Virus record (IMG/VR): IMGVR_UViG_3300044606_000249
Span: 1-50,360 of that record
Source of the DNA: a virus
Taxonomy: Duplodnaviria > Caudoviricetes
Strand: one strand, 5' to 3'
Length of the DNA stretch: 50,360 bases
The notes below the pieces were generated by a model. That model was not told the DNA's origin. It saw only the letters and a list, made by a program, of their open reading frames with translations, and did not search any database. Position numbers and translations under genes: made by a program. Positions 1-50,360 of this stretch are shown here, piece by piece. Numbering within the stretch: position 1 is the stretch's first letter; every line of letters starts with the position of its first letter.

Positions 1-1110
1 ATGGCATCGAAGCGCAAGAAGGGTGCGCGGTGGGAGTTCGTCATCAAGCGGGCTGGGCTGCTCGAGAAGCCCGTCTATCTGACCTTCGACACCGAGGAAG
101 AGGGCGACATCTTCTGTCGCAACGTCGAGAAGCTGCTCGACCAAGGCATCATCCCCAACGACATCCGGCCCGAGTCCAGGCCGTCCACGCTTGGCAGTGT
201 GATCCGTGGATACCTGACCGAGGCGCACCCGTCGCTCAAGGATCAGGAAGTGCTCAGCACCGTACTGACGGCCAAGGGCGCCACGCCCGTCCTGAAGATC
301 GACGCCGCTTGGGTGGATGGGTGGATAGCCGAGATGAAGCAGGCCGACAAGCTCGCGCCGGCAACGATCCGGGCGAAGATCGGCGCGACCGCGCGGGCGT
401 GCGACTGGGCGATCAGGCGCAAGATGATCGCGTTACCCGATCATCCCTTCCGAACCCTGCCGGACGGTTATGCGACTTACAACGCGAAGGACGCCGCGGT
501 GGCCGGTGCGCGACGCGAGGACGTTGAGCGAGATCGGCGGCTCGACGGCGACGAAGAGAAGCGGATCCGCGAGGTGATCTCTGCCGGCGTGCTGGCGAGA
601 AAGCAGCGGCCCCGGGTGATCGAGGAAGCCGCCGCCCTGATGGTGGATTTCGACCTGGCGATCGAGACCGGCATGCGCATGCGCGAGCGCTACACGCTGG
701 CCTGCGACCAGGTGGATCTGCGCGGGCGGCAGATCGTGCTCGACAAGACTAAGAACGGCGACAGTCGGGAGGTGCCGCTATCGTCCGTGGCACTGCGCGT
801 TGTGGGCGAGCAGCTCGAGCGGCGCAAGGGCGAGCAGTGGCTGTGGCCGTGGTTCGATGGCGACTTCCGGCCGTACCAGCTGAAGATTCGCTCGAACTGG
901 CTGTCGAAGTTGTACGCCGACATCTTCGATGCGGCCGGTTGCCCGGATCTGCGCGAGCATGACCTGCGGCATGAGGCCACGTCGCGCTTCTTCGAGCGGA
1001 CCCAGCTGCCTGCCGAGGCGATCATGAAGATCACGGGACACAAGACGCACAAGATGGTCATGCGTTACCTGCGGCTACGCGGCTCGTCGCTGGCGGCGCA
1101 TCTGTGGTGA
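1..1110 (+). CDS. int: Tyrosine recombinase / phage integrase
   Basis: Catalytic motifs TGMR (R), KTKNG (K), HDLRH (HxxR), TGH, and MRY (Tyr). Confidence 0.95.
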   Translation: MASKRKKGARWEFVIKRAGLLEKPVYLTFDTEEEGDIFCRNVEKLLDQGIIPNDIRPESRPSTLGSVIRGYLTEAHPSLKDQEVLSTVLTAKGATPVLKIDAAWVDGWIAEMKQADKLAPATIRAKIGATARACDWAIRRKMIALPDHPFRTLPDGYATYNAKDAAVAGARREDVERDRRLDGDEEKRIREVISAGVLARKQRPRVIEEAAALMVDFDLAIETGMRMRERYTLACDQVDLRGRQIVLDKTKNGDSREVPLSSVALRVVGEQLERRKGEQWLWPWFDGDFRPYQLKIRSNWLSKLYADIFDAAGCPDLREHDLRHEATSRFFERTQLPAEAIMKITGHKTHKMVMRYLRLRGSSLAAHLW

Positions 1111-1122
1111 GGTGCGGCGACA

Positions 1123-1596
1123 CTAGATGCGGGATTCTCCCTGTGGCGTCATCGCAGCATCAACGGCCGCATCCATTTCTTCCCCATGCACCGTGTTCCA
1201 TGCCCCATTCCAGTGCCGGACATCCCACCGTGGCCAGCGAGTGCTTGTGGGGCCTTCGTCGCCCCGCAGGTAGCGGTATCGCTCGGCATCTTCCATCGCG
1301 GCGGCGAACTTCGGGTGCATCTCCAGGCAGTCGGAGTCCGGATCAACAACCTCGTTTCGTGGGTCAAGCAGCACGGCCATGCCGAAGGCAACACGAAATG
1401 CCGACCCCTTCCGCAAGATCGCCAGCAGGTGCTGCACGACACGGTCCCCATCTTCATCTTCGTCGTACCAGATCAGAGATTCTTCGTCTTCTCCAGCCAG
1501 CGCGGCAGGCAGGTAGCCTTTCCCCAGGTCTTCCAGTGACCGGCATAGTTCGAGGGTCATCTCAATGTCTTCTCGTGACGCCTTTGCCATCTTCAT
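1123..1596 (-). CDS. Hypothetical phage protein, last gene of the leftward early operon
   Basis: ORF starts MKMAKASREDIE after an AAGGA RBS. C-terminal DAERYRYLR...DAAVDAAM motif is common in phage early proteins. An alternative start exists upstream. Confidence 0.7.
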   Translation of the reverse strand: MKMAKASREDIEMTLELCRSLEDLGKGYLPAALAGEDEESLIWYDEDEDGDRVVQHLLAILRKGSAFRVAFGMAVLLDPRNEVVDPDSDCLEMHPKFAAAMEDAERYRYLRGDEGPTSTRWPRWDVRHWNGAWNTVHGEEMDAAVDAAMTPQGESRI

Positions 1597-1642
1597 CGTC
1601 GTATCCTTTCCACACGCTATTCCGGAGAGCCGAATTTCGGGG

Positions 1643-1885
1643 TTATCGAATGTGAGAAATTTGCACATTTCTTGCACGCCGCGCCTGTGGTGATCTGCGC
1701 CCCAGCCGCTCGGCCGTCTGCATCTGGATCTGCCGCTCGACGTACTCGAGCACGTCACGCTCGAGCATGACCCACGCTCGGCCGATCTTGGCGGCCGGCA
1801 GCTTGTGCGTGCGGATCATCTCCGCCACGGTTTCTTCGTGCACCTTGAGCAGGCGGGCGGCTTCGGTAATGTTGCAGGTGGTCAT
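1643..1885 (-). CDS. xis: Excisionase-like HTH DNA-binding protein
   Basis: 80 aa, pattern ITEAARLLKVHEETV...LPAAKIGRAW (HTH_17/excisionase type), convergent towards int. Confidence 0.8.
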   Translation of the reverse strand: MTTCNITEAARLLKVHEETVAEMIRTHKLPAAKIGRAWVMLERDVLEYVERQIQMQTAERLGRRSPQARRARNVQISHIR

Positions 1886-1891
1886 GTCGCG

Positions 1892-2086
1892 TCACTCCTT
1901 CGGCGCCCGCGTTGGCAGCGGCGCCCATCCTTCGTAGATCGATTCCTTGCCCGTCCAGGTGCCGTAGATCGCGCAGCCGTAGCGGGTGAGCAGCTGCACC
2001 TTCGTGCCGCGCGGGCAGCTCGCCATGGGCTGCCAGTGGTAGCCGTGGTCGACGGCGGCGGTGCGGGTGCTGTCGATGGTGGTCAT
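1892..2086 (-). CDS. Hypothetical phage protein
   Basis: 64 aa with WQPMASCPRG...GWAPLP pattern typical of DUF551-like small phage proteins. Overlaps the upstream stop. Confidence 0.7.
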   Translation of the reverse strand: MTTIDSTRTAAVDHGYHWQPMASCPRGTKVQLLTRYGCAIYGTWTGKESIYEGWAPLPTRAPKE

Positions 2087-2466
2087 GGCTTGAAAGTCTC
2101 TCCACGGTGCTTCGCCAACAGCTTTCGTGCGCGCTGCTTACCCGCCTTGCGTGAGTGGGCAAGCATGGCATTCACGGTGTTCTGTCCTGCGGCGGCAACG
2201 AGCCTCTGCGCGACTTCCGGCAGGTCGTGCCAGCTATGCAGGTGCAGCGGTTTCGGTTCGCCCTTCAGCACGTTTGCAGTGCGCTTGAGGATGCCGGCCA
2301 GCTTGTCGCGCAGCGCGCGGTCCTCTTCGGCTGACTCGATGATCTCGATCGCCGCATCAATCGCCTCGCCAATTCGGCTTACGTCTGGCGTCGGCAGCGT
2401 GCCGAGTGGTTCTCGACGCCACTCGTTGAACTGACGCAGGATGGTTGCCGCTTCTGCGGGGGTCAT
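2083..2466 (-). CDS. Hypothetical phage protein
   Basis: Starts MTPAEAATILRQFNEWRR. ATGA coupling at both ends. Confidence 0.7.
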   Translation of the reverse strand: MTPAEAATILRQFNEWRREPLGTLPTPDVSRIGEAIDAAIEIIESAEEDRALRDKLAGILKRTANVLKGEPKPLHLHSWHDLPEVAQRLVAAAGQNTVNAMLAHSRKAGKQRARKLLAKHRGETFKP

Positions 2467-2702
2467 GACTTTACGCCGAGCGCGTTGCGGATCTCTTCGC
2501 GCGCCCGATGCGCGCCAGCTTGTCGTCCGAGCGAGTAGGCGCGGCGCATCGCCTCCAGCACCCATTCGTGCGGGTGAAATACATCGGCTTGCTCGGGGGT
2601 CTTCGGCAAGTAGTCGTGATCCTCTTGCGAAAGCAGCGCCTCTTCGCGCGCTGTTCTCAGCAGTTTCGCCTCTTCGTGAGGCAGCAGGTTCCATTCACTC
2701 AT
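2463..2702 (-). CDS. Hypothetical phage protein
   Basis: Starts MSEWNLLPHEE after an AAGGAG RBS. Confidence 0.65.
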   Translation of the reverse strand: MSEWNLLPHEEAKLLRTAREEALLSQEDHDYLPKTPEQADVFHPHEWVLEAMRRAYSLGRQAGAHRAREEIRNALGVKS

Positions 2703-2703
2703 T

Positions 2704-2883
2704 TCAGATTGCTCCTTGTGTCTTCGGCGCAAACCACGCGCACGGCGTATGCATCGGATGCGGCCCGCTCGGGTGCGCGCATCTGTCGTAGTGCTCGACC
2801 CATCCCGATTTCCTGACGATCACGAGGACGATGTGCCCGCACTGGCGGCAGCCGAGCGGGGCGCGGTTTTGCTGTGCGGTCAT
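2704..2883 (-). CDS. Small Cys-rich hypothetical protein (59 aa, not in the ORF track)
   Basis: Translated by hand: MTAQQNRAPLGCRQCGHIVLVIVRKSGWVEHYDRCAHPSGPHPMHTPCAWFAPKTQGAI. ATGA overlap with the upstream stop and fills the gap exactly. Confidence 0.6.
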   Translation of the reverse strand: MTAQQNRAPLGCRQCGHIVLVIVRKSGWVEHYDRCAHPSGPHPMHTPCAWFAPKTQGAI

Positions 2884-3179
2884 TCGCGCTCTCCGGTCGC
2901 ACGGGAAATGGCTGCCCGAGCTGACTTGATTGCAGGGTGTGTGGTGGCGCTCGGGAGTGCATTCAGCAAGCCCTGCAGCGCCTCCAGCAACTCCGGCCCT
3001 GATGCCATCAGCCGCGCATTCGCCATCGCTTCAGCAGGCGTGATGCCTTGCCCCGTTGCAGGGTGTGGGTCGCGCTGGATGGCATGGCCGACTGCGCGAC
3101 CGTTCGGGCCGTCGATGCGCGGATTGGGGTAATCCGCCTGGGTGTTGACGGTCCACGGGCCTTGGGTGTGTGCGGTCAC
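2880..3179 (-). CDS. Hypothetical phage protein
   Basis: GTG start. HTQGPW...ANARLMASGPELLEAL motif typical of phage early proteins. Confidence 0.75.
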   Translation of the reverse strand: MTAHTQGPWTVNTQADYPNPRIDGPNGRAVGHAIQRDPHPATGQGITPAEAMANARLMASGPELLEALQGLLNALPSATTHPAIKSARAAISRATGERE

Positions 3180-3412
3180 TCTCCATCCTCCTGTCTCGCC
3201 CGCACCGCGCGATTGATTGCGCGGCGGATGTGGGGCCATTCGTCTGCATCGAAAGCGATGCGCTGTTCGCCGTGCTCTTCGGTGTTCTGGCGCACGACGA
3301 GGAATTCGCCGCCGCCTTCGTCGTCGAGCTCGACCGTCGTGGCGTGCTCGCTGAAGGTTGGCTCGCCAGCGGGCGCGACGATGAATTTGATGGGGCGGAG
3401 GTGGTAGCTCAT
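3176..3412 (-). CDS. Hypothetical phage protein
   Basis: Starts MSYHLRPIKF, coupled to the methyltransferase stop. Confidence 0.7.
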   Translation of the reverse strand: MSYHLRPIKFIVAPAGEPTFSEHATTVELDDEGGGEFLVVRQNTEEHGEQRIAFDADEWPHIRRAINRAVRARQEDGE

Positions 3413-4881
3413 GCTGCCTCCAGTTGCCGCAGTTCGCGGGCGGTGAATGTCATCAGGTCGGGCACGTTCGCCCGGGCCAGTGCTGCCGCCAGCGGCGGGC
3501 TGACGCTGTTGCCGCACATGCGCACCTGGGCTCGCTTGGGCAGGCGCTTGCCGTTGATCACCGGGGCGATCTGGTACGACTCGGGGAAGCCCTGCGCACG
3601 GTAGAGCTCGCGCGGCTCGAGCATGCGCATGCCGATGTCGGCGATGCGGTATTGCTGCTGATCGACCGTGACGAGGCCGAAGCGGTCGACGGTGGGGATG
3701 GTGTGCAGCGGGTCGCTGAGGTGCTGATCCTGCCCGCCCTCGCCGTAGTACTTGGTCAGGAAGGCCGTCACCAGGGCGTGGTGGTCTTGCGTGGTGACGG
3801 TGTGCATGGGGTCGGTCATCGGCGCACCGGGGCCGGTGTAGTTGCCGCCGAAGTGCTTGGCGAGGAACGCGCAGACCAGCGCATGCTTTGCGCCGCCGGC
3901 CACGACGGTACCGAGCGGCTTGTCGAGGCCGGGCACGCGCGGCGCCTGGCCGGTGCGCTCGCCGTAGCCGGTCTGGATCAGGGTGGGGGCCACCAACGCA
4001 TAGCCATTCTCGGATGTGACCGTCTGAAGGGGGGCTGTCAGTGCCTGACCGCGGAAGTACTCGTAGGCATGATTCACCTTCACGATGAACGGGGAGGCGC
4101 TATCGACCACATACTTCTGAATCCCGCGGGCAATTCTGCGCATCGTGTTCTCAGCCAGCGGCTTGGCGCGGTCGAAGATGCTCGGGCAGGGCAGGGACCA
4201 GTCGATGCACTCGGCAGCCGTGCGCCACGGTTTGAGCGTGCGTGCCTTCACGCCGGCAGAGCCCGGTGCGCCGTGCGTGGGTGCTGGCCACACGATGGGC
4301 TGGCCGTCGCAGCGGGCGACGAGGAACAGCCGCTTGCGCGTGGTTGGGGCGCCGTAGTCGCAGGCGCGCAGTTCGCGCCACTCGACCGCGTAGCCCAGTT
4401 CCTGAAGCTGGCGAACGAAGTCGCGGAAGGTGTGGCCGCGCCGATCGGGGCAGGGCGTGCCGTCGTCGCGCAGTGGGCCCCACGTCTGAAACTCTTCGAC
4501 GTTCTCGAGGATGATCACCCGCGGGCGCACCAGCGCGGCCCACCTCACCGCGACCCACGCCAGGCCACGGATGCGCTTGTCGCGCGGCTTGCCGCCCTTG
4601 GCCTTGCTGAAGTGCTTGCAGTCGGGGCTGAACCAAGCAAGCCCGACCGGGCGGCCCTGCGTGACGGCCAGCGGGTCGATGTCCCACACGCTTTCGCAGT
4701 AGTGCTCGGTCTGCGGGTGGTTGAGCGTGTGCATGGCCACGGCTTCGGGGTCGTGGTTGATGGCGATATCGACGTGCCGGCCGAGCGCAAGCTCGATGCC
4801 GCAAGAGGCGCCACCGCCGCCGGCGAAGTTGTCGACGATGAGTTCGCGCTGCAAGTCGAGGATGAACTGGTCGCGGATCAT
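3409..4881 (-). CDS. Orphan DNA (cytosine-5)-methyltransferase
   Basis: C5-MTase motifs: FAGGGG (I), SPDC (IV), ENV (VI), RKR (VIII), GNSV (X). No adjacent restriction endonuclease. Confidence 0.93.
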   Translation of the reverse strand: MIRDQFILDLQRELIVDNFAGGGGASCGIELALGRHVDIAINHDPEAVAMHTLNHPQTEHYCESVWDIDPLAVTQGRPVGLAWFSPDCKHFSKAKGGKPRDKRIRGLAWVAVRWAALVRPRVIILENVEEFQTWGPLRDDGTPCPDRRGHTFRDFVRQLQELGYAVEWRELRACDYGAPTTRKRLFLVARCDGQPIVWPAPTHGAPGSAGVKARTLKPWRTAAECIDWSLPCPSIFDRAKPLAENTMRRIARGIQKYVVDSASPFIVKVNHAYEYFRGQALTAPLQTVTSENGYALVAPTLIQTGYGERTGQAPRVPGLDKPLGTVVAGGAKHALVCAFLAKHFGGNYTGPGAPMTDPMHTVTTQDHHALVTAFLTKYYGEGGQDQHLSDPLHTIPTVDRFGLVTVDQQQYRIADIGMRMLEPRELYRAQGFPESYQIAPVINGKRLPKRAQVRMCGNSVSPPLAAALARANVPDLMTFTARELRQLEAA

Positions 4882-5306
4882 GCGGCGCCCTCCGTCATGC
4901 CCAGCTCCTCCGCCCTGTTCGCGATCAGCTGCGTCTTCACGATGCTGCCGATCTCGTACACATCCATCTTTCGATATGCCCGCTTGCACTGATCGACGAC
5001 TGCCTGGCACTGCGCGACCAGCTCGGGCGGGATCGGCGTGCTGTAGCGCAGGCGGGCAACGATCTTGCGGGCGGGGTCGAGGTCGAGGCACAGCGTGTAG
5101 CGGGCGTCGATGCGCTCCCACAGGGCGATCCAGCCTTCCATCGCGGCGGGAATCTCGTACCAGACGCCATCAGGCGGGTTGAGGAACACGGGAGCGCCCT
5201 GGATCTCGTGGATCCAGCCGTCGGCGAGCTTCGCGAGCATCGCGTCGATGCAGCCAAAGGCCTTCATCATGTCCGCGATGGTGGGGCGGCGAATGCGGCG
5301 GGTCAT
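4878..5306 (-). CDS. Hypothetical phage protein
   Basis: Starts MTRRIRRPTIADMMKAF, with coupled start/stop overlaps. Confidence 0.7.
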   Translation of the reverse strand: MTRRIRRPTIADMMKAFGCIDAMLAKLADGWIHEIQGAPVFLNPPDGVWYEIPAAMEGWIALWERIDARYTLCLDLDPARKIVARLRYSTPIPPELVAQCQAVVDQCKRAYRKMDVYEIGSIVKTQLIANRAEELGMTEGAA

Positions 5307-5611
5307 ACGGCCTCCCAGACTCGGGCGCGTGACTTGGCGTGCCGGCCGCGGCAGCGGATCTCGCCGGCCTCGTGCAGCAACGCGACGCGGATCTTCACCG
5401 GCTCTATGGCTTGTCCGAAGAAATCGGCAATCTCGTTGGTGGTTGCCGGGCCTGTCTCGCGCAACATGGCGACGATCTCGGCCTTGAAGCCTGGGCCGAT
5501 GCGCCCGGTGGTGCGCACATACCGCTGCTCGGACGTATGGAGGCGGCGCTGAGTCTCGGGCGGCAGCGGCGGCACCGGTGCTAGGCCAAGGGAGAGAGCG
5601 ATGATGTTCAT
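5303..5611 (-). CDS. Putative winged-helix DNA-binding protein
   Basis: IVAMLRETGPATTNEIADFFG...L...GEI pattern resembles a wHTH. Confidence 0.6.
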   Translation of the reverse strand: MNIIALSLGLAPVPPLPPETQRRLHTSEQRYVRTTGRIGPGFKAEIVAMLRETGPATTNEIADFFGQAIEPVKIRVALLHEAGEIRCRGRHAKSRARVWEAV

Positions 5612-6786
5612 GCTTGGGCCTGCTCGTGCGGACTTTGTGCGGCGCTGGCCTTGATGACCATGCGACCACCGAAGAAAAGCACTTTCTCCGCGTCGTACAG
5701 CCCGTCGTCGTAGCCGCGTTTTTGTTTGCCGAGCCGCGCGGCTGCCTTACGCCAAATCGCCTTAAAGGCATTGCCTTCTGCGAAATCCATATGCAGTGCT
5801 TCGATGACGTCGTTGCACTCAGCAACGTAAGGCGCCCGCCCTTCATCGGTTGGGTGCTTCACGAGGACTTTGTAGTAACTCACAGACCCGCCGGTGTATT
5901 CCTGCTCGGTGTTGGCGTTCTTATCAGTTGGGGTGTTGTCGGCGTGAGCCTGCCGGCGCAGGTGCTCGGCCTCGTTGCGGGCGGACTGCAGCAGGTGTTC
6001 GAGCTTTTCGACCAGGGCGGTCTGGTTGGCGAGCTGGTCGCGTAGCTCGACGACAACGCGGGCTTGCTTGAGCAGCTCGTCGTCTTTCTCGCGCACGGCC
6101 GTCAACGCGTGGCTGATCTCGTTCACCGCCTCGTCGATCATCTCGGCGGCTTTCTCGGCGAGCTCGACCTCGGTAAAGTCGCTGGGATCGATGGGGCCTG
6201 TGACACGGTGGGCGAGCAGGGCGCGGATGGTATCGAGTTCGCGACTCAGTACGTCACGGGATTCGCGGTAGCTGTCGCGCGCCCTCTTGGAAATCTCAAG
6301 ATCCTCGAGGACTCTTGGTCTGACGAGGATAAGATCAATCTCTTTTCGGTCGTCCTCCGCAGCCTGCCCTGCTGTGGAGACTTCAGCGGGGAGTTCCGGT
6401 GCGCGTTCAGGCGCAACCGTCAAGCTTTCCTTTACGGTTGCCTCAGCTGCAGCCGGTTCGCTGACTGCCTCCACCTTCGCCTTCGCATCCGCCCGATCGC
6501 GCGGCCCCGCGTTGAAGCTCGTCTTGGTCTTGGCGCCCTTCTTCAGGTTACCGCCCTGCAGCTTGGCCGGGCCTTCTGCCAGGCGCTTCTTGCCGGCGTC
6601 GGTCAGGGTGTAGCCGGGCTGGCGCGTCACGTCGTCGAGCCGCTTGGCCAGCAGACCGTCCTGCGCGCAGTCGCGCACGCTCCATGCGGCCTTCTGGCGG
6701 TCGTAGCTGATCGCGTCGGCGATCTCGTTGATCGGTGCGCCGGGGTTTGCAGCCACGGCCTTCAGGATCTCAAAGCGCAGGTTCAT
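5608..6786 (-). CDS. Multidomain protein: N-terminal wHTH, coiled coil, C-terminal DUF3310-like domain
   Basis: N-terminal ILKAVAANPG...EIAD...YTLTDAG. C-terminal YYKV...ECNDVIEAL.MDFAEGNAFKAIWR...YDAEK. Confidence 0.65.
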   Translation of the reverse strand: MNLRFEILKAVAANPGAPINEIADAISYDRQKAAWSVRDCAQDGLLAKRLDDVTRQPGYTLTDAGKKRLAEGPAKLQGGNLKKGAKTKTSFNAGPRDRADAKAKVEAVSEPAAAEATVKESLTVAPERAPELPAEVSTAGQAAEDDRKEIDLILVRPRVLEDLEISKRARDSYRESRDVLSRELDTIRALLAHRVTGPIDPSDFTEVELAEKAAEMIDEAVNEISHALTAVREKDDELLKQARVVVELRDQLANQTALVEKLEHLLQSARNEAEHLRRQAHADNTPTDKNANTEQEYTGGSVSYYKVLVKHPTDEGRAPYVAECNDVIEALHMDFAEGNAFKAIWRKAAARLGKQKRGYDDGLYDAEKVLFFGGRMVIKASAAQSPHEQAQA

Positions 6787-6991
6787 GGTGCGGTGCCTTC
6801 ATGGAGGTTTCGAGGCCGCAAAGGCCCATCTCGAACGCGGCGTCGGCCACGTCGTTGTCGTCGATGCTCGGGTCGCTGCTGCGGATGTCGGCGATCAGCA
6901 CTTCGAGCCGGGCTGACTGCGACGGGGTCAGCATCACCGTGACCGGGATGCGGTCGTCGAGCTGGTCGGCGGGGTCGTTGGGTGTGGTCAT
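6770..6991 (-). CDS. Hypothetical phage protein
   Basis: Starts MTTPND after a GAGGA RBS. Confidence 0.6.
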   Translation of the reverse strand: MTTPNDPADQLDDRIPVTVMLTPSQSARLEVLIADIRSSDPSIDDNDVADAAFEMGLCGLETSMKAPHHEPAL

Positions 6992-7010
6992 CGTGTCCTC
7001 GTCTGGTTGA

Positions 7011-7112
7011 TCCATTCGGCTGGTGGCTGCGTCAGTCGCCATGCGGATGGATGCCGGTTACGCTTTCCGGCTCCCGGTACAAAGCTCATGCGCGGTGCGC
7101 GTTGAGTCCGGG
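7011..7112 (+). ncRNA. Candidate structured RNA (three adjacent hairpins), antisense to the early operon
   Basis: Stems 7011-7029/7033-7051, 7053-7057/7067-7071 and 7073-7093/7097-7112. Five G-U pairs are valid only on the + strand. Confidence 0.35.
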
Positions 7113-7128
7113 CGTGGGAGTGGGGCGG

Positions 7129-7950
7129 TTACGGGGTGCCGAACAGCAGCGGCACGCCGGCCTTGTCGCGGATCAGTTCGACCGTGGCGCGGCAGGCGTC
7201 TTCGAGCACGCGATCGGCGCGCTGCAGGTCGAACCAGAACTTGATCTCGCCGCTGTTGCGGTCGATGCGGTAGCGCAGCAGGGCCTCGACCGAGTACGCA
7301 GCGCCGCCGGCAAAGGGGCGCAGGCCCAGCGTGAACTTGCGGAAGACCTCGAGCTTGCCCTTGGTGGCGCTGTCGCCTTCTTCGGTGAATTCGAGCTGCA
7401 CCATGCCGTTTGCCAAATTCACCGAGCTGCCGTACTTGACCTTGCGGGTCTCCTGCAGGGTCAGGACGAACTCCAGCACCTGCGCACCGGCCGGCTCTGC
7501 GATGTCGCCCAGGTTGGCCTCGAGGAAGAAGCCGAACTCGGCCTGCGACATGGCCTTGCCGGACTGCTCGGTCCAGCGCTTCCATTCTTCGGTGAAGCGG
7601 GGGGTGAAGATCGCGCGGTGGTCGCGGAAGCCCGGCATATCCTCGCCGTGGTCATTGAAGACGGCGACCGCCTGCACGCGCTGCTTGGCATAGTCGGCGT
7701 CGACGTACACCACGCAGTCGCTCAGGCTGCCGTGGCGCTTGACCTGGGCGATGAAGCTATCGACGTCGTGCAGCGTGGTGGTGCCGATCTTGCGGCCCGG
7801 TGCAGCAAGGTGGTCGGTGCGGCGTTCGAGCGAGTAGCCATTCGGGATCGCAACGAGGGCGCCGTGCTCGTTTTCGCCGATCAGGAAAGGCTTGCGGGCC
7901 ATCTTCTCGATGTGCTCGACGGCGCCGGGGGTGGATTCGAGGTGTTCCAT
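7129..7950 (-). CDS. DUF2303 (YfdQ-like) phage protein
   Basis: 273 aa. Pattern TLHDVDSFI...AVFNDH...W...MSQAEFGFFLEANLGDI...F.LGLRPF...LLRYRI...PLLFGTP. Confidence 0.85.
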   Translation of the reverse strand: MEHLESTPGAVEHIEKMARKPFLIGENEHGALVAIPNGYSLERRTDHLAAPGRKIGTTTLHDVDSFIAQVKRHGSLSDCVVYVDADYAKQRVQAVAVFNDHGEDMPGFRDHRAIFTPRFTEEWKRWTEQSGKAMSQAEFGFFLEANLGDIAEPAGAQVLEFVLTLQETRKVKYGSSVNLANGMVQLEFTEEGDSATKGKLEVFRKFTLGLRPFAGGAAYSVEALLRYRIDRNSGEIKFWFDLQRADRVLEDACRATVELIRDKAGVPLLFGTP

Positions 7951-7990
7951 GGGTGGTCCTTGCGGGTGGTGGTGGTGGTCGATGGCCGGC

Positions 7991-8341
7991 TTAGCCGACC
8001 TTGCGGAGGGATTCGGCCTGCGGTTTCGCGTCGGCTTCGACTGCCTTCAGTTCGATCTCGGCCTGGCGCGGGTCGCGCGCCTGCAGGTTTCCTTCGGGCG
8101 TGCCGAACAGGATCGTTTCGCCCACCGGCAGCTCGGGCAGCTTGGCGCGCACCTTGTCGCTGATGACGTAGGTGCCGGGAATCTTCGCGGCGGGCTTGAT
8201 CGTGAGCTCGATGGTCAGCTTGGCGACCTTGCCGGTCTCGTCGACCGCGCGGACGGCCTTGGCCAGTTCGGTGGCTGCGTCATCGAGGATTTCGCCGCGG
8301 CGGATCTCGCGCAGGGTGTCGAAGAAGGGACGTGTTGCCAT
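7991..8341 (-). CDS. YfdP-like partner of DUF2303
   Basis: Starts MATRPFFDTLREIRRG...V..TGK..KLTIELTIKP...F.TPEGNL...DPRQ. This type of gene typically precedes DUF2303. Confidence 0.75.
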   Translation of the reverse strand: MATRPFFDTLREIRRGEILDDAATELAKAVRAVDETGKVAKLTIELTIKPAAKIPGTYVISDKVRAKLPELPVGETILFGTPEGNLQARDPRQAEIELKAVEADAKPQAESLRKVG

Positions 8342-8363
8342 GGTGGTGCTCCTTACTTTTGGA

Positions 8364-8516
8364 TCTCCGAAAGCCCGGAGACGTGGCGTAAATTGGGTGC
8401 GGTCTTTCCCGCCGTCCGCCATCGCCCGCCGCATTTGTCGCCCCGGAGTCGCAAGGGGTGGAAGGTCGCTCGTCACCACGTCGATGGCTGCCGGTGATAT
8501 GTGCCCCTCCGCCGGC
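8364..8516 (-). ncRNA. Candidate structured intergenic RNA element in the early-left operon
   Basis: ~190 bp non-coding gap with a long-range helix 8380-8388/8474-8482 enclosing hairpins 8399-8412 and 8441-8458. Flanking hairpins at 8364-8381 and 8490-8516. Confidence 0.3.
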
Positions 8517-8530
8517 CGGGGTCGTGATGC

Positions 8531-8755
8531 TCAGGAGCTACGCATCTGCCGCATGGCATCGTCGAACGACGCCAGGCGCGCACCGCGGGGTTTGCGCTCG
8601 ATGAAGGCGTTGGTGAGTGCGAGGTCGCCGTCGCGCAGCGCGTCTCGACCGTTCCAGTCATCGACGATGCGGTTGCAGCCGAAGTGGCGCTTGAGGGCTT
8701 CGCTGTTTCGGGTCTTTCCGCAGGCTTGCGGGCCGTAGACGATCACGGTGGTCAT
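8531..8755 (-). CDS. Tiny P-loop-containing hypothetical protein
   Basis: 74 aa, VIVYGPQACGKT Walker A, followed by IVDD. Confidence 0.65.
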   Translation of the reverse strand: MTTVIVYGPQACGKTRNSEALKRHFGCNRIVDDWNGRDALRDGDLALTNAFIERKPRGARLASFDDAMRQMRSS

Positions 8756-8982
8756 GGCCGCACCTCGGCCACCTGAACCGGCTGCCCGCACTCGATGCCG
8801 TACTGGCTCGCCACCTGTGCGACGGCCTTGGCGGCTTCGGCGTCGGCCTGTGCGATCAGCGCCTCGGTGTGCGCGTCGAGCGCCTCGAGGGCGCCGTATC
8901 CGGCGACGATCAGCACTGCGGCCAGCCAGGCCGTCCAGCGTGGCAGCGGGTTGCGCTGCGTGGGGTCGGTGTTCGGGTTCAT
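8752..8982 (-). CDS. Hypothetical single-TM phage protein
   Basis: Hydrophobic stretch WTAWLAAVLIVAGYGAL. GGAGG RBS. Confidence 0.6.
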   Translation of the reverse strand: MNPNTDPTQRNPLPRWTAWLAAVLIVAGYGALEALDAHTEALIAQADAEAAKAVAQVASQYGIECGQPVQVAEVRP

Positions 8983-9074
8983 TCGTCGTCTTCCTCCAGT
9001 CGGTTCAGGCCCGTTATGCGGGCGGCGATGAGGCCGGCAGCAATCCATGCGAGTGCTACGGCCAGGGCGGTCAT
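8979..9074 (-). CDS. 31-aa membrane peptide (not in the ORF track)
   Basis: Translated by hand: MTALAVALAWIAAGLIAARITGLNRLEEDDE. ATGA overlaps at both ends. Confidence 0.55.
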   Translation of the reverse strand: MTALAVALAWIAAGLIAARITGLNRLEEDDE

Positions 9075-9241
9075 GCCCGGTGTGCCTTGGGCAAGACCCG
9101 GCAGGCCACCTCGAAGGGCACGCCGGCGGCGTCCATTAGTTCGCCGGCGCGGCGCACGGTGATCTGGTCGGACTCGACCATCCAGGCCAGCAAGTCGACG
9201 AAGGTGCGCATCAGGCGGTTGGTGCGGCGGGTGGCGGTCAT
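9071..9241 (-). CDS. Hypothetical phage protein (56 aa)
   Basis: Starts MTATRRTNRLMRTF and tiles the operon. Confidence 0.55.
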   Translation of the reverse strand: MTATRRTNRLMRTFVDLLAWMVESDQITVRRAGELMDAAGVPFEVACRVLPKAHRA

Positions 9242-9249
9242 GGCGGGCC

Positions 9250-9456
9250 TCACGTCAGCAGCAGGTGTTCGAAGGCTTGCTTGCCGTGGTCTGCGGCGCC
9301 GCTGTCGGCGGCGATGGCGGCGTTGGTCAGGGCCTTGGCGAGTGCGCGCAGTTGGTCGGGGCGCAGCTCGGCGCCTTCGCCGGGCAGGTTGTGCACCACC
9401 ACCAGGGGCTTGCCGTGGCGGCAGCGGGTTTGGGTGACGATGAGGGACTTGTCCAT
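9250..9456 (-). CDS. Hypothetical phage protein
   Basis: Starts MDKSLIVTQTRC after a GAGGAG RBS. Confidence 0.65.
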   Translation of the reverse strand: MDKSLIVTQTRCRHGKPLVVVHNLPGEGAELRPDQLRALAKALTNAAIAADSGAADHGKQAFEHLLLT

Positions 9457-9468
9457 GGCTTAGGCTCC

Positions 9469-10185
9469 TCAAGCGTGCATCAGCGACCCGGCCACACTCA
9501 GCGCGGCGCGGCTGCATTCGGTGCGGCAGCGGGTGTTGCCCTGGGCGCCGCGGGCCTCGATGCGCTCGGCGGCAAGAATCTCGGCCAGGCCAACGGCGAA
9601 CAGCTGTTTCAGGGGGAGAACGTCGCGGATGCTGGCGCGAGGCTTCAGGCCGCGAAGCTGGCGGATCTCTTCGGCTTTGCCGCCCACGATGGGCTTGTAG
9701 ATCTCGTTGGTGCAGTCGCCGTAGCCGCGCCCCTCGACGCCGTGCGCTTGCAGCGTGGCGGTGAAGCGGTTGCGGGCGACTTTGCCCTGCATGCGGGTGG
9801 CCAGCCACGCCTGGTCTTCGTGCGAGGCGCGGTCGGCGATCTCGGCGGCCAGGGTGACGTCGCCGCTGGCTACGCGCTCCTCAAGCTCGATCAGTGCGCG
9901 GCGGATGGCGCGGCCTTGGTCGGTGCGCTCAACCATCGCCAGCTCTTTGGCGGTGGTCAGCGTCAGCAGGTAGTCCTTGCGAGGGCGGCCTGTTTTTCCC
10001 GGGGTTTTACTGGAAATTGAGTAAAAGTCCCGGCCGTCTTCGAACTCATACTCGCGGATGCGCGCAGCGATCCAGTCGTTGAAGCGGGTGCCGTTGTCGA
10101 GTCGCTTGTGCAGCTCGCGTGCATCGATGCCGTGGCGGTCGGCGCCGGCCTGGGTGATCGTGCGGAAGGTGAGGGTCGGGTGCAT
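9469..10185 (-). CDS. ant: AntA/AntB-family antirepressor
   Basis: N-terminal IDARELHKRL...TRFNDWI..RI.EYEF.DG.DF...GRP.KDYLLT...AKELAMVERT (AntA). First gene after PL. Confidence 0.85.
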   Translation of the reverse strand: MHPTLTFRTITQAGADRHGIDARELHKRLDNGTRFNDWIAARIREYEFEDGRDFYSISSKTPGKTGRPRKDYLLTLTTAKELAMVERTDQGRAIRRALIELEERVASGDVTLAAEIADRASHEDQAWLATRMQGKVARNRFTATLQAHGVEGRGYGDCTNEIYKPIVGGKAEEIRQLRGLKPRASIRDVLPLKQLFAVGLAEILAAERIEARGAQGNTRCRTECSRAALSVAGSLMHA

Positions 10186-10214
10186 CGCTGTCTCCAAAAC
10201 GAGTGCTTGGAAAC

Positions 10215-10256
10215 AAGATACACGGATACGTGTGATCTGACAACACGAAAATGAGT
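10215..10256 (-). promoter_or_regulatory. PL promoter with OL operators
   Basis: -35 TTGTCA (10243-10238), 17-nt spacer, -10 TATCTT (10220-10215). Operator ACACG-GATA-CGTGT at 10220-10233 and degenerate copy ACACG-AAAA-TGAGT at 10243-10256. Confidence 0.8.
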
Positions 10257-10316
10257 ATTTCGGTAAGGGCCTATCCCGCCCTGCCTCAGGAAGCAGAGCC
10301 GCCAAAAGGCATGCGC

Positions 10317-10345
10317 ATAAAAAAGCCCGCTCATGGCGGGCTTGG
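10317..10345 (-). terminator. Rho-independent terminator; identical 29-bp copy at 12036-12064
   Basis: AAGCCCGC-TCATG-GCGGGCTT hairpin followed by a T6 run on the minus strand. Confidence 0.85.
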
Positions 10346-10366
10346 CAGGGAACAGGTTAGGGCAGG

Positions 10367-12001
10367 TCAGACCGTAAGGTCTTCTTCAAGCTCGACTGTG
10401 GGTTCGTATTCAAGCTGGTGCTCGGTCCATTCCTGCGCGATGGCGGGGTTCTCGCGAATCTGCTGTTCGATGCGCAAGGTCTCCCGGTAGGCGTGCGCTT
10501 CGGCAGTCATTGTCCAGTGCGCGGCCAGGCCCATGGCTTCAACCTCGCGTCGAATGTCTGCCAGGCTGACCTTGAAGAACTCCTTTCGCGGATTCACCTT
10601 GTTCATCTGCTGCTGAAGGAAGCGGCGGTGCAGGGTGCGCTCAAGGCCGGGGGCGTCTTCGCTATACAACATGGCGTGGATGTCGAATTCGAAGGGCACG
10701 CTGGCGTCGCCCAACTCGCGCACGCGGTCCTTGGGTTCGAGGCGGCGTGTCATGCCGATCTTGAACACTTCTTCACCAAACGAGCCGATGTTCGAGATGA
10801 TGTAGACGTGGCCGGTGCGGGTCTGCTGCGCCATGGACAGGGCGCGTTGGTTCTTCTCCTCGGCCGCGACCAGGCGGTCTTGAAGCTCGGCGAGCTTGGC
10901 CTCGTATTCGGCACGCTGGGCCTCATTGGCTGTTGCAACTTGCTGCTGCACCTTCTCCATGGCCTTGCGGATCATCTCCTCTTCCTTGGCGGCTTCCTTC
11001 ATCGCGCGTTCGTATTCGCGCCGCGCCTTTTCCTCTTCGCGGATCTGCTCGCGGATCTGGCGTTGCTCCTCGCGTTCCTGCTCCTTGAGGGCGCGGGCGA
11101 CCGCTGCCCACTTCAACTCAGCCAGCCGAGCGTCGAGGTAGTCAGTTGTGATCTTAGCGTCCCGAAACGCGCGGCCGCTGTGGTTCACAAGCGCGAAGGC
11201 GTCTCGAATCTCTTGAGCCAGCATGCCATAGTTGTCGCTCTTGCCTCGGGCTAGGATGGTGTCGACCTTTCCGTTGAAGGCGTCGATGACGAAGTTGATA
11301 GCGATCTGTCGGCGCGTGTCTTCAACATAACCGCACGTCGCTGCCCGGCCGGCGCGGATTAGTGCGCGCGTGGTGTCGCGTGCTTGCTTCAGTGATGCGC
11401 CGGCCTCCGTGTGGCCGAAATCGTCTGCAAGCTCGTCGAGCAGGCTGTAGGTGGGGATGATGTACTGATCACCGTATCCCTTGATCACGTTCTGCATTGC
11501 AGTTGCGGCGTCCGCGAACTCGTCTGCGCGATTCTTGATGGCGTACGCCTCGCCGGCGATCTCTTCAGCACGGCGCTTTGCCGCATCGATGATTCTGCCT
11601 GCTTCGGCCGCGGCGGCCTCGAGCTTCGCCTCAGCCTGTGCATGCCTATCTGCTGCTGCTTGGTTGATGCTCTTGCGTTGGGCGTTGGCTTCGTCGATCA
11701 CCCTGCGCGCTTCGGCTTGTGCGTCAGCGATCTGGCGGAACTGGGAGAGCAGGGCGACTTCTGCCTCGAGCTGAGTGTTGCGGGCATCCAGCCCCATAGC
11801 TCGATCTGCCAAGCGTTTATTGTCAGCACTGAGGTTGGCGTTCTCTTCCCGACTTTGATCCAGATCTTGCTGCGCTTGGGCAAGTTTCCATTGAAGCTCT
11901 GCCGCCTTCTTTTCACGCTCTGCGGCGGTCTGCTCAGCTGCTCGCTTCAGCACCCAAAGAGCGATCGCAGCGACGAGCGCGATGATGAACAGGATCTCCA
12001 T
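10367..12001 (-). CDS. TM + coiled-coil + DUF4041 + T5orf172/MUG113 GIY-YIG nuclease; PD-lambda-1/SNIPE-like anti-phage protein
   Basis: N-terminal TM MEILFIIALVAAIALWVL. DUF4041-like AFNGKVD...YLDARLAEL. C-terminal GHVYIISNIGSFGEEVFKIGMTRRLEP..RV.ELGDASVPF.FDIHA...LE..LH...VN.RKEFF. Confidence 0.88.
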   Translation of the reverse strand: MEILFIIALVAAIALWVLKRAAEQTAAEREKKAAELQWKLAQAQQDLDQSREENANLSADNKRLADRAMGLDARNTQLEAEVALLSQFRQIADAQAEARRVIDEANAQRKSINQAAADRHAQAEAKLEAAAAEAGRIIDAAKRRAEEIAGEAYAIKNRADEFADAATAMQNVIKGYGDQYIIPTYSLLDELADDFGHTEAGASLKQARDTTRALIRAGRAATCGYVEDTRRQIAINFVIDAFNGKVDTILARGKSDNYGMLAQEIRDAFALVNHSGRAFRDAKITTDYLDARLAELKWAAVARALKEQEREEQRQIREQIREEEKARREYERAMKEAAKEEEMIRKAMEKVQQQVATANEAQRAEYEAKLAELQDRLVAAEEKNQRALSMAQQTRTGHVYIISNIGSFGEEVFKIGMTRRLEPKDRVRELGDASVPFEFDIHAMLYSEDAPGLERTLHRRFLQQQMNKVNPRKEFFKVSLADIRREVEAMGLAAHWTMTAEAHAYRETLRIEQQIRENPAIAQEWTEHQLEYEPTVELEEDLTV

Positions 12002-12035
12002 TGCATTCCCTTGTGATATGGCAAAGCAATGGTAA

Positions 12036-12064
12036 ATAAAAAAGCCCGCTCATGGCGGGCTTGG
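12036..12064 (-). terminator. Rho-independent terminator, identical to 10317-10345
   Basis: ATAAAAAAGCCCGCTCATGGCGGGCTTGG. Confidence 0.85.
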
Positions 12065-12072
12065 GTTAAGGC

Positions 12073-12573
12073 TTAGTTTGCGTCAGGTGTCGGTTTGGGC
12101 GCTGCCATGTAGTGCCGGGTGATGTCGGACATGAAACGCTCCGTTCCCACTGCTTGTACCCACAGCACGATCAGCGCGCCCAGTGCGATGACTGAGGTGA
12201 TCAAGGCAGCGATCACATTGTCCAGAATGCCGCGCCACCACCTGGGGCGGATCTGGCGGACAAACGTGGACTTGAGTAATTCCTGCTCAGATACGCGAAT
12301 GCGTTCGGCAAGCACAGCCTCGCAGAACTCATCGAGATAGCGCTCGGCCTTGTCTCGATAGTCCTCAAGCTGGCCGGGGAGGTTCGCTGCACGATGGAAT
12401 TCGCGCAGGTCTTCGCTGGATGGGTTCTTTTGCTTCTCGGCTTCCAACTTCCGGATGTACTCGATCTTGCGCGCCTTATAGATCGAGTAGGCGATGGCTC
12501 CGACGATGTCGGATTCGTTCTCGACCAGTTCTTTGTAGGCCCAGCTGTAGCCCTCGTACGGATTGTCAGGCAT
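12073..12573 (-). CDS. Hypothetical 166-aa protein with C-terminal transmembrane helix
   Basis: Helical N-domain (YKELVENESDIVGAIAYSIYK...). TM segment NVIAALITSVIALGALIVLWV preceded by RPRWWRG. Start overlaps the upstream stop. Confidence 0.8.
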   Translation of the reverse strand: MPDNPYEGYSWAYKELVENESDIVGAIAYSIYKARKIEYIRKLEAEKQKNPSSEDLREFHRAANLPGQLEDYRDKAERYLDEFCEAVLAERIRVSEQELLKSTFVRQIRPRWWRGILDNVIAALITSVIALGALIVLWVQAVGTERFMSDITRHYMAAPKPTPDAN

Positions 12574-12760
12574 GCGTCTCGACGGTGCGGCGGGCCTCGG
12601 CATAGGCGCGGTTCATCTCTTCGCGCGAAATCTTCGTCTCGCGGATCACGCTCACCACTCGAAGAGGTAGCCCGGCAAGGTTGGCGGACTGCTTCTCCAC
12701 CATCGCTGCGTTGGCCTTGACCACCATCTCGCGGGTGATCAAGTTGCGCTTTGTATTCAT
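12566..12760 (-). CDS. Hypothetical 64-aa protein
   Basis: AGGGGG RBS. 8-nt overlap with the downstream TM gene. Internal repeat ITREMV..AN / ISREEMNRAY. Confidence 0.7.
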   Translation of the reverse strand: MNTKRNLITREMVVKANAAMVEKQSANLAGLPLRVVSVIRETKISREEMNRAYAEARRTVETHA

Positions 12761-12783
12761 GCTTCCCCCTGTGCCGCTTACGG

Positions 12784-12806
12784 AAAAAGCCGCTCTCGGG
12801 CGGCTT
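12784..12806 (-). terminator. Rho-independent terminator ending the cI-protease-small gene unit
   Basis: On the minus strand, AAGCCGC-CCGAGA-GCGGCTT hairpin whose 3' arm runs into a T5 tract. Confidence 0.75.
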
Positions 12807-12899
12807 AGGTCTGACTGCGCAACTCTATCATCGTTCAGCCGCCATTGTCTTGCTGCGTCCCTCCGATCGCCGTGCCGAGTGTCAGGGCGCGGCTACGAA

Positions 12900-13118
12900 T
12901 CAGCCGTGTTGGGCCTGGATGTGGGGTCGTTCTTCGACTTCGACTGCGAAGCCCTCGAAGCGCTTGGGGCTGTGCGACCTGACGTGCCACAGGTAGCGCG
13001 GCTCGACCCAGACCCGCAGGCTGGGCGGCTGGCTTTCGTGCCACACCAGCACGTTCGCCGCGCCGGCGGGCAGGCGCAGCGTGGCGAGCAGGGCGCGGGC
13101 GGCATCGTGCGGGGTCAT
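12900..13118 (-). CDS. 72-aa protein resembling a stand-alone protease pro-domain
   Basis: ATGA overlap with the protease stop. Sequence MTPHDAARALL...SLRVWVEP...SPKRFEGFAVEVEERP. Confidence 0.7.
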   Translation of the reverse strand: MTPHDAARALLATLRLPAGAANVLVWHESQPPSLRVWVEPRYLWHVRSHSPKRFEGFAVEVEERPHIQAQHG

Positions 13119-14335
13119 GGATAGTGGCCGGAAACCAGGGTCATCTGAAGCGCTTCCAGTATAGGCGCAATCGGCAGGATCAGAGAATAACCGCTCGAGG
13201 TGCCGGCCACGACCAGTCCCACCGCGCACGGCTCGCCGGCTTCGTTGCGGCTCACCACCAGCGAGCCCGAGTCGCCGGCCTGCGAGAATGGCGCGCCATT
13301 CTCCCCAAACACCATCATCACGTTGTTGAAGTACACCGTGGCATTGCCACCGACAGCGGCCACTTGGTAGCCAATGGGCTGCGGTGCCGGCGATTCGCCG
13401 ATGATGCGACCTGTGGTGTATCCGGTTGTCCGGCCTACCTTTTCGACCTGCATGCCGCCTACGGGGATGCTGACGGCGGACGGGGTGTCGTAGTAGCCGC
13501 CCTGCGACGATGACACGCGCTCGGGGTCGCGGATCAGGAACACTGCGGCGTCCGAGTTCTGCGAGATGTTCACGTTGGCAGGGCTGCCGTGGACCATGGG
13601 CAGGCCGCGATGATGCACGCCAATGGTGAAGGGGTCACATCCGGCGGGCGTGATGTCCATGTGCCCGGGCGCGAGGATCTTTTCGCCTCCTTCCGCATAG
13701 TTAGACAGCCCGCTCACGTGGTTGGCCGATAGGCCATACATTTGGCCCGCGGCATCGCGCACCAGGCAGCCCAGCGTGCCGGCGCCGGGGAAGCGCGCGG
13801 GGTGGACGGAGCTGCCGCAGGTGTAACGATCGTGGATCAGTCGATAGCTCGCCTGGTCGGCTGGCTGACGGTTGTCGCCGGCGCTGGCCTGGCCGTAGTA
13901 GAGATACTTGATGGCATTGCCGCCTTGCCAGCTCGGCATGTTCTTCAGTGCGCGCACGCCGATTCGTTTTCGGGTGAGCACGTAGACGCAGTGCTCGGGC
14001 TCGTTGAACAGCACGCCCGCGACTTGCTTGTTGCGCAAGGTGTACAGCGTGTCGCCCTGAGCGGGGAACAGCGTCCCATCCTCGGGCGCCGCCGCCTGCG
14101 CGCCGTGGCTGGTGACGGTGAGCGGGTCGAGCATGTGGTGCTGTTCTGCCCAGGCCAACAGGCTCTCGGCCACCTCGCGGGCGCTGCGGCGGGCGCTGGT
14201 GGCGTGGGTAGAGGCGTGCTCGGCGGCGGCCGTGAGGTTGGCGGTGTCAGCTTCTGCCGCCGGCAGTTCTGATGCGGCCGGGGTGATCTCGTCGTCAAGG
14301 TCGAGGCGGTCTGCTTGGTCGGGCGTGGTCGTCAT
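13115..14335 (-). CDS. Trypsin-like (S1/PA clan, Nal1-like) serine protease with no signal peptide
   Basis: GTLGCLV, His in SANHV, Asp in SDAAV, VEKVGRTTGYTTG, Ser in FSQAGDSGSLVV. Start is 5 nt after the cI stop. Confidence 0.88.
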   Translation of the reverse strand: MTTTPDQADRLDLDDEITPAASELPAAEADTANLTAAAEHASTHATSARRSAREVAESLLAWAEQHHMLDPLTVTSHGAQAAAPEDGTLFPAQGDTLYTLRNKQVAGVLFNEPEHCVYVLTRKRIGVRALKNMPSWQGGNAIKYLYYGQASAGDNRQPADQASYRLIHDRYTCGSSVHPARFPGAGTLGCLVRDAAGQMYGLSANHVSGLSNYAEGGEKILAPGHMDITPAGCDPFTIGVHHRGLPMVHGSPANVNISQNSDAAVFLIRDPERVSSSQGGYYDTPSAVSIPVGGMQVEKVGRTTGYTTGRIIGESPAPQPIGYQVAAVGGNATVYFNNVMMVFGENGAPFSQAGDSGSLVVSRNEAGEPCAVGLVVAGTSSGYSLILPIAPILEALQMTLVSGHYP

Positions 14336-14340
14336 GGTGG

Positions 14341-14739
14341 TCAACGCGGTTGGGCAAGTGCATCGAGCAGCACGACGACGGCGTCGCGCGTGCCTTGTGT
14401 GACGTGCGGGGCGGTGTCGAGCCGCATTGCGGCTGCGACGAGCGGGCTGGGCGCCTGTGGGGGTCGAGCGCCGATTGCGCCCTGCGCGTGCGCGTCGCCC
14501 ATCGGCGGCAGTGAGGCTGATGCGGGCTGGGCGACGGGATCGCCTTGCGCCATGGCAAGCCATTCCGGTCGCACGCCGCAAGCGATGGCGAGCTGAACGA
14601 CTTGCGGAGTTTCGTCCTGCACGCCCTGTTCAAGGCGACTGATGATCTGCTGCCTGACGCCTGAGCGTGCCTCAAGCTCTTTTTGAGAGATCTTGGCAAT
14701 TTCCTTGCGGGCGAAACGCAGTCTTTCACTGAAGTTCAT
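14341..14739 (-). CDS. cI: CI-like XRE/HTH repressor lacking the S24 peptidase domain
   Basis: ERLRFARKE...SQKELEARSGVRQQIISRLEQG...LAIACGVRPEWL. Divergent from cro. Only 132 aa. Confidence 0.88.
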   Translation of the reverse strand: MNFSERLRFARKEIAKISQKELEARSGVRQQIISRLEQGVQDETPQVVQLAIACGVRPEWLAMAQGDPVAQPASASLPPMGDAHAQGAIGARPPQAPSPLVAAAMRLDTAPHVTQGTRDAVVVLLDALAQPR

Positions 14740-14745
14740 GACGTG

Positions 14746-14816
14746 AAATTACACGGATCGAAGTAGCTCGCCAAACACGGTAACGTGTTGCCTGAATACA
14801 CAGATGCGTGTATTGT
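14746..14816. promoter_or_regulatory. OR region: three operators, PR (+) and PRM (-)
   Basis: Operators ACACG-N4-CGTGT at 14775-14788 (perfect), 14798-14811 and 14751-14764 (degenerate). PR: TTGCCT-17-TATTGT (14788-14816). PRM: TTGGCG-17-TAATTT (14774-14746), ending 6 nt before the cI ATG, implying a leaderless mRNA. Confidence 0.8.
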
Positions 14817-14837
14817 GTTTGCAAGGAGATTGCCTAC

Positions 14838-15086
14838 ATGAATACCGCCCTTCAGAAAGCCGTCGAGGTTGTCGGCAGCCAGGTTGCCTTGGCTGCCGCC
14901 TTGGGCGTTCGCCAGGGGCACGTCTGGAAGTGGCTCAACACCGCGGTCGAGGGCGTGCCGGCCAAGTACTGCCCGTCCATCGAGCGCGTCACCGGCGGAA
15001 AGGTCCGCTGTGAAGAGCTTCGCCCGGATGTTGACTGGGCTTACCTGCGCGGCACCTGCAGTGCTGAACACCACGAGGCCGCCTGA
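14838..15086 (+). CDS. cro: Cro-like (YdaS family) regulator
   Basis: ALQKAVEVVGSQVALAAALGVRQGHVWKW...IERVTGGKVRCEELRPDVDW. AGGAG RBS. Confidence 0.9.
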   Translation: MNTALQKAVEVVGSQVALAAALGVRQGHVWKWLNTAVEGVPAKYCPSIERVTGGKVRCEELRPDVDWAYLRGTCSAEHHEAA

Positions 15087-15088
15087 TG

Positions 15089-15466
15089 TCAGTCGATCAG
15101 AACAGCCGTTTCCCCGCCGCAGTCGGTACAGCGAAAGAGCGCTTCCTTGTCGCCGAGCTTGCCGAAGACGGGGTGCGGCCTGCTGCCGGTGCGGGTGATG
15201 TGCAACGACCCACAGTGGTCGCAGCACAGCCCCGTGTGCTGTCCAGACTGCAGCGCGTCGAGCTGCTGCTGAAGTATCCGCGCGCGGGCTTGTGCGTCGA
15301 GCAGGTCCGCCTGCGACTGTGCGTACTTCGCCTGAAGGTCGCGGTGCTGGGCTTCCTGTTCCGCCAGCTTGGCCTTGATGAGCCCAAGGTGCTCGAGAAG
15401 GATCGTTGCGCTGCCGTGCTCGGTGATCAGGCGCTCGATCGGACCGAAAAGCGTATCCAAGATCAT
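15089..15466 (-). CDS. Coiled-coil + Zn-ribbon protein inserted antisense between cro and cII
   Basis: AGGAG RBS. MILDTLFGPIERLITEHGSA..., with CDHC and CTDC motifs. Confidence 0.7.
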   Translation of the reverse strand: MILDTLFGPIERLITEHGSATILLEHLGLIKAKLAEQEAQHRDLQAKYAQSQADLLDAQARARILQQQLDALQSGQHTGLCCDHCGSLHITRTGSRPHPVFGKLGDKEALFRCTDCGGETAVLID

Positions 15467-15573
15467 GGCGTGCTCCTGTGGTGATGAACATGGTGGGTGA
15501 GATCTCCAATTCGATCCGCATGGGGCATGCCGCCCGTTTCCCTGTCTCCCTGCACCTCCTCTCGGGGAAGTTC

Positions 15574-15614
15574 GAGCCGGCTGTGGCGTTGGCTGCGGCC
15601 GGCTCTCCTTTTTT
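15574..15614 (+). terminator. tR1-like terminator between cro and cII
   Basis: 14-bp stem GAGCCGGCTGTGGC/GCTGCGGCCGGCTC (G-U pairs favour the + strand), followed by TCC-T6. Confidence 0.65.
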
Positions 15615-15701
15615 GCAGGGCAAGGCGTTTGGTTTCTGACGGTTACAGCTTGAACCGTGGGACTGATAACCACGGAAAAGCACTGATAGGAGGTGTTATC
15701 A

Positions 15702-16085
15702 ATGAACATCGGTGATTCTCAGATCCAGATGACGCTTGATCTGGACACGCATCTGACCGAGCGCTTCCGCTCGGCCAAAGAGGCGATGGCCGCAGGCATC
15801 TACCGCCGCGGCCTGAAGCGCTGCGCAGCAGACCTGGACGTGGCCCCGGGCAATCTGTCCGTGATGCTCTCGGGTGACGGCCAGCGCCACCTCGATGTCG
15901 ATCTGCTCGAACGCTACGTCGAGCAGACGGGCGACCGCACCCCCATCTATTACCTGGTGGCCAAGCACTGCGGCGACAGCAGCGCTGCACGCGACGAGGC
16001 CGTCGAGCGCGTGCAAGCCATGCTTGCCGAGCTGCCGCAACTGCTCGCCAGTGTGGGCGCCAAGGGCAAGCGGGGAGGGCGCTGA
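15702..16085 (+). CDS. CII-like phage regulatory protein
   Basis: AGGAGG RBS. HTH-like LKRCAADLDVAPGNLSVML. Lies after cro and before the replication genes. Confidence 0.6.
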   Translation: MNIGDSQIQMTLDLDTHLTERFRSAKEAMAAGIYRRGLKRCAADLDVAPGNLSVMLSGDGQRHLDVDLLERYVEQTGDRTPIYYLVAKHCGDSSAARDEAVERVQAMLAELPQLLASVGAKGKRGGR

Positions 16086-16087
16086 CC

Positions 16088-16288
16088 ATGGCCGACTTCG
16101 CCGACATCAGCGCCGCCCGCGAGGAGCTCGACCGCAGCCTCGCACTCAAGGTGCGCGCCCCCGAAGGCCCGATAGCAACGGGCCAGTGCCTGAGCTGCGA
16201 GAAGCCGCTGCCCGATGGGGTGCGCTGGTGCGATGCGGACTGCCGGGATGACTGGCAGCTGGATCAGCGCGCGGGCCGGGTTGCGTAA
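16088..16288 (+). CDS. TraR/DksA-like C4 zinc-finger protein
   Basis: MADFAD.S...CLSC...WCDADC. Confidence 0.7.
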   Translation: MADFADISAAREELDRSLALKVRAPEGPIATGQCLSCEKPLPDGVRWCDADCRDDWQLDQRAGRVA

Positions 16289-18801
16289 TGGCGACGAGCC
16301 TGCAGGACGTTATCGACCAGATGGCGGAGGCCGACATCGTCGGCCTGTCTGCTGTCGATCTGGTGACCGATGGGCGGTATCACCGCTTTCGGCCAGAGAG
16401 CGAGCGCAAGCGCAAGAAGTCGGCCTGGTACATCCTGTTCGAGCACACCACCAAGTCTGGGCGTACGGTGTTCAACGGTGCGTTCGGCAAGGGCCCGGAT
16501 GCCTACAAGGTGCGGATGTCGGACGGCGGGCTTTCGGTGGACGAGCGTGCCGAGCTGCTGAAGGCACGCAAGGATGCCGAGAAGCGCGCGGCTGCCGAGC
16601 GCAAGACAGAGGCCCAGCGCGCTGCCGAGAAGGCGAAGCGGCTGTGGGGCCTGGCGCACGACGAAGGCAAGAGCGCGTATCTCGAGCGTAAGCAGGTCAA
16701 GGCCTATGGGCTGCGGTTCCTGAACGGCTCGGTGCTGGTGCCGGTGCGCAACATCGAGTCGGCCCTGGTCGGCTGTCAGTACATCGACGCCGAAGGCGGC
16801 AAGCGCTTCAACACGGGCATGGAGAAGCAGGGCGCCTTTCATGCGCTGGGCAATGTTGCCGATGCAGACACGATTCTTTTCGGCGAGGGTTACGCGACTT
16901 GCGCGTCCGCTCACCAGGCCACCCGCTGGCCGGTGGTGTGCTGCTTCGATTCGGGCAACCTCGAGCCGGTGGTGGCGGCGTTCCGCAAGCTGTTTCCTGA
17001 CGCCCGCTTTGTGCTGCTGGCCGATGACGACCGTCATCTGCGACGTCGGCTGCGCGAGCGGTTGGAGCGGCTGGGCGTGCCGGGCAAGGTGGAACCAGAT
17101 GGGGTGGAGCACGTGTTCCACCTGCCGCCCGCAGAGGGCGCAGCAGAGGGGATGCAGTTGCGCGTGCGGGCATGGTTCGAGGACCACGCTGGTGGCAAGC
17201 GCATCAGCTTCTCTGTAGGGCGCAATGGCGCAGAGGCCCGCACCTGGCATCTCGAGAATGCCGGTCGTGCTGCCTGCAGCTTGATCGCCAAGAAGCATGG
17301 CTGCCTTGTGGCCGTGCCGAGCTTTGCCGCCGACGATGCTGCCGGCACCGACTTCAACGACGTGCATCTGGCCGAAGGGCTGGGTGTGGTGCGCTCGCAG
17401 ATCCTCAACACCATTGCCGCCTTCGAAGAGGCAGCCAAGCGCGGTAGCGACAAGCCGCCCGCCGACCTGCCGCCGGCGCAGCGATCATCGGGGGTGGGGG
17501 CGTCGTGGAAGGACCGGCTGCTGGTTCGCAAAGGCGAACTGGCGGGGTGTCTGGCCAATGTGATCGAGATCATTCTCAACGACCCGGCGTGGGCTGGCGT
17601 GCTGGCTTACAACGAGTTCTCCCTGCGCATCGAGAAGCGCAAGCCGTTGCCGGCCGGATCTGCCGAGCTGGGCATATGGGGCGACAGCGACGACGTTGCC
17701 ACTGTGTTGTGGCTCACCCAGCACTACGGCATTACCCCGAAGCCGGCCGATGTGGCCCAGGCGGTGGAATACGTGGCCAAGCAGCACCCATGGCATCCGG
17801 TGCGCGAATGGCTGCGAACACTGCGCTGGGACGGTGTGAAGCGCTTGCCTGGCTGGCTTGCACGCTGCTACAGCGTCGAGAGCAATGCCTACACCAAGCG
17901 GGTGGGCACGTGGTTCGTGATGGGCATGGTGGCCCGCGTGATGCGCCCGGGCGTGAAGTTCGACTACTGCCTCATCCTCGAAGGCACGCAGGGGCGCGGC
18001 AAATCGACCTCGCTCGCGGTGCTGGGCGGGCTCTGGTATTCCGACCAAGAGCTTGACCTGCGCAACAAGGACGCCATGGCCCTCCTGCCGGGGGTGTGGC
18101 TGCAGGAGTTTTCGGAGTTGGGCGCGCTGACCCGGCACGAGGCGCATCAGCAAAAGTCCTTCCTGTCGCGCACCGACGACCGCTTCCGGCCCACGTACGG
18201 CCGGCATGTCATGACCGTGCCACGGCAGACCGCGTTCAGCGGGTCGGTGAATGACTGGGAATGGAACAAAGACCCGACGGGTGGCCGGCGCTTCTGGCCG
18301 ATCGAGGTGGGCAACATCGACATCACTTGGCTGCTGCAGGAGCGCGAGCAGCTATTCGCCGAGGCGCTGCACCGCTTTGATGCGGGCGAGCGGTTTCACC
18401 CGACGCAGCAAGAGCAGAAGGAAATCTTCGACCCCGAGCAGTTGAAGCGTGAGGCGCAGGATTCGCTTCAGGACGCGATCGGCGCATGGGTCGAGAAGCG
18501 GCCATCGAACATGGAGTTCAGCAAGGCCGAGGTGATGATGGACGGGCTGAAGATCGAGCCCGGGAAGATGACGCGCGACCTGGATACGCGCGTCGGTATC
18601 GCACTCAAGAAGCTGGGCTGCAAGCGCATAGAAAAGCGCACGAACGCGACCAGTCGCTATTGGTACCTACCCCCCGAGAAGACAACGAACGCGGCACCTG
18701 CGCCCGATCCTGCGGCTTCTGGCAGGGGTGTTACCACGTCGCCAGCCGCTGCGCTGCCGGCGCAGCAGTGGACGGGGGAGGACGACTATGTCGATTTCTG
18801 A
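16288..18801 (+). CDS. Toprim primase fused to VapE/VirE-like SF3 helicase (replication protein)
   Basis: Toprim motifs EGYAT, DSGNL, ADDD and TDFND. Helicase motifs LEGTQGRGKST and DPTGGRRFWPI. Confidence 0.9.
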   Translation: MATSLQDVIDQMAEADIVGLSAVDLVTDGRYHRFRPESERKRKKSAWYILFEHTTKSGRTVFNGAFGKGPDAYKVRMSDGGLSVDERAELLKARKDAEKRAAAERKTEAQRAAEKAKRLWGLAHDEGKSAYLERKQVKAYGLRFLNGSVLVPVRNIESALVGCQYIDAEGGKRFNTGMEKQGAFHALGNVADADTILFGEGYATCASAHQATRWPVVCCFDSGNLEPVVAAFRKLFPDARFVLLADDDRHLRRRLRERLERLGVPGKVEPDGVEHVFHLPPAEGAAEGMQLRVRAWFEDHAGGKRISFSVGRNGAEARTWHLENAGRAACSLIAKKHGCLVAVPSFAADDAAGTDFNDVHLAEGLGVVRSQILNTIAAFEEAAKRGSDKPPADLPPAQRSSGVGASWKDRLLVRKGELAGCLANVIEIILNDPAWAGVLAYNEFSLRIEKRKPLPAGSAELGIWGDSDDVATVLWLTQHYGITPKPADVAQAVEYVAKQHPWHPVREWLRTLRWDGVKRLPGWLARCYSVESNAYTKRVGTWFVMGMVARVMRPGVKFDYCLILEGTQGRGKSTSLAVLGGLWYSDQELDLRNKDAMALLPGVWLQEFSELGALTRHEAHQQKSFLSRTDDRFRPTYGRHVMTVPRQTAFSGSVNDWEWNKDPTGGRRFWPIEVGNIDITWLLQEREQLFAEALHRFDAGERFHPTQQEQKEIFDPEQLKREAQDSLQDAIGAWVEKRPSNMEFSKAEVMMDGLKIEPGKMTRDLDTRVGIALKKLGCKRIEKRTNATSRYWYLPPEKTTNAAPAPDPAASGRGVTTSPAAALPAQQWTGEDDYVDF

Positions 18802-18815
18802 CCGCGCAATGCCAG

Positions 18816-19100
18816 AGGTTAGGAAGGTTGGGAGCAGGTTGGGAAGCATGAAACCCGCGTCATTACTGGATGTTCCTAACCTTCCCAACCTTCCTAACCT
18901 GTTTTCAAACTCCATGCGGGCGCGCGCGTACATGTGCATGCATGCAGGCGAGCGGGCGCACACACTCACGCGCTCGCGCGCGCATTACGGTTTAGAAACT
19001 AGGTTGGGAAGGTTGGGAAGGTTAGGAACCACCAGCAGCGGCAAGGGGTTTGAGCTTCCCAACATGTTCCCAACCTCCGTTTTCGTGAAGGAGGTTGGGA
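18816..19100. repeat. Iteron array (AGGTTRGGA x12), putative replication origin
   Basis: Forward copies at 18816, 18825, 18836, 19001, 19010, 19019 and 19092. Reverse copies at 18874, 18883, 18892, 19057 (1 mismatch) and 19068. Immediately downstream of the primase. Confidence 0.8.
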
Positions 19101-19102
19101 AC

Positions 19103-19384
19103 ATGGAAGGTCTTGTCATCCGTCTGCGGGCCTTGGTGCGCCGCGTGATCCCGATCCTGCGTGCCGATGGCTGGGATGAGGCCGACCTGCGCGCCATCAG
19201 CCCCGCCATCAAGGCCGCCGTTGCGTCACAGGACGAACCGCAGCTGCGCGGGTTGTGCGCATGGCTGTCGGGGAAACTGCCGGCGCATCACCCCGGGCAG
19301 GGTGCAGTGCCCGTGTTGTCGTTCGAGGCCGAGAAGCGCCTGGCCGATCTGTGGTGGAAGCGTGAGCAGGAGGGCAAGGCGTGA
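19103..19384 (+). CDS. Hypothetical phage protein
   Basis: AAGGAGG RBS overlapping the last iteron. Starts MEGLVIRLRAL. Confidence 0.65.
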   Translation: MEGLVIRLRALVRRVIPILRADGWDEADLRAISPAIKAAVASQDEPQLRGLCAWLSGKLPAHHPGQGAVPVLSFEAEKRLADLWWKREQEGKA

Positions 19385-20106
19385 TCCGCATCGATGTATC
19401 CGACAACATCAGAGAGGTGACACGCGGCCTCGACGACCTGGCGCGCAGGCAGGTTCCGTTCGCTACTGCTCAAGCGCTGACCGATACAGCAAAGGGCGTG
19501 CAGGCTGCGCTGCAGAAAGAAATCAAGAGCGTGTTCGATCGCCCCACGCCGTGGATTCAGCGCAGCCCGGTAATCGAACGCGCGACTAAAAGCAGCCTGA
19601 CCGCCACTGTCGGCATCAGAGACAAAGGCGAGCGCGCAACGCCAGCCAAATATCTGAAAGAGCACTTCACTGGCGGGGCGCGTGGCAACAAGCCGATGGA
19701 AGTTGCGATGAGGTCAATGGGAATCCTCGCTCCGGGCTGGCTTGTGGTGCCATCAGAAGATGGCGTCAAGAAAGATGTCTTTGGCAACGTCAGTCCTGCC
19801 ACCGTCAAACGCATCATTCGTGAGTTGCAGGGCGGCCGCAAGCGACAAGACAAAGGCGCCGCCTACAGGCTTTTCATTGTCCGCCCTGGGCAGTCAAGCC
19901 GCCGCGATCGCCATCTTGCGCCGGGGATATGGTCTGTGGCGCGTGTTGGTGATCAGTCCGTCATCAAGCCGGTTTTCTTCTTCGTGGCTCGAGCCACATA
20001 TCGAAAGGTGATTGACCTTCCGCGCATCGCGGAAGAGGTCGTCAAGCGAGACTTTGCAGGCAACTTCAAGGCCGCGCTGGACGGTGCGCTGAGGACTTCG
20101 CGATGA
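19381..20106 (+). CDS. Basic phage protein, possibly a gpZ-like tail completion protein
   Basis: N-terminal LDDLARRQVPFATAQALTDTA resembles lambda gpZ-type N-termini. Long ORF with coupled overlaps. Confidence 0.5.
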   Translation: MIRIDVSDNIREVTRGLDDLARRQVPFATAQALTDTAKGVQAALQKEIKSVFDRPTPWIQRSPVIERATKSSLTATVGIRDKGERATPAKYLKEHFTGGARGNKPMEVAMRSMGILAPGWLVVPSEDGVKKDVFGNVSPATVKRIIRELQGGRKRQDKGAAYRLFIVRPGQSSRRDRHLAPGIWSVARVGDQSVIKPVFFFVARATYRKVIDLPRIAEEVVKRDFAGNFKAALDGALRTSR

Positions 20107-20699
20107 GTGAAGAGCAAAAGGTTTGCACCAAGTGCGGCGTAGAAAAGACGCTGTCTGAGTTCCGCATGAAGAAACGCAGAACAGGCCTTTTCCCATCTTC
20201 AAAGTGCAAGGGCTGCACCCGCCAAGAGCAGCGCGAAGCATGGGTAAAGAGCGGAAAGCCGCGCTTGGGCTGGAGCAAGGTTCCATTCGATCAATGGACG
20301 CCGGAGATGCGTGAGGCGCACCGCAAGTCAAAAGAAAAGCAACGCCGGAAATCAGGGGCAAAAACGCGAGATGAAATAGCAGAAGAGAAGCGAAAGCGCC
20401 AGGAACTTAAAGAGGCCGAGCGCGCCCGCATAGCGGAGGAGCGCGCCGCGAAAAAAAAGATGCCGGCAGGTATGTCTGCCGCCGAGAGGTTTAGATGGCG
20501 CTATCGCAATGACCCCGAGTTCCGTGAGAAGCAAAAAACAAGAACGATCCAATCGAAGCGCCGCGTGCCGCTGTGGTACGCAAATCAGCAGCTAGGAGGC
20601 ACGTCCGACAGACGTTACCCGACGCCGTTGTTGCTTGCGAAGCAGATGCAGTTACGAATTCGTCACCAACTGAAGGAGCAAGGCCATGAAGAACATTGA
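20103..20699 (+). CDS. Basic Zn-finger protein (HNH-associated type N-terminus)
   Basis: KVCTKCGVEK.LSEF...CKGC, Lys/Arg-rich. No HNH core visible. Confidence 0.7.
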   Translation: MSEEQKVCTKCGVEKTLSEFRMKKRRTGLFPSSKCKGCTRQEQREAWVKSGKPRLGWSKVPFDQWTPEMREAHRKSKEKQRRKSGAKTRDEIAEEKRKRQELKEAERARIAEERAAKKKMPAGMSAAERFRWRYRNDPEFREKQKTRTIQSKRRVPLWYANQQLGGTSDRRYPTPLLLAKQMQLRIRHQLKEQGHEEH

Positions 20700-20886
20700 A
20701 GAACTCCGCAATAACCTGTCGTCCCTTTTCGACCAGATCAAGACCGGGGAAATGGATGTCAAAGCCGCAGCCGAGATGAACAACACCGCCGGCAAGATCA
20801 TCAGCACGCTCAAGGTGCAACTCGACTATGCGGCACTGCGCAAGGAATCGCCGCAGATCGGCTATCTGGACGTGGATGACAAGTAA
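20686..20886 (+). CDS. Hypothetical phage protein
   Basis: AAGGAG RBS. MKNIEELRNNL...AGKIISTLKVQLDY. Confidence 0.75.
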   Translation: MKNIEELRNNLSSLFDQIKTGEMDVKAAAEMNNTAGKIISTLKVQLDYAALRKESPQIGYLDVDDK

Positions 20887-20935
20887 TCGCGCAAAGCAGG
20901 GCAGGACGATAGAGCACCTTGGTCCTGATCAATCA

Positions 20936-20978
20936 GGGTCCTTCTGGGGCCTGTTAACCGAGGGTAAGCGCGACCTCG
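20936..20978 (+). other. cos: cos site (cosQ + cosN-like)
   Basis: GGGTCCT (identical to lambda cosQ) at 20936-20942. Then a CGAGG-N10-CCTCG dyad containing ...GCGACCT like lambda cosN. Directly upstream of terS. Confidence 0.75.
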
Positions 20979-21016
20979 ATCTTTCTCTAGTCACGGGTCT
21001 TTTGTAAGGGGGTTAT

Positions 21017-21568
21017 GTGGTTGATCTTTCAGCACAATTCAAGCAGTCGGAGTTTGGCGAACTGGTTGGCGTATCGCAGCCGGCGGTGTCGGATCTGCTC
21101 GCCCGTGGCGTGCTGACCGAGGGGGAGAGTGGCGGCGTGTGGCTGAAGCAGTACTGCCGCCACCTGCGCGAGATCGCTGCTGGCCGAGCGACGAATGGCG
21201 ACCTCGATCTGGCGACCGAGCGCGCCCGCCTGGCGAAGGAGCAGGCCGACAAGATCGCCATGCACAACGCGGTGACGCGCGGCGAACTGGCCCCGGTGGC
21301 GGCGATGGAAGCAGTGCTCGCCACGGTCGGTGCCAAGATCGGGAAGATCCTCGACACCATCCCCGGCCTTGTGCACCGCCGCGTGCCAGGCATTGGTGCT
21401 GACGTGATCGAGCACATCGCCGCCGACATCGCGAAGTGCCGTAACAAGGCGGCATCGATGTCGCTTGCCAGCCTCGAGGATGAAGACGAGGCCGAGCAGC
21501 AGGAGGACGCCGAGCGCCTCGAACAGGCCGAGCCCGCCGAGTTCTCCCCACGGGAAACCGAGGTCTGA
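21017..21568 (+). CDS. terS: Terminase small subunit (Nu1-like)
   Basis: N-terminal HTH QSEFGELVGVSQPAVS. ERARLAKEQADK..M.N....GEL. Confidence 0.85.
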   Translation: MVDLSAQFKQSEFGELVGVSQPAVSDLLARGVLTEGESGGVWLKQYCRHLREIAAGRATNGDLDLATERARLAKEQADKIAMHNAVTRGELAPVAAMEAVLATVGAKIGKILDTIPGLVHRRVPGIGADVIEHIAADIAKCRNKAASMSLASLEDEDEAEQQEDAERLEQAEPAEFSPRETEV

Positions 21569-21930
21569 TGATGATCGGCAGCAAAAAAAGCCTGATTGAA
21601 GGTCCCTGCCCAGAGTGCGGAAGCAAGGAATGGAAAATTGGAAAGCTGATCGATTCGGGCGGGTCGGTGCGCTACCCGTGGTTTTGTGGGCTTTGCGGAG
21701 CACGGTCACAGCTTTACGTGAAGAAAAAGGAAGTGCTCGACAGCTTGGTGCCGCTTATAGCGGACCTCCGTCAGCACTCATGCGAGGTCTGCGGCAACTT
21801 TGGCGCACAGCTTCACCATTGGGCACCGCGCAGCATTTTTGAGGATGCGGAAGTATGGCCGAAAGGATATCTGTGCCAGCCGTGCCACTCCAGATGGCAC
21901 TCAGTCATGGACAAGGCGAGAAAGCCATGA
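21568..21930 (+). CDS. Zn-binding HNH-like endonuclease
   Basis: CPEC, CGLC, CEVC, QLHHW and LCQPCHSRWH motifs. Lower GC. Confidence 0.65.
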   Translation: MMIGSKKSLIEGPCPECGSKEWKIGKLIDSGGSVRYPWFCGLCGARSQLYVKKKEVLDSLVPLIADLRQHSCEVCGNFGAQLHHWAPRSIFEDAEVWPKGYLCQPCHSRWHSVMDKARKP

Positions 21931-21997
21931 CACACGATCACCGGTGTCACCGCTCAAATGCGGGATTTTCCCGTATTTACATCAGGAATCTCCCCGC

Positions 21998-24067
21998 ATG
22001 AGCGACCTGTCGCAGATCCAGCTCGTGATGGCAGACGCTCGGACGCAGATCGAGCGAGCGCTCGCGCGGGGTCTGAAGGCATGGGGAAAGCCCGAGCCGC
22101 TGTCGCTCGAGGAATGGTCGCGCAAGCATTTCTACCTGTCGGCGGAATCCAGCTACGTCGAGAAGGAATGGACGCCGTGGCCGTTCCAGCGGGCGATCAT
22201 GGCCTGCATGTCGAACGACGACATCTTCGAGGTCACGTTCAAGAAGTCGGCGCGGGTGGGCTACACCAAGATGCTGCTGGCCTTCCTGCTCTACAACGCG
22301 CACCACCGCCGCCGCAACCAGATCCTGTGGCAGCCGACCGACGAGGACCGCGACGAGTTCGTGAAGACCGAGCTCGAGCCGGCGCTGCGCGACGTGGATG
22401 TGATGCGCGACGTGCTGCCGAGCGTGCATTCGCGCAGCAAGGACAACACGCTGCAGGCCAAGAAGTTCGTCGGCTCGATTCTGCACACCAAGGGCGGCAA
22501 GGCCGCGAAGAACTACCGCCGCGTCTCCACCGACGTGGCTGTGTGGGACGAACTATCCGCCTTCGATAACGACATCGAGAAGGAGGGCGACCCTTTCACC
22601 ATCGGGAGCAAGCGCGTGGAAGGCGCGACTTTCCCGAAGTGCATCGACGGCAGCACGCCAAAGCAGAAGGGCGTGTGTCTGATTGACGCCCGCTACACCG
22701 TCGCCGACGAGCGCATGACCTATCAGGTGCCATGCCCGCACTGCGGCGAACGTCACGCCATCACCTGGGGCGGCAAGGACGAGCCGCACGGCTTCAAGTG
22801 GGACCGCGAAACGCGCAGCCCGGAAAGCGTGCGCCACCTGTGTCCGCACTGCGGGGTGCTCATCAGCCAGGCCGAGTATCTGGCGGTCGAAGGGCAGGGC
22901 GTCTGGATCAACGAGGACGGCACGCTGTGGCTGCATTTCGACGGCAGCTTCACCCGGCCAGACGGCACGCCTGCAGAGGCGCCGCGCCACATCGCATTCC
23001 ACATCTGGACCGCGTACAGCCCAGCGGTGCAATGGTCGCAGATCATGCGCGAGTTCTTCGCTGCGCTCGAGGCGATGGAGCGCGGCGACGACGCCAAGAT
23101 GAAGGCATGGGTGAACACCACCAGGGGCGAGACCTGGGAAGGAGAGATCGAGCGCACCGATGCCGACGAGCTCAAGCAGCGCGCCGAGCCATTCAAGCTC
23201 AAGATCCTTCCGCGCGACTGCCTGCTCCTGCTGTGCGGCGGTGACACCCAAGGCAACCGCATCGAAGCGCAGGTGTGGGGGTACGGCATCGGCGGGCAGA
23301 TGTGGACCATCGACCACCGCGTGTTCTTCGGCAATCCCGCGCAGGAAGAGGTGTGGGCTGAACTGGAAGAGTTCCTGTTCGGCGAGACTTACCAGCACGC
23401 CAGTGGCACAACGCAGCGCATCTACGCCACTGCCATCGACTCCGGCGGCCATCACGCAGATGCCGTCTATGCCTTCGCTCACAAGCACAAAGGCCGGCGC
23501 GTGCATGCCATCAAGGGCTCGTCGGGCGCCGAACGCTCGATCGAGAACGGCAACTCCAAGGTCAGCTTCAATTGGCGCGGCAAGCGTGAGAAGAGCGGCG
23601 CCACGCTGTGGCTGGTCGGCACGCACTTGGCCAAGGACCGCTTCGCCGCCCGCCTCGAGGTATCACAGCCCGGCCCCGGCTACGTGCATCTGTCGTCTGA
23701 GAACACCGATGAATGGTTCCGTCAGCTCGCCGCGGAAGACCGCGTCACTGTACGCAGCCAGTACGGCACGCAAACTCGCTGGGTGCCCAATCGCAAGCGC
23801 AACGAGGTCATCGACATGACCGCCTACACGATCTGGCTGGAAGAGCGGCTGGATCTGTGGGCGCCGAAGAAGCGCAAGTGGTGGGAAGAACTCGAGCAGC
23901 AGGTGCAGCCCGCGGTAGGCGATCTGTTCAGCCAGCCGGAGCAGGCCACAGCCCGCGTTTCCACCCCCACCCCACCCATCCAAGACACCCCGCGCGCCGC
24001 GCCTCCTCAGAAGCCCGTGGCACACAACGACGACGCGCTTTTCTCTCCCATCGCCCTCACGAGATAA
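21998..24067 (+). CDS. terL: Terminase large subunit (GpA family)
   Basis: KSARVGYTK Walker A, VWDE Walker B, STP, CPHC, IDSGG, RNEVID. Confidence 0.95.
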   Translation: MSDLSQIQLVMADARTQIERALARGLKAWGKPEPLSLEEWSRKHFYLSAESSYVEKEWTPWPFQRAIMACMSNDDIFEVTFKKSARVGYTKMLLAFLLYNAHHRRRNQILWQPTDEDRDEFVKTELEPALRDVDVMRDVLPSVHSRSKDNTLQAKKFVGSILHTKGGKAAKNYRRVSTDVAVWDELSAFDNDIEKEGDPFTIGSKRVEGATFPKCIDGSTPKQKGVCLIDARYTVADERMTYQVPCPHCGERHAITWGGKDEPHGFKWDRETRSPESVRHLCPHCGVLISQAEYLAVEGQGVWINEDGTLWLHFDGSFTRPDGTPAEAPRHIAFHIWTAYSPAVQWSQIMREFFAALEAMERGDDAKMKAWVNTTRGETWEGEIERTDADELKQRAEPFKLKILPRDCLLLLCGGDTQGNRIEAQVWGYGIGGQMWTIDHRVFFGNPAQEEVWAELEEFLFGETYQHASGTTQRIYATAIDSGGHHADAVYAFAHKHKGRRVHAIKGSSGAERSIENGNSKVSFNWRGKREKSGATLWLVGTHLAKDRFAARLEVSQPGPGYVHLSSENTDEWFRQLAAEDRVTVRSQYGTQTRWVPNRKRNEVIDMTAYTIWLEERLDLWAPKKRKWWEELEQQVQPAVGDLFSQPEQATARVSTPTPPIQDTPRAAPPQKPVAHNDDALFSPIALTR

Positions 24068-24071
24068 CACC

Positions 24072-24359
24072 ATGACCACACCGATCAGCGATGACCCCAT
24101 CGACATCATCGAGCAAGAGGCCGCCGCCGTTGCGCACTGCTTTGGCGTTCAGGCTGCGGGCGATCTGGCGGCGACGCTCATCGACCGGATTACACAACGC
24201 TTGGCCGGCCAGTACCTCTACTTCGCTCGCGAACGCGCCAGCGCCCGGCGTGCGCGGTGCGATGAGATCCGCGCGGCATTCACCGGCTGCAACTCGGCAG
24301 AGCTTGCGCGCCGGTTCGGCGTCTCTGTCCGCTACGTCCGAAAGATCGTGAATGGGTGA
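24072..24359 (+). CDS. Mor/C-family transcription activator (late activator)
   Basis: LAGQYLYF...R...IRAAFTG.N..ELARRFGVSVRYVRKIV. Confidence 0.8.
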   Translation: MTTPISDDPIDIIEQEAAAVAHCFGVQAAGDLAATLIDRITQRLAGQYLYFARERASARRARCDEIRAAFTGCNSAELARRFGVSVRYVRKIVNG

Positions 24360-24361
24360 TG

Positions 24362-24401
24362 GCGGAACAATTTAGTGAACAGTTCCCCTGAACTGTTCCG
24401 C
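24362..24401 (+). promoter_or_regulatory. 40-bp late-promoter box, copy 1 (identical to 32902-32941)
   Basis: GCGGAACAATTTAGTGAACAGTTCCCCTGAACTGTTCCGC, followed by CCCGGCAA(C/T)CT in both copies. Confidence 0.75.
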
Positions 24402-24427
24402 CGCATCCCGGCAACCTCCGAGGGCAT

Positions 24428-24664
24428 ATGGATGCCCTCGAAACCCTCCCGCTTGAGACGCTGCAGCAGATGCTGGCCGAGGCCATCACGGCGCGGCATC
24501 GGCTCGTCACTCAGCCGACCAGCGCGTCGAGCAACAACCGCTCGATCACCTACGCGCAGCGGGTAGCAGACGCTGACCGGTACATCGCCCGGCTTCAGTC
24601 GGCGATCGACGCCAAGAGTGGTCGCTCGGTCGCAGGGCCGATCTACCTCACAGGGGGTCGATGA
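24428..24664 (+). CDS. gpW-like head-tail joining protein
   Basis: 78 aa before the portal. L.EA..ARH.L......RSITY....A.RYIARL pattern. Confidence 0.75.
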   Translation: MDALETLPLETLQQMLAEAITARHRLVTQPTSASSNNRSITYAQRVADADRYIARLQSAIDAKSGRSVAGPIYLTGGR

Positions 24665-26247
24665 TGGCAAAGCGCCGACCGCCGCGCAGCGTGCGCGCAT
24701 CTGCGCCGCCTATGGCGATGGCCGCCACCACGCAGCACGCAGCCGCCGCTTACGACGACCTGTCGATGGCTGGATGGACGCCGTTCTCGGGCAGCGCAGA
24801 CGCCGACCTGCTGCCGGAGCTTGGCACGCTCACCGCACGCTCGCGGGACATGAGCCGCAACAACGGGCTCGCCGCCGGCACGTTGCAGACCTACAAGGAC
24901 AACATCGTCGGCAGCATCCTGCGGCTGTCGAGCAAGCCAGATTACCGGCTGCTCGGCTGGACGCCGGAACAGGCCCGAGACTGGGCCAACCTCACCGAGG
25001 CAAAGTTCCGCACCTGGGCTGACACGACGGATTGCGATGCCGCGGGAGAGCTGAACCTGCTCGGCCTGACGCTGCAAGCGCTTGGCGGCGCCATCATGAA
25101 TGGCGATGCGCTGGCGCTGCCGCTCTGGCTGCCGCGCCCCGGAGAGCACTGGGCCACCCGCCTGATGATGGTCGAGTCCGATCGCCTCGACACGCCGCCT
25201 GAGTTCGTCCATCGCGCCGACATCCGATCCGGGATCGAGCGCGACCGCTACGGCGCGCCCGTCGCCTACTACATCGCGCGCGAGCACCCAGGTGACAGTT
25301 TCATCCTCAACGGGATGCCGATCTACACCAGGGCGCCCAAGTTCGACCGCATCCCGGCAAAGACGGCGTGGGGCCGGCGCCGTGTGATCCACCTGCACGA
25401 CAAGGAGCGCACCGGGCAGTCTCGAGGCAAGCCCATCGTGACTGCCGTGATGCGCGAATTTCACATGGCCGGCAAGTACAGCAACACCGAGCTGCAGGCC
25501 GCCGTCGCCAACTCGCTCATCGCCGCGTTCCTGGAGTCGGACCTGTCGCCCGACGCCTCCGCGCAACTGTTCGGCGAAGAGCCGCGCAACGTGTGGAACG
25601 AGTCGGTACGCCAGGCGCGCGGCATCCGCGAACTCAAGGGCGCCGCAGTCATCCCGCTGCCTGCCGGCGCTCGGCTGTCGAGTTTCACCCCTGGCCGCCC
25701 GAACGCCGCGTTCGAAGCGTTCATGCTGGCTACCCTGCGGCACATCGCGGCAGGCCTCAACATTCCGTATGAGCTGCTGGTCAAGGACTTCTCGAAGACC
25801 AACTACAGCAGCGCCCGCGCCGCGCTGCTCGAGGCCTGGCGCTACTTCCATGGCCGCCGCCGCTGGCTCACCGACACCTGGCTGCGGCCGATCTTCGAGC
25901 TCTGGCTCGAAGAGGCGGTGAACGCCGGCGAGATCGAAGCGCCTGACTTCTACCGCAACCGCTACGCCTACACGCGCTGTCGCTTCATCTTTGCAGGCCG
26001 CGGTTGGGTCGATCCGGTGAAGGAAGCCAGCGCAGCCGTCATGCGTATGGAGGCCGGCCTCAGCACGCTCGAGATGGAGTGCGCGGAACAGGGGCTCGAC
26101 TACGAAGAGGTGGCAGAGCAGCGCGCCGCAGAGAAGCGGCTGCTGGAATCGCTGGGGCTGCCCGGACTCACGATCGATCAGGTCACCGCGCTCAATGCCA
26201 GCACTCGGCAAGAGCGCGATGATGCGCCGGCAGGGGGAGAGCAATGA
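24661..26247 (+). CDS. Portal protein, lambda family
   Basis: RSRDM.RNN, GQSRG.P, NYSSARAALLE, WVDPVKE. Confidence 0.95.
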   Translation: MMAKRRPPRSVRASAPPMAMAATTQHAAAAYDDLSMAGWTPFSGSADADLLPELGTLTARSRDMSRNNGLAAGTLQTYKDNIVGSILRLSSKPDYRLLGWTPEQARDWANLTEAKFRTWADTTDCDAAGELNLLGLTLQALGGAIMNGDALALPLWLPRPGEHWATRLMMVESDRLDTPPEFVHRADIRSGIERDRYGAPVAYYIAREHPGDSFILNGMPIYTRAPKFDRIPAKTAWGRRRVIHLHDKERTGQSRGKPIVTAVMREFHMAGKYSNTELQAAVANSLIAAFLESDLSPDASAQLFGEEPRNVWNESVRQARGIRELKGAAVIPLPAGARLSSFTPGRPNAAFEAFMLATLRHIAAGLNIPYELLVKDFSKTNYSSARAALLEAWRYFHGRRRWLTDTWLRPIFELWLEEAVNAGEIEAPDFYRNRYAYTRCRFIFAGRGWVDPVKEASAAVMRMEAGLSTLEMECAEQGLDYEEVAEQRAAEKRLLESLGLPGLTIDQVTALNASTRQERDDAPAGGEQ

Positions 26248-26600
26248 CCGAGCCCGCCACCACCACCAGCGTGGCGGCCACTGCCGGCGGCATCATGATC
26301 GCCGGCCTTGCCACCGGGCTGCCAGCCGAGCTCATCTTCCCGGCCTTCGTCGGCGCGCTCTGGTCGCTCCGCACGGCGACCGAGGGCAGCGCCATCGCCC
26401 GCGTCACCCAGGTGCTCATCGGCACCCTGGCTGCTGCCTGGATGGCCATGCCTGTCACGCTGGCCGCCGCCAGCTTCGTCCCCGAGGCCGCATCCATCAG
26501 CGCGGACATCCTGCGCTACCCCGTCGCGTTCGCGCTCGGTTGGGGCGGTCTTTCGATCCTGCTCGACCGCATCGGCCGCTTGATGGGAGGCCCGCGATGA
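26244..26600 (+). CDS. Putative holin
   Basis: 118 aa with about 3 hydrophobic helices, directly upstream of the endolysin. Confidence 0.6.
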   Translation: MTEPATTTSVAATAGGIMIAGLATGLPAELIFPAFVGALWSLRTATEGSAIARVTQVLIGTLAAAWMAMPVTLAAASFVPEAASISADILRYPVAFALGWGGLSILLDRIGRLMGGPR

Positions 26601-26857
26601 TGACCCCCGCCGTGCTCGCCATCGTCACGCTCGAGCTGATCGCCGCCTGCGTCATCGCGCTGCAGGCCGTGCTGCACATCAACCGCATGTCACGCGACAC
26701 GCGCCTGTGCGTGTTCGGCGGATGGGTGCTGCTCGGCGGATCGGCCGCGGCGGTTGTGGCGGGCGTGCTCGCCGGCAAGACGCACCCGGATTTCTACAGC
26801 GCGACCGTGATGCTCGGCGTGGCGCTGGTGCTGATCGCAGACCGGAGGCGCAGATGA
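26597..26857 (+). CDS. Second small membrane protein of the lysis cassette (holin/antiholin-like)
   Basis: 86 aa, three hydrophobic segments, basic C-terminus DRRRR. Confidence 0.6.
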   Translation: MMTPAVLAIVTLELIAACVIALQAVLHINRMSRDTRLCVFGGWVLLGGSAAAVVAGVLAGKTHPDFYSATVMLGVALVLIADRRRR

Positions 26858-27465
26858 TCACGACTGCCGTCCTCCAAGAACTCGGCGCCTCGTGGCGTGA
26901 TGCTGCGATGTACTGGGGCCCGCTCAATGCGACCGCCGAGCGCTACGAGATCAATACCCCGCGCCGTGTGGCGTGCTGGCTTGGCCAGCTTGGCCACGAG
27001 TCTCAGGGCTTCAAGCGGGTCGTCGAGAACCTCAACTATTCGGCGCAGCGGCTGCTCGTCGTGTTCCCAAAGTATTTCGACGCGCAGTCCGCAGAGGAGT
27101 ACGCCCGCAACCCCGCCCGGATCGCGTCGCGCGTCTATGGCGGACGCATGGGCAACGGCAGCGAGGCCACGCGCGACGGCTGGCACTTCCGTGGCCGTGG
27201 GCTGATCCAGATCACCGGGCGAGAGAACTACGCCCGCTGCGGCGAAGCCCTGGGCGTGGATCTCACCCGTCGCCCCGATCTGCTCGAGCGGCCGATGTAC
27301 GCCGCACTGTCCGCCGGCTGGTACTGGCACGAGCACAACCTGAACGCGCTCGCCGACCGTCTGGATATGCACGCGATTACCCGTCGTATCAACGGCGGCA
27401 CCAACGGCGCACAGGATCGCGTCGAGCTGACTGCAAAGGCGCTTCGCGCGCTCGGAGGGCTGTGA
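26854..27465 (+). CDS. Glycoside hydrolase family 19 endolysin
   Basis: LGQLGHES, ENLNYSA, FRGRGLIQITGRENY, ITRRINGG. Confidence 0.92.
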   Translation: MITTAVLQELGASWRDAAMYWGPLNATAERYEINTPRRVACWLGQLGHESQGFKRVVENLNYSAQRLLVVFPKYFDAQSAEEYARNPARIASRVYGGRMGNGSEATRDGWHFRGRGLIQITGRENYARCGEALGVDLTRRPDLLERPMYAALSAGWYWHEHNLNALADRLDMHAITRRINGGTNGAQDRVELTAKALRALGGL

Positions 27466-27466
27466 T

Positions 27467-27859
27467 GTGGTCAATCCCTATCTGCTTCTGGCCTGCGGCC
27501 TGGCTCTCGCTCTGGTGGGCGGGGGCGGCTACTACCACGGCCGCACGACTGCCGAGGATGCCTGCATTGCGCGAGCCGCCGAAGCTGCGCACGCCGCTGC
27601 TGAGTCTGCACGCCTCGACGCTGAAGCTGAATCCGCACGCCGGGCTGAAGAGTCCGCGCGGATGGCTGCAGCCGCGTCTGCATCTCGTGAAGCCCGGCTG
27701 CGAGGACAGTTGAATGCGCTCAAGTCTGCTCCCCGCCCTGATTGCCTGCTCCCTGCTGACCGGGTGCGCGACCTCAACGATGCCATACGAGCCGCGAATC
27801 AAGCTGCAACAGCCGAGCGAATGCCTGGTGCCATGCCCGGCGCTGCCGCTGCTTACTGA
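27467..27859 (+). CDS. i-spanin (Rz-like)
   Basis: N-terminal TM, Ala-rich coiled coil, C-terminal Cys. Follows the endolysin. Confidence 0.75.
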   Translation: MVNPYLLLACGLALALVGGGGYYHGRTTAEDACIARAAEAAHAAAESARLDAEAESARRAEESARMAAAASASREARLRGQLNALKSAPRPDCLLPADRVRDLNDAIRAANQAATAERMPGAMPGAAAAY

Positions 27860-27959
27860 GCCCGACGAGCTGGCCGTGGCCATCTGGACCTATGACCTCA
27901 TCGACGCGGCTGCGGAATGCAGACGCATGCACGAAACCTGCCGCAAGGCTCACAAGTAG
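27714..27959 (+). CDS. o-spanin (Rz1-like lipoprotein)
   Basis: Lipobox LLTGC, Pro/Cys-rich, overlapping Rz in another frame. Confidence 0.8.
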   Translation: MRSSLLPALIACSLLTGCATSTMPYEPRIKLQQPSECLVPCPALPLLTEPDELAVAIWTYDLIDAAAECRRMHETCRKAHK

Positions 27960-27968
27960 GAGACCGCC

Positions 27969-28382
27969 ATGGGCGCCCTGACGAACTACACCGAAGACGA
28001 AATCATCAAGCACCTCTTCCGCACCGGCAGCTTCACGAAGCCGTCCGGTCTGCATGTGGCCCTGTTCACCGCCGCGCCAGGCGAGGCCGGTGGAGGCACT
28101 GAGGTCTCGGGCGGCAGCTATGCCCGCGTGGCGTCCGCGCCCGGCGATGCCAACTGGAACGCCACTGCCGGTGGCAACGGTACGACCACGAACGCCGTTG
28201 CCGTGACCTTCCCTGCGCCGACCGCGAACTGGGGCAGCGTCACGCACTGGGGCATCTTCGACGCTGCCACGGGCGGCAATCTGCTGATCTACGCCGCGCT
28301 CTCGACCGCCAAGACGATCAACAGCGGTGACGCTGCGCCTGCGTTTGCCCCGGGCGCCCTGAGCTTCCAGATCGACGACTGA
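27969..28382 (+). CDS. Virion fibre-associated structural protein
   Basis: NY.E......L..ALFTA.P...GG.EVSGGSYAR...VTFP..T.NWG.VTH.GIFDAATGGNLL motif, common in phage fibre modules. Confidence 0.7.
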   Translation: MGALTNYTEDEIIKHLFRTGSFTKPSGLHVALFTAAPGEAGGGTEVSGGSYARVASAPGDANWNATAGGNGTTTNAVAVTFPAPTANWGSVTHWGIFDAATGGNLLIYAALSTAKTINSGDAAPAFAPGALSFQIDD

Positions 28383-28384
28383 TT

Positions 28385-28702
28385 ATGCATAACTGCATCG
28401 ACCACGCCTGCGATGTCGTGTGCAGCGATGCGCAGTACCTCGTGCTGCGCACGCCCACGCTGCCGTGGCGCCCGTACCCGCACACGATGGCCGCGCGCGA
28501 GATCGGTGCAGTCAGCAACCATCACCCAGCGGAAGGCAAAGCGAAGATCAACGCCGCGCTCGGCTACGTCGGCGTGACCGACACGCAGGACCACGACGCG
28601 CCGCGCGTCTGGACGCCGAACAAACTGATGCTGGCCGCGTGCGTTTTTGCTGCGGGCGTCGTGCTGTGGCGCATCAAGCGGCTGTGGAGGCGTCATGGCT
28701 AA
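28385..28702 (+). CDS. Hypothetical protein with C-terminal TM segment
   Basis: Tiles the operon. LMLAACVFAAGVVLW. Confidence 0.55.
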   Translation: MHNCIDHACDVVCSDAQYLVLRTPTLPWRPYPHTMAAREIGAVSNHHPAEGKAKINAALGYVGVTDTQDHDAPRVWTPNKLMLAACVFAAGVVLWRIKRLWRRHG

Positions 28703-30074
28703 CCCGGTGCCGCTGACCTACACGTCGCCTGTACAGCGCGTCGGCGGCGGGCGCGACGTGTTCCCGAACGCGAGCCTCGATCTAATCGCGGCAGCACCGG
28801 AGGGCGGGTGGGCGAAATTATCCGCAGCGAGCTGGCAGACGATCTGGCTGCCTCCGGACGAGCGTGTCCTGTACGGCGGCGGCGCAGTGACCCCGATTAG
28901 CGTCATCTCGGCCTGGTCGTCCGTTGCGTGGGACAGCAAGCGAGGCCGCTTGTACCTGTGGGGCGGTGGCCACGCCAACTACAACGGCAACGAGTTCTAT
29001 GTTTGGGATTCGAGAACCCGCCTGTGGTCTGTTGGCTATCACCCAACAGAAGTTGATACTGGCACATCTGGATACAGATATGTGCGTGGAGGGTCGCTTA
29101 ATGCGCCTGCGTCGGCGCACACATACGACAGTCAGCTTTACCTTCCTATCTTGGACCGCTTCTGCACATTTGGCGGCGCCGAGATGCAGTCTGGCGCGCA
29201 CTTTGCGTACCGCAACACGGAAACCGGACTGCAAGAGCGCGTTATCCCGTGCTTTACGGCGCAAGTAGAGCTTATCAACAAGGGGTTTGTCGGCGGACTG
29301 CCGGGTACAAACGTGCAGCGCAACAGCACGCTTGGGCAATACCGATACGGCGCCAGAGCATGGCAGGCTCGGGACTGGTATGCGCCTGGATCGCCGGTTT
29401 CAGCGCCGAACATGGGGACGCATACAGACGGGTCGACCGCGTACCGCGAAGAGGCCGGGAAGGACGTTGTGTATTTCGCGGGCGGCGCGGGCTACAACCT
29501 CTACCGCATTCAGTTCAACGACGACGACTGGCGGAACGATGAGGTCACGCAAGTCGGCGGGTATTGGAGCAGCCCTGCGGGCCAGCACACGGGAACCATC
29601 TTTGAGCCGCTTAATGCGTATGTCAGGACGGGCAGCGCAGCAAACGCTTTCGTCTACTGGAATCTCAGCACCCCCGGCGCGAAAAATTACGGGGTCAATG
29701 TCAGCACGGCCGGAATATCTGGCGACACAACAGACTTCGCCGCCGAGATTGATGCTGATCGTATCGGCATCGACTACGACCCCGTTCGTCAGTGCATCTA
29801 TGCGTGGGCAGGAACTGGTGGGCGCGTCTGGAAGATCACTCCACCTGCAACACTGGGAGCAAGCGGGTGGGGCATCGAGCTTGTGTCAGACGACACCGCG
29901 CCCCGCCCAACAACGCGCGCTGAGGCACTGGCGTCGGGCGACTTCGCCGGTGCAGCGCTCGGCAAATGGAGGTACGCGCCTGATCTTGACTGCTTCGTCG
30001 CGCTCAACAGTAAATTTAATGCGGACGTGTGGGCGTGGAAGCCGCACGGCTGGATAGACCCGAGGGGCATCTGA
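28695..30074 (+). CDS. Kelch-like beta-propeller protein (putative receptor/glycan-binding)
   Basis: AWSSVAWDS...LYLWGGGH.NY.GNE.Y.WD, HTYD...FGG, Trp/Gly-rich blades. Lower GC. Confidence 0.65.
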   Translation: MANPVPLTYTSPVQRVGGGRDVFPNASLDLIAAAPEGGWAKLSAASWQTIWLPPDERVLYGGGAVTPISVISAWSSVAWDSKRGRLYLWGGGHANYNGNEFYVWDSRTRLWSVGYHPTEVDTGTSGYRYVRGGSLNAPASAHTYDSQLYLPILDRFCTFGGAEMQSGAHFAYRNTETGLQERVIPCFTAQVELINKGFVGGLPGTNVQRNSTLGQYRYGARAWQARDWYAPGSPVSAPNMGTHTDGSTAYREEAGKDVVYFAGGAGYNLYRIQFNDDDWRNDEVTQVGGYWSSPAGQHTGTIFEPLNAYVRTGSAANAFVYWNLSTPGAKNYGVNVSTAGISGDTTDFAAEIDADRIGIDYDPVRQCIYAWAGTGGRVWKITPPATLGASGWGIELVSDDTAPRPTTRAEALASGDFAGAALGKWRYAPDLDCFVALNSKFNADVWAWKPHGWIDPRGI

Positions 30075-31597
30075 TGGCGCTCACGCTAAACACATCGCAC
30101 CCACTGTATGCGAACCTGAAATTGCTGGTGTGCGTCGACGATGACGGGTCAGTAAAAGACCTTGTCACCCCATCAAGGACAGTCACGCTCGATACTGGCG
30201 TGACTGTCGGGAGCGGGACGTATGGGCGACACGTCAAGACGCTTAAAGGCCCAGACAATTTTACCCCGCGCCGTGTCTCATGGACCCCACTAGATGTTAC
30301 GCGGACGGGTACGGCGTTCGTAGTCGTTAACGATATTACTGACCTTGTAGGGACAGAGCTTGGCAGGGTCGCTTTGTACGGATCAACAGCGGTAAAGAAC
30401 AGTCTACTCATACCTGCCGCGTTGACAAGTAACACGCTCGTTGGGCGCTGCAACAACTCCGGGATAGTATCAAAGACTACGCCAGCGGTAGCAGGGTCGA
30501 TTTTGTCGCAAGGGGCGCTTTCTCTTGCGACTGGGTTTGACGTGTCCGTTGGGGCGAAGGTCTGGAAGAATGGCGTTCTTGGCGTAACAGACGCTACGCT
30601 GGATACGACGACAGATCTCGGCGACGTTGCAGCAGCTGGCGGGCGCAGCACGCAGGGCGTTTTTGCAGCTGAGTTCGTTTGGATCGCAATCTTTGACCGC
30701 ATTTTGACGGATGCGGAAGTCGCAGACCTGCACGGCTCTCTTGGCGCAAGCAATGCGTTCGCGCTTGTCAGTGCTGGTGTGCCGCCCTCCGGCACCGTCA
30801 CGATTGGCACGATCACGCCGTCCTCGACCTCTGCATCGGTCCCCTACAGCTACAGCGGTAGTGACGCGACCGGCTTCGAGTACCGGCTCAACGGTGGCGC
30901 CGCGACCACCATCGGCGCATCACCCGCTACGATCTCGGGCCTGACTGCCGGCACACCGTACAGCATCGAGGTCCGGGCGATCAATTCCACCGGGCCGGGC
31001 GCGTGGAGCGCGGTGGCGAACTTCACGACAGAGGCCGAGGGTCCGGGCAACCTGCCGCCCAGCTTCGACGGCCCGAGCATCGCGGCTATCAGCGCCACTG
31101 AAGGTGTCGCGCTCTCCGCGCTGGATGTGTCCTCGCGCTTCTCGGATGCCGAGTCTGCGCTGACGTTCTCGGCGGTCGGCTCGTGGCCTGCTGGCGTCAC
31201 AGTGTCGAGCGCGGGCGTCATCAGCGGTACACCGACCACGGCGGGTACGTACTCCGGGCTGCAAGTGCGGGCGACGGATGCCGGGGCGCTGACGGCGGAC
31301 TCCAACACGTTCTCGATCACGGTCGCTGCGGCTGCGCTGCCGAGCACGATCACTGTCACCGAGCCGCTGAAGAACAACACCGGCACGTTGCTGGCAAACG
31401 TCAGCGGCGTCCGCGTGGCCGTTCTCGAAGCTGCAACGCTGGCTGGCGTGTTCGAGACATCTGGCCTCACGACCAGCGCGAGCGGCCTGCTTGCTGCGAT
31501 CACTGACGCCTCGATCACGACCGGGCAGCAGTACCACGTTGTGATCAAACTCGCTGACGGCAGCGTCGGCATCACCGGGCCGATCACCGCATCATGA
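30074..31597 (+). CDS. Fibre/adhesin with LamG-like, FN3 and Ig (He_PIG-like) domains
   Basis: AIFDRILTDAEV (LamG end), ISGLTAGTPYSIEVRAINSTGPGAWS (FN3), WPAGVTVSSAGVISGTPT (He_PIG). Confidence 0.8.
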   Translation: MALTLNTSHPLYANLKLLVCVDDDGSVKDLVTPSRTVTLDTGVTVGSGTYGRHVKTLKGPDNFTPRRVSWTPLDVTRTGTAFVVVNDITDLVGTELGRVALYGSTAVKNSLLIPAALTSNTLVGRCNNSGIVSKTTPAVAGSILSQGALSLATGFDVSVGAKVWKNGVLGVTDATLDTTTDLGDVAAAGGRSTQGVFAAEFVWIAIFDRILTDAEVADLHGSLGASNAFALVSAGVPPSGTVTIGTITPSSTSASVPYSYSGSDATGFEYRLNGGAATTIGASPATISGLTAGTPYSIEVRAINSTGPGAWSAVANFTTEAEGPGNLPPSFDGPSIAAISATEGVALSALDVSSRFSDAESALTFSAVGSWPAGVTVSSAGVISGTPTTAGTYSGLQVRATDAGALTADSNTFSITVAAAALPSTITVTEPLKNNTGTLLANVSGVRVAVLEAATLAGVFETSGLTTSASGLLAAITDASITTGQQYHVVIKLADGSVGITGPITAS

Positions 31598-32595
31598 GCG
31601 TCCGCGTTGATTCCTCTTCGCTGATCACAGGGGCCGTCGTTGTCGGCGTCCCCGGCCTAGGCGTGCTCGCAGAGCAGGTGCCGACAACCGGGGAGCACGG
31701 CGGAGGCATAGCGGCAACGTGGCTTGGACCAGGGGACGCCGGCAAAGAGGTCCGCGTGTTCGTCACGAGCTGGCCGGCGGCTGGCTCGCTGTTCGTGTAC
31801 GAGGACACGTCGTTCGATTACGACGGCCCGAGTACGGCATTCGAGACCCAGCTTTACCTCGACGGCGTAGCAGTCGGCACGCCCCAGCCGGTCACGATCA
31901 CTGTCGGCGGCGAATCGGCAGACCTCTCCGGCGCTGCCGTCTCCATCTCCACCGCCACCGGCACGCTCACCACCTCCATCCAGCTCGCCGGCTCTGCTGC
32001 ATCGCTCTCGACTGCAGACGGAAACCTCAGCGCACAGATCACGCTCTCCGGCGCGGCGCTCGCCCAGGCTGCAGCCACGGCCGCGCTCACGGCTGGCGCT
32101 GCCGACCTGACTGGCGACGCGCATGCAACGGCTGCGGCGATCGGCGCGCTCACGACACAGATCCGGCTATCGGGCGCTGCCGTGGCGCAGGCGCTGGCCG
32201 GCGCTGACCTGACAACCGAGTCCGACGGCCTCTCTGGTAGCGCGCAAGCCAGCGCGACCGCTATGGGTCTGCTTGGAACCGGAATTCCGCTTGTGGGCGA
32301 GGCCACCGCAACTGCATCTGCAGCCGGCGCGATCGGCGTCCCGATCATGCTCTCGGGCGCCGCGGCTGCGGTGTCGAGTGCAACGGGCGAGCTGACGATC
32401 GCGCTCGCGCTCGAAGGCCACTCCCTGGCCTCCGCGCTGGCATCCGGCTCACTCACGACCCAGATACGCCTCAGCGGCGCCGCGCTGGGCCGCGCAGCAG
32501 CGTCGGGGGCGCTCGCAGGCACGCAGATCGAAACGCCGGCCCGTCGCATCTATCGCGTCCGCTATCCAGCCAGAATCATGAGAGTCACGACATGA
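31594..32595 (+). CDS. Repetitive fibre shaft protein
   Basis: About 11 imperfect ~20-aa repeats L(S/T/A)G.A.A...A.G.L. Confidence 0.7.
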   Translation: MSVRVDSSSLITGAVVVGVPGLGVLAEQVPTTGEHGGGIAATWLGPGDAGKEVRVFVTSWPAAGSLFVYEDTSFDYDGPSTAFETQLYLDGVAVGTPQPVTITVGGESADLSGAAVSISTATGTLTTSIQLAGSAASLSTADGNLSAQITLSGAALAQAAATAALTAGAADLTGDAHATAAAIGALTTQIRLSGAAVAQALAGADLTTESDGLSGSAQASATAMGLLGTGIPLVGEATATASAAGAIGVPIMLSGAAAAVSSATGELTIALALEGHSLASALASGSLTTQIRLSGAALGRAAASGALAGTQIETPARRIYRVRYPARIMRVTT

Positions 32596-32900
32596 CGACC
32601 CGCTCCGCTTTCATCATCCGCCAAGACGGCACGCCGGCCGTCTATCAGGGTGCCGCCGACGCCCTCGACTACGGCCTCGACCACGCTGACCTGCTCGACG
32701 GCGGCGACACGATCATCTCGAGCACCTGGAGCGCGACCGACGCGCTCACGATCAACGCGCCCACTGTCACGGGCTCGGTCGTCTCCGTGCTCATCGGCGG
32801 CACGGGCGGGAGTGTGACTAACACGGTCGAGACGGCAGCAGGGCGGCGCAAGAGCGTGAGCTTTTGCGTGCTGCCGGTGGCGGTGGCGAGTTGCAGCTAA
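32592..32900 (+). CDS. Putative fibre adaptor protein
   Basis: ALDYGLD...L..GDTI.SSTW...V.IGG......V.T.AGR...SF pattern. Confidence 0.6.
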   Translation: MTTRSAFIIRQDGTPAVYQGAADALDYGLDHADLLDGGDTIISSTWSATDALTINAPTVTGSVVSVLIGGTGGSVTNTVETAAGRRKSVSFCVLPVAVASCS

Positions 32901-32901
32901 A

Positions 32902-32941
32902 GCGGAACAATTTAGTGAACAGTTCCCCTGAACTGTTCCGC
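32902..32941 (+). promoter_or_regulatory. 40-bp late-promoter box, copy 2
   Basis: Exact repeat of 24362-24401, directly upstream of the head protease gene. Confidence 0.75.
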
Positions 32942-32964
32942 GCGAGCCCGGCAATCTGGCCGGC

Positions 32965-34290
32965 ATGCGCAACCTTGCACACCTTGCCGGCCGCCTCTAC
33001 AACACGCCGCTGCTGATCCACCCGGACAAAGCAGAGGTCATCGAGCGCGTCTTTGCCGCCAAGCTCGGCGCAGATCTTGCGCTGCCGCTCTCGGCAGACA
33101 TCGAGAAGCCAACCCCCGAGGCCGTCGCCTACGCCGCCCCGCGCTACGCCGATAAGCCCTACATCGTCACCGAAGGGCAGGTCGCCGTTATCCCGGTCAT
33201 GGGCTCGCTGGTGCAGCGTGCGGGCGGACTCGACGCCATGTCGGGCCTCACTGGATACAACCGCATCGAGCGTCTGTTCCGCCAGGCGCAGGCCGACCGC
33301 GATGTGCGCGGCGTGCTGCTCGAGATGGATAGCCCTGGCGGCGAAGGATCGGGCCTCTTCGACCTTGCCGACCTGCTCGCCCGCGCCGAAAAGCCCACAT
33401 GGGCAGCAGTTAATGAGATGGCATATTCCGCAGGCTACGCCATCGCTGTCGCAACGCAGCGCATCGCCGTGACCCGCACCGCGGGCGTTGGCTCTGTCGG
33501 CGTCATCGCGCTGCATATGGACCAGTCCGAGCGCGACGCGAAAGAGGGTCGCCGCTACACCGCAATCTACGCCGGCGCGCGCAAGAACGACTTTTCCAGC
33601 CATGAGCCGCTTTCCTCCGATGCCCGCTCTGTACTTCAGGCGAGCATCGACCGCATGTATGCGCTCTTTGTCGATCACGTCGCCGCGGCCCGCAAGTTGA
33701 GTGCGGACGCGGTGCGCGCCACCGAAGCCGGCCTGTTCGATGGGCATCTTGCGGTGGACGTTGGTTTTGCCGACGCCGTGCAGCCCTTCAACGACACGCT
33801 TCAGGAACTGGAACAGCACGTCGCCGGCACCCGCATGAGTTTTTCCACCCAGGGCATTGCTGCCCGCCACTCAGGAGCCCATTCAAAAATGAATGAGAGC
33901 CAGAACCCCGCGGCGGGGGGCGAAACCGCCAACACCGGCTTCTCGCAAGCCGATCTCGACCGCGCCCGAGCGGAAGGCCACGCCGCAGGCATCAAGGCCG
34001 GCACGGAGTCCGAGCGCGCCCGCATTACCGGCATCTACGGCCACGCCGAAGCCGACGGCCGCCGTGCCATGGCCGACAAGTGCGTCGGCATGGGCTTGAG
34101 CGTCGAGCAGGCCGGCGAGCTGCTGGCCGCTGCGCCCAAGGAGGCTGCACCGCAGGCTGCTGCAAACCCGTTCGCCGCCGCCATGTCGGCGATCGGCAAC
34201 CCGGCAACCTCCGGGGTGGAGGCCGCCGTCTCCGACAAGCCCGACGAGGCCGCGCTTGCCGCGCAAGTCCTCGCCGCGTTCCGCCAGTAA
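32965..34290 (+). CDS. S49 head maturation protease with C-terminal scaffold (gpC/Nu3-like)
   Basis: DSPGG, AYSAGY, VGSVGV. Ala-rich C-terminal scaffold region with an internal AGGAG + ATG (MNESQN). Confidence 0.92.
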   Translation: MRNLAHLAGRLYNTPLLIHPDKAEVIERVFAAKLGADLALPLSADIEKPTPEAVAYAAPRYADKPYIVTEGQVAVIPVMGSLVQRAGGLDAMSGLTGYNRIERLFRQAQADRDVRGVLLEMDSPGGEGSGLFDLADLLARAEKPTWAAVNEMAYSAGYAIAVATQRIAVTRTAGVGSVGVIALHMDQSERDAKEGRRYTAIYAGARKNDFSSHEPLSSDARSVLQASIDRMYALFVDHVAAARKLSADAVRATEAGLFDGHLAVDVGFADAVQPFNDTLQELEQHVAGTRMSFSTQGIAARHSGAHSKMNESQNPAAGGETANTGFSQADLDRARAEGHAAGIKAGTESERARITGIYGHAEADGRRAMADKCVGMGLSVEQAGELLAAAPKEAAPQAAANPFAAAMSAIGNPATSGVEAAVSDKPDEAALAAQVLAAFRQ

Positions 34291-34305
34291 TCAGGAGCCA
34301 CAACC

Positions 34306-34683
34306 ATGAGCAAAGCAGAATTCCGCACCGAGGGCACCTACGCCCCGGACAAGCTGATTGCCGGCAACGCGCATCTGCTCGTTGGCCGCAAGGTCACAAT
34401 CATCAGCGGCCAGAACCTCACGCGCGGTGCCGTGCTGGGCAAGATCACTGCCAGCGGCAAGTACAACCTCAGCCTTTCCGCAGCCGCCGACGGCAGCCAA
34501 ACGCCGGACCTCATCCTGGCCGAGAACTGCGACGCCACCTCTGGCGACAAGGTGGCGCTGGCCTACGCTCGCGGCGATTTCAACGCCAACGCGCTCACGC
34601 TCGGCACTGCCCACACCGTGGCCAGCATCACCGAAGGTCTGCGCGCCAAGGGCATCACCCTCATCCCGGCCGTGGCCGCCTGA
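34306..34683 (+). CDS. Head decoration protein (gpD-like)
   Basis: GQNLTRGAVLGKITASGKY...DGSQ...IL...G.FN..AL. Confidence 0.88.
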   Translation: MSKAEFRTEGTYAPDKLIAGNAHLLVGRKVTIISGQNLTRGAVLGKITASGKYNLSLSAAADGSQTPDLILAENCDATSGDKVALAYARGDFNANALTLGTAHTVASITEGLRAKGITLIPAVAA

Positions 34684-34698
34684 CAGGAGTAAAACAGC

Positions 34699-35712
34699 AT
34701 GGACATTTTCACCACTGGCGTCCTGCAGCGCGTTGTTGCCGAGCTGCCGGCCCCGGCCCCGTTCATCCTCAACTCGTTCTTCCGCACCGAACAGCGCGAG
34801 ACGACCGAGGAAATCCACTTCGACGTCGATACCGGCAAACGCCGCCTGGCGCCGTTCGTCTCGCCGATTGTCGCCGGTCAAGTCGTCGAATCGCGCGGCT
34901 TCAAGACCAGCACCTTCAAGCCGGCCTACATCAAGGACAAGCGCGTCTTCGACAGCAGCCGCCCCTTCAAGCGCGCCATGGGCGAGCGCATCGGCGGCGA
35001 GCTTGATCCCGGTGTCCGCCTGCAAGCGATGCTGGCCTTCGATCTGCAAGACCAGCTCGACATGCTCACCCGCCGCATGGAAGTGATGGCCGTCGAGGCG
35101 CTGCGCACCGGCAAGGTGACCGTCGAGGGCGACATGTACCCCACCGTCGAGGTTAATTTCGGCCGTGATGTAACCCTGACCAAGGCGCTGACCACGACCG
35201 CACGATGGGGTGAGTCGGGCGTCAAGCCGCTTTCCGACCTGCAAACATGGTCGATGCTGGTCACCGAGAAGTCTGGCGCCACGGCCAACACCGTCGTGAT
35301 GGACATCGAGGCGTGGAAGCTTTTTGCCGCCGACACGGACGTGCAGAAGCTGCTCGACCGCTTCCGCGGCGCCGACCAGCTCAACCCCACCGTCACCGGC
35401 GAGGGTGGTCGCTACATGGGCAACATCGGCGACTTCGACATCTGGGTCTACGCCGGCTGGTATGTTCACCCGACCACGGGCGCCATGACGCCCTACCTGC
35501 CGTCGCACACCGTCATCGTCACCGGCCCGGACCTCGAAGGCACCCGCGCCTTCGGCGCCATTCGCGACGAAGAGGCCGGCTTCCAGGCGCTGCCGTACTT
35601 CGCAAAGTCATGGGTCGAGAAAGACCCTGCCGTGCGCTACCTGCTCATGCAGAGCGCGCCGCTGACGGTGCCGTACCGCGTCAATGCCTCGCTCTGCGCG
35701 ACCGTCCGCTGA
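34699..35712 (+). CDS. Major capsid protein (lambda gpE family)
   Basis: LAPFVSP...F.PAYIK.K, RRME.MA..AL..GK, LMQSAPL. Confidence 0.95.
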   Translation: MDIFTTGVLQRVVAELPAPAPFILNSFFRTEQRETTEEIHFDVDTGKRRLAPFVSPIVAGQVVESRGFKTSTFKPAYIKDKRVFDSSRPFKRAMGERIGGELDPGVRLQAMLAFDLQDQLDMLTRRMEVMAVEALRTGKVTVEGDMYPTVEVNFGRDVTLTKALTTTARWGESGVKPLSDLQTWSMLVTEKSGATANTVVMDIEAWKLFAADTDVQKLLDRFRGADQLNPTVTGEGGRYMGNIGDFDIWVYAGWYVHPTTGAMTPYLPSHTVIVTGPDLEGTRAFGAIRDEEAGFQALPYFAKSWVEKDPAVRYLLMQSAPLTVPYRVNASLCATVR

Positions 35713-35725
35713 TCGGAGGGGTGAC

Positions 35726-35908
35726 ATGAAGCTAATCGCCAAAGTCACCCTCGTCACCCGCGCTGGCGAGATCCAGCCGGGTGACGAGATTGAGATCAAG
35801 GACAAGGCCGAAGCCGCTCGTCTGATCGAGCGCGGCTTTGCCGAAGCGCCTGCGGTCAAGGCCGAAGCCGCTGAAGAGGGCGGCTCAGGCGACGGCGGAG
35901 AGGGCTGA
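35726..35908 (+). CDS. Small head-associated protein (gpFI position)
   Basis: PGDEIEI...A.RLIERGFA pattern after the capsid gene. Confidence 0.65.
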   Translation: MKLIAKVTLVTRAGEIQPGDEIEIKDKAEAARLIERGFAEAPAVKAEAAEEGGSGDGGEG

Positions 35909-35910
35909 CC

Positions 35911-36213
35911 ATGGATCTCGCCCCGTTCGCCGCCATCGAGAAAGAGCTTGCCGATGTCACGTCGGCGATGCTCTCCAATGTCGTCGTCGTGCCCGAGGTG
36001 GGCCGGCCGTTCGGGGCCGAGTTTGATCTGTCAGACATCGACCCGCTTGCCCCGCCAAGCATCGCCGGAGATGCGCAGATCGTTTATCCGGCGGGCTGCG
36101 CAGACCTCCAGCCCGGCGACACGGTATGGATCAACGAAAAGCCATACCGTGTCGCCTCAGACCCCATGCGCGATGGCCCCATGCTGACTACGCAACTGCG
36201 CGAGGCGTCCTGA
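35911..36213 (+). CDS. Head-tail adaptor (gpFII-like)
   Basis: GDTV.I....YRV...P..DG...T.L pattern and position. Confidence 0.6.
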   Translation: MDLAPFAAIEKELADVTSAMLSNVVVVPEVGRPFGAEFDLSDIDPLAPPSIAGDAQIVYPAGCADLQPGDTVWINEKPYRVASDPMRDGPMLTTQLREAS

Positions 36214-36620
36214 TGTTCGCGCTCGAAAGTCCGATCATCGCCAGGCTTCAAGCGGACCCCGCCCTGTCAGGTTGGCAGGTCCGCAGCAGCGCGGCAGAAG
36301 CCTCCCGGAGGCCTTTGCCGGCGGTGGAGGTGCAGTGCGAAGGCGCCGACATCACAGACGCCCGTAACACCGCCGTGGCAGTTGGGGTCGCCTGGGGGGT
36401 GCATCTCATCGCGCAGTACAGCACGACCGTCATGGTCGAACTGGATACGGCCTTCGCCGCAGTGGTCGCAAGTCTGCACAACTGGTCGCCCGGAATCCAC
36501 GGCGGTCGCGCCTGGCAGCGCCTGCAATTGCAGCAAGTGCAGCGCGAAACAAGCGACCAGGGCCTGGTGGCCTACAGCCTCACCTTCAAGACATCCGCCC
36601 GCTATGACGGGCAACCGTAA
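36213..36620 (+). CDS. Tail terminator-like protein
   Basis: Position before the tail tube. LE..IIARL...L.NW.P...YSL.F.T pattern. Confidence 0.6.
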   Translation: MFALESPIIARLQADPALSGWQVRSSAAEASRRPLPAVEVQCEGADITDARNTAVAVGVAWGVHLIAQYSTTVMVELDTAFAAVVASLHNWSPGIHGGRAWQRLQLQQVQRETSDQGLVAYSLTFKTSARYDGQP

Positions 36621-36635
36621 CAACAGGAGCCCGTC

Positions 36636-37424
36636 ATGGCACTGATCCATACCACCAACGAGTACCAGATCCCGCGCGGTCGTCTGTACTGGGACCCGCG
36701 TAACGCCCTCGATCAGCTCACGGGCGAAGAAGAGTTCGGGAACTGCCCGAGCTTCAACATCGCGATTGAGACCGAGAAGCTCGAACACTTTTCGAGCCAG
36801 ACCGGCCTGCGCGAGAAGGATGACTCCCGAGTCGTTCAGGTTAACCGCACGGCTACCGTCACGTGCGACAACGTGTCGTTTGAGAACCTCGCCAAGTACC
36901 TGTCCGGGCAGGTCGAAACCGTCACGCAGACTGCAGACGCCGTCACCGCCGCAACGCTCACCGTCATCCCCGGGCGCATCTATCAACTCGGCCGTACCGA
37001 TACCAACCCTGCAGGCGACCGTAACATCAGCAGCCCCGTCGTTACCAACAGCGACGCTACTACCACCTATGTGGCTGGCGAAGACTACGAAGTGGATCTG
37101 GTCAAAGGCCGACTGCAGATCCGCGCAGATGGCGACATCGTGGCGGGTGACATCAAGGTCAGCTACAGCAAGGCCGCAAAAAGCTGGAAGCGCATCAAGA
37201 CCGGCCAAGCCTCCGAGCTGCGTGGCGCCATCCGGGTCGTCTCCGACAACGCCGGCGCCACCAACCGCGACTACTACATGCCGCTGTGCATCCTCAAGCC
37301 CGCCGGCGAGCTGCCCGTCATCGCTGAAGAAGCCGAGTACGTGACCATGGAATTCGAGCTCGAGGTGCTGACTCCGGCCAACGGCTCCGCCATCTACCTC
37401 GACGACGCCCCGGTCGCCGAGTAA
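36636..37424 (+). CDS. Major tail tube protein
   Basis: RGRLY...GNCP.F.I....EKLEH.SSQ.GL...D pattern. AGGAG RBS. Confidence 0.8.
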   Translation: MALIHTTNEYQIPRGRLYWDPRNALDQLTGEEEFGNCPSFNIAIETEKLEHFSSQTGLREKDDSRVVQVNRTATVTCDNVSFENLAKYLSGQVETVTQTADAVTAATLTVIPGRIYQLGRTDTNPAGDRNISSPVVTNSDATTTYVAGEDYEVDLVKGRLQIRADGDIVAGDIKVSYSKAAKSWKRIKTGQASELRGAIRVVSDNAGATNRDYYMPLCILKPAGELPVIAEEAEYVTMEFELEVLTPANGSAIYLDDAPVAE

Positions 37425-37529
37425 CCCGGTCGCCAGACCAGGGCGCCCTGCAGGACAGGGCGTTCGAGCCTGCCGACCTCAAAGCACCGGGCGCCCGCCC
37501 GCGTGCTTCTGTTCCGAGCGCATTCGTAA

Positions 37530-40151
37530 ATGGCCCGTAACCCCGTCACCCGGATCATCATCACCGCCAAGGACGAGGCCTCGGCGGTGTTCTCCGGCCT
37601 GCGCGCCCATGCCGGCAAGATCGCCACCGCCATCGCCGGCTACTTCGGCGCCAAGCTGTTCGGCGATATTGTGGGTTCCGCCCGCGACTTCGAGTCCGCC
37701 ATGTCGGCGGTACAGGCGGCCTCGGGCGCGTCGGGTGCAGAGCTCACCAAGTTGCGCGCGGCGGCCGAAGAGGCTGGTGCGACCACCAAGTACACCAGCG
37801 TCGAAGCGGCCAACGCGCTCGAGAACCTCGCCAAGTCGGGCCTGTCAGCCTCGCAGGCGGTCGAAGCCCTGCCGGCGGTACTCAACCTCGCCAGCGCCGG
37901 CGGGGTAGAACTGGGCACCGCCGCCGAATTCATCACAAAGGCCGTCAACGGCATGGGGCTGTCGTTTGGCGAGGCGGGCAGGGTGGCCGACGTTCTGGCT
38001 ATGGGCGCCAATGCGTCCAACACCAGCGTCACCGGCCTTGCGCAAGCGCTGTCCTATGCCGCTCCGCTGGCCAACAGCCTTGGCCTTTCGCTCGAGCAGA
38101 CCGTTGCGATCATCGGCAAGTTCGCCGACGCCGGCATCGACGCCGGTCGCGCCGGCACCGCGCTCAACAGCATCCTGGCGCAGTTCAGCGACCCGGCCAG
38201 CAAGTTCCGCCGCGCGCTGGCCGACGCCGGTATCACGACCAGCGACTTCGACCAGGCGCTGCGGCAACTGGCCGCCGCTGGTCCCGCGGGCCAGAAGGCC
38301 ATCAACGCCGTTGGGCAAGAGGCAGGCCCCGCGCTGCGGGCGCTGCTCAACCAAGGCATTGGTTCGCTCGACAGCCTCAAGGCCAAATTGGACGAATCCG
38401 CAGGCAGCGCTGCCACCTTCGCCAAGGTGATGAGCGACAACCTCGACGGCGCCGCCAAGGGCTTCGGCAGCGCCTGGGATGCGCTGCTCATCAAGGTCGG
38501 CACGCCAGTCCTCGACACGCTCAAGAATCAGATCAACGCTGTTTCGGAGCGCCTGCGCGCCTTCGTTACCGACGGTACTGCCACCGCTTTCGGTAACGCC
38601 ATCAAGACAGCCTTCGAGGCTGCCGGACGGTGGGTGCAGGAGTTTGTCAGCAAGGTCGACTTCAAGGAGGTCTCGGCCAATCTGCAATCGTTCGCCTCGC
38701 GTGCGATCGAGATCTTCGATGCGATCGGGGCACGGGCCTCTGCCTCCAGCCAGCGTATCCAAACCGCTTACGGCGTGATGTCTGCGGGCATCAATACGGT
38801 GCTCGTGGCTATCTATAAGCTTGGGCAGGGCATGTCGTGGCTCACATCTGCATTCCTCAGTGATCTATCAACCATCACGCAGGGCCTCGCCAAGATAACT
38901 TTTGGGGATATCTCCGCAGGGTTCGCTCAAGCTTCCGCCAGCATGCGCGAACAGGCACAAGCGGCCTACAGCGTATTCGAAGCATTTGGTCAGAAGGCGA
39001 GCGAGGCCTTTGATGCGGCGGCAGAAGGGGCGGAATTGGCCCGCGAAGGCTTCTCGGGTTTGACGACGACTGCCGTTGAGACGACTGCCGCCACGACGGC
39101 AGTCCTGCAGGAGGTCGAGCAGCAGGCCGGACTCACCGCCGAACAGGTCGCAGCGCTGGGTGATGGCGCCGTTGTGATGGGCGGCAAGGTGCTCGAGGCC
39201 GGCAACCAGGCAGCCGTCGCCGCCGGCAACGTACAAACGCTGGCCACTGCTGCCGGTCAAGCCGCTACGGGAGTAGCCAGCCTCGAGGCGAACGCTGAAC
39301 AGGTCGCTAGCGCTTTCGAACGCCTGGGGGTCACCAGCACGGAAGAACTGCAGCGCATTGCCAAGAACGCCAAGCGCGACTTCGAAATCATCCGCAACAG
39401 CGGCACCGCCAGCACAGAAGATATCCGCCGCGCCTTTGTGGCTTACGCGGAAAAAGCTATCACGGCGAACAATGGTGTTGCCGATGCCACGATTCGAGCG
39501 CAGGCGCAGATGTATCGACTCAAGCTCGGTGCCGACGATGCGGGTCGTTCAATCTTCACCGCAATGGGCGACGCAAGGGACGCGACGGATCGTCTCGCCG
39601 ACAGCGCTGAAGACGCAACGGCAAAGTACATCATTCTCGGGCAGACGATCGAAAACCTGCCATCACCACCTCCGCCGCCCCCGCCCGGTGGAACGCCACC
39701 CCCCGGAGCGCCGCCCGGCGCCCCTCCGGGGAAAGCGTCGTCCTACCGGTTGATGAGTTCGGGCGAATACGAGCTGCTGGCACGTGCCGAGCAACTCGGC
39801 GGACTTGCCTTGCGAAAGAAATACAAGGCGGATCTCAAATCAATCGGCAAGGCAGCCGCACCGGGCGGCGTGGGGTTGGCGGGCATCAATCCACGCTACA
39901 TGGAAGCGGTGCGCAAGCTCTCCGATCGCCTCGACGCGGTGCAGATAAAGCAAGAGCGCGACTCAGGCCGCTACGAGACCAATAAGCCGCGCGTTGTCGA
40001 CCAGCAGCCCCGCGAGCAGGTCACCACTTACCGAGTGCAGATCGGCACCGGATCTGGCCGCACCCAGCAAATCAACACAGCCAGCCGTCAAGACGCCGAC
40101 GCGCTGGTCGAGCTGCTGCGTCAGCTCGAAGCCGACATGTCGAGATCCTGA
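37530..40151 (+). CDS. Tail tape measure protein (TP901 core)
   Basis: FESAMSAV.A.SGA...L...A...GATT.Y...EAA.A...L..SG, ADVLA..AN.SNT.V..L..AL. Confidence 0.92.
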   Translation: MARNPVTRIIITAKDEASAVFSGLRAHAGKIATAIAGYFGAKLFGDIVGSARDFESAMSAVQAASGASGAELTKLRAAAEEAGATTKYTSVEAANALENLAKSGLSASQAVEALPAVLNLASAGGVELGTAAEFITKAVNGMGLSFGEAGRVADVLAMGANASNTSVTGLAQALSYAAPLANSLGLSLEQTVAIIGKFADAGIDAGRAGTALNSILAQFSDPASKFRRALADAGITTSDFDQALRQLAAAGPAGQKAINAVGQEAGPALRALLNQGIGSLDSLKAKLDESAGSAATFAKVMSDNLDGAAKGFGSAWDALLIKVGTPVLDTLKNQINAVSERLRAFVTDGTATAFGNAIKTAFEAAGRWVQEFVSKVDFKEVSANLQSFASRAIEIFDAIGARASASSQRIQTAYGVMSAGINTVLVAIYKLGQGMSWLTSAFLSDLSTITQGLAKITFGDISAGFAQASASMREQAQAAYSVFEAFGQKASEAFDAAAEGAELAREGFSGLTTTAVETTAATTAVLQEVEQQAGLTAEQVAALGDGAVVMGGKVLEAGNQAAVAAGNVQTLATAAGQAATGVASLEANAEQVASAFERLGVTSTEELQRIAKNAKRDFEIIRNSGTASTEDIRRAFVAYAEKAITANNGVADATIRAQAQMYRLKLGADDAGRSIFTAMGDARDATDRLADSAEDATAKYIILGQTIENLPSPPPPPPPGGTPPPGAPPGAPPGKASSYRLMSSGEYELLARAEQLGGLALRKKYKADLKSIGKAAAPGGVGLAGINPRYMEAVRKLSDRLDAVQIKQERDSGRYETNKPRVVDQQPREQVTTYRVQIGTGSGRTQQINTASRQDADALVELLRQLEADMSRS

Positions 40152-40154
40152 TCC

Positions 40155-40547
40155 ATGAGCACTCATACCCTAGATGGGCTATCGCTCCCCGCCGGGATGA
40201 TCTGGCAAGACGAGTTCGACTGGTCACCAGCCATCTCGTCCCTGGAGTACAGCCTCACTGGAGCGCTGGTCATCGATGGTGGCACCCGCCAGTCGGGGCG
40301 CCCCATCACTTTGGCCGCGTCTGACGACCGAGGCTGGTCTGGAATGACCCGCGACAAGCTCCTCGCCCTGCGCTCAAAGGCCGCTGTTGCCGGCGCCACC
40401 TACGCGCTGCAACTCGCGGATGGCCGCATCTTCAACGTCGCATTCCGCCCTGGCGAAGAGCCGATCACCGCCCGTCAGGTGTGGGACCGCGAAGTTCCGC
40501 CCGCCGACTGGCCCTACATCGTCACGCTACGCCTCATCGAGATCTGA
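40155..40547 (+). CDS. Distal tail protein-like
   Basis: W.DEFDW.P......SLTGALVI......GRPITL, immediately after the tape measure. Confidence 0.7.
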   Translation: MSTHTLDGLSLPAGMIWQDEFDWSPAISSLEYSLTGALVIDGGTRQSGRPITLAASDDRGWSGMTRDKLLALRSKAAVAGATYALQLADGRIFNVAFRPGEEPITARQVWDREVPPADWPYIVTLRLIEI

Positions 40548-40549
40548 CT

Positions 40550-43500
40550 ATGCCCATCCAAGAGCAAAACATCGTCTTCGTCGAATCGCAGGTCATGGAC
40601 GACGTGCCCGAGGGCGGCGGCGCCGCCACCGGCCGCGTCATCGAGGACGGCCGCATGAACAACGTGTTCGAAGACATCTCGGACCTCGACCGCGCCTACG
40701 GCCGGTTCAATCTGCGCAAGATTTTCCTCGCCGTGCGCACGCTCTCCACCGACCTCTACGGCGGGGCCAAAACCGTCATCACCGCGTTGCCGCAGGACGA
40801 CGCGCTCGGCTACGCGCTTTTCGCGCAGCAAGACCCCTTCGACACGCGCGAGCAGGCCGCGAACCGCGTGGCCGCCTACCTCTACAAAGGGCCGCTGTGG
40901 GGCGGCTATCTTTACGAGAACCACATCGCCGGGATGCGGGCGATCAGCCTCATCCAGCGTGTCGGCACCGAACTTCCGCCCATCGGGAAGACGCTGTGCC
41001 TGGTCCAGAATGAGGGCCAGCCGACCGAGAAAGAGCAGTACGTGCGGGTCACAAAGGTCAGCGTGGCAGAGCGCACATTCGGATGGGCCACCGGCAGCAC
41101 GATTACCGAGTTCGGCCGATGGGTGGTCACGCTCGAATTGTCGGACGCGCTGCGGCATGACTTCACCGGGCACCAGGCTACCGCCATTGAGGCGACGATC
41201 GACTACAGCGGCAAGACGCGCATTCGGGATACGTTCGTGGCCGACGCTGCCCGCTATTACGGCGCGCAGCGCCTCGCTACGTCGTCCGCCATCGGCGACC
41301 TCACCGTGCGTGCGCAGAGCATGTTTGCCAAACTCGTGCCAAGTGCACAGACCGAAACCCCGCTCGTCAGCCAGCCGATGAACCCGAACATCGTGGCGAC
41401 CTACTCGGCGGGGGATCGCACCGTCGAAGTGGCGCAGCAGGCCCACACCCGCGCCCTGCAAGTCACCGCGGAAAACCGCCGGCTCAACTGGATCGAGACG
41501 CTGCTGCCGATCCCCACCCCGGGCGCCCTCACGGTGTCCTTCCGCTCACAGGGCAACTGGTACGTGCTCAAAGACGACGGCGCCGGAAGCCTCGCCGCGT
41601 CCGACGCCAGCATCGGCGCCGGAACGGTCAACTACATCACCGGCTCGGTGGCGGTCACGCTCGGGGCGCTGCCCGACACGGGCAGTCAGATTATGTACGC
41701 TTGGGCCTCACCGGTGCACTACGCGGTCAAGGCCGGCAGCACAGCCGCCGCCCTGCCGACGAGCGAGCTGCGATTTACCACCGCGCACGCCCCGGTCGTC
41801 CCCGGGTCGGTGTCCATTGCGTACAGCATCGGCGGCGTCGCAAAGACGGCCGCTGACGCTGCAGGCACCATCAGCGGGGATGGAATCGCCAACGGCACGA
41901 TCAACTACGCCACGGGCGAGGTCCGCCTCACGCTCGATGGGGTGCCGACGTTCGGCGCCGCGACCACGATCAGCTATACCTGGCGCGAGGGGGACGTGTC
42001 TGTATCTGACGGCGCCGCCACCATTTCCGGCAATCAGTTCGTACTCCCCGGCGCGGCACCTTTCCGAAACGGCGGCAGCATGGTTCTGTCTGCCGCGACA
42101 CAATACGGCGTGATCCAGGCGCAAGCCTACATAACCTCGGACGGCACCGTTCGTGTCCGCGCAGGGCGGGCCGATGTCTTGAATTTCTACATCAAGTGGG
42201 TCGACCAGCCCGTCGGTACATTCAACGCCTCCACGGGGCTGGTCACGCTCACCGGCACGCCTGACGGGCAGGGGCGTGCATCCATTGCTGTCGGGGTTGG
42301 AAGCTGGGGGTATCTGACCTTTCAGTTCATCCCAAGAAACGAGCTTGCCGGGGTTACTGGGGTCAGCAACATCACCGTGGAGTTCGACACCGCCACCTAT
42401 GATCCCAACGCGGTTGTCAGCGAGTCTGTGCCAGTCACAACCGAGGGGATTCGTCTGGACCTGCTCGGCACGGCCGAAGGCGGCATCGTCCCCAATTCCG
42501 TGCGGTTCACGTGGGCGGGCAAGGTCTACGAGGACCGCAACGGTACGCTCTACACCGACATCGACCCCACCACCGGCTCAGGTACGCCGGCGGGCAGCAT
42601 CAACTACGTCGAAGGCGTGGCGGCTGTGACGCTGTGGGGCAACGGCGCCGCATCGCCAGCCGTCTCCGCCTGCCTGGTGCGCTACGGCCAATGGTCGGCC
42701 ATCGACGCCAGCTTCCGCGCAACGCTATCCCCCATCAAGCCCGAGGCCCTTTCCATCACGGCGAACCTGCTCGACGGCACGACCATCGCCGGCAGCGCAA
42801 ACGCCGACGGTGACATCGTCGGGCCGCAGATGCGGGGCGAAGTGAACTATGAAATGGGCACGGCCCGGATCGAGTTCGGCGCCGACAACGCAGGCACGTG
42901 GGAGCCGGTCGAAGTCCTGCCCGAAACCATCCGCTACAACGCGGTCGCGTACAGCTACCTGCCGCTCGATGCGGACATCCTCGGCATCGACCCGGTGCGC
43001 CTGCCCAGCGACGGCCGGGTGCCTATCTACCGCGCGGGCGATGTCGTCATGGTCATGCATGCCGCCGAGACTGCGCCGGCCACCGTCGGTAACGGCGACA
43101 CCATCGCCTGCGGCCGTGGCCGGATCGCGTGGATTCGGGTCATCGACGCCACGGGCAAGACGATCCGCGACGGCTTCACGCTGGATCGCGCGACCGGGTT
43201 GGTGACGTTCACCGATATCTCGGGGATGGTCATGCCCGTGATAGTGCGCCATACCGTCGGCGACTTGCGCCAGATCACCGACGCGCAGATCACCGGGCAA
43301 CTCACGCTCGCGCGCCCGCTCACCCACAACTACCCGGCCGGCGAATCCATCGTCGCATCCTGCCTCATCCACGGCGACCGCCGTGCCCGGGTGAGCGCGG
43401 TGTGGGATCAGGCGACCTGGAACGGCACCTGGAGCGATTCGCTCGTGGGCAGCGAGGCCACGGCCACGCTTGATGTGATCGCGCACCCCATCGAAGTCAC

Positions 43501-43852
43501 CAACGAAGGTGCCGAAACGGAACGCTGGCTGCTGCGTTGGGTGAACACCACCAACGTCGAGTTGATCGGGCAGCGGCGCGGCCTCGTCTATTCCGGCCCC
43601 TTCACGGCGGACATCGCCCCGATCAACCCGCGCACCCGCAACCCCGACGGAACCGGCGGCGCCCCATACCTGCGCATTCCGCTCGCCGCCAATGGCGGTG
43701 GCTGGAGTGCCGGCAACGTGGTGCGCATCAACACTGTCGGCGCACTGGCCGACATCTGGATCGCGCGCAGCATCCAGCAATCCGATGAACCCCTCGGCGA
43801 TGGCGAAGACGGCGTGGAACTGTACGCCCTCGGCAACATCGACCGGCCGTAA
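40550..43852 (+). CDS. Large tail tip / baseplate structural protein
   Basis: MPI...I.F..SQ.M.D..EGGG..TG, repeated G.INY.TG motifs, LGIDPVRLPSDGRVPIYR. Confidence 0.75.
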   Translation: MPIQEQNIVFVESQVMDDVPEGGGAATGRVIEDGRMNNVFEDISDLDRAYGRFNLRKIFLAVRTLSTDLYGGAKTVITALPQDDALGYALFAQQDPFDTREQAANRVAAYLYKGPLWGGYLYENHIAGMRAISLIQRVGTELPPIGKTLCLVQNEGQPTEKEQYVRVTKVSVAERTFGWATGSTITEFGRWVVTLELSDALRHDFTGHQATAIEATIDYSGKTRIRDTFVADAARYYGAQRLATSSAIGDLTVRAQSMFAKLVPSAQTETPLVSQPMNPNIVATYSAGDRTVEVAQQAHTRALQVTAENRRLNWIETLLPIPTPGALTVSFRSQGNWYVLKDDGAGSLAASDASIGAGTVNYITGSVAVTLGALPDTGSQIMYAWASPVHYAVKAGSTAAALPTSELRFTTAHAPVVPGSVSIAYSIGGVAKTAADAAGTISGDGIANGTINYATGEVRLTLDGVPTFGAATTISYTWREGDVSVSDGAATISGNQFVLPGAAPFRNGGSMVLSAATQYGVIQAQAYITSDGTVRVRAGRADVLNFYIKWVDQPVGTFNASTGLVTLTGTPDGQGRASIAVGVGSWGYLTFQFIPRNELAGVTGVSNITVEFDTATYDPNAVVSESVPVTTEGIRLDLLGTAEGGIVPNSVRFTWAGKVYEDRNGTLYTDIDPTTGSGTPAGSINYVEGVAAVTLWGNGAASPAVSACLVRYGQWSAIDASFRATLSPIKPEALSITANLLDGTTIAGSANADGDIVGPQMRGEVNYEMGTARIEFGADNAGTWEPVEVLPETIRYNAVAYSYLPLDADILGIDPVRLPSDGRVPIYRAGDVVMVMHAAETAPATVGNGDTIACGRGRIAWIRVIDATGKTIRDGFTLDRATGLVTFTDISGMVMPVIVRHTVGDLRQITDAQITGQLTLARPLTHNYPAGESIVASCLIHGDRRARVSAVWDQATWNGTWSDSLVGSEATATLDVIAHPIEVTNEGAETERWLLRWVNTTNVELIGQRRGLVYSGPFTADIAPINPRTRNPDGTGGAPYLRIPLAANGGGWSAGNVVRINTVGALADIWIARSIQQSDEPLGDGEDGVELYALGNIDRP

Positions 43853-43866
43853 TCGAGGACAACTAG

Positions 43867-45015
43867 ATGACGACGAAAGCAGATACCAGCGTCAAGTGGT
43901 TTCATAGCGGGATGGCGGATGCGCCCGTGCTGAGTGGGCAAGCCGGAAAATTGATCGAACTCCTCGATGCGTGCCTCATCAACGGGTTTAGCGTGCGCAC
44001 CCCGGACAGCATCGTGGTTGCGGATGGGGTGGCGACGGTTTCGATCAGCGCCGGTAGCCCCTACGAAAAGCACGCAGTTGTGGTGATCAGTGGGGCGAGC
44101 AACGCCGCTTTGAACGGGGAGTGGCGCATTGCGACCTCGGCGGCTTCGTCTTTTACGTTCGCCTGTCCGGGTGTCGCGGATGGTGCGGTAACGGGGGCTT
44201 CCGTTAAGCGAGCCGGGGCGGGCTGGGGCAAGCCTTTCAGTGACATCAATAAAGCGGCCTACCAATCACTCGATCCGACCAGCACTCAGCTTTACCTGCG
44301 AGTAGACGACACCGCCGCGCAGGACGCGTTGGTGCGTGGATATGAGCAGATGACTGGCATCGACGCGATGACCGGGCCATTCCCGACCGTTGCACAGTAC
44401 GCGCTATCCTCGCTCATCTGGCGCAAGAGCAACGCGGCAAGTGCCGCAGCTCGCCCGTGGGTGATCGTGGCTGATGGTAGCTTCATGCACGTCGTGCTGG
44501 CATTCACAAACGCCACTTTTGGCGCCAATCACATGTTTGGGGACATCGTTACGGTCTTGCCGTCAGATAGGTATCACTGCTTGATGGTTGGACATGGCAA
44601 TGCCACACCGTCTAGTCCGGGCACGGGGCACGTAGGTGTCTCCAATGGGACTGCATGGCCGCGCCAATTAGCACGGGCAGCCTCTCAGACAGGAGAGCCA
44701 CTCTCTGTGGCCGCGTTCGGCAGCGCCCCAGGCAACTATTGGGGAGGGTACACTTTAGCCACTCCCCCCGGGGTGGGCGGAGAAACGCACGTCGGCTCCT
44801 TTGTATACGTCCAAGATGGCACACAGAACGCATCCCCCGTTCGAGGGACATTACCCGGCGTGCGCTCTGCGCTACAGAGCCTGCCGTTTTCGCACTTGCA
44901 GTGTGTGGATACCCCGTCTGGTGGGGCGATACTAGCAATCTCAGCGACTGTAGGCAGTAACGGCCCCAACACAGAAGCCCGCATGCTTGTCGACATCACT
45001 GGCCCCTGGCGATGA
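43867..45015 (+). CDS. Tail fibre / receptor-binding protein
   Basis: Conserved N-terminal GAPVLSGQAG.LI.LLDACL.NGF. Lower-GC variable C-terminal half. Confidence 0.7.
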   Translation: MTTKADTSVKWFHSGMADAPVLSGQAGKLIELLDACLINGFSVRTPDSIVVADGVATVSISAGSPYEKHAVVVISGASNAALNGEWRIATSAASSFTFACPGVADGAVTGASVKRAGAGWGKPFSDINKAAYQSLDPTSTQLYLRVDDTAAQDALVRGYEQMTGIDAMTGPFPTVAQYALSSLIWRKSNAASAAARPWVIVADGSFMHVVLAFTNATFGANHMFGDIVTVLPSDRYHCLMVGHGNATPSSPGTGHVGVSNGTAWPRQLARAASQTGEPLSVAAFGSAPGNYWGGYTLATPPGVGGETHVGSFVYVQDGTQNASPVRGTLPGVRSALQSLPFSHLQCVDTPSGGAILAISATVGSNGPNTEARMLVDITGPWR

Positions 45016-45332
45016 GCACGTTTTTTGCACTTTTGCCGTTTAGTGTCCAGAACGTCGCGTTGCATGGGCGCCTTTACGGCACGACAAAAGAAGCTGGAAC
45101 CCCAGACGCCCCCGTTCGTCGTCGTGTTCAAGTCATCGAAGCAGTAAGCAACGCTCACGGGCACATCTTTCCGAACAGCAATTCATCTGTGACATGGGCA
45201 TGGGCTGACGATGCCGGCAATTGGGAAGTCCGCAACCTCGACCCCAACCTCAAATACCACGTCATAGCCTATGACCACACCGGGCAATACGACCCGGTGA
45301 TCAAGATGAACCTCATCCCTACGGTGGACTGA
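45012..45332 (+). CDS. Tail fibre accessory protein
   Basis: G...GT.K....PV.RRV...W.D..G.W....L....YHVIAYD...YD.VI pattern. Confidence 0.65.
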   Translation: MSTFFALLPFSVQNVALHGRLYGTTKEAGTPDAPVRRRVQVIEAVSNAHGHIFPNSNSSVTWAWADDAGNWEVRNLDPNLKYHVIAYDHTGQYDPVIKMNLIPTVD

Positions 45333-45333
45333 A

Positions 45334-45735
45334 ATGCAACTCTCCGAAGCCCACATCACGGCGCGAACCTCCGCTGCGCGCCTGCCTGCGCTGCAGGCCA
45401 GCTTCGACCTTCTGGACAGCGGGGTGGGCCAGGCACGCATCGACATCCGCGACGCGCTGGACGCCGTGCTCGTCTCCATCCCCATCGCCGATGGCGTCGG
45501 CACCATCGACAGCGAGCTTTTCCAGATCGCACTGACCGTGCCCATCGAGGCGCAGATCACCACGAGCGGCGATGCCGACCACGCGGTGATCTACGACAAC
45601 ACGGGCGCGGTGTGGGCGGATTCCGTCACGGTGTCGGACGACGCGCCAGAGGCGACAGGCGAAATCCGACTCGCCACGACTGCACTGCAAGCCGGTGCGT
45701 TCTGCCGCCTGACGAGCGCGGTCTTCCAGGGGTGA
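45334..45735 (+). CDS. Tail structural protein
   Basis: Tiles the tail operon. Acidic, beta-rich composition. Confidence 0.6.
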   Translation: MQLSEAHITARTSAARLPALQASFDLLDSGVGQARIDIRDALDAVLVSIPIADGVGTIDSELFQIALTVPIEAQITTSGDADHAVIYDNTGAVWADSVTVSDDAPEATGEIRLATTALQAGAFCRLTSAVFQG

Positions 45736-45739
45736 CGGC

Positions 45740-47812
45740 GTGACGGTCGACCTGCGCTTTTGGCGACAAGTCACACCCTCGCCGGGTGCGGTCGACCTGC
45801 GGTTCGGCGACGGCCCTCCGCCCGCGGCAAACGAAGTCCTCGGCGCACTGGCTGCCGGCATCCCCGCGGTGGCAATGCCTGCGTTGTCGTTGGCCGCGGC
45901 GGGCGCACAGCGCAGCGTCGTCAGCGCAGCACTGTCGGCGGATCTCCCGGCGCCGCCCGTCGCGCTCACGTTGGCGGCGAGCGAAACCGTGCCGCGCACA
46001 TTGGGCGTGCTCACGGCATCGTTTCCGCCCGCACAACCACCGCTCGATGTCGCCGTCAGTGCGGAGATCGTCGAGGCGTCGACGCTTCTCGCCTCGCTAC
46101 CTGCTGTCGTCCTGCCGCCGTTGACCGTCGCCACCGCTGGCATCGACTACGACCAGGCGCTGCCCGACGCCATCGGGCCAGGCGTGTCCGCGCGCCACCT
46201 TGCCCCCCGCGACGACGCAGCGGGTATCGCAGTGCAGCAGCAGCCGATGCTGCCTGCCTACACACCGGTCGAAGCTCACCAAACCGCTGCCGATCCGCTG
46301 CACGCAAGCACCTCCGCGCGCCAGCAGCAAATGCAGCCGGCCAGTCGGGCGAGCGCACAGCGGGCACAGCACGGCATCCCGCTCGGCAGCGGTCGCCACG
46401 CGCGGCACGCCGGCACCCTGCGGCAGCGCCTCGCCACAGCGCACGCATGGCAGCACGGCGCCCCGCTCGGATCAGGCACCGTCGGCAGGCAACAGGAGCG
46501 TATCCGCTTCCGTCATCGGCTGCGCGCGGACCAGCAGCAGGCGACTCCGGCTGTGGCGCGCACCTCCGCCGGCCACCAGCAGGGCGTGCCGCTGGCAAGG
46601 GGGGCTGTCGTGCGCCAGCAGCAGATGATCCCGCTGCCGCTCGGTTGGTGGCAGATCGCCTACCCGTGGCCGGAGCCGCCGCCCGTCCCGGACGCGCCCA
46701 CAAGTCCGGTCGCGCTCAAGTTCTGTCGACTCAACGACGGCACCGCGGCGCTCGTGTTCGGGTGCCGTGGTGCCGTCTCGCCCCCCGGGCAGATCGTCGT
46801 ACCCATTCGGAGAACCTACATCGTGCTCAACAGTATCTCCCTCGTGCGCGCCTCCGATGGCGCGCCGATTGACGCTACTGCGCTCAACGTCCAGATCGAT
46901 GCCGACTCTTGGGCTTGGGGCTGGGATGCGACGATCCCCGGCGCCCAGCTCGCCCTGGTCGAGCCGATCATCGAGGGCGAGCCCGTCGAGCTACTCGCTA
47001 CGATCAACGGCGAGCAGTTCCGGCTGCTCGCCGAGCGCATCGCGCGCGAGCGCAGCTTTGGGCAGTCTCGCCTGCGCATCAGCGGGCGGAGCAGGGCGGC
47101 TATGCTCGCCAGCCCGCACAGCCCCGTGGTCACCCGCAGCAACGACATCGACCGCACAGCCCGCCAGCTGCTCGACGACGCGCTCACCACAAACGGTGTC
47201 ACCCTTGGGTGGGCGGTGGACTGGCAGGCGGCCGACTGGCTGGTGCCTGCAGGCGTGTGGAGCCACACCGGCAGCTACATCGAACACGCCCAGCGCATTG
47301 CCGAAGCCGCGGGCGCCTACGTGCAGGCCGATCCGCTGCTCGACACCCTGCACGTCCTGCCGCTCTACCCCGCGCTGCCGTGGGACTGGGGCGCAGCCAC
47401 GCCCGACATCATCCTGCCCAGCGCGCCGGTGGTGCGCGAAGCGGTCGAGTGGCTGGACAAGGCCCGCTACAACCGCGTGTTCGTCAGCGGCACCGAGGCC
47501 GGCGGTATCCTCGGTCAAGTCACCCGCAACGGTACCGCAGGCGATATCGTCGCCCCCATGGTTACCGACCCCCTCTGCACGCACGCGGACGCCGCTCGCG
47601 CACGAGGTGGCGCCATCCTCGCCGATACCGGCCGGCAGGCGCGCATCACGCTCGATCTGCCCATACTCACTGAAACCGGCATCATTCGCCCAGGCGCCCT
47701 GGTCGAATACACCGACGCCGGCGCCGCCCGACGCGGCCTGGTGCGAAGCACTGCCGTGCGCGCCCAGCTGCCCACCGCTCGCCAGACGATCGAACTGGAG
47801 ACCCACGTATGA
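45740..47812 (+). CDS. Tail tip protein with Q/H-rich ~11-aa repeats
   Basis: Repeats such as QQQPMLP, AQHGIPL, WQHGAPL, HQQGVPL. C-terminal DSWAW.W...YNRVFVSG...DPL.T...A.RARG. Confidence 0.7.
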   Translation: MTVDLRFWRQVTPSPGAVDLRFGDGPPPAANEVLGALAAGIPAVAMPALSLAAAGAQRSVVSAALSADLPAPPVALTLAASETVPRTLGVLTASFPPAQPPLDVAVSAEIVEASTLLASLPAVVLPPLTVATAGIDYDQALPDAIGPGVSARHLAPRDDAAGIAVQQQPMLPAYTPVEAHQTAADPLHASTSARQQQMQPASRASAQRAQHGIPLGSGRHARHAGTLRQRLATAHAWQHGAPLGSGTVGRQQERIRFRHRLRADQQQATPAVARTSAGHQQGVPLARGAVVRQQQMIPLPLGWWQIAYPWPEPPPVPDAPTSPVALKFCRLNDGTAALVFGCRGAVSPPGQIVVPIRRTYIVLNSISLVRASDGAPIDATALNVQIDADSWAWGWDATIPGAQLALVEPIIEGEPVELLATINGEQFRLLAERIARERSFGQSRLRISGRSRAAMLASPHSPVVTRSNDIDRTARQLLDDALTTNGVTLGWAVDWQAADWLVPAGVWSHTGSYIEHAQRIAEAAGAYVQADPLLDTLHVLPLYPALPWDWGAATPDIILPSAPVVREAVEWLDKARYNRVFVSGTEAGGILGQVTRNGTAGDIVAPMVTDPLCTHADAARARGGAILADTGRQARITLDLPILTETGIIRPGALVEYTDAGAARRGLVRSTAVRAQLPTARQTIELETHV

Positions 47813-48024
47813 GCAACCTCTACCGCAAGTTCCGCGAGCTGATCCCCGATGCGCCGCTTCTGGTCGGCACGGTCGTGGCCACCGCGCCCGTCCGCGTCGA
47901 GCTGCCCGATGGCAGCCAGATCGCCGCGCGCGGCGAGGCAACCATGGGACAAGCGGTCTTCGTCCGTGACGGCGTGATCGAGGGCACAGCGCCAACGCTG
48001 CCGGTGGAGCTGATTGATGTCTGA
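47809..48024 (+). CDS. Small tail tip protein
   Basis: NLYRKFRELIP..PLLVGTV...VELPDG.....RG.A..GQ.VFVRDGVIEG.AP. Confidence 0.7.
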   Translation: MSNLYRKFRELIPDAPLLVGTVVATAPVRVELPDGSQIAARGEATMGQAVFVRDGVIEGTAPTLPVELIDV

Positions 48025-48093
48025 CCCGCAGTTGGTCGCCCTGCGTGCTGAGGGCGGTAGAATGCCGTCAGCCTAATCCTGCAGGAACCCGCC

Positions 48094-48621
48094 ATGGCAA
48101 TCACCGTCCGACTCACTCTCGCACCGCTTATCGGTCTCGCCGCGCTGTGCCTGGCCTCCGGCGTCCAGGCACAGGTCTACAAGTGCAAAATCGACGGCAA
48201 GACGGTCTTCTCAGATCAGCCCTGCGCCGCCGACGCAAAACCGATGGATGTGCGACCCGCCGCGGGGCGCGCAGACTCCGGCGCCTCGTCCTTTCAGCCC
48301 AGCGCAGCCCCAATCAACGCATCCAGTAACCCGCAGGCCCTAGTCGAACGGATGGAGCGAGACCGCGAGCGGCGCGCCCTTGAGCATCAAATCAACGACC
48401 GTCGCAGCCAGATCAATGCAGAGCAGGCAGCAATGGACCGCGATCTCGGCGCGTTGCGCCAGCAGAAGCAACGCGCCAACAACAACCTCGCGGGCGCCAC
48501 CTGGGAGAAGAGCATCAGCGAGGAAATGAACGCGGTCGTCGCTCGCTACGACGTGCGGATTCGTGCTCTGCAGGATGAGATCAAGCGGATGGAGGCAGAC
48601 CTGGCTGGGCTGGGCAAATGA
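48094..48621 (+). CDS. DUF4124-domain exported protein (moron)
   Basis: Signal peptide ending VQA, QVYKCKIDGKTVFSDQPC (DUF4124), C-terminal coiled coil. TAGAAT -10-like box at 48058-48063. Confidence 0.8.
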   Translation: MAITVRLTLAPLIGLAALCLASGVQAQVYKCKIDGKTVFSDQPCAADAKPMDVRPAAGRADSGASSFQPSAAPINASSNPQALVERMERDRERRALEHQINDRRSQINAEQAAMDRDLGALRQQKQRANNNLAGATWEKSISEEMNAVVARYDVRIRALQDEIKRMEADLAGLGK

Positions 48622-48664
48622 GCGGAGGGTCGGGGCGGGCGGCATTGTCAGGCGGAAATGGCTG

Positions 48665-48677
48665 CAAGGCATTGATT
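48665..48677 (-). promoter_or_regulatory. IHF-binding site next to the att core
   Basis: The reverse complement AATCAATGCCTTG matches WATCARNNNNTTR. Confidence 0.55.
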
Positions 48678-48696
48678 TAATGTATTCGTCGTAACT

Positions 48697-48734
48697 CTTA
48701 CAAGGCGAATGTCGGCGGTTCGAGCCCGTCAGCA
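48697..48734 (+). other. attR: attR: 3' half of tRNA-Val(UAC)
   Basis: CTTACAA anticodon loop, GGCGAATGTC, T-arm GGCGG-TTCGAGC-CCGTC, then AGCA. No 5' half (D-arm) upstream. Confidence 0.85.
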
Positions 48735-48736
48735 TC

Positions 48737-48766
48737 AAAGCCCGGACTTGTCCGGGCTTTGTTTTT
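48737..48766 (+). terminator. Terminator downstream of the tRNA remnant
   Basis: AAAGCCCGGA-CTTG-TCCGGGCTTT followed by GTTTTT. Confidence 0.8.
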
Positions 48767-48813
48767 GGGCCTTCCGATCGACGGGCCCGCCCCGCAAGGG
48801 CGTCGATCCCCCT

Positions 48814-49650
48814 TCAGTCCATCGGGAAGCCGCGCTCACGCAGCGCCCGTGCGATACCCCGCATTGCCTCGGTGGCTGGGAGCGCCAGGGATACGCCCGG
48901 CTCATGGGCCGTACCGGCGTCACGCAGGTTGATGCGGATGATCGGTACGCCCAGCTGTTCGCCAAACAGGCGTACCGACGGTACCGCGGTGCCCGCACCG
49001 ATCTCGAGCACGAGCAACCGGTCCACGTTCCGTTTCCAGGCCGCGAGCCTCGTCTGCTGGGCCTGCGTGCGGTGCTCGATCCAGTCCCAGTCGCCAAACA
49101 TCAGGATGTTGGGGCGTGCAAGTGCGCCGCAATGTGGGCAGCTTGGCAGCGCGTTGGTCAGTTCGCAGGCTTCGGCGTCGATTTCGGGTTGGAACTCGTC
49201 CGCCGGCCAGGTCCGAGCGTTGCAGCCCTTCATGCATTGCAGATGATGGATGGAGCCATGGCACTCGACGATGCGTTGGGCGTCGAAGCCGGCCTTCTGG
49301 AACTGCCCATCCACATTGCTGGTGAATATGAAAGCGCCATCCGGAAGACGCCGCGCGATGTCGAGCAGTATCGCAAAGGCGGGACCCGGCTCGGTGCGTC
49401 GATACAGGTCGAGCCGGTGGCCGTAGAAACCCCAGGCCAGTCGCGGGCGGGCGGCGAAGGCGGCCGGATTCGCGATCTCCTGGAAGTGCAGTCCGGCCTT
49501 GCCCAGCGCCGGATAGGCCTGCCACATCCCTTCGCTGCCGCGGAAGTCCGGCAGGCCGGAGTCCACGCCGAGGCCGGCTCCGGCGGTGATGAGGAGGCCG
49601 TCCGCGTCGGCGATGAGGCGGGCGCAACGATCGAAAGCGCTTGTTACCAC
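48814..49650 (-). CDS. Sir2/CobB-family NAD-dependent deacylase (host flank)
   Basis: TAGAGLGVDSGLPDFRG, TSNVDG, ECHGS, CxxC Zn site, RPNILMFGD. Confidence 0.9.
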   Translation of the reverse strand: MVTSAFDRCARLIADADGLLITAGAGLGVDSGLPDFRGSEGMWQAYPALGKAGLHFQEIANPAAFAARPRLAWGFYGHRLDLYRRTEPGPAFAILLDIARRLPDGAFIFTSNVDGQFQKAGFDAQRIVECHGSIHHLQCMKGCNARTWPADEFQPEIDAEACELTNALPSCPHCGALARPNILMFGDWDWIEHRTQAQQTRLAAWKRNVDRLLVLEIGAGTAVPSVRLFGEQLGVPIIRINLRDAGTAHEPGVSLALPATEAMRGIARALRERGFPMD

Positions 49651-50360
49651 GGGATGTGCTCGCCGCTGTAGTCGATGAAATGCGCCCGCCCGCTCGCTTC
49701 GAGACGGTCGAGCGCGGCCAGCAGCCCGCATGCGGCTGCGTCCGGTTCCATGGCCGCATCGCCGACGAAAGGGGCACTCAGGCGCGAGCGCACGGTGCCT
49801 GGCTGCAGCGCAGCGATGACGGCGAGCGGGCGACGGCGGGCGACTTCGATGGCCGCGGTCTGCAGCAGCATGTTGAGCGCAGCCTTCGATGCCCGGTAGC
49901 CATACCAGCCGCCCTTGCGATTGTCCTCGATGCTGCCCACCCGCGCCGACAGCTTGGCCCAGATCACGCGCTCGCCGGTGGCCAGCAGTGGATGGAGGTG
50001 GCGCAGCAGCAGGGCTGGCCCGATCGCGTTGATCGTCATCGCGCGCTGCAGGCGGGCGGCCTGCAGTTCCTCGAGGCGCTTCTCCGGACCTTGGTCGTCG
50101 ATGCTCAGCGCGCCAGTGGCATCGATCACGAGGTGCAAGGGCGACTGCGCGGCCAGCATGCGGGCGCAGTCGGCCAGGCTGGCCTCGTCATCGAGCAGGA
50201 GCGGCGGCGTGCTCTGACGTGACAGTTCGATGATCCGGCCGCAACGCGGGTCGGCGCGCAACTGCCGGACGAAGGCCTGGCCGATCGCACCGCTGGCGCC
50301 TGCGACCAGTGCGGTGTAGCCCTCGGGCAGGCTGTTCATCGATACGGGAGTGAGGTTCAT
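49644..50360 (-). CDS. Short-chain dehydrogenase/reductase (CsgA/C-factor-like; host flank)
   Basis: GASGAIG, SARVGSI.DN, YRASK, QPGTV. Confidence 0.9.
   Translation of the reverse strand: MNLTPVSMNSLPEGYTALVAGASGAIGQAFVRQLRADPRCGRIIELSRQSTPPLLLDDEASLADCARMLAAQSPLHLVIDATGALSIDDQGPEKRLEELQAARLQRAMTINAIGPALLLRHLHPLLATGERVIWAKLSARVGSIEDNRKGGWYGYRASKAALNMLLQTAAIEVARRRPLAVIAALQPGTVRSRLSAPFVGDAAMEPDAAACGLLAALDRLEASGRAHFIDYSGEHIPW

Follow-up and report, generated by a model that had tools for sequence, protein, structure and literature searches.

What might a trypsin-fold serine protease be doing directly behind the repressor gene of a prophage whose repressor carries no self-cleavage domain? The question is raised by a 50,360-nt stretch of DNA, referred to below as the window, which is a complete provirus. 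Its cI-like repressor gene, a protease gene and a gene for a 72-aa partner protein form a trio that is divergent from a cro-like gene. An initial annotation of the window, made from the sequence letters, offered two roles for the protease: cleavage of the repressor, as a serine-protease analogue of ImmA, or the triggering of abortive infection.

Organization of the immunity region

The features of the region are as follows.

10367..12001, minus strand: PD-Lambda-1 homologue, a single-gene defence system with a DUF4041 and a T5orf172/GIY-YIG-type domain; context, outside the pair
12784..12806, minus strand: terminator-like hairpin and U-run, ending the cI-protease-partner unit and forming the left edge of the mosaic block
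12785..15074, no strand: mosaic unit co-inherited in close relatives (terminator, partner, protease, cI, cro)
12900..13118, minus strand: 72-aa partner with a predicted alpha-beta-beta-alpha-beta fold (AF2 model); its gene overlaps the protease gene by ATGA
13115..14335, minus strand: NAL1-like trypsin-fold serine protease, 406 aa (Pfam, PHROG, PDB profile, Foldseek)
14341..14739, minus strand: cI-like repressor, 132 aa, with an XRE-type helix-turn-helix (HTH) at residues 8-61, then a linker rich in Ala and Pro and a short C-terminal domain
14740..14807, no strand: presumed operator/promoter control region, 68 nt, between divergent cI (minus) and cro (plus)
14808..15086, plus strand: cro-like gene, 92 aa (Pfam YdaS_toxin 7.5e-29 and P22_Cro 2.3e-7; phrog_35 2.8e-23)

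All of the coordinates given in the initial annotation hold. The repressor gene ends in TGA, and after five nucleotides (ccacc) the protease gene begins with an ATG at position 14335; the 72-aa ORF starts inside the ATGA that closes the protease gene, an overlap that can be read directly from the sequence. The trio is thus closely packed on one strand within the immunity region, in line with the initial annotation. The unit was also said to end in a terminator. The hairpin at 12806..12784 folds into a GC-rich 7-bp stem (AAGCCGC/GCGGCUU) followed by a U-rich stretch (UUUUU). While the stem and the U-run are consistent with a terminator, the hairpin falls slightly under the threshold of the consensus scan and its folding energy is ordinary (z −0.73), so that termination at this site is plausible rather than proven. 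An inverted repeat lies at the cI/cro control region, with arms at 14750-14759 and 14803-14812, and a promoter scan called no sigma-70 consensus in 12000-15300.

The repressor itself has the N-terminal XRE-type HTH of the lambda CI/LexA type and is divergent from a cro-like gene of the YdaS/P22_Cro type, but it lacks the C-terminal Peptidase_S24 domain. A Pfam scan of the 132 residues found HTH families only (HTH_3 at residues 8-61, E 1e-6) and no Peptidase_S24, in agreement with the initial annotation. The protein also matches the PHROG “transcriptional repressor” families phrog_4 and phrog_2328, both at about 1e-10. The possibility that it is a truncated pseudogene of an S24 repressor was rejected: its nearest relatives are mostly HTH proteins of 100-180 aa, one of equal length is 81% identical, and a different protein, of 164 aa, shares its C-terminal 66 residues (67-132) at 65% identity.

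The protease is a homologue of rice NAL1

The protease begins with an acidic N-terminus predicted to be disordered (residues 1-46), followed by a helix (52-65), an N-domain at about 94-152 with an alpha-beta-beta-alpha-beta order, and the protease domain at about 165-406. The catalytic motifs are SANHV (His206), SDAAV (Asp262) and GDSGS (Ser356), and an alignment of 22 family sequences shows no variation at any of these triad positions. Direct reading of the sequence reveals no hydrophobic signal segment. The protease scores 37.7 bits against Pfam Nal1_C (PF25819; curated cut-off 26.1, E 1.7e-9) and matches phrog_25502, a family of unknown function, over its full length (E 5.4e-83). A PDB search with the family profile returned chains of rice NARROW LEAF 1 (NAL1; E 2e-15). 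Additional evidence came from an AF2 model (pLDDT 83.7), for which the top Foldseek matches were all NAL1 (E 9e-16). By sequence and predicted fold, then, the protease is a bacterial homologue of NAL1, and the initial description of an intact, cytoplasmic trypsin-fold enzyme is supported.

The parallels with NAL1 (PDB 7Y77, 8HAS-8HAU, 8PME-8PN2) extend beyond the homologous trypsin-fold domain and its His/Asp/Ser triad. Both proteins are cytoplasmic and have no signal peptide, and both have a structured domain ahead of the protease domain. The phage N-domain aligns weakly with the ATP-binding-domain region of NAL1 (positions 102-211 of the chain; this stretch by itself has E 0.49), and the family of the NAL1 N-terminal domain was not listed for the repressor, the protease or the partner in a Pfam scan up to E 1. 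One difference is that the protease described here is of bacterial or phage origin, with about 16-19% identity to NAL1 in structural alignments (TM about 0.5). A second is that its gene comes with one for a 72-aa partner of its own; nothing comparable for NAL1 appears in the passages of PMC12012508 covered.

Two other groups of proteases are more distantly similar. Alpha-lytic-type proteases follow NAL1 in the Foldseek search (E ~1e-9, TM by target about 0.73) and give weak profile matches, consistent with a fold-related protease domain. The C-terminal barrel also has a weak Pfam match to yeast Ssy5 (Peptidase S64), at E 0.073 and below the cut-off. Ssy5 is a cytoplasmic chymotrypsin-fold protease kept inactive, in the absence of a signal, by an inhibitory domain that binds it non-covalently; this inhibitor is its own cleaved pro-domain and has no separate gene. 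The likeness to Ssy5 is insignificant at the family level and, unlike Ssy5, the phage protease bears no sign of autoprocessing.

The partner resembles the N-domain of the protease

In 74 of 77 full-length homologous loci, the next gene after that of the protease, in the same orientation, encodes a partner homologue, and the two genes often overlap by 4 nt; given this recurrence, the adjacency is no accident. The identities of proteases and of partners, compared pairwise, are correlated (Spearman rho 0.67; 171 pairs from 19 loci). The partner is predicted by AF2 to be a compact alpha-beta-beta-alpha-beta domain (pLDDT 95), and L10, P51 and G56 are near-invariant in its alignment (A2). It matches no Pfam, PHROG, PADLOC or NCBIfam family. 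Pfam searches with 38 partner homologues gave scattered single chance matches only, and all 34 database relatives are labelled “hypothetical” or unnamed. Longer, fused forms were absent from the 8000 candidates scored, which is weak evidence.

The initial annotation described the partner as an echo of the protease's own N-terminal segment. BLASTP does not detect this echo (E 0.8), and a comparison of small profiles gave a probability of 3%. With deeper profiles, hhalign aligned partner residues 24-69 to protease residues 107-152 in the same register, with E 1.7e-4 and a probability of 49%, a value below conventional significance. This alignment brings Pro51, near-invariant among partners, opposite Pro134, which is invariant among proteases. 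Moreover, the two AlphaFold models have an identical helix-strand-strand-helix-strand order. Because the register and the order of secondary structure agree, the echo is best regarded as a weak but consistent signal. A structure search of the Atlas with the partner found a 324-aa cluster (TM 0.64), 64% of whose members carry Nal1_C, and this match is a lead only.

The partner had also been called pro-domain-like. In alpha-lytic-type enzymes, which are secreted, the pro-region is joined covalently to the protease and acts as foldase and inhibitor. The 72-aa protein is a conserved partner, as the survey of loci confirms, while its supposed likeness to protease pro-regions was not borne out by Pfam, Foldseek or VIA, in which it matched no pro-region family or structure; the label is therefore unproven. 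As the sequence comparisons weakly indicate, the domain that the partner echoes may instead correspond to the ATP-binding/oligomerisation domain of NAL1, and not to an alpha-lytic-type pro-region. A complex prediction with protease residues 50-406 and the partner, using custom alignments, scored 0.00 and is uninformative on binding either way.

The protease and its partner form a mobile two-gene cassette

The protease family has at least 804 matches, spread over Alpha-, Beta- and Gammaproteobacteria, Myxococcota and others. Neither tblastn (at E 1e-5) nor megablast recovered a homologue from 50,697 records of isolated phages, a set that may leave out records close to the window. Among 147 flanking ORFs from 38 repressor-free genome loci are IS1 (4), phage integrase (3), resolvase (2), IS1595 (2) and housekeeping genes, and many stand-alone copies sit amid metabolic, flagellar or replication genes. 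These ORFs include no recurrent third gene and no conserved neighbouring pathway. Base composition sets the pair apart in some hosts: GC content at third codon positions (GC3) is 0.31-0.41 in the pair at locus L003 vs 0.66-0.69 in flanking long ORFs, and 0.29-0.32 vs about 0.6 at L013. The protease and partner are a self-contained, horizontally mobile two-gene cassette that occurs across many phages and bacteria. The initial annotation did not recognise the pair as a described system. The literature searched, largely outside the subscription journals, contains no paper on the pair or on bacterial homologues of NAL1, and PADLOC has no description of it.

One explanation for such a cassette is addiction, with the protease as a growth-arresting toxin and the 72-aa protein as a labile antidote that together stabilise the prophage or island without a dedicated anti-phage role. 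A compact, translationally coupled two-gene unit that lacks a conserved third gene, is patchily distributed, adjoins IS elements, integrases and resolvases, and has atypically low GC3 in some hosts is consistent with this explanation. While these features would suit an addiction module, no toxin/antitoxin (TA) family matches either protein; the order of a large enzyme first and a small protein second is less common among TA pairs; and the partner is predicted to be compact and well folded, unlike a partly disordered, labile antitoxin. We consider pure addiction quite unlikely, although it overlaps with the defence reading developed below because many abortive-infection systems behave like TA pairs.

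The same flanking genes bear on a role in host physiology, in which the protease would be a lysogenic-conversion factor, remodelling a host regulator or pathway, for example, with the partner as adaptor or chaperone. The many stand-alone copies among metabolic, flagellar and replication genes support this role and count against a defence role. The breadth of the family is also in its favour, as is the developmental regulatory role of NAL1 in the plant (PMC12012508). The lack of a conserved neighbouring pathway is difficult to reconcile with such a function, which would leave unexplained both the association with mobile elements and defence genes and the recurrent, specific placement behind prophage repressors. 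Lysogenic conversion is the least probable of the alternatives weighed here.

The cassette is independent of the type of repressor

Evidence on the proposed link to an S24-less repressor came from a survey of the genes upstream of the cassette. A same-strand repressor gene is found upstream in 22 of 31 provirus loci, with a gap of at most about 200 nt in 16 of these. A local search identified an S24 domain in 20 of these 22 repressors, and Pfam confirmed all 10 of those tested. In 36 of 46 species-representative genome loci, no HTH or S24 gene was found within 1.5 kb upstream on either strand. The lineages of repressor and protease are also shuffled: L011 and L082 have repressors that are 88% identical and proteases that are 35% identical, L071 and L084 have proteases that are 82% identical and repressors that are 25% identical, and the overall correlation of identities is 0.39. 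Relatives of the window's own repressor were absent beside the first 54 homologous cassettes (tblastn). The cassette is independent of repressor type. The proposal that the protease replaces the missing S24 domain of cI therefore fails on the neighbourhood survey that the initial annotation had itself suggested, which shows that the pair occurs independently of S24-less repressors.

The proposal drew on ImmR/ImmA systems. In ImmR/ImmA of ICEBs1 and in HTH + COG2856 repressor/anti-repressor protease pairs, the gene of an HTH repressor is immediately followed by that of a protease in one operon, an arrangement like that in the window. ImmA is a zinc metalloprotease, and ImmA-type systems cleave the neighbouring repressor. 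In contrast, the phage enzyme is a chymotrypsin-fold serine protease that matches serine-protease families only, with no COG2856 zinc metalloprotease, and it comes with an extra small partner gene. Linkage to a repressor is not obligate, and the repressor, when present, usually has an S24 domain of its own.

A broader form of the idea is that the enzyme is a switch protease, cleaving the repressor or another regulator of lysis and lysogeny and so providing a RecA-independent or additional route of induction, with the partner as inhibitor or sensor. The five-nucleotide distance between the two genes, and the recurrence of this placement in the 28 repressor-linked loci discussed below, are consistent with this idea. 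The window's repressor lacks S24, and the repressors that accompany two further cassettes, at L024 (126 aa) and L036 (103 aa), are likewise short and HTH-only. The long Ala/Pro-rich linker of the window's repressor could, speculatively and from direct reading, provide a cleavage site. The 50-kb window holds no match to the LexA-box pattern CTGT-N8-ACAG, a result that is uninformative given that 0.6 matches are expected by chance. Ssy5 cleaves transcription regulators, as does NAL1, and this shared property of the two characterised relatives fits a switch protease. Inside its cage, NAL1 breaks down the transcription factor FZP (PMC12012508). Against these points stand the survey results: most upstream provirus repressors are already of the self-cleaving type, most genome loci have no repressor-like gene nearby, the lineages are discordant, and kin of the window's repressor were not found with the homologous cassettes. 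A switch protease is thus unlikely.

The cassette occupies a hotspot downstream of cI

Beyond the window, 28 loci, viral or genomic, have a same-strand repressor gene upstream of the cassette, with a gap of at most 200 nt in 19. Clustered at 80% identity, and with the window not counted, their proteases fall into 11 groups and their repressors into 14, and many loci have an additional divergent small HTH gene about 1 kb further upstream. This placement parallels that of two known sets of abortive-infection genes, rexAB of lambda and bstA of the Salmonella phage BTP1, a group defined by resistance to heterologous phages. According to PMC8585504, bstA sits downstream of cI, presumably with a shared promoter, and the cI-n region is a mosaic hotspot in which rexAB occupies the same site. 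The cassette lies in the same position, directly downstream of and co-directional with a prophage repressor gene, presumably sharing its promoter, and it ends at a terminator-like hairpin; in each case, association with the repressor locus recurs across diverse prophages. One difference is the absence of sequence kinship (no PADLOC family for either cassette protein at E 0.1 or better). The effectors also differ: the cassette has a serine protease, whereas theirs are an ion channel/sensor pair or a BstA-type DNA-associated protein. Moreover, unlike rexAB and bstA, the cassette is common outside prophage repressor loci too.

Close relatives of the window show the mosaicism of this site. One contig (X1) differs from 12785-15074 at 33 positions, while its flanks are replaced by 605 and 590 unrelated letters. 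A second (X3) joins 10342 to 12785, a third (X5) has loose ends at 12785 and 15074, and contigs of three runs part from the window exactly at 12785. The block 12785-15074 is inherited as one unit in close relatives while both of its flanks are swapped. Contigs from RNA libraries span this block in several runs, but interpretation in terms of expression is precluded since such contigs may contain DNA. The flanks that are uncovered in some of these runs represent replaced sequence and are no sign of silence.

The neighbourhood of the cassette also includes defence genes. The PD-Lambda-1 homologue lies 0.9 kb downstream of the pair (PADLOC 5.8e-115; phrog_1847 6e-124; Pfam DUF4041, T5orf172 and MUG113), and the 147 flanking ORFs from other loci include matches to AbiEi/AbiEii, DpdF, reverse transcriptase, PD-T4-6, mad6 and PsyrT. 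Since PADLOC-DB v2 has no family for the protease or the partner, and NCBIfam likewise has nothing for either, only the position and the neighbours point to a defence role. They make the abortive-infection alternative of the initial annotation plausible.

A model for the cassette

The explanation that we favour, tentatively and at somewhat less than an even chance, is that the pair is an undescribed protease module expressed in the lysogen, probably for defence or abortive infection and not as a substitute for S24. In this model, the cassette came to sit just behind the repressor gene and would probably be co-transcribed with cI during lysogeny, ending at the hairpin 12806-12784. Co-transcription is probable because this is the position of rexAB in lambda and of bstA in BTP1. 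NAL1 forms a hexameric cage of two trimers, and in the trimer its ATP-binding domain contacts the protease domain (PMC12012508). By analogy, subunits of the phage protease would probably assemble into an oligomeric cage, the N-domain of one touching the protease domain of the next. The partner, apparently a free-standing copy of that N-domain, may bind the protease and hold or tune its assembly or activity until a trigger arrives. The likeliest trigger would be infection by another phage, whereupon proteolysis of host or phage targets would block the invader by abortive infection or exclusion, in a manner resembling toxin/antitoxin action. The sub-significant similarity between the partner and the N-domain counts against this model, as does the failure of tblastn to find the family in isolated-phage records.

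A stronger form of the model is that the cassette is the founding example of an undescribed, mobile anti-phage class of abortive-infection type. Its effector would be a cytoplasmic, NAL1-like cage protease, and a decoy subunit, encoded separately as a copy of the enzyme's own oligomerisation module (N-terminal and ATP-binding-domain-like), would gate assembly or substrate access until a phage infects. Temperate phages would have inserted the system into the repressor operon time and again, which would make its expression constitutive in lysogens. We regard this form as doubtful.

Implications

The attractive idea of a protease that stands in for the S24 domain of cI gives way to that of a cassette independent of repressor type. 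The slot downstream of cI is documented here as a recurrent landing site in proteobacterial prophages, in this case beside a PD-Lambda-1 homologue. If the cassette is a defence or abortive-infection system, it would add a family of protease effectors, with at least 804 members, that is not listed in current defence catalogues. In that case it would also provide a simple two-protein scheme in which a protease is controlled by a free-standing version of one of its own domains, and it would give a bacterial function to relatives of NAL1, an agronomically important plant protease.

Organization of the repressor region

The window spans a complete provirus record from IMG/VR (50,360 bases). Between the integrase and a divergent cI/cro pair, the early and accessory genes form a leftward block; to the right of the pair lie a cII-like gene, a DksA-like gene and a primase/helicase. 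The features considered here are as follows:

1-1110, + strand: integrase, at the left end of the provirus
3409-5121, − strand: C-5 cytosine DNA methyltransferase (Pfam DNA_methylase, 6.7e-29; phrog_116)
9469-10305, − strand: 278-aa ORF, weak PADLOC match to the candidate system PDC-S13 (E 7.4e-12, C-terminal 110 residues)
10367-12001, − strand: PD-Lambda-1 homolog, 544 aa (PADLOC E 5.8e-115; phrog_1847; DUF4041 and T5orf172/MUG113)
12062-12042: second terminator, of consensus quality, beyond the 64-aa and 176-aa ORFs
12073-12760, − strand: two overlapping small ORFs (64 aa and 176 aa), between the two terminators
12806..12784, − strand: hairpin with a 7-bp GC-rich stem and U-run, 94 nt past the partner ORF
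13118..12900, − strand: partner ORF, 72 aa, its start overlapping the protease stop in ATGA
ATG at 14335, − strand: protease ORF, 406 aa, 5 nt past the stop codon of the cI-like ORF
14739..14341, − strand: cI-like ORF, 132 aa, XRE-type HTH at residues 8-61, without Peptidase_S24 (Pfam, PHROG)

This arrangement confirms the initial annotation. The 132-aa repressor carries an HTH and no S24 domain, the 5-nt spacing is correct, and the SANHV, SDAAV and GDSGS triad motifs of the protease are intact. The protease was also said to lack a signal peptide, and its acidic N-terminus indeed has no hydrophobic signal segment. The ATGA overlap with the 72-aa gene is present, as is a hairpin with a U-run, although the proposed terminator falls just below the threshold of the consensus scanner and its energy is unexceptional (z −0.73).

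The short repressor was considered as a truncated gene, an explanation that was rejected given an 81%-identical relative of equal length, relatives that are mostly short, and a C-terminal part that is shared with another protein. This part, residues 67-132 (14341-14541, − strand), is found again at the C-terminal end of the 164-aa protein P0137 (65% identity), suggesting a modular, perhaps oligomerization, domain that is swapped between HTH proteins.

The protease belongs to a NAL1-like family

The protease clears the Pfam Nal1_C cut-off (37.7 bits vs 26.1), matches Peptidase_S64 only below threshold, and is covered end to end by phrog_25502, a family of unknown function (5.4e-83); PADLOC and NCBIfam gave no family match. 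A profile of the protease family, when searched against structures, picked up rice NARROW LEAF 1 (NAL1; E 2e-15), with weak matches to alpha-lytic proteases as well. In the AlphaFold model (pLDDT 83.7), a helix (52-65) is followed by a small N-domain (H94-103, E105-111, E116-121, H127-131, E140-146) and then by a double-barrel protease domain. Foldseek placed NAL1 chains at the top for this model (E 9e-16, TM about 0.5), followed by alpha-lytic/SGPB-type enzymes (E about 1e-9), and an alignment of 22 family members shows no variation at His206, Asp262 or Ser356. On the features tested, namely sequence match, fold and triad, the protease belongs with the NAL1-like enzymes. At least 804 of the 8000 candidate proteins scored belong to the family at E 1e-3 or better, and the closest named relative among those 8000 comes from Thauera aromatica (“S1 family peptidase”, 84% identity).

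Residues 1-46 (14198-14335, − strand) form an acidic, Ala-rich extension that is predicted to be disordered. Apart from the window protease, only a few of its nearest relatives have it (P0005, P0006 and P0010, with a shorter version in P0017), and most family members begin near residue 50.

Protease and partner form a cassette

Homologous protease loci were collected from species-representative genomes (54) and from IMG/VR (47). In 51 of the 54 genome loci, an ORF of 67-105 aa starts no more than a few bases from the stop of the protease gene, frequently with a 4-nt overlap; two of the remaining three are truncated by contig ends. About 49 of these 51 ORFs align as a single family with the 72-aa protein of the window. 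Of all these loci, 77 have a full-length protease homolog (46 genome and 31 provirus loci), and a partner HMM matched directly downstream of the protease in 74 of them, L046, L047 and L085 giving no match. The matches include 30 of the 31 provirus loci, which had no part in building the HMM. Identities of the two proteins rise and fall together (rho 0.67). An alternative in which the pair is a toxin-antitoxin-like addiction module appears unlikely.

The third-position GC of the pair is well below that of its flanks in several hosts, which fits recent horizontal acquisition in those hosts. At L003 (3950-5303) and L013 (4004-5300), it is 0.29-0.41 in the pair and about 0.6-0.7 in flanking long ORFs. 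A scan of the stand-alone loci that took in the closest two long ORFs on either side (147 ORFs, 38 loci) found no recurrent third gene. Among these ORFs are many housekeeping genes together with IS1 (4), phage integrase (3), resolvase (2) and IS1595 (2); matches to defence families are few (AbiEi/AbiEii, DpdF, reverse transcriptase, PD-T4-6, mad6, PsyrT). A role for the pair as a host-physiology conversion gene is the most doubtful of the readings considered.

The partner may resemble the protease N-domain

The 72-aa partner has no family in Pfam, PHROG, PADLOC or NCBIfam, and its 34 database relatives are all unnamed or “hypothetical”. Its AlphaFold model is confident (pLDDT 95: H3-14, E21-26, E33-38, H40-49, E57-63) and has the same order of secondary structure as the modeled protease N-domain. 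The partner had been proposed to echo the N-terminal segment of the protease. This likeness is invisible to BLASTP (E 0.8) and reaches only 3% probability in a comparison of small profiles, but deeper profiles (about 120 proteases and 70 partners) align partner residues 24-69 with protease residues 107-152 in the register of the proposed echo (49% probability, E 1.7e-4), setting the near-invariant Pro51 of the partner on the invariant Pro134 of the protease. Atlas searches with the partner gave two leads only: a 324-aa cluster by structure (TM 0.64), with Nal1_C in 64% of members, and a cluster by features (0.76), with NAL1_N in 34%. Fold searches of PDB and BFVD returned only generic small alpha/beta domains. 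Together, the profiles and models are suggestive of a resemblance between the partner and the protease N-domain, which is not established.

According to PMC12012508, NAL1 has three domains (N-terminal, ATP-binding at 89-172, and protease) and assembles into two stacked trimers that make up a cage; within a trimer, the ATP-binding domain of one subunit contacts the protease domain of another. If real, the likeness of the partner would indicate a NAL1-type oligomerization domain rather than a classical pro-region.

The cassette is not tied to a particular repressor

Repressors were surveyed by iterative local search seeded with the HTH of the window and an S24 domain. Of the 31 provirus loci, 22 have a same-strand repressor-like ORF upstream of the cassette, and in four of the other nine the upstream sequence is shorter than 600 nt. 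At most 200 nt separate such a repressor from the first possible protease start in 19 of the 28 viral and genomic loci that have one (16 of the 19 are provirus loci), and many loci also have, about 1 kb upstream, a small divergent HTH that completes a classic cI/cro layout. S24 is present in 20 of the 22 provirus repressors, and Pfam confirms Peptidase_S24 in all 10 repressors tested (nine provirus loci and L011). Among the 46 genome loci, seven have a same-strand HTH/S24 ORF within about 1.1 kb upstream, including L024 and L036 with short HTH-only repressors like that of the window; three have such an ORF on the opposite strand, and none was found upstream in 36; tblastn with the window repressor found no relative adjoining any of the first 54 cassettes. 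As the pair depends neither on S24-less repressors nor on any one repressor, the initial proposal that it replaces a missing S24 domain is not supported.

Repressor-linked loci other than the window fall into 11 protease and 14 repressor clusters at 80% identity, and the identities of the two proteins correlate at 0.39 overall. L011 and L082 have S24 repressors that are 88% identical and proteases that are 35% identical, whereas L071 and L084 have 82%-identical proteases and 25%-identical repressors. These mismatches imply repeated independent insertion or recombination at one site behind cI.

The protease might be a switch that acts on the repressor or another regulator. Tight linkage of the cassette to repressors and the fact that the NAL1 substrate is a transcription factor speak for this, but we consider a switch protease unlikely. 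The pair is not an ImmR/ImmA system: the protease class is different and repressor linkage is not obligatory.

The repressor block is a mosaic unit in an accessory-gene region

Contigs assembled from four coded public runs, which bear on linkage and not on transcription, keep 12785-15074 (terminator, partner, protease, cI and cro) intact at about 98-99% identity, with both flanks replaced by unrelated sequence. Joints or loose ends fall at 12785, the foot of the hairpin, in runs X1, X3 and X5; X1 and X5 also have them near 15074, where cro ends. These shared breakpoints indicate that close relatives exchange the cro-cI-protease-partner block as a single mosaic unit. In X1, the segment with the 64-aa ORF, which has no family, and the 176-aa ORF (phrog_22648, function unknown; hydrophobic C-terminal segment) is swapped for 605 unrelated letters. 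With a strong homolog of the single-gene defence system PD-Lambda-1 at 0.9 kb from the pair, the stretch from cI to the early-left genes looks like a hotspot for defence or accessory genes.

A proposed role in lysogens

In PMC8585504, bstA is placed downstream of cI, presumably under the cI promoter, and the cI-n region is described as a mosaic hotspot with lambda rexAB at the same site. RexAB and BstA occupy the same slot as the cassette but have no sequence relationship to it. The suggestion that the system is undescribed stands: no account of the pair or of bacterial NAL1 homologs was found in the literature searched, which lay largely outside subscription journals and supplements, and PADLOC-DB v2 has no model for the pair.

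By position, neighbors and analogy, the reading we favor, at a little under an even chance, is an autonomous mobile cassette in the repressor-downstream slot, expressed by lysogens and acting through abortive infection or exclusion. Its anatomical parts are near certain, and its function is inferred. The protease module would be expressed in the lysogen, where the N-domain-like partner may restrain its activity or assembly; superinfection would then release the protease, leading to abortive infection or exclusion. We rate the pair as a prophage accessory or defence cassette in a repressor operon, with an undescribed protein family.
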